From Cycas panzhihuaensis (Eukaryota; Plantae; Cycadophyta): 64,000 nt of DNA. The translations under genes and the position numbers were made by a program. Shown one piece after another: positions 1 through 64,000 of the stretch (positions are counted from its first letter, which is position 1; the number at the start of each line of letters is the position of its first letter). The notes under the pieces were generated by a model. It was not told the DNA's origin. It worked only from the letters and a program-made list of their open reading frames with translations, and did no database searches. Location of the stretch: the NCBI GenBank assembly GCA_023213395.1, contig CM041465.1, positions 82,963,741 to 83,027,740 of the forward strand, in the 5' to 3' direction.

Positions 1-1330
1 CTGGTATTCCCGTAGCTCTTTCTCCATTTGGAATCCTTGATAATTGGTCTGGAATAATATGAGCTTTTCCCGATTTTACAACAATTTTGAAAGAAAACTC
101 TTGAAATAACATCAGCCACCTGTTGATTCGACCCCTCATTATTGGCTTATTCATGAGGTACATGAGCACTTGATGATCCACAAAGAATATGAATGGATTT
201 GCTAGTAAGTAATGTCGAAATTTCTGCAATGCGTACACCATTCCGAGTGCTTCTCTTTCTGTCGTAGTTTAGTCTGCTCGGCTTTTGTAAGTTTTCGACT
301 TGCAAAATACACTGGATAATCTATCTTGTCATCACTTGGTTGAGCTAATACGCATCCAATAGCGTATAGCGAAGCGTCCACATGCACATGGAAAGTTTTT
401 GTCCAATCGGGAAATCGTAATATAGGTGCTGATACAATGGTTTTTTCGTAGTTTGAATGCATTACCGGGTCGTCTGTCCATTCCCATTCAATATTTTTCC
501 TCAATAGTTCCTCTAAGGGTCCTGATATGTATGCATATCCTCTGATAAATTTTCTGTAATATCCTGTCAATCCCAAAAAACCTTTCAATTGCTTCCTTGT
601 AAGCGGTATCGGAAAATGCAAAATTATAGAAACTTTGGCTGGATCTGTTAGCAATCCTTCTTTGCTAACGATATGCCCCAATAAACTCCCGAAGGGTACC
701 AAAAAGGTACATTTTTCTAGGTTTAGACACAATTTATTTTCACGACACATTTGTAGCATTTCTTTCAAGTTTTCCATATGATTTTTCATCAGCCCATATA
801 AGGTCCAATCATCCAAAAATACCGCCACTTTGTCTCTAATCATCTTCCGAAATATGTTGATTACTATTCTCTGGAATGTAGCTGGAGCATTTGTCAATCC
901 AAACGGCATCACTTTGTAGGCGTATGTCCCCCATTCGGTAACGAATGTGGTTTTGGCTTGATCTTCCGGAGCAATCTGTACTTGGTTGTATCTCACGAAC
1001 CCGCTGCTGAAAGAATATACCTCATTACCTCCCACAGTTTCCAGAACGTCTTCTGTGAAGGGTAATGGAAAGGGTTCCTTTTTTGTTACTTTGTTCAATT
1101 GTCTGTAGTCCACATAGACACGTATTTTCCCATTCTTTGGAACTACTACCACAGGGCTCACCCAATCGCTGTAATCAATCTCATAAATATACCTAGCTTC
1201 CAACATCTTATCTAGTTACGTTTTCATCTTTTCTTTGTATTTGGGATTCATTCTATATGGCCTTTGCTTTACTGGTTTCGCTTCTTATATTAGATCAATG
1301 TGATGCATTCCAATTTCGGGGGGAATCCCT
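1..1330 (-). pseudogene. Reverse transcriptase and RNase H of element A (disrupted)
   Basis: ORF 202..1206 contains WVSPVVVVPK, YVDYRQLNK, MPFGLTNAPATFQR, VFLDD, FLGLTGYYRKFI and HVDAS motifs. Confidence 0.95.
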
Positions 1331-1699
1331 TTCAGATCCTTATATGACCATGCGAATACATCACAGTACTCTTCAAACAATTGCTGAGCTTTTGCTATCA
1401 TCCGATTATCCCAATAGTCTCTGATCCGTATCTTTTTGGGATCTTGTTGACTTCCTATATTGATTTCAGTAATTTTTGCTTTAGTCACTTCAATTTCACC
1501 TTCGTTTCCGAGTTGATGGATAGGAGTATGTTCTAATTCTCTTTCTCTAATGTTTATTTCTGTATATTTTGCAGGATAGTTTGGACTGTCTTCTTCTGAT
1601 TCCTCCTTCTCTTCATTTGCTACTCTAATTCCCTGTTCTAAGTTTATACTTATTTTTCTAATATTTTTTAGGATTTTGTCGACTTTCTTATCTTCTGCT

Positions 1700-2170
1700 G
1701 AGTATGTAAAAGATTTTATGAAAGATCCCTTCAAGTTTTCCCAATTGATATCCGAATTTCGTTCATTTCCTAAGAACCATTCTTTTGCAACTCTTCCTAG
1801 GGTATGATAAAAGTGATTAACCCAAGTTCCTTTTGGTATTCCTAAAAGGATCCACCGCCACTGCTTCTATATGTGTTCCTCGGGATTATTACCTATATGG
1901 AATAATGGAATAGTTAATTGATTTGAGTAATCGAATCGTATTCTAAATGCGGTTAATAAATCTTTCCAATTTTGGAGGGTAGCTTGGTGGGCGAAGTACC
2001 AATACCAAGCCGTTTCCCTTAGGGTTAGTATCAAATCTATCTGCCATTGGTTTTTATCCCAGTAATCATTTTCTATCCAATATTCTACACAATGAGTTAA
2101 GTGTGTAGTTCTGTACAACTGGTCTCCGTAGAAAGGTTTAACATGATTCCCAATATAAGTTCCGAAGTTA
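1700..2170 (-). pseudogene. Two tandem capsid (Retrotrans_gag)-like domains inside the pol region of A
   Basis: KPFYGDQ...LILTLRETAWYWY...QNWKDLLTAFRIRF is followed, after one stop, by IPLFHIGNNPEEHI*...WVNHFYHTLGRVAKEWF...NWENLKGSFIKSF. Both match the L..A..W[YF]...W..L...F...F capsid pattern also seen in gag at 4500-4928. Confidence 0.7.
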
Positions 2171-2859
2171 AGTTCTTCCAGGATAATTATTTTATTTCCT
2201 AGACCTGAGTCTATAGAAGTACTTTCCGCTAAGTTTCCTTCCATTCCCTTGGGTTTGGCGCCAATCATTGGAAGGGACCTACTACTGGGTGGGTATACTT
2301 CTAAAGAAGATGAGGAAGGAATATGACTCCCTTCTTCGGGTTGTACTAGTGGGGGGGGGATAGGGAATCTACTTCTGGACCCACACCGGAAGTAGATGGG
2401 AAATTAGGGCTACTACTAGTTATAATAAAACTATGAGAAATACTAGGTATACTAGGGGAATTTAGGTCTAGGTTTAAGTTAGTTTCTACACTATCTACCA
2501 GGTTAGTATTGGACACCATATACTCAAAAGAATTTGTGTTATTATCAATGTTTATAATTGCACATTTAGATAATAGATTACATCTATGAGAAGGAAATTG
2601 CACCTCATAAGCATCCTGCAACCAATAGTCCATGAATTTCATTCCATTCTCGTCGTCTAAAGAGTTGTAAATGTCTCTGAAGCGGGTCGGTTCCTCCTCC
2701 TGGGAATCAACTAGTTGAGTAGGTTCTTCAACAGTATGAAAAAGATGTTCTTCATTCAACGAAGAAGCTATGGCCTCACTCGTAACTGTTGTACTTGATC
2801 CATTGTCAGGTATTACTTTGATGGAGTTCCTCCCAAGCATCGGTAGCACAACTTCACTT

Positions 2860-3433
2860 CCCCCATCCAACAGAGTAAAAGTTACATTTTTCCAATTCTG
2901 TAAACATTGGGTTTTGTATAGCCATGGCCTCCCTAATAAGCCGGATAGGGTATTCCTCCCTTTTCCGTTTCCACGATTGTGAAATCAATTTTCACCACAA
3001 TTCCTACCACATCTACTCTGATATCTGCTAATTTCCCCACAGGTCGCACCAGAAGTTCATTCGCCAACTTCAATGAGTACGTTGTTGCTTCCAGCTTTGG
3101 GCTCCCCAATTTCCGCCATGTGGAAGTAGGCAGAACATTTACTGCTGCTCCCCCATCAACAATCACCTTCGGAAATGTTTCTCCTAATACTGTAATTGTC
3201 ACTGCAGGATCCACATCAAACGATAGCATAACTTTCTTCAAACTTTTTGTAAACCCTTGCTGTAGTATACCTCCCTTGATCCAATCGATCACTTGGTGTA
3301 AGGGGATGGTTAGTTGTAATTGTTTTACTAAATTCTCCATTAACAACAACATCCTTGGGATATCTTCTGCAGGCAATCCTTTAAACAATTCCTCGATTTG
3401 CACCATTTGAGGACGATTCTCTAGTTCCTCCAA
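2860..3433 (-). pseudogene. Retropepsin aspartic protease of element A
   Basis: VIVDGGAAVNVLP...LKLAN...PVGKL...DFTIV, followed by an LLGRPWL-type motif in a shifted frame. Confidence 0.9.
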
Positions 3434-3649
3434 TATCTTTTCTTTTTCCTTCTACTTATTTTTCCTTACATACACCTTTGTAACTTCTGGTTTTCCCATT
3501 GGCAACATAGCTTCTTCCCGAGCTAGTTCTTCCACTACCTGCTTAGCCTATTGAAATCTATTGATTTCTGTTTGTGGGTTTGGATACCCATCTTCCTCAA
3601 CTTCCGTTTGCTTCCTTTGCAATGATCGTCATCAAATTGGTGGCTTTTG

Positions 3650-5410
3650 CTTTTCCCTTACAATCTTCCGTTTTGTGCTCACTTGGTCCACAATTGCTGC
3701 ACACAAACGGTTTATGCTCATACTCCTGTTTAGTTGGACATTCTGATTTCCAATGTCCAAACTATAAACATATTAAACATCTCCCCATTGGCTGTCTCTT
3801 TTTGGATGACTCTGGTGTACTCCTTGTTGTATACACATTCCGGGGTGGGTTGCCTCCTCTTCCCCTACCTCGTCCTCTGTATGCGCTTCCTCATGGATTA
3901 AAAAAGCAACTTTTAGTTGTATGGTTATCCACATCACATATGTGGCACCATTTCTCTGATTGGTGTAACACATTATTTTTGGGATTAATGGCACATTCTT
4001 TCGTCATATGCGAATTCTCTTCGCAAATATGACACCATTTTTCCACATGATCCTTCTTTTTCTTTGTTGTTTCTTCTTCCCTACCGTTTCTCATTTTTAG
4101 CCTTGCTACCTCTTTTCTTAAGGCTTCAACTTCCTCGACCTCTTCCGATACTCCTACTAATGTAAGGCCGATTATGTTGAGTCTGCTTTTATTTCCCTAA
4201 TTTCTTCCCCGCAACCTCAATAGGAGAGGGTCATGTCCTCCCACCTGGGCATCCATCTCCATTTCGAAGTCTAATGCCAAATCCTGAGCATTCTTAAAAG
4301 ACTTCAACGGGTGTGCTTACATCAAAGACCTTAGTTTCTCATTTAGTCCTTTGACGAAATAATTCTTCATATTGTGATCCGTCACTGTTTCGTTTATCAT
4401 GTTCGCCGCAATAATTTTCATTCTCTCGATATAGGTCAAGACCGATTCACTGTGTCTTTGCTTTATCTCCTCAAAGCAATTTCCACTACCTCATTGTTTC
4501 TAAATTTCAAATCTTTCCTCAAAAGATTTCCTGATCTTAGCCCATGATTCATTCTTGTCTATTTCTTTGTACCATGCCAATGGTACTCCCCTCAATGTAC
4601 ATGCAAATCTCACTTTGATCTCATCTTCATCCGTAATCTTCTTCACATCAATCAAATTCTGAAATAGGTATGCATGCTCGGCTGCATCTGAAGTGTCATT
4701 GAAGATTAGCTTCCCAAAATCTCTATAGTCGTCCATCCTTGGCGACTGCACTGGCATTCCACTTGCTGGAGATTCCCCGCTTTGTGTTTCCTCCAAAGAT
4801 TTTGTCTCTTCTTCTTTACCCTTCCCTTCTGGGGGTGTGTTTAGAGTGCTTCTAGCGATATTATCTTTTCCAAATAATGGATTCTGAAAAGGTGTTTTCA
4901 GGTGTATAGGTTTCAACACACCTGGCACTTGTATCGTTACAAATGATTGATCAGACTCTTTGTCTGTCGAATCCTCAAAAAGCTACCTTGTTAATTTGTT
5001 TTCCCAATATGCCGAGGGACCTTCCTCTGCCCTCTTTTCGTTATCACTTAGGTCCTTCGAGGTGTGCTCCTCCGGTATACTCTCCTCTTCCCTTAGGGTA
5101 TCCTTATGTTCCTTACTTATTTTTGGTTTTTGTTCCCATTATGGGCTAAACAAATCATCCTTAATTGGTGTTAATACCATTCGTTCGCCATTATTCTCCT
5201 CATTCTCCTCCTGAGGTGTCTGGGCTCCACTTGCCTCACCTTCTTCAACGGACTGTCCTCTAGTCTCGTTGTTTTGCGAACTTAATCTCCTCGCCCTCCT
5301 TAATTTTGACTCCTTTGCCCAACGTATGCTCTTTGTCTATTGGTTTCTTTCCCCTTTGGTGAAGTATCCTTTTGAGCCTCCTCTGTCCTTGAAGGTCTTT
5401 TTGGTGGCAT
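3650..5410 (-). pseudogene. gag of element A (capsid plus nucleocapsid with four CCHC knuckles), disrupted
   Basis: FACTLRGVPLAWY...SWAKIRKSFEERF capsid motif. Knuckles CHICEENSHMTKEC, CHICDVDNHTTKSC, CLICL*FGHWKSEC and CSNCGPSEHKTEDC. Collinear with gag of element D. Confidence 0.9.
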
Positions 5411-5536
5411 TGGAAGGTCCCCTTGCTACTGGAGGCTTAGTTACAGTCTACCATCATGACGACAGCCAGGGTCCTCTGCCCTTTATACATTCCTCTTTTT
5501 GAGACTCCTGGGCCCTGTCCCTCCTTAATGGACGTA

Positions 5537-5549
5537 GGCAACGGAATCA
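5537..5549 (-). promoter_or_regulatory. Primer-binding site of A, complementary to the tRNA-Glu 3' end
   Basis: Plus strand GGCAACGGAATCA versus the plant tRNA-Glu 3' end GGCAACGGAACCA (recalled), 1 nt from the LTR edge. Confidence 0.8.
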
Positions 5550-5550
5550 A

Positions 5551-6359
5551 TGTTCACTTGGGGGATTATCTTATTACACTTATGAGATAAACACACTTGT
5601 CAATTACACAGATTATAGTCTAGTTAAGGATACAGTCAACATATCATCACAGAAAGTACACATACTCCTTCTTAACTTCATACCACATAGCATAATCATG
5701 TAATAACACGTAATTCAAGACACATTCAGCCATATAACACATACAATATCAATTCCACGTAACTCTTCTTTCCATTAAGCAATAAGTTTGATTACACAGA
5801 GGGTTGGAATGCATTCCTGCATTCTAGCAACATACACACTTCATTACATGCGTACCTGTGTGGTACTCATCATTATACACGGCCCAATTGGCTGTCATAA
5901 TGCATCGGCATCCACACCATTGCGTACCCTAAATATTCAACTCTCACCCTAACCGAATGGTCCTTGCGAGCTTCCTTAAATGTGCCTCTTTGTACCTTTT
6001 GGTCAAGGGTTATGATCTGTCATTACAACCGCATTCTCGATTGAAGCGACATTTTCATTAATCATTGGTTACACCTTAACCAATGCCTTAATCTCGTCAT
6101 GACGTGCACGCACGTGCTGCAACTCCCTGTGCCCCACCGGTCCCATACCGCTGCGCATCGCTCGCCTATTTCCGTTTCTACCGATGGTACGACCGTGTTA
6201 CGATCTGCTCTGCACGCACCTATCATACGCACTCCAAAATGCTAGTTTTTTCCTTCGCTTTTGCCTCGCGTGCCTCCGTATGGTCCGCATCGCACATCCG
6301 TGGTTATCCACCCCACCGGGTCTTCCAATGACCCATATGATCCAAAATATACCCCAACA
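5551..6359 (-). repeat. 5' LTR of element A
   Basis: TGTT...AACA termini, adjacent PBS, and patchy similarity to the LTRs of D (TTATGAGAT, ATTAAGCAATAAGTT, GTTGGAATGCATT, CCCAACA end). Confidence 0.8.
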
Positions 6360-6489
6360 TCAGCCTAAAACCTTAATAGGTTATTGGGCACCTCATGTAT
6401 AAATATATAATCTATCTCTCATAATACACAAGAGAGTTCATTATTTTCTCACATCAAGCTCTGATACGTCTGGATTTCTTGATCTAACA
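6360..6489 (+). repeat. 3' portion of another LTR, into which A probably inserted
   Basis: TATAAAT box and a TCTAACA end abutting copia coding sequence. Confidence 0.45.
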
Positions 6490-9400
6490 AAGATGAGACC
6501 ACCTTTATCACAGCCTTGGCTACGTATACTTGGAGCAATGAAGACTGGTTCATAGACTTTGGTGCATCCAATCACATGTTAGAGAGAGGTGATTGGTTCG
6601 AGACACTTCAATTGTATTTCTTCAATAAAACAGTTGATCTTTGTGACAATTTTCCATTACACATCAAAGGCAAGGGAACAATTGCAATTAAAATCAATAA
6701 CAAAGTCAAAAGAAATGGTAATGTATTGTATGTTCCAAGTTTAAAGAAAAATCTACTATTAATGTCTCAAGTAAGGAAAATGAAATTTTGTGTTATTTTG
6801 ATAAAGATGGAAAAGGTTGTATTTGTGATATAAAATAAAATGAAGTTGTAATAGCAGAGGGAATAGAGACTGACAACCTCTATAAGTTAGTCATTACTCA
6901 TATCCCACCTCTTCTTGTAAAATCTTTTGTTGTTAGCAACCCTGTTAATGAAATGTGGCATTCCAAGTACGGACATATTGCAAATAGGAAGTTAGAATTA
7001 TTAAAGAAATCAAATATGGTAGACGGACTTCCTAACATGTCTTTTAATCCATTCATTTGTAAAAGATGCATGGTTGGAAAACAACATAGAACTCCATTTT
7101 AAGAAAGCACATGGAGAGCTAAAAAAGGATTAGAATTAATTCATACAAATTTGTGTGGTTCAATTATACCAAATTTTGTTAAGGGTGCAAGGCACATTTT
7201 TACCTTTATTGATGACTTCACTAGGAAAACTTGGGTGTATTTTCTCTTCTACAAATCATAAGTGTTAGATGTTTTTAAAGAATTTAAAGCCCAGGTGGAG
7301 TTAGAAAGTGAATGTACGATCAAAATTCTATAGTCAGATGGAAAGGGAGAATATATTTCAAATGATTTCTGTCATTTTTATAAACTACATGGAATTCAAA
7401 GGCAAACTGCTACTCTTTATACTCTTTAGTCAAATGGAATATTTGAACAAATGAATAGAACAATAATGGAGATGGCTTGGTACATGATAAATGAAAATAT
7501 TATGTCAAAAACTTATTGGGCTAAGGCAGTCAATATGGCCACATATTTTATGAACATAAGTCCTACTCAAGTCCTTGATAAGATCACCCTCAAATAAGCT
7601 TGGACATGAAGAAAACTAGATGTAAGTCATCTCAAAATCTTTGGTAGTAAAACTTATGTTCACATTCCTAACAAAAAAATAATAAAACTAGATGATAAGA
7701 GTATATAATCCATAATGATTAGATACAATAATAAATCTAAATCATATTGATGCATAGACCTTAAAACAAACAGAGTCTGTGTTAGTAGAGATGTAACATT
7801 TGATGAAAGTGTAGCCAACAGTGATCGGGATACATTTATAAAAGGAAAGATTGTTCAGAGACAGATTGAAAAAACTACAGTTAAAAAAACAATCACTCTA
7901 AAAAAAGAGACCTCTGAGGTAATCACTTTGGAAAGATATTCCTTTGAAGAAGAGCTTTAAGAAGAAAATGAGCAAGATACCTCTGAGAGAGAGTTTCAAG
8001 GAAATGAACAAGATACCTTCGAAGAAGAATTTCAAGAGGTACATAGTTCATAGGAAGAAAAGACCACCAGCAGTGAGACCAAAAAATTGCCAAAGTGGTA
8101 TATGAAAACTATTGAGGAATCAAAAGGTGATGTCTTTAAACATAGAACAAGATCTTAGAAACATCAAGCCTTGATATGTTTTGTTGAACCAAAAAATTAT
8201 GCAGAAGCATGTAGTCATATAGAATGGTAAAAACCCATGGATATAGAAATTAATGCCATAAACATAAACAAGACTTGGGAATTAGTCCTTGCACCTAAAG
8301 ATAAACCCATTGTTGGATGCAAATGGGTATACAAAATAAATGAAAGGTCTAATGGTACCATCGAAAAATACAAGGCCAATCTTGTAGCAAAAGGATACAC
8401 TTAAACTATAGGAATTGACTATGAAGAGACCTTTTTTTCAGTAGCAAAAATGATAACTATCATTTTTGCTCTACCATGGCGATAACTGTCACAATAGTTA
8501 TCGCCATGGTAGAGCAATTTGGATGGAACATCATACAACTTGATGTTAAAAACACTTTCTTGAATGGAGACCTAAACAAGGAAGTATATATGGAGTTGCC
8601 TTTTAGATACATAAAGAAAGGTAAAGAACATCTTGTATGTAAGCTCAAAAAAGCTCTGTATGGACTAAAACAAACAACCAAAGCTTGGTATGCAAAATTG
8701 GATTAGTATCTCAAACAAGAAGGCTTTATGTCAAAACAAATAAAAGTGATTTAATCACAATCATAGTAGTATATGTAGATGATATGATAGTTGCAAGGAA
8801 TGTTGATGACACGATTCATCAACTAAAAACCCAAATGTTTTTGAGATGACAGATATGGGATTAATTCATTGCTATCTTGGTATTGAAGTAGATCAAAGAG
8901 AATCCCATCTTTGTGTCGCAGACAAAATATGCAAAAAATCTCCTTAAAATAATTTAAAATGGAGGATTGTAATGACTGCACACCTCTAATAGAAATAGGA
9001 TGTACATTGACAATAGATGGGGATGGACAAAAAGCTGATGAAACTTTATACAAGCAACTGGTTGGTAGCCTCATTTATCTAACAGCCATTAGGCTAGACA
9101 TTTCATATTCAGTTGGAATAATTTCTAGGTATATGAAAAGACCTAGAGTTTCTCATTATAATGCTGCTAAGAGGATACTAAGGTATATCAAAGGGACCTA
9201 CACATTGGGATTAAGCTATGCCAAAGCATCAAACTTTGAGCTAACAGGATATAGCGACTTAGATTGGGCCAAAGATTTCTTAGATCAATTGTTACATCAT
9301 GTAGTAAGAAACAACCCATCGTTGCTCTATCTTCAACCGAAGCAGGGTACAAAGCAGTTGTAACTGCCACATATAAAGTAGTGTGGATAAGAGAATTGCT

Positions 9401-9892
9401 CAAAGATTTAAAACAAGAATAGGTCTAAGCTACCCCTATCTTCTGTGATAATCAATGTGTTATTAAATTAACTAAAAATCTTGTGTTTCATACTAGAACG
9501 AAACATATTGAAGTACATCATCATTTTATTAGACGAAAAATACAAGCAAAAGAGATAAACTTATAGTACCATGCCAATAAAGATCAATTTGTAGACATAT
9601 TTACAAAACCCTTATCAAAGGACAAATTTTAGTACTTTAGAGAGATGCTTGGAGTTAAAAATAAAAGATAAAACACTAACAGAAGGTGTTAAAATATTAA
9701 TGCTTTATCTTATAGCATCCTTTTAAATTAGACTTTTTGAGGATTATGTGTCTCAACCCCTCTTTAAATCTATCCTGACACTTGGCCTACAAGCATAGGC
9801 CCACTCGTGTACAATCTATGTATTTATATAAGAGTATTTCTCTCCTTCATTAATGCAAGGAAAAATTCTCTTTTGTTCATGCTGTTTTAACA
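6490..9892 (+). mobile_element. Ty1/copia retrotransposon B (protease to 3' LTR), decayed; 5' part displaced
   Basis: WFIDFGASNHM protease, GAG-pre-integrase/integrase (LELIHTNLCG, FIDDFTRKTWVYF), RT (QLDVKNTFLNGDL, LKKALYGLKQ, YVDD) and RNase H (YSDLDWA, RTKHIEVHHHFIR) in copia order. Confidence 0.93.
9687..9892 (+). repeat. 3' LTR of copia B (206 bp)
   Basis: Perfect 8-bp terminal inverted repeat TGTTAAAA...TTTTAACA, preceded by a purine tract (AGAAGG) just after RNase H. Confidence 0.8.
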
Positions 9893-10426
9893 TATGTAAA
9901 GTACATTTAAGGTAGTTTGTTAGTTAATTAATTAATCTATCAGTTAGATAGTTAGGGAATAGTAAGTAGGTTTGTTAAACTAACTAAGATTGTTAATTGG
10001 ATAATTTGTTAGGTAGGTTTCATGTAATTAGAAAAGACCTCAATATAAATTGAAAGGAATATCATTGTATAATCATTAAAGTGTGTGTAATGTGATTCTA
10101 AGTCAATGCTTAGAGATAACAAAAGAGAATTGATTATTCATCACCTCTTTGACAATCAATGCTAATTAGGTAACGTTCTATGAGTTTTTCAATCACTGAG
10201 TTTACACACCACCTAAGGAAGAAAAGAAGAGACAAACCAAATCTCAACAAAAGGTTGAGGTGGTCCCTCAACTCTTCCAACCACATGGAATTAAGATAGC
10301 CGCCTGCCCCCCCTACTGCTTAGAAATGGAAAAACTTGCATCAAACACATAAACTAGCTTGATTGGGGATTAATTCCATAGTGCACTAGCCTTTCCCTTT
10401 GACTAAGTGAGTCCTCAGATCTAACG

Positions 10427-10428
<2 letters not shown>

Positions 10429-10456
<28 letters not shown>
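10429..10456. repeat. (AG)n microsatellite
   Basis: Direct reading. Confidence 0.95.
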
Positions 10457-10461
<5 letters not shown>

Positions 10462-10916
10462 TCTAAATGCAACTGTATGCACTTTAGCCCTTATGAAGAC
10501 AATGAACAACCTATAGTAGAAAGAAAACACACCAGGCAATGCAAGAGAAGAAACAAGCAATCAAATCAAATGAGCTAACAAACTCAAGCACATGAAGAAA
10601 AGCAAAGAGTTAATTTTAACCAAAAGATTCCTTAGGTTCTAAATGCACTTACAATGGGATTTCTCAATCAACTAAAAGAAATGTCCCTTTTAATTGAAAT
10701 TAAAAAGAGGAAAGGAAAATGGTTTGACTTTTTATGTTTTTTTTGGGGTCTTATCTCCTCCTTCTTACTTAGTCACTCTGGTATTAAGGAATAAGAGAAA
10801 ACATGTGAAGAAAACACGATTATGCAAAGAGATGTTAGTTAAGGCTCTTTGCAACACAAGGGTAAAGCAAATAAGGAATGGATAGCACCTACTTTAAACG
10901 GAATGAAATGCTATAA

Positions 10917-11378
10917 TGAAGTAAACACCTTCCTTTGTCACTCGCAGAATCCTAAAACATCTAAAAAAAAGTCAACTGGAAAGTTACTAATGGTAACAAA
11001 AGTACAAAAATAGTAAATACACCAATCACAATGGACGAGGAATGCAATCTGCAGAGCTAGCCAAAACTGCTCAGAATACCTCGATTCACCCAATATCATG
11101 CTTGAGATGGCCAATCTTCTTCGATGCTAGGTTACTTCCAAAAATTGCAGCCCAAATGGGCAAGCTAACTGTAGCCCTAAAAGTTGAGTTTATGCTAAGA
11201 GAACACAACCACATGACGATTTGGAATGGGGACTCCAGCCCCTATGTATAGAGACATTTAATCTTCTAAAGGAAGCTAGCTAGAAAATAGACAGTTCACT
11301 GAGACTGAGCTTAACATCAAGTCAACTAGAAGACAAGCGATGACTAGTTAAAGTAGGAGAGAAATTAGGAATGTAACA
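10917..11378 (-). repeat. 3' LTR of C
   Basis: Direct repeat of 15952-16414 with TG...CA termini. Confidence 0.93.
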
Positions 11379-11399
11379 AGTCCCTCCCCTCTAAAATAT

Positions 11400-14300
11400 G
11401 CTTTGACCTCAAAGCATGGGTAGATTTGGATGTTGTTGCATCCATTCTTCTAATTCCCACGTAGCATCATCTAAATTTAAAATCTTCCACTTAATAATGT
11501 ATTCTTTGACTTTCCTGGATCGTAATTCTTTTGTTCTTATTTGTAAAATCCCTTGTGGTTCAAAGATAATCTTCCCTTCTTCATCTAACTTAGGGACTAT
11601 TGTTTGAGGGGTTACCTATTCCCCTACCTTCTTCTTAAGGCAAGATACGTGAAAAACATTGTGGATCTTGCTTCCTGGTGGTAATGCTAGTTGATAAGCT
11701 ACTTCCCCAATTTTCCCAGTAATTTGATAAGGTCTGAAGAATCGTAGTGCCAATTTTTGTCTATTTTTTTGTTTCATTGACGATTGCTTGTAAGGTTGGA
11801 GTCTTAGAAAGATCCAATCTCCAATTATGAAACTCCTTTCAGATCTTTTGGTATCAGCTTACTGTTTCATTCTATTCCATGTTGTATTTAAATTGTCTTT
11901 CAAAATCCTCATTGTTTGCTCCATCTGTTCTTGTTGTTCGCATAATGCTTGTACCTATGATACTTTCGTCCATGAGAATATAGATGGTGGCTCATATCTA
12001 TATAATGGCTGGAAAGGTGTCATTTTTGTTGCTGAGTGGTAAGTGGTATTGTACCATCATTTAGCCAAATGGAGCTATCGATGCCATTGAGTTTGCTTAT
12101 CAGAAGAAAAGTTCCTTAAATATCCTTCTAGGCACATGTTGACTGCTTCTGTCTGTCCATCTGATTGCGGGCAATAGGCTATACTCATATGTAATTTTGT
12201 TCTCGCTAATTTGAATAGGTCTTGCCAAAAATGGCTTGTGAACTTTGGATCTCGATCGCTAACTATAGTTTTGGGAAGTCCATGTAACCGATGTATCTCC
12301 TTCATGTATATCTCTGCTATTTGACTTGCTTTTGCTGTTGATTGTGTGCCCTTGAAATGTGCATATCTGGTTAACCTATCTACAACTACAAAGATGGCAT
12401 CTTTCCCTTCAGACCGTGGGAGTCTCGTGATAAAGTCCATTGAGATTTCTTCCCACTTTTGATGTGGAATAGGTAATGGTTGTAGTAATCCAGGACTCTT
12501 TACGCATTCATTCTTGTTTTGTTGGCACGAATCGCATTCAGATACATAGTTGAGGATGTCCACTTTTATTCTCTTCTAATAAAAAGAATTTTGTATCTTC
12601 CGGTATGTTTTATCTATTCCTGTATGTCCTACTCTTGGCATTGAGTGAGCTTCTTCTTCTTTACTTTAGAAACCGTCAGGATAAATATCTTCCCCTTTCT
12701 TAGAATTAATTCTCTTTGTAATTCAAACTTGGAAGGTTTCTGATCCTTACTTCCTTCTAATATCTTCTGTGAAAGTGGATCGCACTTATATTCCTTGATA
12801 AACTCTTGAGTCCATCTGGGTGTGGCTATTTATATTGCTTTCAACGAAACTTCTTCATTATTGTCTCCAGATATTCTTGGAAGAGCATCTGTAATGACAT
12901 TTTCTTTACTCTTCTTATATACTATACTGAAATCAAATGTTTGAAGCTTGCTGACCCATTTTTGTTGTTCGTCTGATAGTGTTTTCTGGTTTAAGACATA
13001 TTTGAGACTATCGTGATCTATTCGAACTATAAACTTATTCCCTAATAAGTATTGCCGCCATTGGTGTATGGCATGCATGATTGCCAACATTTCTGTCATA
13101 AATAGGTTTAAGCTTCTCCTTGTTATTTAATTTCCTACTTTCATAAGCAATAGGTCATTCATTTTGAATTAGTATTGCCCCTATCCCGAATCCTAAAGCA
13201 TCGCATTCCAAAATAAACGGTTGTGAAAAATTTGGTGTTGCTAGGACTGGAGCTATGACCGTTGCTTTCTTGAGTTCTTCGAAGGCACTTTCTGCTTGTG
13301 GATTCCATACAAAAGCGTCCTTTTTTGTAAGGTCCGTTAACGGGGATGTAATGTGAGCATATCCCTTTATATATTTTCGAAGAAATCTTGTTGCTCCTAG
13401 GAAACTCCTTACTCCTATCACATTTTTCAGTATTGGCCAATTAATAATGACCTCAATCTTTTTCAGATCTATTTTTATCCCTTCCTTTGTGATAACATGG
13501 CCTAAATATTCCAACTCTTCTTTTCCGAATGTGCATTTCTTTTGATTTGCATTGAATTGATTGGACTGCAAGATTTGTAGTACTGCTTTGGTATGGTCTA
13601 AATGCTCTTCCCATGTTTTACTATAGATCAGAATGTCATCGAAGAAGACTAGAACAAATTTCCGCAAAAGTGGTTTGAGAATTGAATTTATGGTGCTCTA
13701 AAAATTTGTTAGGGCATTTGTGAACCCAAACAACATGACTTTAAACTCAAATAGTCCCTCGTGCGTATGAAAGGCTATTTTGTATATATGTTCCTCTCTG
13801 ATACAAATCTAATAATACCTTGATTGTAAGTCAATTTTTGAGAAATATCGTGCTTCGTGTATTTCATCTAATAAATCATCTATCCATGGGATAGGATAAC
13901 AGTTCTTTACCGTTAATTTATTCAACCCTCGATAGTCTACGCACATCCTATATGATCCATCTTTTTTTGGATTGACTACAACTGATGATGCAAATGGGTT
14001 CGAACTAGTTGCGATGTATCCTTGACTTAATAATTCCCTTGTGATATTTGCAATTCCTCTTTTCAGATGATAGGGGTGCCTGTATGGTCGGATATTTACT
14101 GGAGTTGCTCTGGGTACTAACTCAATGGGATGTTGATAATCCCGTTGTGGGGGAAGTCCCTGGGATTCTTCAAATACTACTTTACGCTCATCTATGATCT
14201 TTTGTACCTCTATTAGTACATCTTCTATCGCTATCTTATAACAAGTCAATATATGTGCCTATGGATTCTTCTTCAATATTTTTTCCATGCAATGCGAAGA

Positions 14301-15830
14301 TACCAATTGTATTGGAGGTGTGGGCGGTGCTTATAATCTGTATTTGTGTCCTATAGTTGGTAACTATATTACCCAAGGTTTGTAACCACTAAATTCCCAA
14401 GACTACGTCTACTCCTCCTATAGGCATTGCAAACATATATATATTTACTGAATAGTCTCCAATTTGGAGATTCACCTCTTGACAATAGCTTCCACAGGGA
14501 GTGGTTTTCCTATTTGCTATGGATATTTGAAAAGTATTCAAAGATTGCATTTGTAGTCCTAACTTCTTTGTTGTGGCCCTGTTGATAAAGTTGTGCATGT
14601 TGTCATTATCCACAAGAATGGCAACAAGAGCTCCTTTGATCATCCCTTGGAACCTAAGGGTTTGGGGTGTAACACTTTGTCCCGTTATGGCTTGTAATGA
14701 GATTTGAACATTCTCAATATCGACTTCTAAAAGTTCATCTACGTCTGCTTCCTCTTCTTGGATATGATTTACTTCTACCTGCTCTTCATCTGGTATTTCT
14801 ACTTCTTCATTATTGATCATGAATACCTTCTTTGCGGGACATTGGCATTCTTTATTCCACTTTCCTCCACATTTAAAACAGGTACCCTTTTTGAGATGTA
14901 CAACTTTGCTTGTTTCGTTTGTGTCTTTTATTGCTATTGGTGGGTTTACTTTTATGCATGATCTGGTCTAATTTGGATTGGATCCCTATTGCTGATATGA
15001 TTCAGTTCTATGTGAATAGATAGACCTATGCTCTCTAAATTTTGCTTCTATGTTCTTCACATATCAGATTGCCTCATGAATATTTGAGAGGTTCATATTC
15101 TTAATGCAAAACCTGATTGTTCCCTTTAATCCACTGATGTGTGTCTCCAAAATGTATTCTGTTGGTATTCATTCTACTATTAGACATTGAAGCATATGGA
15201 ATTGCTCAGTGTATTCTTGAACTATTCTATTTTGTTGTAACCTTGTTAATTGAGCGAAATAGCAGTGTTCCATGAATCTTCGTACTATTTTATTAATCCT
15301 GCTTTTAGATAGTCCCATGATTCTGGATGACCCAAATTGTTCTTTCGCCACCAATAAAACCACTCTAACGCCCTTCCATACAAATGTAGAGATGTTGTCG
15401 ATATCTTTTCCTTATTTGATAGTTCATATACTTGGAAGTATGTTTCCATTTATAGTAATCAAAACCGGATGTTCCTCAATCTTTCTAGATCAAATTTTTC
15501 TAGTGTAAATTTGGTTCCCCTAAGACCTTGATCTAATTGGTAACTCCTTTGATTCCGTCGTTCGTAGGTAAAACCCCTAAATCTTCTTGAATTCTTTTGT
15601 TGTTTGTTCCCTTGGTTATCTTGATCTGGGGATTCTTCATTGAATTCTTCCATGTCTTGATGTTTCTCTGTTGATGACTCTCCTTCTTGTAAATCCAACT
15701 TCTTATTTAAAGTTTTGAACAAAACTTGGATTCTTTTCATTGAAGTGATAAGTTCCAACGATAAGTGGGATAATACTTCTTCTATCCTGCTTCCTTTTGC
15801 TTCTGTTATTGTTGTCTGGCGGTTCACCAT
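11400..15830 (-). pseudogene. gag-pol of C
   Basis: Protease (ILVDNDNMHNFI), RT (RMCVDYRGLN, VFFDDILIYS), RH (LECDALGFGIGA), INT (WEEISMDFIT, SDRDPKFTS) and chromodomain (EYIIKWK...ATWE). Confidence 0.93.
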
Positions 15831-15951
15831 TTTGTTTGAGACGAGGCTTTTCCTTGACCTTAGTTATGTCCCTGGAGGGGGGGAAATTTTTGTTTAATTT
15901 TTTTCAAATTATCTTCATATTCCCATTTTGAAACGAAGCTTTGATACCACT

Positions 15952-16414
15952 TGAGGAACACACCTTCCTCTATCACTCGCAGAATTCCAAAACATCTAAG
16001 AAAAGGTCTGCTAGAAAGTTACTAATGGTAACAAAAGTACAAAAATAGTAAATACACCAGTCAAAATGGACAAGGAATGCAATCTGCAGGGCTAGCCAAT
16101 ATTGCTCGGAATACGCTCGATTCACCCAATATCGTGCTTGAGATGGCCAACCCTCTTCGAGGCGAGGTTGTCTCCAGAAATTGCAGCCCAAATTGGCAAG
16201 CTAACTACAGCCCTAAAAGCCAAGTTTATGCTAAGAAAACACAACCACATGATGATTTGGAATGGGGACTCCAACCCCTATGTATAGAGACATTTAATCT
16301 TCTAAAGGAAGTCGGATAGAAAATAGACAATTCACTGAGACTGAACCTAACATGAAGTCGGCCAAAAGACAAGCCATGACTGGTCAAAGTAGGAGGGAAA
16401 TTAGGAATGTAACA
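15952..16414 (-). repeat. 5' LTR of C
   Basis: Direct repeat of 10917-11378, adjacent to the PBS. Confidence 0.93.
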
Positions 16415-17999
16415 TATAATAATAGATGGAAATGAAGAACATAGCATGAAACAATCAACAAAGAAAAGTAAGCATAAAGGAAAGAAAGAAATTCCAAACT
16501 TGATTGGCTTGTGGAGAACAACACACCTATGTGATGGTACCTCAGAATTACACACTGAGGGTAGATCTATTCCTTGGGATGCTAGCTTTGAAATGGGATG
16601 ATAAGGTGAGGAGATTTCACTCCAATGTGGGAAGCAATGAAAATGGAATTGATCCGGAACACCAAATAAGAGGAAGCTCTTACGACAACCCAAATAAGCT
16701 AGACAACAAAAGAAGTGATCATTAAAACAAATGGATGAAGAACAAAGTGTGAAGAGAAATGATAACCCCAAGAAAGACCAAGCAAGATGTCCCCAACAAG
16801 AAATAGGCAGAGTAACACCAATGATCAAGTAAAAGTAATTCAACAAGATCAAGCAAAAAGACTCTGATGAGAAGTGAAAAAAAAAAAGACTCCAAGGTCA
16901 AGCAAGAGAAATTTGCCAAGCCACAAAGAAATTTTGACAAGAAGCTCAAAGGAATTCAACAAGATCAATCAAATAACTCCTATAAGAAGGCAAAGAGAAA
17001 CCTTTGGAAGGTACCTCTTCCAACCAATATTACTTGAATAAATGAAAAGAAAGGACAACGGAAATAAAAAAGAAAAAGATCACAAAGCAATCCAATGGAA
17101 GCAATGGAGAAAAATCTCCCCACAAGAAAGGTTTGCCAAAAGAAAAGAAGAGAAAAGATCTTTCAAACTCAAAAGCTCTCCATCAAGAGCTAGTGAAAGT
17201 TTCACAAGAAACCTAAAAAATGTCAAGAACAAGCACAAAGCATAAGCAAAAACATTGTAAGCAAAAGTTAGGGAGTCAAAAGATCCAAATCCTATGTGAA
17301 ATCTTGATTAAGTAGGCATAATTTGCCCATGGTTTTATTGGAAAACCATGGTATTGGAAGACCATAGATTTCACTCATAGTCAGGATACGGAACAAAATG
17401 TCAAATCAAAGGAAAAATGCAGAAAGTAAAACACATTTTCTCTTTTGAAAAGCATGGTCGACATAATAACAAATTAGAGCAGGTGCCATGATACTCATCA
17501 GGTGACGTTGCACTGCGATGAATAAAAACACTAAAAGGAAAAAGAAACATAGGCAAAACTAGAAAAACTCAGATAGAAGCTAGAAATTTGGGGGGAGCGA
17601 GGGACGGGATTAATGAGCTAGCATATTTGAAAACTAAATACCCTTAAGTCACTGCGCGATTGAGTTTAATTTTCAATCATTAGAGCCATTAGTGGTATGG
17701 GTCAAAGCACAAATTGATCATCTCAAAATCATATCGCATTACATTAAGAAGCATGCATTTTCAACTCTAAATTCTTAAAGTTATTATAATATTTATACTA
17801 CAATAACTTAAATTTTTAAACTTATGAGTAAACGGAATATCCCCCTTTCAGGATGTTTGGCAGAGGAATTGAGTCATTTTAACAAGGAAGTTAGAAGTTG
17901 AAATCTAGCTACATTTTGCATGTAACAAACAAGAGTTAGAAAACAATACTTAGTCGCCATGGGGTTAAAAAAGAAAAAACAATCATCCCTTTTTAACCC

Positions 18000-19060
18000 A
18001 ATGAAGTTTGTAAATGTTTAAATGAGGCTTAGTTGAGTGTTTAGGGTTCGTAAGTAACTGATCAAATACTAGGTTTTTGCATATTACCGTAGTCAATAAT
18101 ACAAAGTACAATTTGGTTCTTGACTTGGCACTTTGAAGTGAACAAGGCCTCTCTTTCAAAGGTAAAATAGTTCTTGGCCATGAGCACTAAGCATGGATTG
18201 TTCACAATTTGGTCAGTGACCAATAATATAGAGTCTTCAATGGAGGCATCGAATGTGCTTCCATCTTCCACTTTCTCTTCCACTACCAAAGTCTTGGCCC
18301 TAGGTTGGACTTCTTGTTTCAAACATTCCTCATTGAAATGTCTAAGGACTTGTGATAGTTGCAGTATTTGCAGGAACCTTTCCTCTTTGTTGCTAGGGTG
18401 TTATGTTCTAAGGCTAAAGGAGTTTTTGTGGTAGGATATTATATAAGTCAAGGGGTATTCACTCCAAAAGTACCCCTTTTTTATAGAAGGTTGCCTTTAT
18501 TAGAACAATTGTTGTTGTTACTGTGGTCTCTAGGGTGGTCTCTTATGGGTCCGACTCTCCACCTTCAGTGCATATTGATATTCTAATCTAAAACGTTCAT
18601 GTTGAGGACCTCAAGCTCCTACTGCAATGAGAAATAGAGTCCACTAATGCACTTGAGTATCAATGTATGCTTAGAGTTGGCTACTTTCACCATGATGACC
18701 ATTTGGTGGAGGTTGTCAATGCACTACTACACAAATTGTCCAACTTGCTACTGAAGGTGCAACCACTGCTTCTCCTTGTCATCCTTATGCTTGACTTGGT
18801 AGAATTGATCTTGGAGGGTTTGTTTGAAATTCACCCATGTGGTGATGGTTGCATGGTTCTTGGTGTAGGTTTGGCACCACATCGTAGCTTGCTCCATCAA
18901 GTTGATTTCCACTACAAAAATCTTTTGTTCCTTGGTGAGTTGCTGCTAGCATTTGAAATATGCATGTAGGCTATACAACTATCTAATGCCTCGGCATTGA
19001 TGGTGCCATCAAACTAAGGGATGGTGATTTGTGTGGCAATCTCAAACTTGTTAGAAATAA
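18000..19060 (-). pseudogene. Highly decayed gypsy gag-protease fragment (CRM-like)
   Basis: REALFTSKCQVKNQIVLCIIDYG resembles a gypsy protease. An FDGTINAEALD-type gag start lies near 19020. Confidence 0.55.
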
Positions 19061-19774
19061 TGCCCATTCTCATTTCATGTTCATTTAAGTTTATTTCTCA
19101 TGCCATTAGATTATTTCCTCACATTGAATATTCTTACTCAAATCATTAATTAAGGGGGTTAGATGAAGTCATTAATTAAGGTAGTTAGATGTAGCCATTG
19201 ATTAGCCACTAATCGAGGAGTTAGTTAAAACTATCAATCTATTTTTAGAAAATTGGTAATCTGTATATTTCTATTGTATTCAACTATTTGGATCAATGAG
19301 AATTTGGGAATTGTGATTCATTAGCACTTCTTCATTTCTTGCTTAGTGCATGTGATTAGTGTTGTGAGTTCTCTTCTAACCATTTTCTTTGACAAAATTA
19401 TGGTTGCAAGAGAGGAATTGATGTGGGGATTCCATGGGGACTAACTCTATGACGCACATTGATACACATTATACATTTCATTATATATGTCTTGTGCATT
19501 TTATTATGTGTTTGATACTTTATATTTTGTGATAGTGATTTTGTGTAATCTCCCCTTAGCTAAAAAAATAAGAGCCTAGTGAAATGGCCCATTAGGTGTT
19601 AGGGTGCACCTTTGTACACTTTATATTTTGCATTGTGATGATATGTGGCATTAGTAGTGAGACAGATATGTACATGTAAATGTTTTGGGGGTTAAATGCC
19701 CACATGCTTTGTAAATAATGTAAATGCTTGCTAATAAAATTAAGGTTGGATTGCTCAAAGGGAATAATGGAGGG

Positions 19775-20978
19775 TGTGACATGAGCAAAGTGGGAAGTAT
19801 CTTAAATATTGATCCTTAGTGTTTTATCCCTCTATGTGAGCTCACATGGGCATTAAATGAGCTTATGGAGTATTAAATAAGCCAACACCTACATGTGATA
19901 CTTATTCTCTCTAGAATATCACTAGAAAGGGGTTTAACCACTAATTGTCTTTTAATCATCTTAACCTAAGTTGGCTAGGGAAAAAAGGCAACTAATATGA
20001 GACACAATTAACTTTTGATAGAAAAGAGAGGGGTGGCAAATGATTTAGATCTTTTGGCATATTCAAATTTTATGGATGATTACCTTTGGCATTCAAATTG
20101 GTTGAGTACTCTCTCATGTACTGCAAGATATGCACTCTTGGATTGTGTTTGTATGCATGTATGATTGCATGATTGCTTGCCTATGAGTTTGTGCTTGTTC
20201 TGTAGAAGGGAATTCTATTAGGGTTGATGTGTGAGGCTATTACCTAGTAGTGTTTCCATGGTTTTTAATTGTGTCATGAGTAGGATGCCTAACTTTGTGG
20301 GATCTTGAAGGGCTTGATGATCAAAGGGGATGTGAGTGAGATGGCACAACTTATATGTGGGCCTACTCATGACATGGTGGAATGTTGTGAATAGTGTGAT
20401 ACTGTGGTTTAAACCTAATACATTATCATGGTGGAATGCCTTGACTTGTGATAAGTTGTACATTGTTGTAGAAATTTTGTTCAGCCATAATGCTATAGAT
20501 TTTACGAGTCACCTATGTGATGTTGGATGGGCCATTTTCTTGTGTGTTGTCACTTGAGAATGAGAGTTTTGGACCACTAAACAATACTCCTACATTCATT
20601 TCATGTGCCTTAACACAAGGGCACATTCTTGAAGAGAGTTTCTAGTTTGTTGGGTGGCAAATCCCCTATGAGGAATCTAGCATTTCCCCACAAAAGAGAA
20701 GCTCTTTGTTGCGATTTTATGTCAATGCTCTCTTGATTACATCACATGTCTATTTCATTGAAAATGGATGTTGGTTTATACGTTATTCCATCTTTGGGGG
20801 ATACCATAAATTATGTGATTATTCTTGCATAGTATAAGCATTTCACCAACACATTAGTGTCCTTTAGAGTGCATGCAAGCATATAACTTTCCATGTTGCT
20901 AGCACAACGTATTGCTCACTAGTCTTATGGTTTCACTGCATGTTCTTATGAGCTTAGGCAATCTAAAAATCCATCACA
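19775..20978 (+). repeat. Putative orphan LTR flanked by PPT-like and PBS-like sites
   Basis: TGTGA...TCACA inverted termini, upstream purine tract GGGAATAATGGAGGG, downstream TGGTATCAAAGC (20982-20993). Confidence 0.5.
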
Positions 20979-21011
20979 AATTGGTATCAAAGCAAAAAAT
21001 TATCAAATCAA

Positions 21012-21116
21012 AAAATTGTCACTAATTTGCAAACTCGTGAAGAGGGGTCATTATAGTTGGTATCACAGTGTAAAATTGTCATTGATTTGTGAACTCATGA
21101 AGAGGGGTTGCTATAG
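21012..21116. repeat. Diverged 60-bp-period tandem repeat
   Basis: AAAATTGTCA...GAAGAGGGGT...TATAG occurs twice. Confidence 0.8.
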
Positions 21117-23520
21117 GCTTTCCATTTCATCATCTACTAAAATATTAGCATCATGTTGTTCATGAGTTACATTTGGGCTTGACCCTACTCCCAAAGCACT
21201 TGTACTTGACGCTGGCTCTATTCTCAAAATGCCTCTCAGAATAGTTAGGATGGGTCTAAAGTCATTTTGGTGCCTATTTTGGCTTCTTTATTCCACTAAG
21301 ACATTGTGACCTATAGAGAATGGAAAAGATAGACATGAGGATGTATGGGTTTACAAGAGATTGGGAGATGTATGGGATTACAATCTCAGGCTTGATCTCA
21401 AGATCTAATATCAATTGATATGTTTCTAGAAGGGGAAATTATGAAATTTGTAATAGTTGGAAGTACAATAGAGTAATATGAAAATATAGTAGTAAAGGAT
21501 TAAGGGAGAGTAGTTAGGAATTGGGAAAAAAAGAAGCCTGATTGTGAACTATTCCTAAAATCATTCATCTTTGCAACCATTCCTACAATTGTTCCTTGAG
21601 AGTTGATATTTAGGCTTGCAACCATTTGTGAAATTATTCCATTCTGCAACCATTTTGGGATCATTCTAGGTAGTTATAGACCATTTTGGCCAATTTTGGG
21701 CCATTTCAAACTCTTTGAGGAGAATGTCCTTCTTCTGAGTGCTAGAATGGACTACGTAAAGCTAAAAAGGGGCTTGATATGGATTAGGATTGAGCCCCAA
21801 CACAAATGAGCACATAAAAATCGCAAGGAAAATTTTCAAGAGATGTTGTGTGGAAAAATATAACTCTTATATTAAAATCCAAGGCTCATAATGTATGATA
21901 GGAGGCTCCTTACTCTTTCTAAAGATATTAGAGGCATTATGAATTAAGGGGTAGTCAAAAAATTGAAAAGGAATCTATTCAAACTAGAAGATTAGTTACA
22001 CTTTTGTAAGTAACGTGCAAACAAACTTAACTATACACTAACTTGACTTGAATCAGTTTTATAAATTGAGTGAACACAACGTTGAAATAGAAAATAAAGT
22101 ACATGACAAAATATGGTTATATTTTATGTTACATGGGTGAGCGATAACCATGTGCATAACACCAATCTAGTCTATTAGTTATAGGGTTAGTCTCCCTTCC
22201 ATCCCCCTCAAAGCCCCTTTTCGCTAATCATTTTAGTCCTCTAAAGGCTGATCTAGAGACATTAGCGTCAACAATAGATTTGATTTCTAGATCCCTCCAC
22301 CAAGCATCTAGTGGTAGACGGATCTTTGACATCTACTAATGTTGCCAAGCATACTAGACAACAACACTCACCATACAACATCCACTTGATTTCCTTATTA
22401 GGAATAGTGTAATGATCTCGAATTATGATTGAGAGTATTATACAACTCTAATAGTAGTTCTAGATTTTTATTCATGACATAGTCTCCCCACTAAAAACAT
22501 TGGTTGGCTCAAGTTGCCATGAGGCTATAGTTCACTCGTCATACTGATTAAGAGCCATATTTTGTATTTTATTGGTGAGGATAAGACATGCTCACGAGGA
22601 TGGAACATGCATGTGCCTATTTGAACCCTTTCTTTTCAACATTAGAGACATGAGGTGGGGGCTTCTTCAATCCATTATTGTTTTTTCTACCTTCCCATAT
22701 TTAGTCTGCCTTCTTTAACCAAAGCTATATGATTGTCATGTGCTCCTCCCCTCTAGATTCTAGTAATATCAACAACACAACATCTACATATAGTAGCAAA
22801 TTGCTAGCATTTTTTAGTAGCAGTAAGTGGTCATTTTTCTCTTGTTTGGGCCATAGTAAATTATAGTGATTTTCGGCCTATCTTTAGGTATTCACATCTT
22901 CAAGGCCTCTCAAGGGCAAAATGTTACTGCTCAAAACAACACCAAATGCCTGTAGACAGGTAGAGAACAACTTAAAGATACCACAAGCCAATTTTTATCT
23001 AGTCTTGATTAATTTTAATAAGGTTTTGAATCAACTTTTGGGAGGACTTGAAAATTGGTATTGTTTCCCCAAAACAGAGTGGTATTTTGAGTCATCTCAT
23101 CCTTAATCATTGTTTTTAACATTAAGCCAAACTTAATCTTTCTAAAAGATAATTTTGACAATTCTTAAATGTTGTGAACCAACTCTTATTCCAATATGTC
23201 CAAATTGTCATTGATCACCATTGGTTGCCAAGGTCTCCACCTACTTCTCTTCTTTGGAGTGGTCCTATTTTTCATATTTATGGATGCTTGCTAAGAGCTA
23301 TAATCCTTCACTTTGTGACCTTTCACTTCATTTCCCATGATTATTCATCTCACCTTCTTTCTCCAAAGGTTTACCCCATAGTCATGTAGCTAGTGATAGC
23401 TATACATTTAGGCCTTGGACAACTATTAAGAAGCTTAAATCCCTTCATAGTGATCATATTCCAATAACATGCAATTGTTAACCCCCTTAGGGTTCCCGCT
23501 AAATTATAAGGACTCTTAGA

Positions 23521-23816
23521 CTTGGAAGGGTGAAATTATGCTTATAAATTCAGGGAAGCAATATGCTTGTTGAAAATATTGTCAAAACCAAGAAGCAATG
23601 CTTCAAAATCATCCACCACACACATATATTGTTTATATAACATACACATTATGAATGTGAAAATGAATCTTGGAAGGGTGAAATTGTTCTTATAAATTCA
23701 AGGAAGCAATATGCTTGTTGAAAATATTGTCAAAACCAAGAAGCAATGCTTCAAAATTGTCCACCATGCGTGTAAATTGTTTATATAACATACATATTAC
23801 AAATGTGAAAATGAAT
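23521..23816. repeat. 148-bp tandem duplication
   Basis: CTTGGAAGGGTGAAATT...AATGTGAAAATGAAT at 23521 and 23669. Confidence 0.92.
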
Positions 23817-23995
23817 CAAAGCACTCTTTGTTTCGTTATTTACAATCTACATAGAAAGCTGAATGTTGACGACATTGGCAAAGTCTATCACAAATAATGA
23901 GGATCTAAAAACATCAAACACAGTAGAAATATAGACCAATGAGACCAGAACACACTATTGCAAGAGTGACATACCTTGATATCCAACCTTGTGTA

Positions 23996-24865
23996 TGTTG
24001 ACTTTATGATTTCACACCCCTTATGAGATCAATACACTTGTCAAAGTTACACAGGTTATAGTCTAGTTTAGGACACAGTCAACATCATTATCCACATAGA
24101 TCACACAAATTTATTAATATTTCCACATGATTATAGCACAACGGCACACAACAGTACAGAGATCAGCACCTATTTCATATTCAATCCTTGCAAACACATA
24201 GAATCCATAATTTCCATGCAACTCTTATTTTATTAAGCAATAAGTTCTTTTACACAAGGTGTTGGAATGCATTTATTGTGCATTCCAGCCTTATACATTC
24301 ACTCTGTCACATGCGTACCCAGGAGGTACCCATCAAAATACACGGCTTAGGCTATTGTCATGCGTATTGGTCTCCGTACCAATGCGTACTGGTATACTTG
24401 GCTCTCACCCTAGAGAGTATGCCATAGAATTGAATCACTCAGCTCTCACACTGGAATGGTCCTCAAAGCATCATTAAATCTGTCCCTTCGATGCCTTTTG
24501 GGTGAAAGGTTATGACCCAAAGTCATAACCATACCTTTTTGTCACCAAGGTACCCTTTCACTTTAACACTTGATTAAGTCTCCTTAATGGTGTCTTTTCT
24601 AATCCGTACATCCATACATATGTCTGACATCATCCCAGGTATCCATCTGTCAGGTCCTGCCATGCGTACCTTCTTTGCTTGCGTTACGCTAGAGGTGCGT
24701 ATCGTGTTGCGTACCTTTTGCACCTTTGCATACATACCCAGAATGTTGATTTCTCCAACTTTCTGCCACATGCATACCTCTGTACGGTCCGTACCTGCAC
24801 ATCCAAGGTTATACAACCTATGTTTGGTCTCCTCATAGCCCAGCATGCCAAACTCTGTCCCAACA
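23996..24865 (-). repeat. 3' LTR of D
   Basis: Direct repeat of 29140-30020. Confidence 0.95.
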
Positions 24866-25299
24866 TCTATCCTGGGTCAACATGATTGGGTTGAGCATCC
24901 TTGCTCAACAAAAAATTCAAAATTTGGGGTATTCCTCCCCCTCTCTGTTCTAAGGCTACCTCTGCGCCATTGCTTGGTCGCCATTTTTGGTTAATAAATC
25001 CTCATCTATTGGCACTTTTGTTTTTTTTTTTTTTTTTTAAATAATGCCTTTGGCTTATTTTGTTCAACTTTCCCTTGATTTTTCGTATGATAATATATCT
25101 TTCCTCCATGCTTTACCATATTGCTTATTTGTATGATATGAGTTACGGTTGTTTTTCTATTTTTTTATTTTTCTGTATTTTATATTACATACAGAACTAA
25201 ATCACGTTCCGGTATCAAGGCAATTCGATTTTGCCTCAACTTCATGCAACACGTTATAGTACAACCAGTTGATCCGGCTGATAAGTTGCTCCACCCTAG

Positions 25300-25613
25300 T
25301 TGATGTAGGGTTTTAGTTTACTACCCTTGACCATTTCAGGCAGTAGCTAGCCTGATAGTTTCTTCAACTGGATAGTGCCATTCTGGTACACCTTCTCAAT
25401 CATATATGGGCCTTTCCAATGCATCTTCAATTCTCCTTGGGTTGTTTGGGATTTGTTGTCAAATCGCCATACTCGATCACCCTTCTTGAAATACGATGTC
25501 TTGTCGTGGCGGTCGCGCCTTATCTTTTTTCGCCTTTTTCTTGGTGTGGTATGCTTTGTCAGTTTCTTCTTATAATCCCTTAATTGATCTTGATTTATTA
25601 TTCCTTCTTCCAA
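25300..25613 (-). pseudogene. Integrase C-terminal (GPY/F) fragment of D
   Basis: FKKGDRVWRFD...LKMHWKGPYMIEKVYQNGTIQL. Confidence 0.85.
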
Positions 25614-28600
25614 CTAATGTTTTCTATAATGTATCAATTGGGAATTTCCACATAGTGGTTCTTTATAAAAGGGCTTCACATAATCTCCAACATATTCTCC
25701 ATGATTTCTATCTTCTGGAGTGGCAATTTTGTTTCCTAGACCGGAATCTCTAGGGATACTCTCAACAAGTTCCTTTTTTTCTTCCTCAAATTTGGCGCCG
25801 ATGGTTGAAAAAGATCTTTCGCTGGGTAGGTGTACCTCTAAAGAAGATGAGGAAGGTTTGTTACTTCCTTCCTTGGGTTGGGATGGGGGTGGGGAAGGGC
25901 AATCTACCTCAAGACCCACACTGGAGGTAGAGGGAAGGTTAGGGTTAAAGGGGGTTGGGATATTGGGAGGTGAATTAGGATAAGGTTTTGGGTTAAAAAG
26001 GGGATTTGGATTTGGGTCTTGGTTTTTAATGTTATTATTAACACTCATATAATCAACAAATTTAGATTTAATATCAACGTGCTTAGTTACATTCTGAGAA
26101 AGTAGGTTACACCTATAGGATGAGGGGTTGACTTCATATGCGTCCTGTAGCCAATAATCCACAAATCTCATCCCGTTTTCATCGTCTGAAGAGTTGTAAA
26201 TTTCTCCAAAGTAAGTCGGTTCTTCTTCTTGGCGGTCGATCAATTTGGTGGGTTCTTCGGCCGCGTGGTAGAGATTTCTTTCGTCGAATGAAGAAGTTGT
26301 TGTTTCACTTACGACAGTCGCATTGGATCCTTCGTCCAGTATCATCTCAATGGAGTTTCTTTCTAACATTGGTAATACCACTTTGTTTCCATCATCTGAT
26401 AAAGTGAAGGTCACGTTCTTCCAGTTTTGGAGACACTGGGTCTTGTATAGCTAGGGCCTCCCCAATAACGTTGGATAGGGTGTTGCACCCTTTTCTGTTT
26501 CTACGATTGTAAAGTCAATTTTTACAACAATCCCTGCCACATCCACTTTGATGTCGGCCAGCCTCCCCATAGGTCGCACCAATAATTTGTTGGCCAATTT
26601 CAACGAATATGTTGCTGCCTCCAGTTTCGGGCTTCCCAATTTTCGCCATGTCGAAGTAGATAGTACATTTACGGCTGCGCCCCCATCGACAATCACTTTC
26701 GGAAATGTTTCTCCTAATACCATCATTGTCACCATGGGATCCATGTTGAATGATGGCATCACTTTCATTAAACCCTTGGTAATTCCTCGTTGCAATATCC
26801 CTCCTTTAATCCAATCAATTATTTGGTATAAAGGAATAGTTAATTGCAACTGTTTCACCAGATTTTCTATCAACAACAACATTCTTGGAATGTCCTCGAC
26901 CGGTAATCCTTTGAATAGTTCCTCCATCTGTACCATTTGAGGCTGTATTTTCGGCTCTTCTAGTACCTTATCTTTCTCCTTTTGCTTATTCTTTCTTACA
27001 TATACATATTTAGTTTCTGGCTTCCCCATTGGTAATGCACTCTCTTCTTGAGCTAAGTCTTCTAACACTTGTTTCGCTTGTTTAAATCGATTCATTTCTG
27101 TCTGTGGATTCAGATATCCTTCATCTTCTTTCTCCTTTTGTTTCTTTTGGAGTTTTACATTTTTACTCTCTAGTATGATTGTCATGAGATTGGTAGCTTT
27201 AGTTTTTCCCTTACAATCTTCTGTTTTGTGCTCACTTGGTCCACAGTTGTTGCATACGAACGGTTTTTGTTCGTATTCCCATTTGGTTGGGCATTCGGAT
27301 TTTCAATGCCCAAATTGTAAGCAAATAAGGCATCTTCCCATTGGTTGTTTCTTCCTCGAGGGCTCCTGTGTATTCCTCATTGTATAAAAGTCCCGAGGTG
27401 GGTTGCCTCCCCTTCCCCTACCTCGTCCTCTGTATGATTTTCCTCTTGGGCTGTAGAAACAATCTTTTGTCATATGCGTATCCACATCGCATATGTGGCA
27501 CCATTTGTCTCTTTGGTGCAATGCTCTATTCTTCGGATTGAGTTCACATTCTTTAGTCGTGTGTGTGAACTTTCTTCACAGATGTGGCACCATTTTTCCA
27601 CTCTGCCTTCGTGATCGTTTTTCTTCTTTGTTGCTTCCTCTTCTCTGTTATTTCTTATTTTTAGTCTTGCCACTTCCTTTCTTAGGGCTTCTAATTCTGA
27701 TTCCTCTTCTGCTACTCCCACCTAGCAAAAGGGTCAATTATATTGGTGTTGTTTGATTTCCCTGATCTCTTCTTGTAATCTCAATAGGAGGGAGTCGTGT
27801 CCTCCAGCCTGCACATCCATCTCCATCTCAAAGTCAAGTGCTAAATCTTGGGCATTCTTGAATGACTTTAATGGATGTGCATGCATCATAGCTCTCAGTT
27901 TCTCATTCAGTCCTCTGACAAAATAATTTTTCATATTATGGTCTGTTACCGTTTCATTGATCATATTAGCCGCAATGATTTTCATCTTACTGATATAAGT
28001 TAATACTGGTTCTCCTGGCCTTTGTTTAATTTCCCTAAGGGCAATTTCCACTGCTTCGTTGCTTCAGAATTTTTAAAATCTTTCCTCAAAGGATTTCTTT
28101 ATTTTCGACCACGAATCTTTCTTATTTAATTCTTTGTACCATGCCAATGGTACTCCCCTTAATGTACAGGTGAATCTGGCTTTTATCTCGTCTTCATCTG
28201 TAATCTTCTTCACATCAATCAAATTTTGAAAGAGATATACATGTTTGACTGCATCCGAAGTGTCATTGAAAATCAACTTCCCAAAATCTCTATAATCATC
28301 CATCCTGGGAGATTGTATCGGTGTCCCACCTGGTGACGATTCTTCCCCTTTCTCCTCTTCACTGGATTCTATCTCCTTCTCTTCACTCTTCTCTTTTGGA
28401 GATGTGCTTGGAGTGCTTACTGCAATATTATCTTTTCCAAATAATGGATTCTTAAATGGAGTTTTAAGATGTATAGGTTCTAATACACCTGGCACTTGTA
28501 TTGTTAACGGTGTCACTGTTATATATGACTAATCAGACCCCCTATCTGATGAATCCTCAAAAAGCTGCCTTGTTAGCTTATTTTTCCAATATGCCGAGGG

Positions 28601-28999
28601 ACCTTCCTCTGCCTTCTTCTCGCTATCACTTAGGTCCTTCGGAGTGTCTTCCACAGGTATACTTTCCTCCTTTGTTAAAGTGTCTTTATGTTCTTCATCC
28701 ACTTTTGGTTTTTCTTCATATTCTGGGCTAAACAGGTCATCCTTGATTGGGGCTGGTGTTAGTACCATTCGTTTGCCATTGTTTCCCTCTCCTTGTTCCT
28801 AAGGTGTCTGGGCTCCACTTGCCTCAGATTCTTCAACGGACTGCCCCTTAGTCTCGTTATTCTGCGAACTTAATCTCCTTGCCCTTCTCAGTTTTTCCTC
28901 TTTTGACCATCGTAATGCCCTCTGTCTGCTTGTTTCTTTCCCTTTAGGTGAAGTATCCTTTTGTGGCTCTTCCGCCTTTGAAGGCCTTTTAGGTGGCAT
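25614..28999 (-). pseudogene. gag-protease of D (disrupted)
   Basis: FTCTLRGVPLAWY capsid motif, KQRPGEPVLTYI, CCHC knuckles and IVDGGAAVNVL...LLGRP protease. Confidence 0.92.
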
Positions 29000-29125
29000 T
29001 GGAAGGTCCCTTGGCTGTTGGAGGCTTAGTTATGGCCTGCCATCACGACGACAACTAGGGTCCTCTGTCCTTTACACATTCCTCCTTTTGAAACTCCTGG
29101 GCCGTGTCCCTCCTCAATGGACGTA

Positions 29126-29138
29126 GGCAACAGAACTA
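29126..29138 (-). promoter_or_regulatory. tRNA-Glu PBS of D
   Basis: Plus strand GGCAACAGAACTA. The consensus with A gives GGCAACGGAACCA, the tRNA-Glu 3' end (recalled). Confidence 0.78.
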
Positions 29139-29139
29139 A

Positions 29140-30020
29140 TGTTGACTTTATGATTTCACACCCCTTATGAGATCAATACACTTGTCAAAGTTACACAGGT
29201 TATAGTCTAGTTTAGGACACAGTCAACATCATTATCCACATAGATCACACAGATTTATTAATATTTCCACATGATTATAGCATAACGACACACAGCAGTA
29301 CAGAGATCAGCACCTATTTCACATTCAATCCTTGCAAACACATAGAATCCACAATTTCCACGCAACTCTTATTTTATTAAGCAATAAGTTTTTTTACACA
29401 AGGTGCTGGAATGCATTCATTATACATTCCACCCTCATACATTCACTCTGTCACATGCATACCCAGGAGGTACCCATCAAAATACACGGCTTAGGCTATT
29501 GTCATGCGTACTGGTCTCCGTACCAATGCGTACTGGTATACTTGGCTCTCACCCTAGAGAGTATGCCATAGAATTGAATCACTCGGCTCTCACACTGGAA
29601 TGGTCCTCAAAGCATCATTAAATATGTCCCTTCGATGCCTTTTGGGTGAAAGGTTATGACCCAAAGTCATAACCATACCTTTTTGTCACCAAGGTACCCT
29701 TTCACTTTAACACTTGATTAAGTCTCCTTAATGGTGTCTTTTCTGATCCATACATCCATACATATGTCTGACGTCATCCCAGGTATCCATCTATCAAGTC
29801 CTGCCATGCGTACCTTTGATGCCTGCTTACGTTCTACCAGAGGTACGTATCTGTGTTACGTACCTTTTCAAGTACGCACCTGTCATACGTACCCAGAATG
29901 TTGATTTCTCCAACTTTCTGCCACATGCATACCTCTGTATGGTCCATACCTACACATCCAAGGTTATACAGCCTATCTTTGGTCTCCTCATAGCCTAGCG
30001 TGCCAAACTCTGTCCCAACA
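29140..30020 (-). repeat. 5' LTR of D
   Basis: Direct repeat of 23996-24865, adjacent to the PBS. Confidence 0.95.
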
Positions 30021-30399
30021 ATGTAGGGTAAGGAAATCAACATCATTGAACAACCTTGCAAGACTAAAACATTCCTACAAATAATGTGAGCTTAGGCTAT
30101 GAAATATAATCTTGTATATTTTTACATAAATACAACCTTGAATTACTAACTTTGAAAGGAACTTAATGACATTTAATTCTTTCATCATTTCATTGGAGCA
30201 TCATAGTCCTTTAGCATACCAATCTAAGATCCATTGTAGTAGCCTAGGCTAATTTCCTAACAACTATCACCCGACCACTGAACCCTACGGATTTTTTTGA
30301 GAACCCAAGCAAACTTTAGAAACCTAGAAGACCAAATCTCAACTAACAATATTGATTGATAAGAAGTGAAGTGCTATTATATTTCTCTCATCTATTTAT

Positions 30400-31830
30400 T
30401 ACTTACTTTATTTTATCTTTGCCTTCTCAATGAGGGATATTTATCTACTACCCAATCCCCCTTGTTAAAAGTTTGTTTAGATTGGTTTTGGTTAGCTTGT
30501 TGCTTCATCTTGCTCTATGCTTGTGCTAAATTATCCTTCAAACTATCATTTATTTGATGAGAAGACATGATGAGATCTTCGATGAGTAGTATCTTGATCT
30601 TGTGTTGGATGCAACTAGAAACATTGGGTGGATCATAACTATACAAGGCCTCGAATGGTGTCATTCTAGTCAACATGTAGTATGTTGCATTATACAACTA
30701 TTCTGATAAAGGTAGGCAATGTGCCCACTTGCTTTGAGTGTTGACTAAAAAACTTCTTAAATATCCCTCTAGACATTTGTTGACCAACTCTAAGTTATTA
30801 TTTATTTGTGGATGGTGCTTATTATTAATGTTGTGCCTATGATCCTGAAGAGATCCTTCCAAAAATGACTCAAGAATTTGGGGTCCCTACCATTAGTGAT
30901 GATTTTTGGAAACCCATGTAGGTGGTGAATGTCTTTCATGAAAAGCCTTGCAACTTGGATTGCCTTGTAGGTGGACAAGATTCCTAAACAACACGTGCAC
31001 TTGGTTAATCGGTCTATAACCACAAAAATGTAGTCATTTCCTTTTGACTTTAGCAACCTTATGATGGAATACATCGATATATCGTGCCACTTTTGGATAG
31101 GAATGGGTATAGGTTGCAACAATCCTTGAGTCTTTACATTGATGGTCCTTTATTTCTAACAGGTGCCACACTCTGCCACATACTTATGGGAGTCCCACTT
31201 CATTCCTAAATAATGGAATGATTTCTAGATCCTTTTATAGATGTTAGGGAGCCCTATACACTCCACTATGGTTGTGGTATTGCATTCCTCCATTATCATT
31301 GCCTTAAATGTTATGGTTGGGATAAGAATAATGCACCCTTGATGCTAGCGCAAATTACTTTTCCATTCATATTTGTCTAACTAGTTGCCTCCTTCTTGTA
31401 TTTCTTGAATGGTCTTGGAGACTGTCATCTAAAGGATATTCTTGCCATGCTTTCTCGCTCCAAGTTAGGGCAATGACTAAGATGGCTTGGATCTTGGTGT
31501 CCTTGTCTTGTCATGATGAGCCATTTTCTTCCCTATTGAGGGTCTTTGTTTTGTCTATAATTTCAAAGTCAAAGACCTATATCTTACTCACCTATTTCTA
31601 TTGTTTAAGAGATAGCAATTTATGGTACATGAAGTATTATACACTGTTGTGATTTGTTCATACTAGGAATTTGTTGTCTATTAGATATTACCTCCATTTA
31701 CATATGGCATGTAGAATTGCTAACTTCTCTTTATCATACATTAGCTTAAGTTATTCCTTTGCATTTAGCTTTAGGCTTTCAAAGGTGATGGGTGCCTCTT
31801 CTTGCATGAGAACTACCCCTAAGTAATTTG
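30400..31830 (-). pseudogene. Decayed chromoviral gypsy RNase H-integrase fragment
   Basis: LQPIPIPIQKWHDISM, FVVIDRLTK, GRDPKFLSHFW and MTPFEALY. Confidence 0.85.
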
Positions 31831-34033
31831 ACCTCCTCATTTCAGTCAGTTGCTTTTTTTTGTGTTTTTTGTATGTTTTGATCTTGGATGGAAGGCAGCA
31901 TGAATGCCTCTTCCTTCACTTGACATTAGAGCGAGACTGATATCAACTTTGAGGCACTCCTCATAAATTTTAGTTGCCAAGATATTAGTTGTAGACTATC
32001 CCATCATATTCTTTGGATTTATGCCATTAGAAGTACCATTAAGAGAAGAATGACTGGCATCCCTCCTTTGTCGCTATTACACGTCTTTGTTGTAATAGTT
32101 GAAGTTGTTGCATCTGAAACTATTGCAATTGATGTAGTTGCTCCCTTGCTTTCATTTATTGTCTGTATGAAGCTGCAATCTTTGAATGCTTCTCATTCAT
32201 CCTTGTTTTTCTTGCTTAAACAGTGTTTTCACACCAAGGTAGTACTCTCCTAGAGTAATACAAATCTTGGTGCCCATTTCGTGGAATACAAGCACTTTGT
32301 AATATATGATAGCTCCAATGCTTATTGGGATAGGAACTTTGACACTTCCCACTCATGTGATCGTGTTGTAAGATCAGGTGAAAACCCACATGTAGCTTCT
32401 AATAAGTTGTTTCTATGTAGTGGTTAATTGGTCGAGCGGAGTTCAGAGAGTGGGATAGAGCAAAGATATACAAAGAGGATTGGGCCTATGATCTACAAGC
32501 CTATGTCTTCTTGAAAGGTTGATTGCTAATGTCACTCATTTCACTTCACCCATTCGATGATATGTAGATGTTATAATTCACAGATTGCTTGTTGCTGCTT
32601 TGGGTTTGCATAAATTGCCTTCACATTTTAGGATTCATCGACCGCTGCTGCGTAACCAGAGAACGACTATGGCAGCCATTGACATGGATATATCAAATGC
32701 AACCTCAGTAATGCGTTTTCAAACCCTTTGAAATCTATTTGCAGGCATCTTCAAGTCCAACATTCTGCAAGATTAAGATACTTAGCTTCCTCGCATACAG
32801 AGTAACAGAGCGCATCCACCACACTCTGTGAAATGCCACTTGAAGAAGTGTGATTGTTGTCCATCATTAGAGCATTGTTCGATTAAGAGAAAGGGACAAG
32901 GAAGCTGTACAGTGACCAAACTCTAAGCTAAGAATGATGAGAACTCTCCATTAGTTGTCACCAAGATTGATTTACCATCTACTTTGCTCTAAACTTAGCA
33001 GAGGAGATCAGACTTCAATTTGTCAAGTATTGATCAATTTATCAATGAGTTGCAGAGATGCATTGATGAGTTTTTTCGTATGAAATTGGGTGACCTTCAA
33101 CTGACTTCCATTCGCTGGAGGATCGACAAAACATAGCAGCATGCCCACTCGCTATGATCTTCTCGGCATCTAGACCTAAAATACAATGCTAGATTTTGAT
33201 TTCACAGCTTCGTTGAAGAGAAATTTTTGTTTGTGTCCTCATTCCTTTGTCCATGTTTTTCGTTATGTTGTTTAATTTTTTTAATTTTTCTAGAGTTTTT
33301 AAAACTTTATGTTATATCTTTCAAAATATTCATAGTATATTTTCTTTTTAATATTTGTCTTCATTCTAAAGTTTTGTCTTTTTAATCATTTTAGCTCATT
33401 TAAGTAGTTTTTAGTCTGTTTTTTTATTTGTTCTTAGTTTTTAGAGGCCTTTTTTAGTTTTTGATATATTTCTTTTTATATACACGAAAGAATAATAAAT
33501 TTTAATCATAAAATCTTTAAAAGAAAACTTGAAAGATTAAAAAGATAATTTCCTAATTGAACCACCCTTCATTACCAGTCCTACAAGGGGAATGATTAGG
33601 ACTCCTCAAGGTACCACTCCCACACACTTTATTGTGCTTTCTCGAAGTCTATAGAGTATAAGGGAAGGTAAAAGCTATTAGATGTATTGAGTGGTAGACT
33701 AAGGTGTATACCTAATAAACCTTGGAGTTTTGGAGATTAGGCTAGAGCTGAAGAGGGTGAATGCCTTGGTTGGAAGTGTGCCCTTAGATAAGGATCTGTT
33801 ATTCAGGCTGTAAATTCAGCATAAGTGGGTCAACAGTGTCGCTGGGTGGCAAAGCCTTCAATAGTGCCCGTGTACCTTCAGGTATATAGGGTTCCCAATC
33901 TATCACTTGTGAGTAGGTATGGCATCAGATAAGATCGTCTCAACTACCAGACGTTGTTAAGCAAGGAGACATTAGGACTATAACTATTAGATTAGCAAAC
34001 CTTTAGGTAGACAAGACACATATTTGAGACAAA

Positions 34034-36043
34034 ATGGCACTTCAAATAGTTGCAACTAACACTATTAAATTATCAGGCAGTGATAATTTCTTGGCTTGGA
34101 AGAAACAAGTCAAGAACATTTTGATAATAAATAAACTATGGGCTTATCTTTCTGGTGAAATTTCCATGTCTAAAGACACCCGAGACCCTGATGATATTAA
34201 TGTTGTCATTCTTATTGATCCTACTGCTTTAACCTCCTTTAAGGATCTTGATGAAGTTGCCCTATCTCTCCTACACCTTTCCTGTGAGGATAATGTTGAC
34301 CAAAACATTTAGCTTGTTTCTATTTCTACTGAAGCTTGGGAAATAATCTGTGCATTGTACAAAAGGAAAGACAATGCTAGAATTGTCATGCTCATAGCGC
34401 AACTCTACTCTATACCTTATGCAAGATCAATTGTAGCTCACTTGACTTAAATCAAGTCAATCAAGAACCAATTGAGCGTTATAGGGCATCCACCTGATGA
34501 TTGTGACCTGATATCTTATATTGCCAATAGGATATAATTCTCTTATATCCAATATATCTTACTTTGATCATCATGCCACATTAGATTTCAACACTTTTAA
34601 AGGTCTTTTGCTTCAAGAGGAATGTATTTTGAGCAAACTTGGAGATTTAGGTGCCTCCTCTTCAATTCCAGCTTTTGCAGCATGACATAAGGGGAAACAA
34701 CAACATCCAGACCTTAATTAGTAGTTCGGTTTAATGAATTTGAACCAACATCCATATCAACAGTGTCAACAATGTCCTCAATATCCTAATCAAATTGTTT
34801 GTCACTACTGTGGCAAACCTAGTCACATTGCACTTGATTGTAGGAAGAAGAAAATTGATTTGTAATAGCAACGGCATCAGAACTGCCCTGTAACTCGAGC
34901 AATCAGAATGGGCATAGCAATTATCAAGGACCAAGGAAGCAAATCTAGAATGCCCCTTGGGGCAATCAACAAAATAGTAATTGCAACCAGAGATAAAATT
35001 AGAATCAAAGAGGCCACATGGCCAATTCACAAAACGTGTTCTTTGCTGCATTGACAACACATCATTCTGACAAATCCTGGTTGATAGATTCTAGAGTCTC
35101 TCATCACATGACAGATTCTAGAGATTTATTCATAGATACAAGGCTTGTATAGGATTAATCAATAATATTTGGTGATGATGTTGTTTTGAGGTTGCCAAGA
35201 TCAACAATGCTTTCCATATCTTTGAAGGATTCTGATATAGATATCACCTTAATAATATTTTCTATGTCGTTGGCATGACATGCAATATGTTATCAGTCAA
35301 CCAGATAAACAAGCAACACTTTGATGTCCTATTTAATTACCTTGGAAAATGCTTAATTACTAATTTGAATGGCAATTTGATTGCCTTTAGATATGAAGAC
35401 CAAGGCTTGTATAAACTTGATGCAACTTCAAGACCTATATTTCTACAAAATAATATTGGCACTTGTAGTAACTTAGCTTCCACTTCTGATACTTCAGCTT
35501 CCACCTTAAATACTAACGAGCAATCTGCTTCAAAGGCACTTGTTTCTTAGAGACTTCCTAAAGACCGATTATGGCATACAACGCCTTAGTCATTTGAATA
35601 TGAATAGCCTCCATTTGCTTTTCAAATTGAATATGGTGCATAGATTACCAAATATTAAGCAGACTAAATGTGTCTGTGAGGCTTGCGTCATGGAAAAACA
35701 TCATTGGATTTCATTCAGATCAGATGGTAGAGTTTGGCATGCTAAAGAACCATTGGGCCTTGTTCGCTCTGACATTTTTGGACCCATGTCTCAGGCATTA
35801 TTCAATGGCTATTGCTATTTTATTACAGTTATTGATGATTATTTCTATGAAGTATGGGTTTATTTCCTGAAGCAGAAATCAAAAATATTTGAAAATTTTA
35901 GAGAATTTAAGCATGGAACTGAATTAGAATTTGGAAATCCAATCAAAATTCTTCACCACAACAATGGAGGTGAACACACTTTTAGAGAATTCACCTAGTT
36001 TTGTAAATACAATAGGATCAAACGATAGCTTTTTGCCCTTTAC
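34034..36043 (+). pseudogene. copia E gag-protease-integrase N-terminal part
   Basis: ORFs 34034..34312, 35275..35550 and 35540..35998 carry copia motifs. Confidence 0.88.
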
Positions 36044-36378
36044 TAAAGTGTTTCCTCTCAGAAATTCAACCTTGTAGATGCAGACCAATAGAAGTAGAGC
36101 CAAAATAACACAAGTTTGCAAACAGATCACCAAAAGGGAGTACTGAAGTACTTTCTCTTTAAGATAACAATACTCAATAATCCTTACAAGTAGAGATCAA
36201 CCCTTTAAATAAGCATGCGAGGATCTTCTTCCTAATGATATTATTAGTGGCCCTAGCACCCTTACATCTTATTGGACAACTTAGTGGTCCATGCACAAAT
36301 CTTAGTAGCTAACATCAATCCTTAACCTATTGGTAACTCCCCCTTACTAGTGCTTAGGAAAGGTGGGATTACGTTACA
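36044..36378 (-). repeat. 3' LTR of F
   Basis: Direct repeat of 42310-42644. Confidence 0.93.
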
Positions 36379-36389
36379 GGTCCCTCCCT

Positions 36390-39300
36390 CTGAGACGCTG
36401 AGTTCTCGCAGCATTGGAGATGAGGATATTGTTGGATGAACTCGTCAGAGTTCCAAGTTGCTTCATCTGTATCACAACCGACCCATTATACCAAGTGCTC
36501 AGAAATAGTGTGAATCTGGAGGCGGCACTAGCGGCTAGCAAGGATTTTATCTGGTGGAATTGTAAGAGTTTACTCCTTTGAGAGAATGGGTAAGGTGGTG
36601 TGGGGTGTAACTTTAGTTTCAAGGTATTTTTTTAGACAAGAAACATGGAAAACGTTATGGATATTGGTGTTCGGGGGGAGTTCAAGGGCATAAGAAACTT
36701 CATCGACTTTGTGGAGGACTTTCTAAGGGCCATAGTAACGAGGGCTTAGTTTATGCCCTTTATGTGACTTAAGAGATTGTTGCTTGTAGGGTTGGAGGCA
36801 GAGGAATACTAGATCTCCAATGTCAAAGGATCGATCAGATCGGTGGCGGTCAGCAAGTTGTTTCATTCGATTTCTAGCAGCGACCAGATTTTGTCGAAGG
36901 GTATGGAGGATTAGGTCCATCTCTTGAAGCTTTTGTTGTATAGAAGTCGTTCAAAAGTTTGTGGCTAGGGTATGGTGGGAAGGGGGGTGGTAGTCATAGA
37001 GAGCTGAAAAAGGGGACATACTGATAACATAATGGTAAGAGGAGTTGTACCAATACTCTGCTAGGGAGAGCCAAGAGAGCCACTTAACTTGGTGTTCAGA
37101 CGCAAAGCAATGTAGATAAGTTTCTAAAGTTTTGTTCGAGACATCAGATTGGCCATCTATTTGCAGGTGGTAGGCAGAACTCATGTTAAATGAGGTTTTG
37201 ATAGCCTTAAAGAGTTCTTTCCAAAAAGAGCTAGTAAACTTGGGGTCTCGATTGCAAACGATTGATGAAGGGAAGTTGTGAAGTCAAAATATGAATTGGA
37301 CATATAGGTCGGCGAGACGAGAGGACATATACGAGGTGTGAACAAGGAGAAAGTGTGAGTGCTTAGTTAATTGATCAATGATTACCCAAATGGAGTCAAA
37401 CCTAGCAGATGGAGGTAAACCCGTGATAAAGTCCATAACAATATTATGCCACTTGCCTTGAGGAATGTTTAGTGGTTGGAGAAGTCCAGGAAGGGCTTTG
37501 GTATCGATTTTATTTCACTAACATGTATCACATTCTAATACGAAAGTGAATATTGTAGTCTTCATATAGGGGCAAAAGAAATCTACACAGATTCGACGAT
37601 AAGTTTTATCAAACTCTGAGTGGCCTTTGAAGGGAGATGAGTGGTATTTTGTTAGGATTCTAGGTATGAATGAGGAGGATGGGTGGAGAAAGATGTGATT
37701 TTGATAGAGTAGATGATTATTAAAGGTTGACCAACCTTTATGGGTGAAAACGTTTTTACTCCAGTTAGGGTAGTCAAGCTGGGCTTGGTTTTCAACCCAT
37801 AGCTTATCAAGCCAAAGGGGTTAGGGTTTGTTTATGACATGGAGGCTCGGGTTGGGGGTACTGTCGTCAGGGTGGAGACATGAAACGACGTTTGCGACTG
37901 TATTGTCTTTGCCTTTTTTATACGATATTGTAAAGTCAAAGACTTGTAGATGGTGAACCCACTTAGCTTGTTCTTCTGATAAGACTAATTGATCTAATAG
38001 ATTATGGAGGCTATGATGATCCATGAGAATAGTGAATTTAGAGCCTAAGAGGTATTGCCACCACTTATCAATAGTGTGGAGAATAGCTTTCATCTCCTTC
38101 TGGTATGTAGAGAGACGGAGCTCATGCTCTTTTAATTTTTGGCTCTTGAATGCAATGGGATGAGGGTCTTGCATTAGGACTGCACCCGGTCCGAATCCCA
38201 AGGCATCACATTCAAGTTGGAAAGGCCGGTTGAAGTCAAGAGTGATGAGGACTGGGGTGAAGGTCATTACGACTTTAAGGTAGAAAAAAGTAGCATCATC
38301 TTTTAGAGACCATTGAAAGGCATCTTTACGAAGGAGGTTGGTTAAGGGGGCTATGAGTGTGGCGTAGTTACGTACAAACCGCTGGTAGAATCTTGTGAGC
38401 CTAAGGAATGCTCATAGTTGGGTAGGGGTGGTGGGTGTTGGCCAAGTTGTGGTGATAGATATTTTATCGGGGCTCACGTGTACCCCTTTTGATGAGATGC
38501 TATGCCCCAAGTATGTGAGTTTAGATTGCCCAAATTCACACTTAGATAATTTTGCATAGAGTTGGTGGTTTTGCAGTATTTGAAGGACAATTTCTAGGTG
38601 TTAGATGTGGTGGTCTAGGCAGACACTATAAATAAGAATGTCATCAAAGAATACTATGACAAATTTTTGGAGGTAGGGGTTGAAGATTTTGTTCATGAGG
38701 GCTTGAAAAGTTGGTGGGGCATTACAAAGGCCAAAGGGCATAAAATGAAACTCAAAGTGGCCATGATGTGTCCAAAACATTGTCTTATGGTAGTCTGCTG
38801 GGGCAATTGGGATTTGGTAGTAACCAGATTGAAGCTCTAGCTTAGAAAAGATGGTCGTGCCATGGATTTCGTCCAACATGTCATCTATGCGAGGGGTGGA
38901 GAACTTATTTTTTATGGTAATTTTGTTTAGCTCTCTATAATCGACATAGAGGTGAAAGGAACCATCTTTCTTCCTAACTAAGACGATTGGAGTTGCATAA
39001 GGGCTTTTGCTAGGTTGGATTATGCCCATGTCGAGGAGCTCGGTTGTGAGTTTCTCGATTTCGTTCTTTTGCAAGTATGAGTTACGGTAGGGTCTTAGGC
39101 TGATAAGGTCATGATTGGATTGGTAGGTCAATTGTATAATAGAAGCCACGATCACGTGGGGTAGTAGTGGGTAGAGGAGCAAAGACCTATTTGTATTGGG
39201 TAATGATGTCTTGGATGCATGGGTGAATTTGCAGTTCGATTTGAATATTATTGAGGTAGACTATGTATCCTAGGTGGGATTGAAGATGGCGTTTCATACA

Positions 39301-40970
39301 TCCAAGAGAAACCAATTGGTTAGGGGGAGACTACATCCCATAAATTTTGTGATTTCAACCCATTTAGTCTTTGAAAGCGATGAATGGGTTGGTAGGTGAG
39401 TTATTTGTACTGTAAGTTCCTAGAGTTTGTAACCATTGAATCCTCAAGATAGCATCAGACCCTCCTATTGATAAGGCATAGAAATTTGACACCAACAGAT
39501 AGGAGCCAATTTGGACTTGTAGTTTTTTAATAACACCAACGTAGTGGAGTTGCTGGTACCCTGGCAGAGAACAGGTGAAGCTAGTTTTTGGTACTATATA
39601 TAGGTTGAGTTGTCGGGCTATAGAGATATTAATGAAATTGAGTGACATGCCACCATCGATCAAGATAGACATTGGAGTTTTGGACGAATGCCACAGACAT
39701 GTAGGGGTTCAGGGCAAGAGGAGGTGTTGACAGTGGATAGGGATACTTCAGAGTGAGGGTCTGGGGTAGAGTCATCATGGGTGTCATCTTCAAGCTCGTG
39801 TTTAGAGTAAAAGTCAAAGGGTTCATCAAAGGATAGGGATGGGTCAATGGAAAAAACCATGCGTTGCGCCTTACAGATGTGGTTATGTCCAAAAGTCCAC
39901 TTTTCTGCACACTGCATATAGAGGATGGCCTCTAGACGATGTTGTGCTTCGGCTTGGGAAATTTAGACTCTTTTGGTAGATGAGTCATTGTTTTGATGAT
40001 CGGTAGTTGGGCAGGTGGTATCATCCTATTGCGGTCGAGGACGTGCAAAGTCAGCTTGAGGACAGGTAGCGTCATCAAATCAAGGCCGCTATTGGTGGAA
40101 GTCTAATTGTTGAGTGCGTGAGAACCAAGTGTTATCCCGATGAATCATTGAGGGTTTATCTACCATAAATTCGGCCTCTAGTGATCGAGCCCACTTGAAT
40201 GCATCCTTGATGGAGTAGATTGCCATTGTCTTTAGTCTCATCTAAATGCAATCTTGAAGTCCCACCACATATATATCAATTATTGTTTGTTTATCCAAGT
40301 TTTAGCTTTGTGGCGGGAGATTGTAGAAAGCTTGAAATTCGTTAGTATAAGCCTCCATTGTTGTAGTCTATTTAAGCTAAGTAAATTGCCTGAAGAAAGA
40401 TTGACTCCATATATCCTCGTATTATTCAATGAAACAGCTGGTGAAGTGGGACCATATTAAGTGGGAGGGATATTCTCGTTTCCACCAGTTGAACCAATGG
40501 TGGGCTTGTCCATCTAAGTGGTTGGAAGCATATAAGAGTTGATCCTCCTCAGACATTGGGTGGAGTGTGAAATAGGATTCTAACTTGTTAATCCAACTTT
40601 GAGTACATTTCCTATTCACGTTCGGATTGAAAGTAGGAATGTTGATTTTATGAAAGAAATGTTGTCTTGGTGGAGAACCTCCTATAGTTGCATTGCTTCC
40701 TTGAAAAGGGAGAGGTTGGTTGCCTGTAGTATGAGAAGTGCCTATGCTGTGGAGAGGGGATTGTAATGACTGCTAGATTTGTGCCATGATTCCTTTTTTT
40801 GTTCTCTTGAGATCTGATTTGGAAGGTATGTTCTCGAACTTACTGGTGACATATTGCTTGAAGTTCTCTGTATCTAGCTTGAAGTTGTTGAATTTAATGG
40901 TTAACTCATTAATTCTTTCTCCTTGAGTTTTTTCCATTGGAGTTGTAGAAGGGGCTTGCAGAAGCGACAA
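36390..40970 (-). pseudogene. gag-pol of F
   Basis: WINKLESYF...LDGQAHHWF gag, LIDGGMSLNFI protease, YVDYRELN and FFDDILIYS RT, LECDALGFG RH, LSPRYYGP integrase, DEATW chromodomain. Confidence 0.93.
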
Positions 40971-41478
40971 ATAGTAGAAAGAAGAGGAATGGACGAAGTG
41001 GGACAGACCAAGAAAGAATGAGATATAAGGACAAGGGAGTTGTTATGAGAGAGAGGGGAGGTAAAATGGGGGGGGAGTAAGGTGTTTATAGCCTGTTGAC
41101 CCCAAAATTTATATAAACAAGATATTGGGCCCACTAAAAAGAGTGCAGAAGGCTCATCTAAATGGAGTATATGAAATTTAAGGTGAATTTTGGGTGGCGG
41201 GGCCCATCAATGCCCTAGGTACTGAAAAACATGAAAATTGCTAACACGAACTAACTTAGTGCAAACTGGCCAACACGATGTGTTGATCAAAATAAAGTAT
41301 ATGAGTTATAGGGGTAATTGTTTTAGTTATGAACTTACACCGTGAAGAGTGACTAAGTGGAGTTTTTTTTTTTTTCTTTTGCTTCTTTTCCTTCTTCTTC
41401 TTCTTTCCTCTCTTTTTTTAATTTTTGGGAAGACTGACTACTCTGACAGGTTTTGAATTCAGGCAGTAAGTAGAAACT

Positions 41479-41480
<2 letters not shown>

Positions 41481-41509
<29 letters not shown>
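41481..41509. repeat. (TC)n microsatellite in the 5' leader of F
   Basis: Direct reading. Confidence 0.95.
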
Positions 41510-41512
<3 letters not shown>

Positions 41513-42309
41513 ATATGCAGTGGCTTACGATCTTAATTAGAAAATAGAGCAGGTGAAGTAGGGTGAAAATGATCAGAGATGTCCTGCCAACTACTAGACA
41601 AGGTGTGCTTGGTCTTATAGGCCTACCAATAAATTTCTAATGCAGAAGTTCAGGGTAGGTAGCTTTGTGGCGTTAACTGCTAACCACTGCACTACAAGAC
41701 TTAAACGACTGATAGTTTACCTATGCTAGGGAGGATTTGGGATCCTAAAGGGGTTCTCCTATATACCTGAAGGTACGTGGAGGTGCACTTTCGTAGCCAG
41801 GTTTTGTCTAGGGCTTGGTTCAGGAGTGTTATCTCCAGTCCTTCATGCAAGGGGTGGAAAAGCCATGATGTCTTAGCCAGAACAACAGATCCCTGTGATT
41901 ATTTAAAGACCCCAGATACAGGGTCTCTACCTAACTACTTTGGTAGCTACCGAGTAGTGTTATCTACCTGAGAAAGAGAGGAGGGAGGGAGAAAGGGTAG
42001 TCACCCAGTGGTGTTATCTACCATTGGGATACAACTCAATGCAGAAATTGAAATTAAAAAATGTATACAAAAAACTTGATGAAAAGCAGAAAAATAAATT
42101 ACTGGCATTACCTGGGGGAAGAAATTCCCCTTCCCTCACGACTCCTGAGTTGTTTTGGTACCATTCCTCAATCTCCGTGGAGGGAGTACTAAGCAAAGGA
42201 CTTTCCTCGATCTATACTTGGATAGAGAGAATACCCAATCTGATAGAGAAAAAAAACATTGATTTTTTGGGCAACTTCCCACGATCGCGAATGCGGCTCT
42301 GATACTACT

Positions 42310-42644
42310 TGGAGTGTTTCCTCTTAGAAATTCGACCTTGTAGATGCAGACCAACAAAAGTAAAGCCAAAATAACACAAGTTCGCAAACAGATCACCAAA
42401 AGGGAGCACCGAAGTACTTTCTCTTTAATATAACAATACTCAATAATCCTTACAAGTAGAGCTCGACCCTTTAAATAAGCATGTGAAGGTCTTCTTCCTT
42501 ATGATATTATTGGTGGCCCTAGTGACCTTACATCTTATTGGACAACTTAACGGTCCATACACAAATCTTAATAGCTAACATCAATCCTTAACCTTTTGGT
42601 AACTCTCGATTGCTAGTGCTTAGAAAAGGTGGGGTTACATTACA
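42310..42644 (-). repeat. 5' LTR of F
   Basis: Direct repeat of 36044-36378. Confidence 0.93.
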
Positions 42645-44900
42645 CTTACACACCTCAACAAAATGGAGTTGTTGAGCGTATGAATTGGACTTTGATTAGC
42701 AAAAGCAAAGCCATGCTTATTGCAAAAAAAAATTGGAACTTCAATTATGGGATGAAGCCCTTAACATAACTACTTATCTCAGAAATCAAAGTCTAATCAA
42801 GACAATTTTAAATATTATACCCAAGGAGGCTTCGTCACATCAAAAACCTATGGTCTCATATTTGTGCACCTTCGATTGTACAACATATATTCTTATATTA
42901 AAAGAACAAAGAAAAAAGTTGGATGACAAAAGCAGGAAATGTATTTTCATTAGCTACCAGCCTAGTTGCAAAGCCTACAAACTTTATGATCTTGCTACTA
43001 AGCAAATGTATATATCTCAGAATGTAATTTTTTCAGAAGAGAACCGGGACTTGAACATGACTCAACTTTCATTTTCTAATGAACAATTTGCAGTAACTCG
43101 GTTCCACCTGCTACTACACAGAATGTTCCTACAGTTCAATTGCCTCCATCATCATCATATACACCTGGTACTACATCTGCACTCCCGCCTCTACTTCAAC
43201 ACTCACTTTACTAATTTCTTCAAAAGATGTTCAAGAAGAGGTCATTTCAAAGCAACTTCCCAAATGGTACTTGTAGACTATCTTTTCCGCTCTATCATCT
43301 CTACAACAATCAATGAAGCAATCCAAGTACATGTCATCCACCAACTTTGCTTTAATGGCAAAAGTATTATCATCTCTTGAATCTACCACTTTTGAAGAAG
43401 TTGTTGGAGATCAAAAGTGGCAAGCAACCATGAATGAGGAAATGGATTTCATTTTGCTAAGTAACACTTGGGAGCTAGTTGAGTTGCCAGATGGAAAGAA
43501 ACCAATTGATTGCTAATGGATTTATGAAACAAAATTTCATACAGAATTCTTTATTCAATGCTCAAAGCACGATTGATTTCCAAAGGTTTCAAATAGATTG
43601 AGGGCATCGATTATGATGAGACATTTGCCCCTATTGCCAATAACCACTATGAGGCTTGTTTTGGTTTTAGCAACTCAATTTAATTGGCATGTTTTCCAGA
43701 TGGATGTGAAAAGCATATTTTTAAATGGCGACTTATGGGAGGACGTTTACCTAAATCAACCTCCTGGCTATGGTGGAAAAGAACATCTAGTTTGCAAATT
43801 GAAGAAGGCTTTTTATAGCCTTAAACAATCACCTCATGCTTGGTACGCGAAGATAGATGAGTATTTTCAGAAGCATGAACTTGTATGTTCATCCTCGGAT
43901 CCCAATTTGTACATCAGAATTCAAGATAACTTGATCACTCTAGTTGTGTTGTATGTTGATGATTTGCTAATAACAAGTAATGACATAAAGTGGATTTCAT
44001 ATCTTCAAGGAGAATTAAATAGCAACTTTGAGATGACTGACCTTAGGTTGCTCCACTATTTTCTTGGCATAAAAGTCTTAATAGTATCCAGGTCACATCT
44101 TCTTTTTATAGTCCAAATATACAATGGAGATTTTTCAGAAGTTCATAATGGAGGAATGTAATCCATTGCCAACCCATATGGAGACTGGACTTAAGCTGAA
44201 TATTGATGAGCATGGTAAACTTGTCAATCTCACTTTGTATAAGTAACTTGTGGGGAAATTAATTTACGTCACGCATACTTGACTAGATATTTCATATGTT
44301 GTTGGGATCCACTCTAGGTTTATGACACAACCCAAGATTTCACACTGGAAAGCAGCTTATGTAGATCTTGAGATATCTTCGAGGTTCACTTCAATTTAGA
44401 CTTGATTACTGCTAGGTGGATAATCCTTCTTTAACAGGTCACACGGATGCTGATTGGGTTGGTTGCAAGGATAATCGTAGATCAACCTTAGGCTATTGCT
44501 TTAACCTAGGTTCTACCTCTATTTTATGAAGTTGTAAAAGCAGCCAAATGTCACCTTGTTCTCTACTGAAGCAGAATACGAAGTTGTACTTAGTGTAGTT
44601 ACAGAGGCTATTTAGTTAAGAAGGATTTTTTAAGAGTTTGGTGTTAGTCAAACGCAAATTACTACCCTCTTCTATGACAATCAGAGTGTCCTCAAATTAA
44701 CTAAGAATCCTATACTCCATGTGAGAACAAAGCATATCCAGGTTCATCATTGCTTCATTAGGAAGCATGTTCAAGATTGTGAGATTGATTTGATTTACAA
44801 GCCGATCGACGAACATATTGTTGATATCTTCATCAAAGCACTTAATCGTGACAAATTCAAACTGCTCAACATGGCCTCAGAATCAGAATTAATGAGCTTA
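42645..44900 (+). pseudogene. copia E integrase C-terminal part, RT and RNase H
   Basis: Resumes at YTPQQNGVVERMN. Contains KLDDKSRKCIF, NTWELVELP and YVDD. Confidence 0.92.
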
Positions 44901-47137
44901 TCATTAAAGGGGGATGATGGAAGAATTAATGATGCATTTATTAATTTAACTTTGACTATGTGTAAATACATTGTACTTTTGTAAATATAAAGTCATGTTA
45001 CTTTATCAACTTAGTGTGATAAAATACATTGTAAATATATTTATGTTAGTGGTTAGTCATCACTTGATGTTTTGAGCCTAATGTTCGTAGGGTTATATAT
45101 GCCCACACCTCATTGTAACATACATGTAATATTGATCATACAAAGTGCCAAATATCACCTTGCATGATCAACTCTTTGCATACCCTCTTGCCTCTTTCAT
45201 AACTATTTATTTTGGTATATATATGAGGCAACACTTATGTAATATCACGAAGTATGAATGAATGTTCAAGATATTGATTCTGGTGGCATAAGTAATTTGG
45301 TCCCCTCATCTTTGTTGGTTGCTTTTCTCTATATTCTTCGTGTGTTTTGAACTTTACTAGAAGGTAGCATGAATGCCTCTTCCTTCATAGGGGATTTTGT
45401 AAAGAGGTAATAATTTGAATTTTGGAGGCCTGCAAAAATATGGTCATAAAGATCATGTAATAGAAACTGCATAATATGAGAAGGAATGTGTGAGTTGTGG
45501 CCCGATAAGGTGGTCAACAATAAATTGATACGTGTGAGAAATAGGGACAAAAGAGGTATATAGTGAGAGGCACATGAGATTTTGAGATTGATTTGATAAG
45601 GGATTATGATAATTAATGGGTTGGTTAGACAACTAGAGATCTTAGGGAAATAAAATAGATGCAGAATTAGTGTAGTCACTCTTTATGGGAAACAAGTTTT
45701 AAAAGAGGTTTAGAGACAGGGGAAGGACTAGATGATGGACTTAATGGAAAAGTAGAGTGTTAGTTGTAAGGTAACTTGGGAAAGGAGGATAAAGGTAGCA
45801 AAGGTTTGTTAGAAAGCTAAAGAAGTGTTGTCATAGAAATTGGATGAAGCTGAACCAAGATTTATCCTACAACAAATTGGGAATTGGGAATTTTAAGTGC
45901 GGGGTAATTTTGCTCATAGGATGGAAGAATTTTTGAAGCAATGCTATGAGTGAATTCAATGGGAGCAGTAAAGTTATCGAAGGAAATGGACATGTGCAAC
46001 ATATGATTAGGGACAATATCAAATACTTTGTTGGATTCACTTGATTTAAGGGACTCTTCCTTGGGCTGCTTAGGACCTTCTTCATAGAATTAAATGGGTT
46101 CTCCTTGCTCTATTAAATCCTACTCTTCTTCATAGTGTCGGGTGGCTAAATTCTATTTGGATTCTTCTTCAAGGTGCTCAATCTTCACTTCCATCTGCTT
46201 AGTATCTTCAGTCTTGTTGGACTCTTGCACTTGAGTTTATTCTTTTTCATGTCCCTGCACAACTTCCAAAATTTCCCTATCAAGGGTCTATTCTTCCTTT
46301 TCTTCTATTAGTTCATCTACTTGCTTCAATTCTTTGGCATCTTCACATTGTTGGTATGCCGGTTGATATTGATGTGCTTCCTCTTCTTTTTGAGCTTTGT
46401 TATATGTTAATTTTTGGTGCCTGTTTTCTGCACACTCTTGAGTTGGGTCATTTTGAATTCTTGTCTTGCTCCCATCAATCAAGTACTACAAGAAATGAAA
46501 CTCGAAACCAAAACCAGTTGCTAAGTATTTTGTCGCTATACTTGGAATATGTAGTCTGTTTCCACACCTTTTAAAAATTGTCACATATCGCATCTTGTAA
46601 GAAATACCAGTTGTAATGTTTTCTATTTTGATAATTTTTTTCCCACCAATAAAACCAATTAATTGCTCGTCCTGATAGATGTTGAGATGGATAGAGAAAC
46701 TTTTCTTCTTCTAATGTTGAATAAATGTTGAAATAGGTGTTTAATATTATTATCCATTATATCACCTTTATTCCTTCATCAAGATGTTATTCTTTTAAAG
46801 AAATCTATATGTTATTAGCTATCTTAAATAACTCAATTGACATTGATTGTTAGTCCAATAAATTCTTTTATATAATTTCAAATAATAATTTCTCTTCCAA
46901 ATATTTATAAAGAATATTCATATAATAATTTATTTTAAAATTTTTTAAATAAAAAATTCAAATAACCTAACCAAAATTTGAATCAAATACTTGTAATAAA
47001 AATTATAAACAAAAATATCTAAATATCATCTTTATATATATATAAAATTATAATTTATCCCCTTTAAAATTTAATATGTAGTCATCTAAATTAATATATA
47101 ACCAACTATTGATAACGAGAGATGTAAACTTCAAAAA

Positions 47138-47359
47138 TATAATCAATATAATTTAATAAAGATCTTATAACATAAAATATTTTTTCAAACGTTTCACGCG
47201 CGTGGTCTTCGGTTTTTTTTTGGGTTATAGCCGCGGTTGGACAAGCGTTATAATCAATATAATTTAATAAAGATCTTATAACATAAAATATTTTTTCAGA
47301 CGTTTCACGCGCGTGGTCTTCGGTTCTTTTTTGGGTTATAGCCGCGGTTGGACAAGCGT
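47138..47359. repeat. Near-perfect 111-bp tandem duplication containing CGCG boxes
   Basis: TATAATCAATAT...CACGCGCGTG...CCGCGGTTGGACAAGCGT occurs twice. Confidence 0.95.
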
Positions 47360-48399
47360 TTCAAGTGTGGGGTTTCTATTTTCTTCTCTGCTGGGGTATA
47401 GTTGCTCTTGAACAAGCGTCAGCCCGTTGCTAGGGAATTGGCGACCAACTTATCTAAACACCTCAAATGAAGGAGATATCGATGTCGCCGTGTCGCCCTA
47501 CAATGTTTCATAAGCGTCTTGTCTGGGGGTTGGAGACCAGCGTTCAGTGAATCGAATCCCTGAACTCACCTGATTTTTGCCAACCCTGCTTGGTGTTTTT
47601 ATCCTCTTATGCGGTTCCTTTTGTGACTGTATGGCTCCACTGTTATTCACCAGAATTTTGATTGCTCATTCCATTGGACTCATCGCTACAGTGTGGGATT
47701 CCTCCACTAGGCATCTTGAAATGTCCCCTTGGGATACCCGCGCTTGCAGTAATCCAGCTTTGTGGCTTGACGTGCCTTCTCCCCTAGGGACCTTTTCTTT
47801 GCTTCTCTTGCAGGTGTTCATGGTGATCTTCATGATGCGTCTTTCCACGTCATGCTGATCTTTGTGATGCGCCTCTCCATGTCAAGCTATTGCCATTGTA
47901 ACTTCCTTGAGAACCTCAAGATAAGCTTTCCACAGACTGTCTTCGAGATGTTTGCTTTCCAGAATGGACGACGGCCTATGTGATGATGCTCGCCTCCCAG
48001 ACACGATCTCCTCCCGGAATATGAATATGTCTGACGGCATAAGAATATGCCCACATGAAAACTATGGATTATTTTAGAAAAAGGTGCTTGCACAAAATGA
48101 TATAGTCTGCGCTCCACAACTAAGACATATATCCTCTATTATAACGGGGTTGCGCAGATCTGTATTCTCTCTCTCTTTCGTTGTTGACCGCTCCACAGTT
48201 TTAAAATGATAGAAGTCAACACAATCCAATACTAACTGAATAGGTATTTGGTCGAAATGTCCTTGTAAACAAAGAACTCTTCCTATGAATAGTAATAATG
48301 GTGATATGATAAGTCCATGCATTGTAGACGCAACTCTGATTCAAGACAGAGCTGTGAAAATTTTAACTGCCAACAACAAATTGTTTTCTAAGTTTCTTT

Positions 48400-48411
48400 G
48401 CTCTAATACCA
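48400..48411 (-). promoter_or_regulatory. Orphan iMet-type PBS next to a TG LTR-like edge (48414)
   Basis: Minus strand TGGTATTAGAGC. Confidence 0.45.
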
Positions 48412-51087
48412 ATTGTGGCAATGCCCATGCATCTATGATAAAAAATAATAACATTCACAATATAAAACATTCAACTATTAACATCATATCAAACATCACA
48501 ACAAATTTTCACAATAATTTAGAGATTATAGCAATTAGTAGAATAGTAACAAATTAATATTAGATTTGTGATAGTGAATATATCTTCAAATGAAATGACA
48601 ACAATGTTTTGTCTTTTTTGAGGTAAAGGTTTTCTTCCGATTGGCACAACATGTTCTAATGGTTTTAGGATATTAGTCTAGATCAAAATATCAATTTCTT
48701 AAAATTGATTTATAAATGAATAGTGTTTCTCTATTTATAACCCTACGTTTTCTTATCTAAAAAATTGTCTTTTAATTCTCTCTTAAAAATATTGACTTTA
48801 CATTAATATATTTAGATATGTAACAACTTTTTCTTGTTCTCTTAAAAAATCAACTTTCATAATTAAGAATAAAACAATTGGTGAGAGTATTAGTGTGGGT
48901 GCATGTTGATGAGTGTTGTTCATAGATGCAACTTGATGATGTGTTCCATTTTTCAACCATGAGGCACTCTGTAAAGGAAATTTCAATAGATCTTACTATG
49001 TTTATTTAGAATGATTTTTATTTCCCTATTTTGACCCTTGTCATCCTTGAGTTGACCTTACAAGGCAAAATGTTGGACTAATGTCTCTTAGTTTTCCTTG
49101 ATAACACCCCAATAAAGTTTATGTATTTTTATTATAACTCTAAGTAGAACCATGTATAACTATTGTATTACTTATGAAGAGGGTATTTATATGACCTTCA
49201 AAGTGTGACTCTTGACTCGTCACCTTATTAAGGGCTTTTCATTTCACTTCCAATGACTTTTAATGTGGTCATTCCATGTACTATTTAAGGAGTAATGATT
49301 GGGGTGGAAGGCAATTGTTGAGCATGAGTTCTTAGATGTTTAGTTCTATGGGTGGATTTTTGAGGAAAGCTACATCAAAGTAAACCTGGATTCCACCTAG
49401 AGGAGTCTATTGTATGTAGCACAATTGTAAAGGCTAGTAGAGATAGGCTCATTGTGAAAGTTATTGCATGTAGCTAATGATTGGCATTAATGCATCTAGA
49501 TAAGTCCAACACCGGAATTGATACATCTAGTATATCCACTTATGAAATATGATGCTAATAGGATGACATGGATAGCGGGAAGGATTGACCTATGACTATG
49601 GTTTGGATGCAGAGAGGGTTGTGGTGTATGCAATCTCATTCTTGTTCTTGATGGCTGTGGTGTATGCAATCTCATTCTTGTTCTTGATGGCAGTATTGCT
49701 TGGTTCTCATTGGTGTTTGGTTTCCTTCTTGTTAACTTTTAGATACTCTTATCGAAACTCTCTCTCATTGTCTTCTATTCTAATCTCTTATCTCTTACAA
49801 ACACATTTGTTATGTAATATAGAATAATGGATGGAGAGTTGTTGTTTGTGAATTTGTTAATACAACAATTACATTTTGTAAAGTTTTGATTTTAATTAGT
49901 AAGAAATTTTACAACATATTATTTTTATATTGTTCATTCTTGTGGCTTATAGCACCTTTCTTAACACTTTCTTATTTTTTACCCCAAATATAAAAACAAG
50001 TGTGAAACCTTGAAAAGAGTTTTCGTAAAGTGGGTTTAGGAAAAAAAATGGAAAAGGAGGAGGAAGAAAACACAAATCATCAAGATTGTACGGGTACGCA
50101 CTATGAGGACTAAACCTTAAAGCACATGGACTAATACCTTTCTTAATAATTTCTTCTTTCCTTTTTCCCAAATATTAAAATATAAATGTGAAACCTTGAG
50201 AAGACCTTTGACAAAGTGAGTTTGGAAAAAAACATTGAGAAAGGAAGGGATAAACATAAATCATTAGGATTATATGGGTGGGCTCTATAAGGTCTAAACA
50301 TTAAGTCACACAAGCACCAAATCCAAATCAAGCAAATCTGGGCAAGACAGTGATCCAATGCTTTCATTCCCACAATGGAAGGGCTACTCCCCACTTAAGA
50401 GGCATGGATATTTGTCTTGAGCTTCCAGACTTCAACATTGTGATATTTTCTAATTACAGAAGCAAAGCCTTTTGTCCACTAAGCTAAAGGGGATAGGACA
50501 TAGATGCTTCTATACAAGTCTCAAGGAACAATATTGATTGATCTTAAGCAAAGTGTAGTTGTATTGCTCTTGGCTATTTATTGCTTATTTTATTTTACCT
50601 CTATCTTCCTTTTGCCAATGCAGATATTTGTCTACTATTCAACTCCTCCCCATCATTAAGACCCGTAGGTATGTTACATCCAATTTCACACAACTATTTG
50701 TTTGGATAAAGTTTGGTAAGCATTATACATTGGCAAATCATGCTTCAAAAGATGTTGCTTTATTTTGAGAATGGGGTCTTGCAAAGTGTAACCATCAAAC
50801 TGGCATTCTAAAAAGGCCACAAAATTCATATAGGTTGTTCTAGTAAATCTTAGTCTCTATATCGTGAAGAAAATTTATATTGAAGAATGGGCACATCTCC
50901 ATTTCATGCAAGTTATCACAGGCATAAGCTTTTTGATTTTCATGTATTCCTCTGATGAGATTGTATATAGATTTAGATATAGAAGTGTAATACAAAATAC
51001 ATATTGATGTCTTGTTTGAAAGGACTAGTGTATTATCTTCTACTGATTATTCACGTTATAATATTTCTGACTTTCATTGTTTTGCAG

Positions 51088-51435
51088 TCTCTGGGCAGTC
51101 TAGTTGCATTTCAGGCTATGGTCTCAATTGCCACAATTGGTTTGTACATTGCATATGCTTTGCCTATTCTATTCCGCGTAACACTTGCACGCAGAACATT
51201 TGTCAGAGGTCCTTTCAACCTTGGCTGCTTCAGTCTATTTGTTGGTTGGGTAGCTATCTTATGGGTTGCTACCATCACTGTTCTGTTTTCTCTCCCTGTG
51301 GCATATCCAGTTACAAAAAATACCCTCAACTATACACCTGTTGCAGTTGGGGGACTATTTGTGCTCATTTTGGGGAGTTGGCTTCTCTATGCAAGGCATT
51401 GGTTCAAGGGACCTGTGGCAAATATAAATATATAA
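51088..51435 (+). CDS. BAT1: Terminal coding exon of a BAT1/GABA-permease-type amino-acid transporter (APC superfamily)
   Basis: SLGSLVAFQAMVSIATIGLYIAYALPI...LFSLPVAYP...LNYTPVAVGG...ARHWFKGP matches the recalled plant BAT1 C-terminus. It is preceded by a CTGAC branch-like site and a TTTTGCAG acceptor and ends in TAA. Confidence 0.9.
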   Translation, partial: SLGSLVAFQAMVSIATIGLYIAYALPILFRVTLARRTFVRGPFNLGCFSLFVGWVAILWVATITVLFSLPVAYPVTKNTLNYTPVAVGGLFVLILGSWLLYARHWFKGPVANINI

Positions 51436-53820
51436 GAAATAAAATAGAAGTTTCAATACCATAATTATTTCCTTTGTTAAGGAAGGACATGCATACCATT
51501 TGTTAATTGATTTTAAGGGAAAACTAGTAATGTTATAATTAGTTGAAGTTGTATGTTGTCTATAGCTTATTCTAATTTATATTTAGATATGTAACAACTT
51601 TTTCTTGTTCTCTTAAAAATCTAAGTTTCATAATTAAGAATAAAACAACTGGTGAGAGTATTAGTGTGGGTGTATTTTGATGAGTGTTGTTCCTAGATGC
51701 AACTTGATGATGTGTTCCTTTTCTCAACCAAGAGGCACTCTATAAAGGAAATTTCAATAGATCTTGCTATGTTTATTTAGAATGATTTTTATTTCCCTAC
51801 TTTGACCCTTGTCATCCTTGAGTTGATCTTACAAGGCAAAATGTTCGACTAATGTCTCTTAGTTTTCCTTGATAACACCCCAATAAAGTTTATGTATTTT
51901 TATTATAACCCTAAGTGGAACCATGTACAACTATTGTATTACTTGTGAAGAGGGTGTTTATATGACCTTCAAGGTGTGACTCGACTCGTCACCTTATTAA
52001 GGGCTTTTCATTTCACTTCCAATGACCTTTAATGTGGTCATTCCATGTACTATTTGAGAAATGAATTGGGGTGGAAGGCAATTGTTGAGCATGAGTTCTT
52101 AGATGTTTAGTTCTATGGGTGAATTTGTGAGGAAAGCTACATCAAAGTAAACCTAGATTCCACTTAGAGGAGGCTATTGTATGTAGCACAATTGTAAAGG
52201 CTACTAGAGATAGGCTCATTGTGAAAGTAACTGCATGTAGTGCTAGTGATTGGCATTAATGCATCGAGATAATTCCAACAACGGAATTGATACATCTAAT
52301 ATATCCACTTATGAAATATGATGCTAATAGAATGACATGGATAGCGAGAAGGATTGACCTATGACTATGGTTTGGATGTAGAGAGGATTGTGGTGTAAGC
52401 AATCTTATTCTTGTTCTTGATGGCAGTATTGCTTGGTTCTCATTGGTGTTTGGTTTCCTTCTTGTTAACTTTTAGATACTCTTATTTAGACTCTCTCTCT
52501 CTCATTGTCTTCTATTCTAATCTCTTCTCTCTTACAAACACATTTGTTATGTAATATAGAATAATGGATGGAGATTTATTGTTTGTGAATTTGTTGATAC
52601 GACAATTACATTTTGTAAGGTTTTGATTTTAATTAGTAAGAAATTTTACAACATATGATTTTTATATTATTCATTTTTGTGGTTTATAGCACCTTTCTTA
52701 ATACTTATTTTTTACCCCAAATATAAAAATAAGTGTGAAACCTTGAAAAGAGTTTTCATAAAATGGGTTTGGAAAAAAAAATGGAAAAGGAGGAAGAAAA
52801 CACAATTCATTAGGATTATATGGGTAAGCACCATGAGGACTAAACCTTAAAGCACGTGGACTGACACCTTTCTTAATAATTTCTTCTTTCCTTTTTCCCA
52901 AATATTAAAATATAAATGTGAAACCTTGAGAAGACCTTTCACAAAGTGGGTTTGGAAAAAGAAATTTGAGAAAGGAAGGGAAAAGCATAAATCATTAGGA
53001 TTATATGGGTGTGCTCTATAAGGTCTAAACATTAAGTCACACAAGCACCAAATCCAAATCAAGCAAATCTGGGCAAGACAGTGATCCAATGCCTCCATTC
53101 CCACAATGGAAGGGCTACTCCCCACTTAAGAGGCATGGATATTTGTCTTGAGCTTCTAGACTGGAGCATTGTGATATTTACTAATTATAGAAGCAAAGCC
53201 TTTTGTCCACTAAGTTAAAAGGGATAGGACATAGATGCTTCTATACAAGTCTCAAGGAACAATATTGATTGATCTTAAGCAAAGTGCAGTTATATTGCTC
53301 TTGGATATTTATTGCTTATTTTATTTTACCTCTATCTTCCTTTTGCCAATGCGGGATATTTGTCTACTATTCAACTCCTCCCCATCATTAAGACCCGTAG
53401 GCATGTTACATCCAATTTCACACAACTATTTATTTGGATAAAGTTTGGTAAGCATTATACATTGGCAAATCATGCTTTAAAAGATGTTGCTTTATTTTGA
53501 GAATGGGTTCTTATTAAGCGTAACCATCAAACTGGCATTCTGAAAAGGCCACAAAATTCATATAGGTTGTTCTAGTGAATCTTAGTCTTTATATCATGAA
53601 GAAAATTTATATTGAAGAATGGGCACATCTCCATTTCATGCAAGTTATCACAGGCATAAGCTTTTTGATTTTCATGTATTCCTCTGATGAGATTGTATAT
53701 AGATTTAGATATAGAAGTGTAATACAGAATACATATTGATGTCTTGTTTGAAAGGACTAGTGTATTATCTTTCTACTGATTATTCACGTTATAATATTTC
53801 TGACTTTCATTGTTTTGCAA

Positions 53821-54168
53821 TCTCTGGGTAGTCTAGTTGCATTTCAGGCTATGGTCTCAATTGCCACAATTGGTTTGTACATTGCATATGCTTTGCCTAT
53901 TCTGTTCCGCGTAACACTTGCACGTAGAACTTTTGTCAGAGGTCCTTTCAACCTTGGCCGCTTCAGTCTATTTGTTGGTTGGGTAGCTATTTTATGGGTT
54001 GCTACCATCATTGTTCTATTTTCTCTCCCCGTGGCATATCCAGTTACAAAAGATACCCTCAATTATACACCTGTTGTAGTTGGGGGACTGTTTGTGCTCA
54101 CTTTGGGGAGTTGGCTTGTCTATGCAAGGCATTGGTTCAAGGGACCTGTGGCAAATATAAATATGTAA
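53821..54168 (+). pseudogene. BAT1: Duplicate BAT1 terminal exon with mutated splice acceptor (CAG to CAA)
   Basis: Same open frame as 51088-51435 but preceded by TTTTGCAA. Confidence 0.8.
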
Positions 54169-56300
54169 GAAATAAAACAGAAGTTTCAATACCATAATTA
54201 TTTCCTTTGTTAAGGAAGGACAAGCATACCATTTGTTAATTGATTTTAAGGGAAAACTAGCAATGTTATAATCAATTGAAGTTGTATGTTGTCTATATCT
54301 TATTCTAATTCATATTTATGTAAATATCCTTGGCCATAATAATGGAATTTACTTCTAGGCAATTCAAATATCATCAATTCCTTTTCATATTTTATATTCA
54401 AACTTCATATTTCCTCTTTTAATAAAAATTTGTCTAGGGATGGCATGTTTGCTTTTCTATCAAAATTTCCATTAGAGAAGTGCAAAATTTGAATGTTGAC
54501 TCTTGATTTTTGATGATGAGATCAGTTAAACTTACCTTAAAATAACAATCTCTGGTTGGCATTAATAAATCTTAATCATGGATGCCATAATAATAAAATC
54601 AATATATACCACTTATCAAGACTGAATATAGGGTGGTCATATTTCGATTAGAACTTGCAGCACATTGTGATATTGGCAATTTGTATAGGTTTCTCTGATT
54701 CAATGTTGGCTTGTAATCAAGTAAATCAAATCTGAAGTGTAAGTCCAATTTTAATGACATACATCTCACAACTGATAAATCTGTAAGGCGAATTCAAAGT
54801 ATGCAATGGATGATACTTTTCAGGAACAAAAGATTTGTTAAGTATCCATTGAGATTTGTTTGGAGAAGTTCATGTGATACACATTTCATTTTAAAAGGAC
54901 ATAAGGGTCCAAATACAAAATGCATTTTCTCTCTACTATTTATCAGTGAAAATGAAAGAGATGGTCAAAACAACTCGAAAAATAGAAACAAAGTGAAAAT
55001 GAGAATAGAAGAAAAAGATCATTAACTTATAGAATTATTAAAAACTTGGGATGAGTAGTCAAGATGCACATCATGTTATTACAATTTTCAAGAGTGCATC
55101 ATTAGTGGATATTTCAAACTTTTTAATTAGGTTTCTTTTATTAAACTTTTATGTTTGTCAACCTTGTCATATTCTCGCTTATTTCTTAGGTGTTTGAATG
55201 TTCTTTGGGTTAATGGCCCACTATTTCTTATTCTTTCTTGTTCTCTCATTGTAAAACATAAGACTTTTTTAATGGACTTTCATTGTTTTCTTATATGCAT
55301 AGGGTGCAATTATTTAAATGACTTTTATAAGCCTTGATCCATAGTGTTTTGTATATGTAGGCTCTTGGTCATAAATCAATGTCAGTGATGGTTGGGCCAT
55401 ACAGAGGATGAAGGAAAGAGAGGAGATTTTTGTTAAGATAGAGGATCAAGATGAAAAAGCACTTAATCACATAGATTAGGATTAGGAGATCAATCTTTTC
55501 ATTAAAAATTGTCACCTTTTCTTCCCCTATTCTTGTATAACTGCAATCTTTGGACTCGAGCAATTTGCATAATGTAAAAGTAGTTGGAAACCAAAATTTT
55601 AACCTCATTTTGGTCTAGCTGGATTTGCAGAGTCCATACTTAAATTTGTAGATAAGCCATAGTCTTGGCACATGTGTCTTCTAGCTCAATTGTTTCTAGT
55701 TTACATCTATCAAGTCTTTAATAATACAATCCTTTTATCTAATCTTTTGTTGCAAGTTGCCCTTAATTTCTGTTGCTTGGCATATGTACTCTAATTTTTC
55801 CATTAGTTGCCAAGGGATGCATCCAGTGGTTGCAACACATCCCATCTAAGCATATTTAACTAGTGGTTAATAGATTCAATTTATTTCATATAATTAAAAA
55901 TATCAATGAAATAATGATAATTATCTACCCAAAATTAGTGTGTAAACTGAGTTCTAAGCACTAGATAGTGAAGCCGCTTTTCCTTTATTACATAAACCAA
56001 TTGTTATAGCTCCAAAAACCTACTACTAGATTACACCAAAATTTCTACCTTTCCTTGTCTTCTTAGACCTTCAAAGCCAAAATTTCTACCTCCTTTTCAT
56101 CTAGATGTACTTCGTAAAGTCCACACTTGTTTTTGTAGGTAAGCCATAGTCTAGGCATGCAACTCTTGTATATTACTTAATCGTTTTCAGTTTAGCATCT
56201 TCTTGTCTAATCCTTTGTTGCAAGTTGGCTTTGGTTGGTGCTACTCGGCTCTTGCTTTTAGATCATTTCTTCCATTGTTATTTCTATTTAACACCTCTTT

Positions 56301-56805
56301 TGTAACAGGTTCAGAATCATACAATAGACAAAAGCTCTATTTTCAATAACAAAGATATATTTAAAGTAGATCACAACGCTTCATAACGATAAATCTCATA
56401 TGTTCACAGCAGATAATTGCAGCAGTAAAACCTCATACATAATATTCAGCAGAGAGCAATAGCATATGTGAACAATAGTAAATAATATTAATAGAATGAT
56501 AGTACCCGATACAAAATATTCAACAGCATTGACGAATCTTCTTTGAGGCAAGAGCGACCCTCTAATAGGCATGAGACCCTAATGCCACGAGGCCATTATT
56601 CATTCATAACATAAATTCTCCAAGATGATTCACAAATGAGGGTGGCATCTTTATTTATAACCAACTTCTTAATTTTTCCTCTAAAAATTGACTTCATAAT
56701 AAAATAAATTAAATGATTCTTCTTTTAATTACTCTAAAAACTAACTTTTTCATAATAAATTCTCCATATAAAACTGACTTTTTCTTTTAATTTTGGAACG
56801 CTACA
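56301..56805 (-). repeat. Putative 3' LTR of a decayed gypsy element extending to ~58300
   Basis: TGTA...TACA termini, adjacent PPT (minus strand AAGGGGAGGGGAA, 56807-56819) and a gag-like GIDAREWVEWVE remnant near 58230. Confidence 0.6.
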
Positions 56806-58887
56806 ATTCCCCTCCCCTTAAAATAATACTTCACCCTCAAAGTATTGAGAATTGCTTGTAGCTCGGTCTAGTCTTCTAATCACCTTCTACTAGATCCTAT
56901 ACATCATGAAGATTTGGCTCGATCTTGAGTATTCTATGGAGGATTTGCTAACATGCATCTTGTATTTGTCAGTGTTTGTTCATGTGGCCAGGTACATGTT
57001 GTATCTTGTTCTACATCGGGAGGATCCTGGGACCTATGATATTTCGCAATTGTCTTGTCTTGGCCTTGCCTTGTGTTTGCACATTTTATTTTCAAATGAA
57101 ATGGTTTATGGAAGGAGAAGTAAGAATTTTGTAAAAATAATTGATCGTAAAGGTCATGGATTGGCGATTATTTATTGTGAAAAGAAAAAGAAATGGAGGA
57201 ATTATGAACTAAGATCAAACATCGCTTCGAAGGAATAAGAAGAAATGATGAAAATTTGTGTAGGTAAATTGGACCACAACACTTTTTGCGAAAGAAAGAT
57301 GGATGGGAAATCAACAATAGATGTTTTTATGAAAAAAAGGCTTTAATAGGTTTTTAGGAATGGTATTTAGACAAAAGAAAATATTTAATCGAAAAAAATA
57401 ATATTGATGGTATGAAATTGAAGGGGTTTGGGAAAAGTAGAATGGGGTTTTGTAAGGGGTAATACTAAGAGATGAAACGTGACAAACAAATTGAAGTTGT
57501 AGAGTATTTTGTTGAGGATGATCTATAAGGGGTGGAAAAGTATGTACGTAAAGGGATGAACTAGGGTTACAAAGATGGATTGGGATTTGACCTACAAAAA
57601 AATTAGAGTTAAAGAGATTATGATTATGGCTAACTACGAGATTTAGAAAAGAAAATTTTTCTATAGCTACTGAGCGAGAAAAAGAGAGATGACAAATAAT
57701 ACTACCAAAAGAGATATGCATGTGCAACACAGGATCAATGAGTACCTTGTATGAGGTTTTTTGTGATTCTTCTTCAAAATCGACTTATTCTTCCTTGTCT
57801 TTGTGCTGCCCCTATAACTTCACTTTGGATTTCTTCTCTAATATTGATTTGAGATTCTTCTGTTGCTCGAGCTTGCTTCGAATCTTCTATGTAGTCATGT
57901 TGTTCCCTCTGGATTGATTCCTGTTTTAGCCCTTGCAAAATCTTTATTTCTTCTCCTTCTTTTTCTACTTTTTCCCCTTCATTTGTTTGCTTTAATGCTT
58001 TAGTACCCTCACCTTGATTGTGGGTTTGATGATCTTTTTGTTGTTGTCCAAATGTTTTGATAAATGCACGTCGAAACCAAAACTAATCGGTGTGTCCTAT
58101 TGATTCGTTGGACTAATTATTGAACCAATCAAAGGATTTTTTTCCTAAAAACAATTCTAAGTCTGCCCAATAAATGTCAATTTTTATACTCCTTGTGAAT
58201 TGATTTTGAGCTTCAACCCATTCTACCCATTCTCTTGCATCGATGCCTTCATTGAGCTCAAAAAGGTCCAACATCTTTTCTTAGTCTAAAAATATTGTTC
58301 TCAACTGTCTCTTTGTCAATAAAACTATGACTTTAATGATAAAAATCTTTATTCTCTACAAGTCAAAACCATCACATATAACCACTCGTTACAAGCATAT
58401 ACAATTTGATTTAGGATTTTAATCTCTTAATTAAAAAGTAGATAAGTTAAATATTGTTAATTGGGATGGGACACGTAAATAATAATGTTTAAAAATTAGG
58501 AATATGCTTAGAGATGGGTTTTTATATCATATAATTTTAACAATATTAAGTCTTAGAACATAGCACTAATTAGCTATGGCATTCTATAATATTATGTAAA
58601 GGAATAAATTAATGCTTAAGAAGTCACAATGGAATTTGTTGATAATCATTAAATCTAATGAATTACATCATGGGATAAAATTTAAGGGAAAAACCATGTG
58701 AAAATGGTATTCTAGTGGATATGTTCCATTCGAGAAATTTTAGAATGGTTAATAAAATGTAAAATGGTCTATTCCTTAGTATTAAATGGTTAAGAAATTT
58801 TCTAACTAAATGCATGTTAAAGGATGAAAACTTTGATGTCTTGTCAATTTATTATGATGCTATGTTAGAAAACAAACTCTAATACCA

Positions 58888-60034
58888 TGTTAGAATATCT
58901 TGCACAATATTGATACTAATGTTGAAGAAATTAAAGTAATAATAAGATCATTAGACAAGAGAGGATCATTAACAAGGATGTGAATAAACAAATAAATAAA
59001 CAAATGAAATAATAAGATACATATTTATAGTAGAAAATCTAAAAATGAAAAAAACACTCTCTAAAGTACTATCACTTTTATAAAATTGTGTCTTCCTTAG
59101 TATCACTATGTCAATAAAATATTGAACTAGGATATTTACCTTGATACTTTAAATTAATTCCATAAAAAAAAAATCCTACCTTGCTACAATGGCATCCATT
59201 TAAATAATTAAAGTAAATACTATCCTTTGAAACAAATATACGTTATTCTTTTTATACTAACTATTAGGATCATATATTATTATATGATATCATAATTAAG
59301 TGTAACTCCATAACCATATTTGACCTATATTTCTAAAGGAGTAAGTAATGCATGAGAACTAAGGTCATTGGTATTTCTCCTCTCTTACCAAGGACATTAT
59401 TATCTTAGTGATGAATTTATAAGCTCTAAACTTAATAAGCACTCCCTCACTACTATTCTAAATAGCCCTCCCTTGATTAGAATCCTTATTAAATAGTAAT
59501 TCATGGACAAATAATTGATTTGACTATCAATAAATAGATGGTAAATATATTATGCTAATTTAATATTTATAAGTTAGCATAACTCTTTGCATAACCCTTC
59601 AACTCACTCCCTATTACTAATTCAATAAATATTAATCAATTACTTTATGGCCCCTTTTCTAAAGTTTACTTAATGGATAACTATTGTGTTAGCTTCCTGA
59701 ACCTATGATCAACTTAGCAAATGTATTCCTATTATACTAAGAGTTAGATGTTAAGACTTACAATAATACTTAGTAACTATAGAAAAAGGGAAGACTCTCC
59801 AATGATACTCCATCTTAATGTTTGTCTACTTACAATTATTTTTTATTGGGTTTTGATTTAGTTCTTATGAAGCCCTTAAAACCAATATTATTACCATAAA
59901 AGCTTATTATATATTTTACTACTTTAGCTCATATCTCAATTTTAAACATCAAGGCAACCTCAATCATTTATTAAAATAAAATCTATATTATATTATATAT
60001 CATAAACTAATTTTTATTCAAGTTTTAAATTAAA

Positions 60035-60073
<39 letters not shown>

Positions 60074-60080
60074 TCTAACA
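58888..60080 (-). repeat. Putative copia-type LTR with adjacent PBS (58876-58887)
   Basis: TGTTAGA...TCTAACA inverted termini, with minus strand TGGTATTAGAGT directly abutting. Confidence 0.55.
60042..60072. repeat. (GT)n microsatellite
   Basis: Direct reading. Confidence 0.95.
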
Positions 60081-63000
60081 CAACTTATAAGTTAACTATA
60101 GTTATGATTAATTATCAAATTTTTAAATATTAAGAAGTTAGCTTCAATTATGATTATTATTAGATAGGCAAATAATTACCTATAAATATGGGATTGTCAT
60201 TCATTTATAAATAATCTTTTATGAATTAATTCATTTAGGGTATTTTGACCATTTGGGCTCTTAGGAGCTTCATTTCACCTTTCCTTTTATATTTCTTTTG
60301 TGATTGAAGAAGTGAATCTAATTTAAGATCATTTCAAGTGGTATTAGAGTCTCATTTTTTGCCTATTAAGGATCTACATTTTTGGGTGTATAAATAAAAG
60401 AATTTCAAGAAAATAACCACAAATTTAAGTCAAACATGTCTATTTTATAAAATTTAAGTAGTTATACTATTGGTTTTGGAGTAAAATTATGAAAATTATA
60501 GGTAATTTAATTTTAGTCAATTATTCATCACTACCTTTAGGGACTAAAATCTACTACTGCAACTTTAAATAGATATAACTTTGGCTATAAGTATATACTT
60601 AAACTTTTTTTTTTTAATCTATGCTATATCTAATTTTTGTTAAAAGTGGTTTTAGATCCATTAAATGTTGAAGTAAAAAGTTGTTTTCATTTTAGTAATA
60701 AGTACTACTTTAGTCCCTTGAAACCCTGATTGTGATATAATCACCTATTATCTGTAGAACTTGCTTTCTAAACATGTGATCAATGGACTTGGTGGTAAGT
60801 GTTAACTATGTTTTGTATGCATGCCATTTATGTCCACCAATAAAATTAGAAGCCACTTACACTACCAAGGGTATTTATGTAGAAGGCCTCTCTTGTCTAT
60901 TTAAGGCTTGCCAAATGTAAAATGAGGATTATTATGTATTAAGATCATAAGTGATAACGTACCTCGATGCATCTTTGGTTCTCTTTAAGAGTCTTTATAA
61001 GTACCCAACTTCTATAATTATGTTCTTTGTGATAATAAAGAGAGACCATTACTTCTATATTATGCCCTTTGAGGTATTTGAACTTCCTAGTTTATGGAGG
61101 AATATCAGGTGGTAATGTCCTACATGGTATTAGAGGTTGACTCTCTAGTCCATCTAAAGTAGCAAAGTATAATCATAAAGACAAAACATAATAGGAGAAA
61201 CAAAAAAAATTGTATTTCTTTTTTCCACTATGAAAATTCTTAAATCCTCTCCTTCTCATTTTGCTTATTTATTGTTATTTTATGTTTGAGTACTCACTAT
61301 ATCATTCTCTCATCAATTGCAAAGATTGCCATTCTCTCATGAATAACAAAGATTAAGGAAAGACAATAAGCATCCTATAGCCTTTTTATTTTCCATAGAG
61401 TCTAGATAAAGACCTTATTATGGGGGTCTTTAAAAATCCATGAGTCATTATCATTCTTAGTTACATGTACTTGGTTATATGCCAATACGTGAAGTAAAAT
61501 TGGTTACCTACTTACACAGGCCTTAAATAATACCTGCAAATAGAAGTGAATCTCCACATACCTTTAAGTATATAGGAGGATCCCTTTAGGCTATCATCCC
61601 TATCCTAGGATAGATAACCTATTGACTGCCTAAAATTTTATAGTGCATTAATTAACAATTAATACCATGAAGTTATCCTTCTCAAACATCTTAACATGGT
61701 TATTGCAATTATAGGTATGGTGATCCTTCATACTTCGTACCATGAGATATTGGGTTGAGTATTAGCAAAGATTGAGAAGTTTATTGAAGGGCCTATAGGC
61801 TAGAAAAGCCTTATATCATAAGTTTGTTAAGAGCCCAAATATTACCTTGCATTTGCAAAAGTTATTGTTAAAGTATAATAAGAAAAGAAAAACCCATTAT
61901 CAGCAAAATATAAGGTATACAAATCAAGTTACTCTAGACTCATATTACAACAATTGTAGCAAATTATTCAAGCCTTAATTCATAAACTTTTTCTTATCTA
62001 AACTTTTAGCTACAAGTCTAAAAGTTATCTTCCCTCCCTCCCTCCTACCAAAAAAAAAAAGGAAATACAAGTAAAAAACTACCCATAGATTTATACCTCC
62101 AAAAGCGATTTAGGTGTAAAAGGTGTCCATAACTTAAAATTTACCCTTGCTTTTCATATATTTTATTTTAATGAGCATGTCATACTGATCATTTTCCACT
62201 AAGTTATATTTAACCTCAAATTTGATAAAAGAATTAATGATTGATTCCATTAATTCATCAAGGATTCATTGTATTGTATTATATTTATGTAATGTTTGTA
62301 TATTTTTTACATTAAGGGCTTCATTGTCATAAATGTGTTAAGTCATAACTTAATATTTTAAACCTAGTATATGGGGATATTTTTTTCTCTCCATGTTAAA
62401 ATATTATAAAGTCAATTTAATCATGCAAGGTGCTAATTGTCACCTTACATGATCTTACATTCAATATTCCCATGTTTATTGTAAGTGCATATTTTGTTGC
62501 TTATACAAGGCTTTTAGTATGTAATGTTTTATACAATGTATTATTCATAAGAGATTAATACAAATTATATTTATTTTGGAGCCTATGAAAACTTCATCGC
62601 TTCTTTCTATTGAGTTGAATGTTTTATTATATTAAGTGCATTTGTAGGTGTGAGTGAGTTTTGAACTTGGGTTGAAAACAGGTAGATCATTCACCTCTTA
62701 ATTGGTATCAAAGTTGATCTTTAAGTTGCTTTCAAAGAATTTTTTAGCCTACCTTACGAGCTAAGTCTCTAGTCTACCTCCTTAGCATACTTCATTACAA
62801 TAACTGCCATCAAGTACTTGGTAGATTTTTCATTGTAGTATTAATCTCTATTTAAAAAATGAATTGTTATACCTTAAAATATACAACTCTATAATGGTAC
62901 TCTATACTTATCATAAGTACTTAGTACTTGTCCTCTTTAATCACTTATTTTCTTCTACATACTAGATTTATTTATGGACTCTTATCTTTTCAACAACTCA

Positions 63001-64000
63001 ACTCCTTTGGATGTATTTGGTGTTGAACTATTGGTTACCAAATATAATGTATTCATTACTTTTCTCTGCGTGAGAGGCAAATCCTCTCAACCTTCATTTA
63101 GGTGTCTACTTTGAGTATCATTACGACTATGTGAGCTATATCACAACTGTCATACCTCCATTAACCAGTTATATCTTTATTTTTTGTTGTTGGCCTTTTC
63201 TTGGCTTCATTGTGATCTGTGTGAGCTTGTGTAAGTAGAGTAAATCCTTCTCCATGGCTCTAGTGGATCTCCCTCTCCATGATGACTTTCATGACTATAT
63301 CAATGGCTCCTCTACATTTGAATCCCCATAGTTTTTTAGCTATCGTTTACTATTCATAAATGAACTCGCATAGCCAACTTTTAGCGTGATGGCAAATGAC
63401 TCTACTCCTTATTCTTGCTCCTCTATGGTGATTTGTTTGGTCTGTCTCTATGTGACGTCCCTTATGGTTACTGCATATAATAATGTTTTTTTGTTTGGTT
63501 GTCATCTATGTGTAATCGCCCCTCTATGCATTGTCGATTCTCTGCATGGGCTATGAAGATGCCTCTCTTATGGCTTGAGATTGATGATATGACCTATAAG
63601 TTAGGTGTATAAGATTTATTTTGACCTAAAGGCATTTTTTATTGGGAATTTGATTGATCTACTATTAATAGAGGATTTAATCAATGTTACTAGCTTTATA
63701 TCATTCATGTACATTGTGGGCCTAATGGAATTGCATCATATGACCACTCTAAATAATCCTGGCTACATCCTTCCCTCACTAGAGAAATTAGATTAAAATT
63801 TCATAGCTTCCATAAAGAGATCTAGTCCCCTATATCTAACTTGTGTTGTCATTTTTTAAAAATCCTATCATTTTATTTATTTATTTACTATGAAGTTAAA
63901 TTTTTTAGGTTATTAAAATTAGCATATTCATAGAATAGTCCTTTCTTGATAAAGGTCTCTAACCTAAAATTGTTATTTTATCATTTTTTGAGCTTTTTAG

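Follow-up and report, generated by a model that had tools for sequence, protein, structure and literature searches.

The locus considered here raises a question about the priming of reverse transcription: do the LTRs of a plant retrotransposon carry, in addition to the short primer-binding site (PBS) beside them, further segments of the very tRNA that acts as primer, and if so, what might these segments do? The window (the whole stretch of 64,000 nucleotides that was analyzed) holds a minus-strand element, D, and a diverged relative, A. A first-pass annotation had proposed that boxes within the LTR match the primer, tRNA-Glu(CUC), and that one tRNA bound at the PBS could also pair with U5 and R, thereby bridging the ends of the element RNA. 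As to origin the answer is plain: the LTR segments derive from tRNA-Glu(CUC), the same tRNA as is matched by the PBS. As to role, the best explanation, to which we give a probability of about 45%, is that this primer-derived sequence serves as a set of auxiliary tRNA contacts, by analogy with Ty1, Ty3, Drosophila Gypsy and HIV-1.

The element and its relative

Self-BLAST of the window pairs positions 29139-30020 with 23995-24865 at 94% identity: these are the LTRs of D, and they give the following layout.

29140-30020, minus strand: 5' LTR of D, 881 nt, with U3 at the high-coordinate end (from self-BLAST, termini and flanking duplication)
24866-29125, minus strand: internal region of D, with Pfam matches to Retrotrans_gag and an aspartyl protease only, and without reverse transcriptase (RT), RNase H or integrase
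23996-24865, minus strand: 3' LTR of D (from self-BLAST and termini)
5551-6359, minus strand: 5' LTR of A, the diverged relative; its identity to the LTR of D is 58%

The LTR termini of D read TGTTG...CAACA and the flanks are GTGTA and ATGTA, a 5-bp target duplication in which four of five positions match; position 29139 is a 1-nt spacer that separates the 5' LTR from the PBS. D thus has the marks by which a Ty3/gypsy LTR retrotransposon is recognized, namely an LTR pair ending in TG..CA, a target duplication of 5 bp and a PBS 1 nt from the 5' LTR. In A, RVT_1 is followed by RT_RNaseH_2 (Pfam, 202-1206), as in Ty3/gypsy elements, and both are downstream of a part homologous to gag. The open reading frames of A in that part have no Pfam match, and its integrase would lie beyond the start of the window. 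In the gag region and leader A is approximately 80% identical to D, and the homology ends near position 25585 of D, short of the RT of A. Since D retains only gag and protease and its resemblance to A stops before the RT, D is a non-autonomous deletion derivative; as such it must keep its cis signals. A and D are members of a very high-copy Ty3/gypsy family that is primed by tRNA-Glu(CUC) via a 13-nt PBS.

Segments of the primer tRNA in the LTR

As a source for the reference tRNA, metagenome contigs were searched with a degenerate box 2 pattern in which two suspect positions had been loosened. At least 120 contigs matched, and nearly every match was called by ARAGORN as a tRNA-Glu(ctc) gene. 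The commonest of these genes (73 nt; for example L003:14626-14698:+), which come from plant-like metagenome contigs and are not the host's own, carries the D-loop TAGTTGGT and is equal, in that D-loop variant, to the plant tRNA-Glu(CUC) that the first-pass annotation had used. Independently, a poplar small-RNA table contains a 20-mer that equals the opening 20 nt of this gene (PMC4189724). Local alignment of the reference tRNA plus CCA against the window identified the following segments.

29126-29138, minus strand: PBS of D, complementary to tRNA-Glu nt 64-76 including CCA; 11/13 here, 13/13 in the family majority
29199-29220, minus strand: box 1; in the element RNA, the complement of the 5' acceptor strand plus D arm (tRNA-Glu nt 4-28), from which three D-loop bases would bulge out
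29538-29560, minus strand: box 2, a 21/23 complement of the entire anticodon arm (tRNA-Glu nt 25-47, anticodon CUC); a tandem unit in its first copy
29581-29593, minus strand: box 3, a 13/13 complement of tRNA-Glu nt 27-39; the tandem unit (~43 nt) in its second copy, at the predicted transcription start
24055-24076, minus strand: box 1 in the 3' LTR (local alignment)
24394-24416, minus strand: box 2 in the 3' LTR (local alignment)
24437-24449, minus strand: box 3 in the 3' LTR (local alignment), 12/13
5537-5549, minus strand: PBS of A, 12/13 to tRNA-Glu nt 64-76
5613-5633, minus strand: box 1 of A, matching tRNA nt 5-28; the 3-nt gap seen in D is shared
5933-5949, minus strand: anticodon-arm box of A, single and decayed, 14/17 to tRNA nt 25-41

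The coordinates previously assigned to the 13-nt PBS and to the three boxes of the 5' LTR were all returned by the alignment, including the 21/23 match of box 2 to the anticodon arm and the 13/13 match of box 3. The recurrence of the boxes in the 3' LTR was also recovered at the expected positions, with the correction that box 3 matches there at 12 and not 13 of 13 positions. A, moreover, carries box 1 and one decayed anticodon-arm box, in keeping with the earlier statement that the boxes are common to the A/D family.

Every box and PBS match lies on the plus strand in tRNA sense, which makes the minus-strand element transcript complementary to tRNA-Glu. The boxes carry CTCTCAC (the CUC anticodon loop) and so match the same isoacceptor as the PBS does. 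Box 1 departs from the tRNA by the 3-nt gap, at which D-loop bases are left out, and by two transitions, both G-U compatible as had been claimed; the two differences in box 2 are true mismatches rather than wobbles, and disrupt the pairing. Boxes 1 and 2 follow the order of the tRNA, share 4 nt of it (tRNA 25-28) and lie 317 nt apart. Judged from these alignments, the LTRs hold a now-split copy of primer tRNA nt 4-47.

The top three alignment scores in the LTR are 36, 26 and 25. Dinucleotide-shuffled LTRs gave means of 17.3, 15.7 and 14.9 and maxima of 24, 22 and 19, and none of 300 reached the observed values; when 300 shuffled tRNAs were aligned to the LTR instead, the maxima were 25, 21 and 18. 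The extra element-sense complementarity of boxes 1-3 to other parts of the primer tRNA is therefore beyond chance (0/300 shuffles). Elsewhere in the 64-kb window, beyond A and D, no tRNA-Glu alignment scores above 27. The window has other tRNA-Glu-like matches, such as a 13/13 match to the T arm at 43044-43056 (minus strand) and one at 56231-56252, but each stands alone; a search of 128 kb is expected to yield matches of this level, and they were set aside as chance.

Several simple origins of such a pattern were considered and rejected. An intact or pseudo-tRNA gene in the LTR is excluded: ARAGORN finds no tRNA gene in the window, and Rfam gives none at E values up to 10 in 28800-30600, the stretch searched. 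A Pol III promoter of the Helenus type does not fit a segment that has no contiguous tRNA, no B box (GGTTC) and no T-arm match in the LTR, that is antisense, and whose pieces lie 317 nt apart. Simple primer read-through does not fit either: in A as in D, complementarity at the PBS extends no further than 13 nt, and one reaches the boxes only 60 nt and ~400 nt into the LTR. Finally, self-BLAST and inspection by eye revealed no convincing similarity of the kind expected from a decayed T arm after box 2/3 or from an LTR-dimer origin.

Conservation and variation within the family

Contigs of four runs from four organisms were aligned to the LTR, yielding between 1301 and 9333 pieces per run; with thousands of LTR pieces in the runs of four organisms, the family must be very abundant and shared among related species. 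In all four runs the family majority differs from the window copy at two positions of the PBS (29132 A>G and 29137 T>C), and with these changes the PBS becomes a perfect 13-mer: the window copy thus carries two private mutations. Among the best-supported 40 of 153 variable sites, none falls inside the 58 nt of the boxes, an absence that hints, if weakly, at box conservation. The mismatches of the boxes to the tRNA appear to be fixed across family members, whose PBS nonetheless stays perfect.

Boxes 2 and 3 are two copies of a unit of ~43 nt whose number is variable: pieces with the joints 29593>29557 and 29593>29540 were found, together with loose ends at 29556 that continue like A. The unit is present as a single copy in A, and as one to three or more tandem copies in the family. 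Such variation in unit number fits slippage as well as it fits selection.

If the boxes have been retained, they should have diverged less than the remainder of the LTR. Overall, the LTRs of A and D are identical at 515 of 892 positions (58%). For box 1 the figure is 19/22 (86%), which lies at the 93rd percentile of 22-nt windows, and the identical run within it, TTATAGTCTAGTT (13 nt), is the second longest A-D identical run in the LTR. The core of box 2, CTCTCACCCTA (11 nt), is identical in A and is the joint fourth longest such run; over the core A and D agree at 15 of 19 positions, after which box 2 can no longer be aligned. On this comparison, which covers two lineages, the boxes are conserved islands above the LTR average. 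The conservation of boxes against flanks that the first-pass annotation had proposed as a check is accordingly seen (86% for box 1 against 58% for the LTR, in two lineages only); the accompanying expectation that changes would be mainly G-U compatible is not borne out, since by hand count this is true of 5 of 9 substitutions, which is not significant. The best conserved A-D block of the LTR is U5 29164-29229, which extends 35 nt past box 1 into sequence that does not resemble a tRNA; the U5 conservation thus includes parts that owe nothing evident to the primer. Because A and D share both the 3-nt gap of box 1 and its G-to-A change, gap and change are older than the A/D split.

Searches for further copies of the family added little: neither the box 1 pattern nor the RT of A had a match in viral contigs, and a search with the gag open reading frame gave one protein only.

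A candidate stem in U5 and predicted pairing with the tRNA

Box 1 is directly adjoined by one arm of a 9-nt inverted repeat, the other arm of which includes the LTR terminus.

29221-29229, minus strand: inner arm of the U5 stem, AGTCAACAT on the plus strand; its partner is the LTR terminus, 29139-29147
29139-29147, minus strand: outer arm of the U5 stem, ATGTTGACT on the plus strand; includes the LTR terminus

The 9-mer occurred in 25 of 20000 shuffles. The 11-nt run that contains the stem arm, ACAGTCAACAT, is identical in A, and the stem is present in the minimum free energy fold of D and, with one mismatch, in that of A; the stability of the whole fold is no greater than that of shuffles in either element. 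The predicted stem would enclose box 1 and end, in the RNA, 1 nt before the PBS, and so would set the two tRNA-binding stretches side by side.

Predicted duplex energies, calculated for unmodified tRNA, are -29.8 kcal/mol for box 1 of D, -31.2 for box 1 of A, -39.7 for box 2 and -24.2 for the consensus PBS. Cofolding of the U5-PBS RNA with tRNA-Glu (again unmodified) agrees with the earlier suggestion of tRNA pairing in U5: the pairing chosen is that with box 1, whose duplex has an energy of approximately -30 kcal/mol against -24 for the PBS. With predicted duplexes so strong and so near the PBS, it is very probable that primer and box 1 are paired within the particle. That such pairing may also be useful is suggested by the stem, the conservation and the success of the family.

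A TATA-like motif and the predicted ends of the transcript

The position of boxes 2 and 3 within the transcript depends upon where transcription begins. The TATA-like motif previously reported is read directly from the sequence.

29618-29624, minus strand: TATA-like TATTTAA, ~30 nt upstream of box 3 in element sense

Its counterparts are GATTTAA in the 3' LTR of D and CATTTAA in A. Box 2/3 sits 25-80 nt downstream of the motif, and the stretch from motif to boxes (GAATGGTCC ... TTAAAT) is common to A and D. From the position of the motif, the transcription start is inferred to lie at box 3, and the borders of R and U5 are placed to match. If TATTTAA is a promoter, then the anticodon boxes open R and each RNA end has a set of them. 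Over the LTR, a run presumed to hold RNA (X15) shows the depth profile of the DNA runs.

Boxes as possible auxiliary primer contacts

The observations can be drawn together in a scheme by which the primer tRNA was reverse-transcribed and the copy entered the LTR. Such capture would account for an orientation that is the same as that of the PBS and for boxes 1 and 2 being collinear with the tRNA with a 4-nt overlap. It would have left a copy of nt 4-28 in U5, 60 nt upstream of the PBS and beside a 9-bp stem formed with the LTR terminus, and copies of nt 25-47 some 30 nt downstream of the TATA-like motif, probably at the start of R and hence at both RNA ends.

In operation, a Gag chaperone would open the primer tRNA, allowing its 3' end to anneal to the PBS. 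The freed 5' acceptor strand and D arm would then anneal to box 1 to give a bipartite initiation complex, the parts of which the U5 stem would hold together. The anticodon arm could also pair with the boxes in R; if it did so in the 3' R, the two RNA ends would be joined for minus-strand transfer. Strong-stop DNA annealing out of register in a repeated R would, in addition, explain why the number of units varies. 

In favor of the multipartite interpretation advanced by the first-pass annotation are the tRNA origin of the boxes, their orientation, their presence in A, a conservation above the average and the strong predicted duplexes; against it, box 2 is decayed in A, the mismatches of box 2 break pairing and the number of units is variable. 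The full version, in which the family, dominant in a giant and probably gymnosperm genome, captured cDNA of its own primer tRNA and thereby gained tripartite recognition, we regard as unlikely, and hold it less firmly than the general proposal of auxiliary contacts. Its three parts would be the 13-nt PBS, a box in U5 that a stem presents to the tRNA's 5' acceptor strand and D arm, and, where R starts, repeated anticodon-arm boxes by which the tRNA would bridge the RNA ends for minus-strand transfer. On this version, spreading complementarity over several sites, with a short PBS, could also lower exposure to silencing of the 3'-tRF type: for an 18-nt 3' tRF, 11-12 of 18 positions match, or 13 with the family-consensus PBS.

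Alternative explanations

The closest competitor dispenses with function, and we consider it nearly as likely as auxiliary contacts. On this account a reverse-transcribed piece of primer entered the LTR of an ancestor (for example by primer read-through followed by a shift of the priming site or of the LTR border), was later split by ~317 nt and partly duplicated, and is now decaying with no role. A passive relic of primer reverse transcription is expected to share the orientation of the PBS, and boxes 1 and 2, collinear and overlapping at tRNA 25-28, look as if one copy had been split. The two to three mismatches per box are what ~10% neutral divergence would produce; box 2 of A has decayed, and that of D has mismatches which interrupt pairing. 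Variable numbers of the tandem unit, box mismatches that seem fixed while the PBS is perfect, and substitutions without a wobble bias all sit comfortably with the same account. It is less at ease with the finding that, in LTRs only 58% identical, few runs of A-D identity are longer than those in the box cores, and with the precise placement of box 1 beside a significant stem that adjoins the PBS. Nor are the boxes contiguous with the PBS, as the product of a simple read-through would be, and duplexes with predicted energies of approximately -30 kcal/mol, so near the PBS, could hardly be without effect on the primer complex.

A second possibility, which we consider improbable, is that the segments have some other function in the LTR, their tRNA ancestry being incidental. 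The anticodon unit might be a core-promoter element, an initiator, a repeated enhancer or the start of R, and box 1 a U5 signal for packaging, dimerization or integrase. Tandem repeats near promoters are common in LTRs, and the position of box 2/3, 25-80 nt downstream of the TATA-like motif with an intervening stretch shared by A and D, suits such a role, as does U5 conservation that reaches 35 nt beyond box 1 into non-tRNA-like sequence. What this leaves unexplained is that the match is to the element's own primer tRNA, that it has the orientation required for pairing, and that it occurs in two separate places.

More improbable still is that the boxes are target or decoy sites for small RNAs from tRNA-Glu (5' tRFs or tRNA halves) that either silence the element or are sponged by it. 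The idea has precedent in the 19-nt 5' tRFs that cleave gypsy transcripts in Arabidopsis (PMC5605234); the poplar 20-mer noted above (PMC4189724), which begins where the tRNA-Glu gene begins, shows a small RNA of the appropriate kind, and box 1 provides 13 contiguous pairs. Under a scoring scheme modeled on psRNATarget, the program used in that Arabidopsis study, with the cut-off of 5 taken from PMC5605234, a 19-nt tRF-5 nevertheless scores 5.75 on D and 6.0 on A with seed positions 2-3 unpaired, which places this alternative, raised in the first-pass annotation, just outside the published limit. Box 2, moreover, crosses the anticodon loop and fits neither tRNA half, and a site that favors the host is not expected in the consensus of a hugely successful family. 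Chance similarity, or a misremembered tRNA, has only the short length of box 3 in its favor and is negligible: real tRNA-Glu(ctc) genes are called by ARAGORN, 0 of 300 shuffles reach any of the scores, and the boxes recur in the diverged A.

Significance

The feature is real, statistically solid and unusual: a variant of the extended-PBS theme if it is functional, and otherwise a well-preserved fossil of the primer. Extra contacts between primer tRNA and template have so far come from a handful of yeast, fly and retroviral models, and in the literature searched we found no description of them in plant retrotransposons. If the contacts work, they are unusually long and are recognizable copies of the tRNA, and so would show how such sites originate, namely by capture of the primer through reverse transcription. 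With thousands of copies in several related species, the family could provide evolutionary statistics that the model systems lack, and could throw light on the means by which a single lineage filled a giant genome. Even as mere fossils, the boxes would document that reverse transcriptase copied its primer and that tRNA sequence passed into LTRs in this way, and would be a source of false tRNA-like or tRF-target predictions.

Comparison with known systems

The nearest parallels are in yeast. The bipartite 5'-3' PBS of Ty3 and the extended PBS of Ty1 (boxes 0, 1 and 2.1) combine a short PBS with further stretches of the element that are complementary to other arms of the primer tRNA; in Ty3 the extra stretches are in the LTR-derived 3' end and are able to bridge the RNA ends (PMC5371799). 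The family described here is similar in having a short PBS (13 nt, against 8-10 nt in yeast) and extra complementarity to the same tRNA (PMC5371799). It differs in its primer, which is tRNA-Glu(CUC) and not tRNAiMet, and in the regions matched: in yeast these are the T and D arms, here the 5' acceptor strand plus D arm and, separately, the anticodon arm in full. The stretches here are also much longer (22-23 nt), are clearly tRNA-derived and lie inside the LTR, in U5 and probably R.

Drosophila Gypsy, likewise an element of the Ty3/gypsy type, has two binding sites for tRNA-Lys,2, at the 5' and 3' ends, and the tRNA bridges the ends in vitro; its second site, one stretch of 11 nt, lies outside the repeat and is dispensable for cDNA synthesis (PMC1635307). 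Here, in contrast, the LTR itself contains sites of two kinds, of which one is repeated in tandem.

In HIV-1, Piekna-Przybylska et al. (2010, NSMB 17:83) reportedly found that a U3-R segment resembles the tRNA-Lys3 gene, and are said to have proposed that captured tRNA sequence promotes minus-strand transfer. In that case, too, a sequence embedded in the LTR reportedly resembles, and is complementary to, the element's own primer tRNA. One is a human retrovirus and the other a plant retrotransposon; the similarity is far stronger here (21/23 and 13/13), and the tRNA's 5' half has a box of its own in U5.

Small-RNA-derived sequence within LTRs is shared, too, with Helenus / TRIMp3 and Cassandra, often non-autonomous elements whose LTRs contain tRNA-like or 5S-like sequence (PMC10886601). 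In Helenus, however, the tRNA-like unit is contiguous, has A and B boxes, is presumed to be a Pol III promoter and is not complementary to the element's own PBS (PMC10886601), whereas the tRNA sequence in the present family is in pieces, has neither T arm nor B box, runs antisense to the element and comes from the very tRNA that serves as primer. The tRF-5 target sites of plant gypsy elements, finally, are places where element RNA is complementary to the 5' end of a tRNA (Martinez et al. 2017, PMC5605234). Element RNA pairs with a tRNA 5' end here too, but with a score just outside the cut-off, and the complementarity continues through the D arm, well past 19 nt.

Structure of element D and its LTR borders

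Element D, the minus-strand Ty3/gypsy element whose LTRs lie at 23996-24865 (3') and 29140-30020 (5'), is wholly without RT, RNase H and integrase. The final ~720 nt of its internal region, adjoining the 3' LTR (24866-25585), have no counterpart in element A, a diverged relative in the window, and gave no Pfam match.

In both LTRs of D the motif GTCAACAT(G/C)ATT follows box 1, the stretch in which the element RNA is complementary to nt 4-28 of the primer tRNA-Glu(CUC); in the 5' LTR it occupies 29222-29233. A further copy (11/12) is found just beyond the 3' LTR at 24876-24887, 10 nt from the U3 edge, with that LTR to one side and a purine-rich tract (~24925-24945) to the other. It may be what is left of a former LTR border, or of a region that primed plus-strand synthesis. 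Close to the LTR terminus, on its inner side (29149-29151), the window copy reads TAT, whereas the family majority reads ATA (present in 4/4 sequencing runs), a 3-base, inversion-like difference.

Other repeats and tRNA-like sequences

Between 48807 and 54070 a unit of ~2.7 kb stands in direct repeat (94-96% identity), with several repeat families at a spacing of 2730-2771; it is unrelated to the tRNA-Glu boxes in the LTRs. An isolated 13/13 match to the tRNA-Glu T arm (nt 53-65; 43044-43056, minus strand), with no tRNA-like sequence in its surroundings, is probably due to chance, given the size of the search.

Two of the metagenome contigs that supplied reference tRNA-Glu(ctc) genes carry loci called 'tRNA-Lys(ctt)' by ARAGORN (L022:5593-5664 and L024:3652-3723), each with an intact tRNA-Glu gene ~250 nt away. 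These are plainly mutated copies of tRNA-Glu(CTC), that is, tRNA pseudogenes, typed wrongly because the anticodon is mutated.
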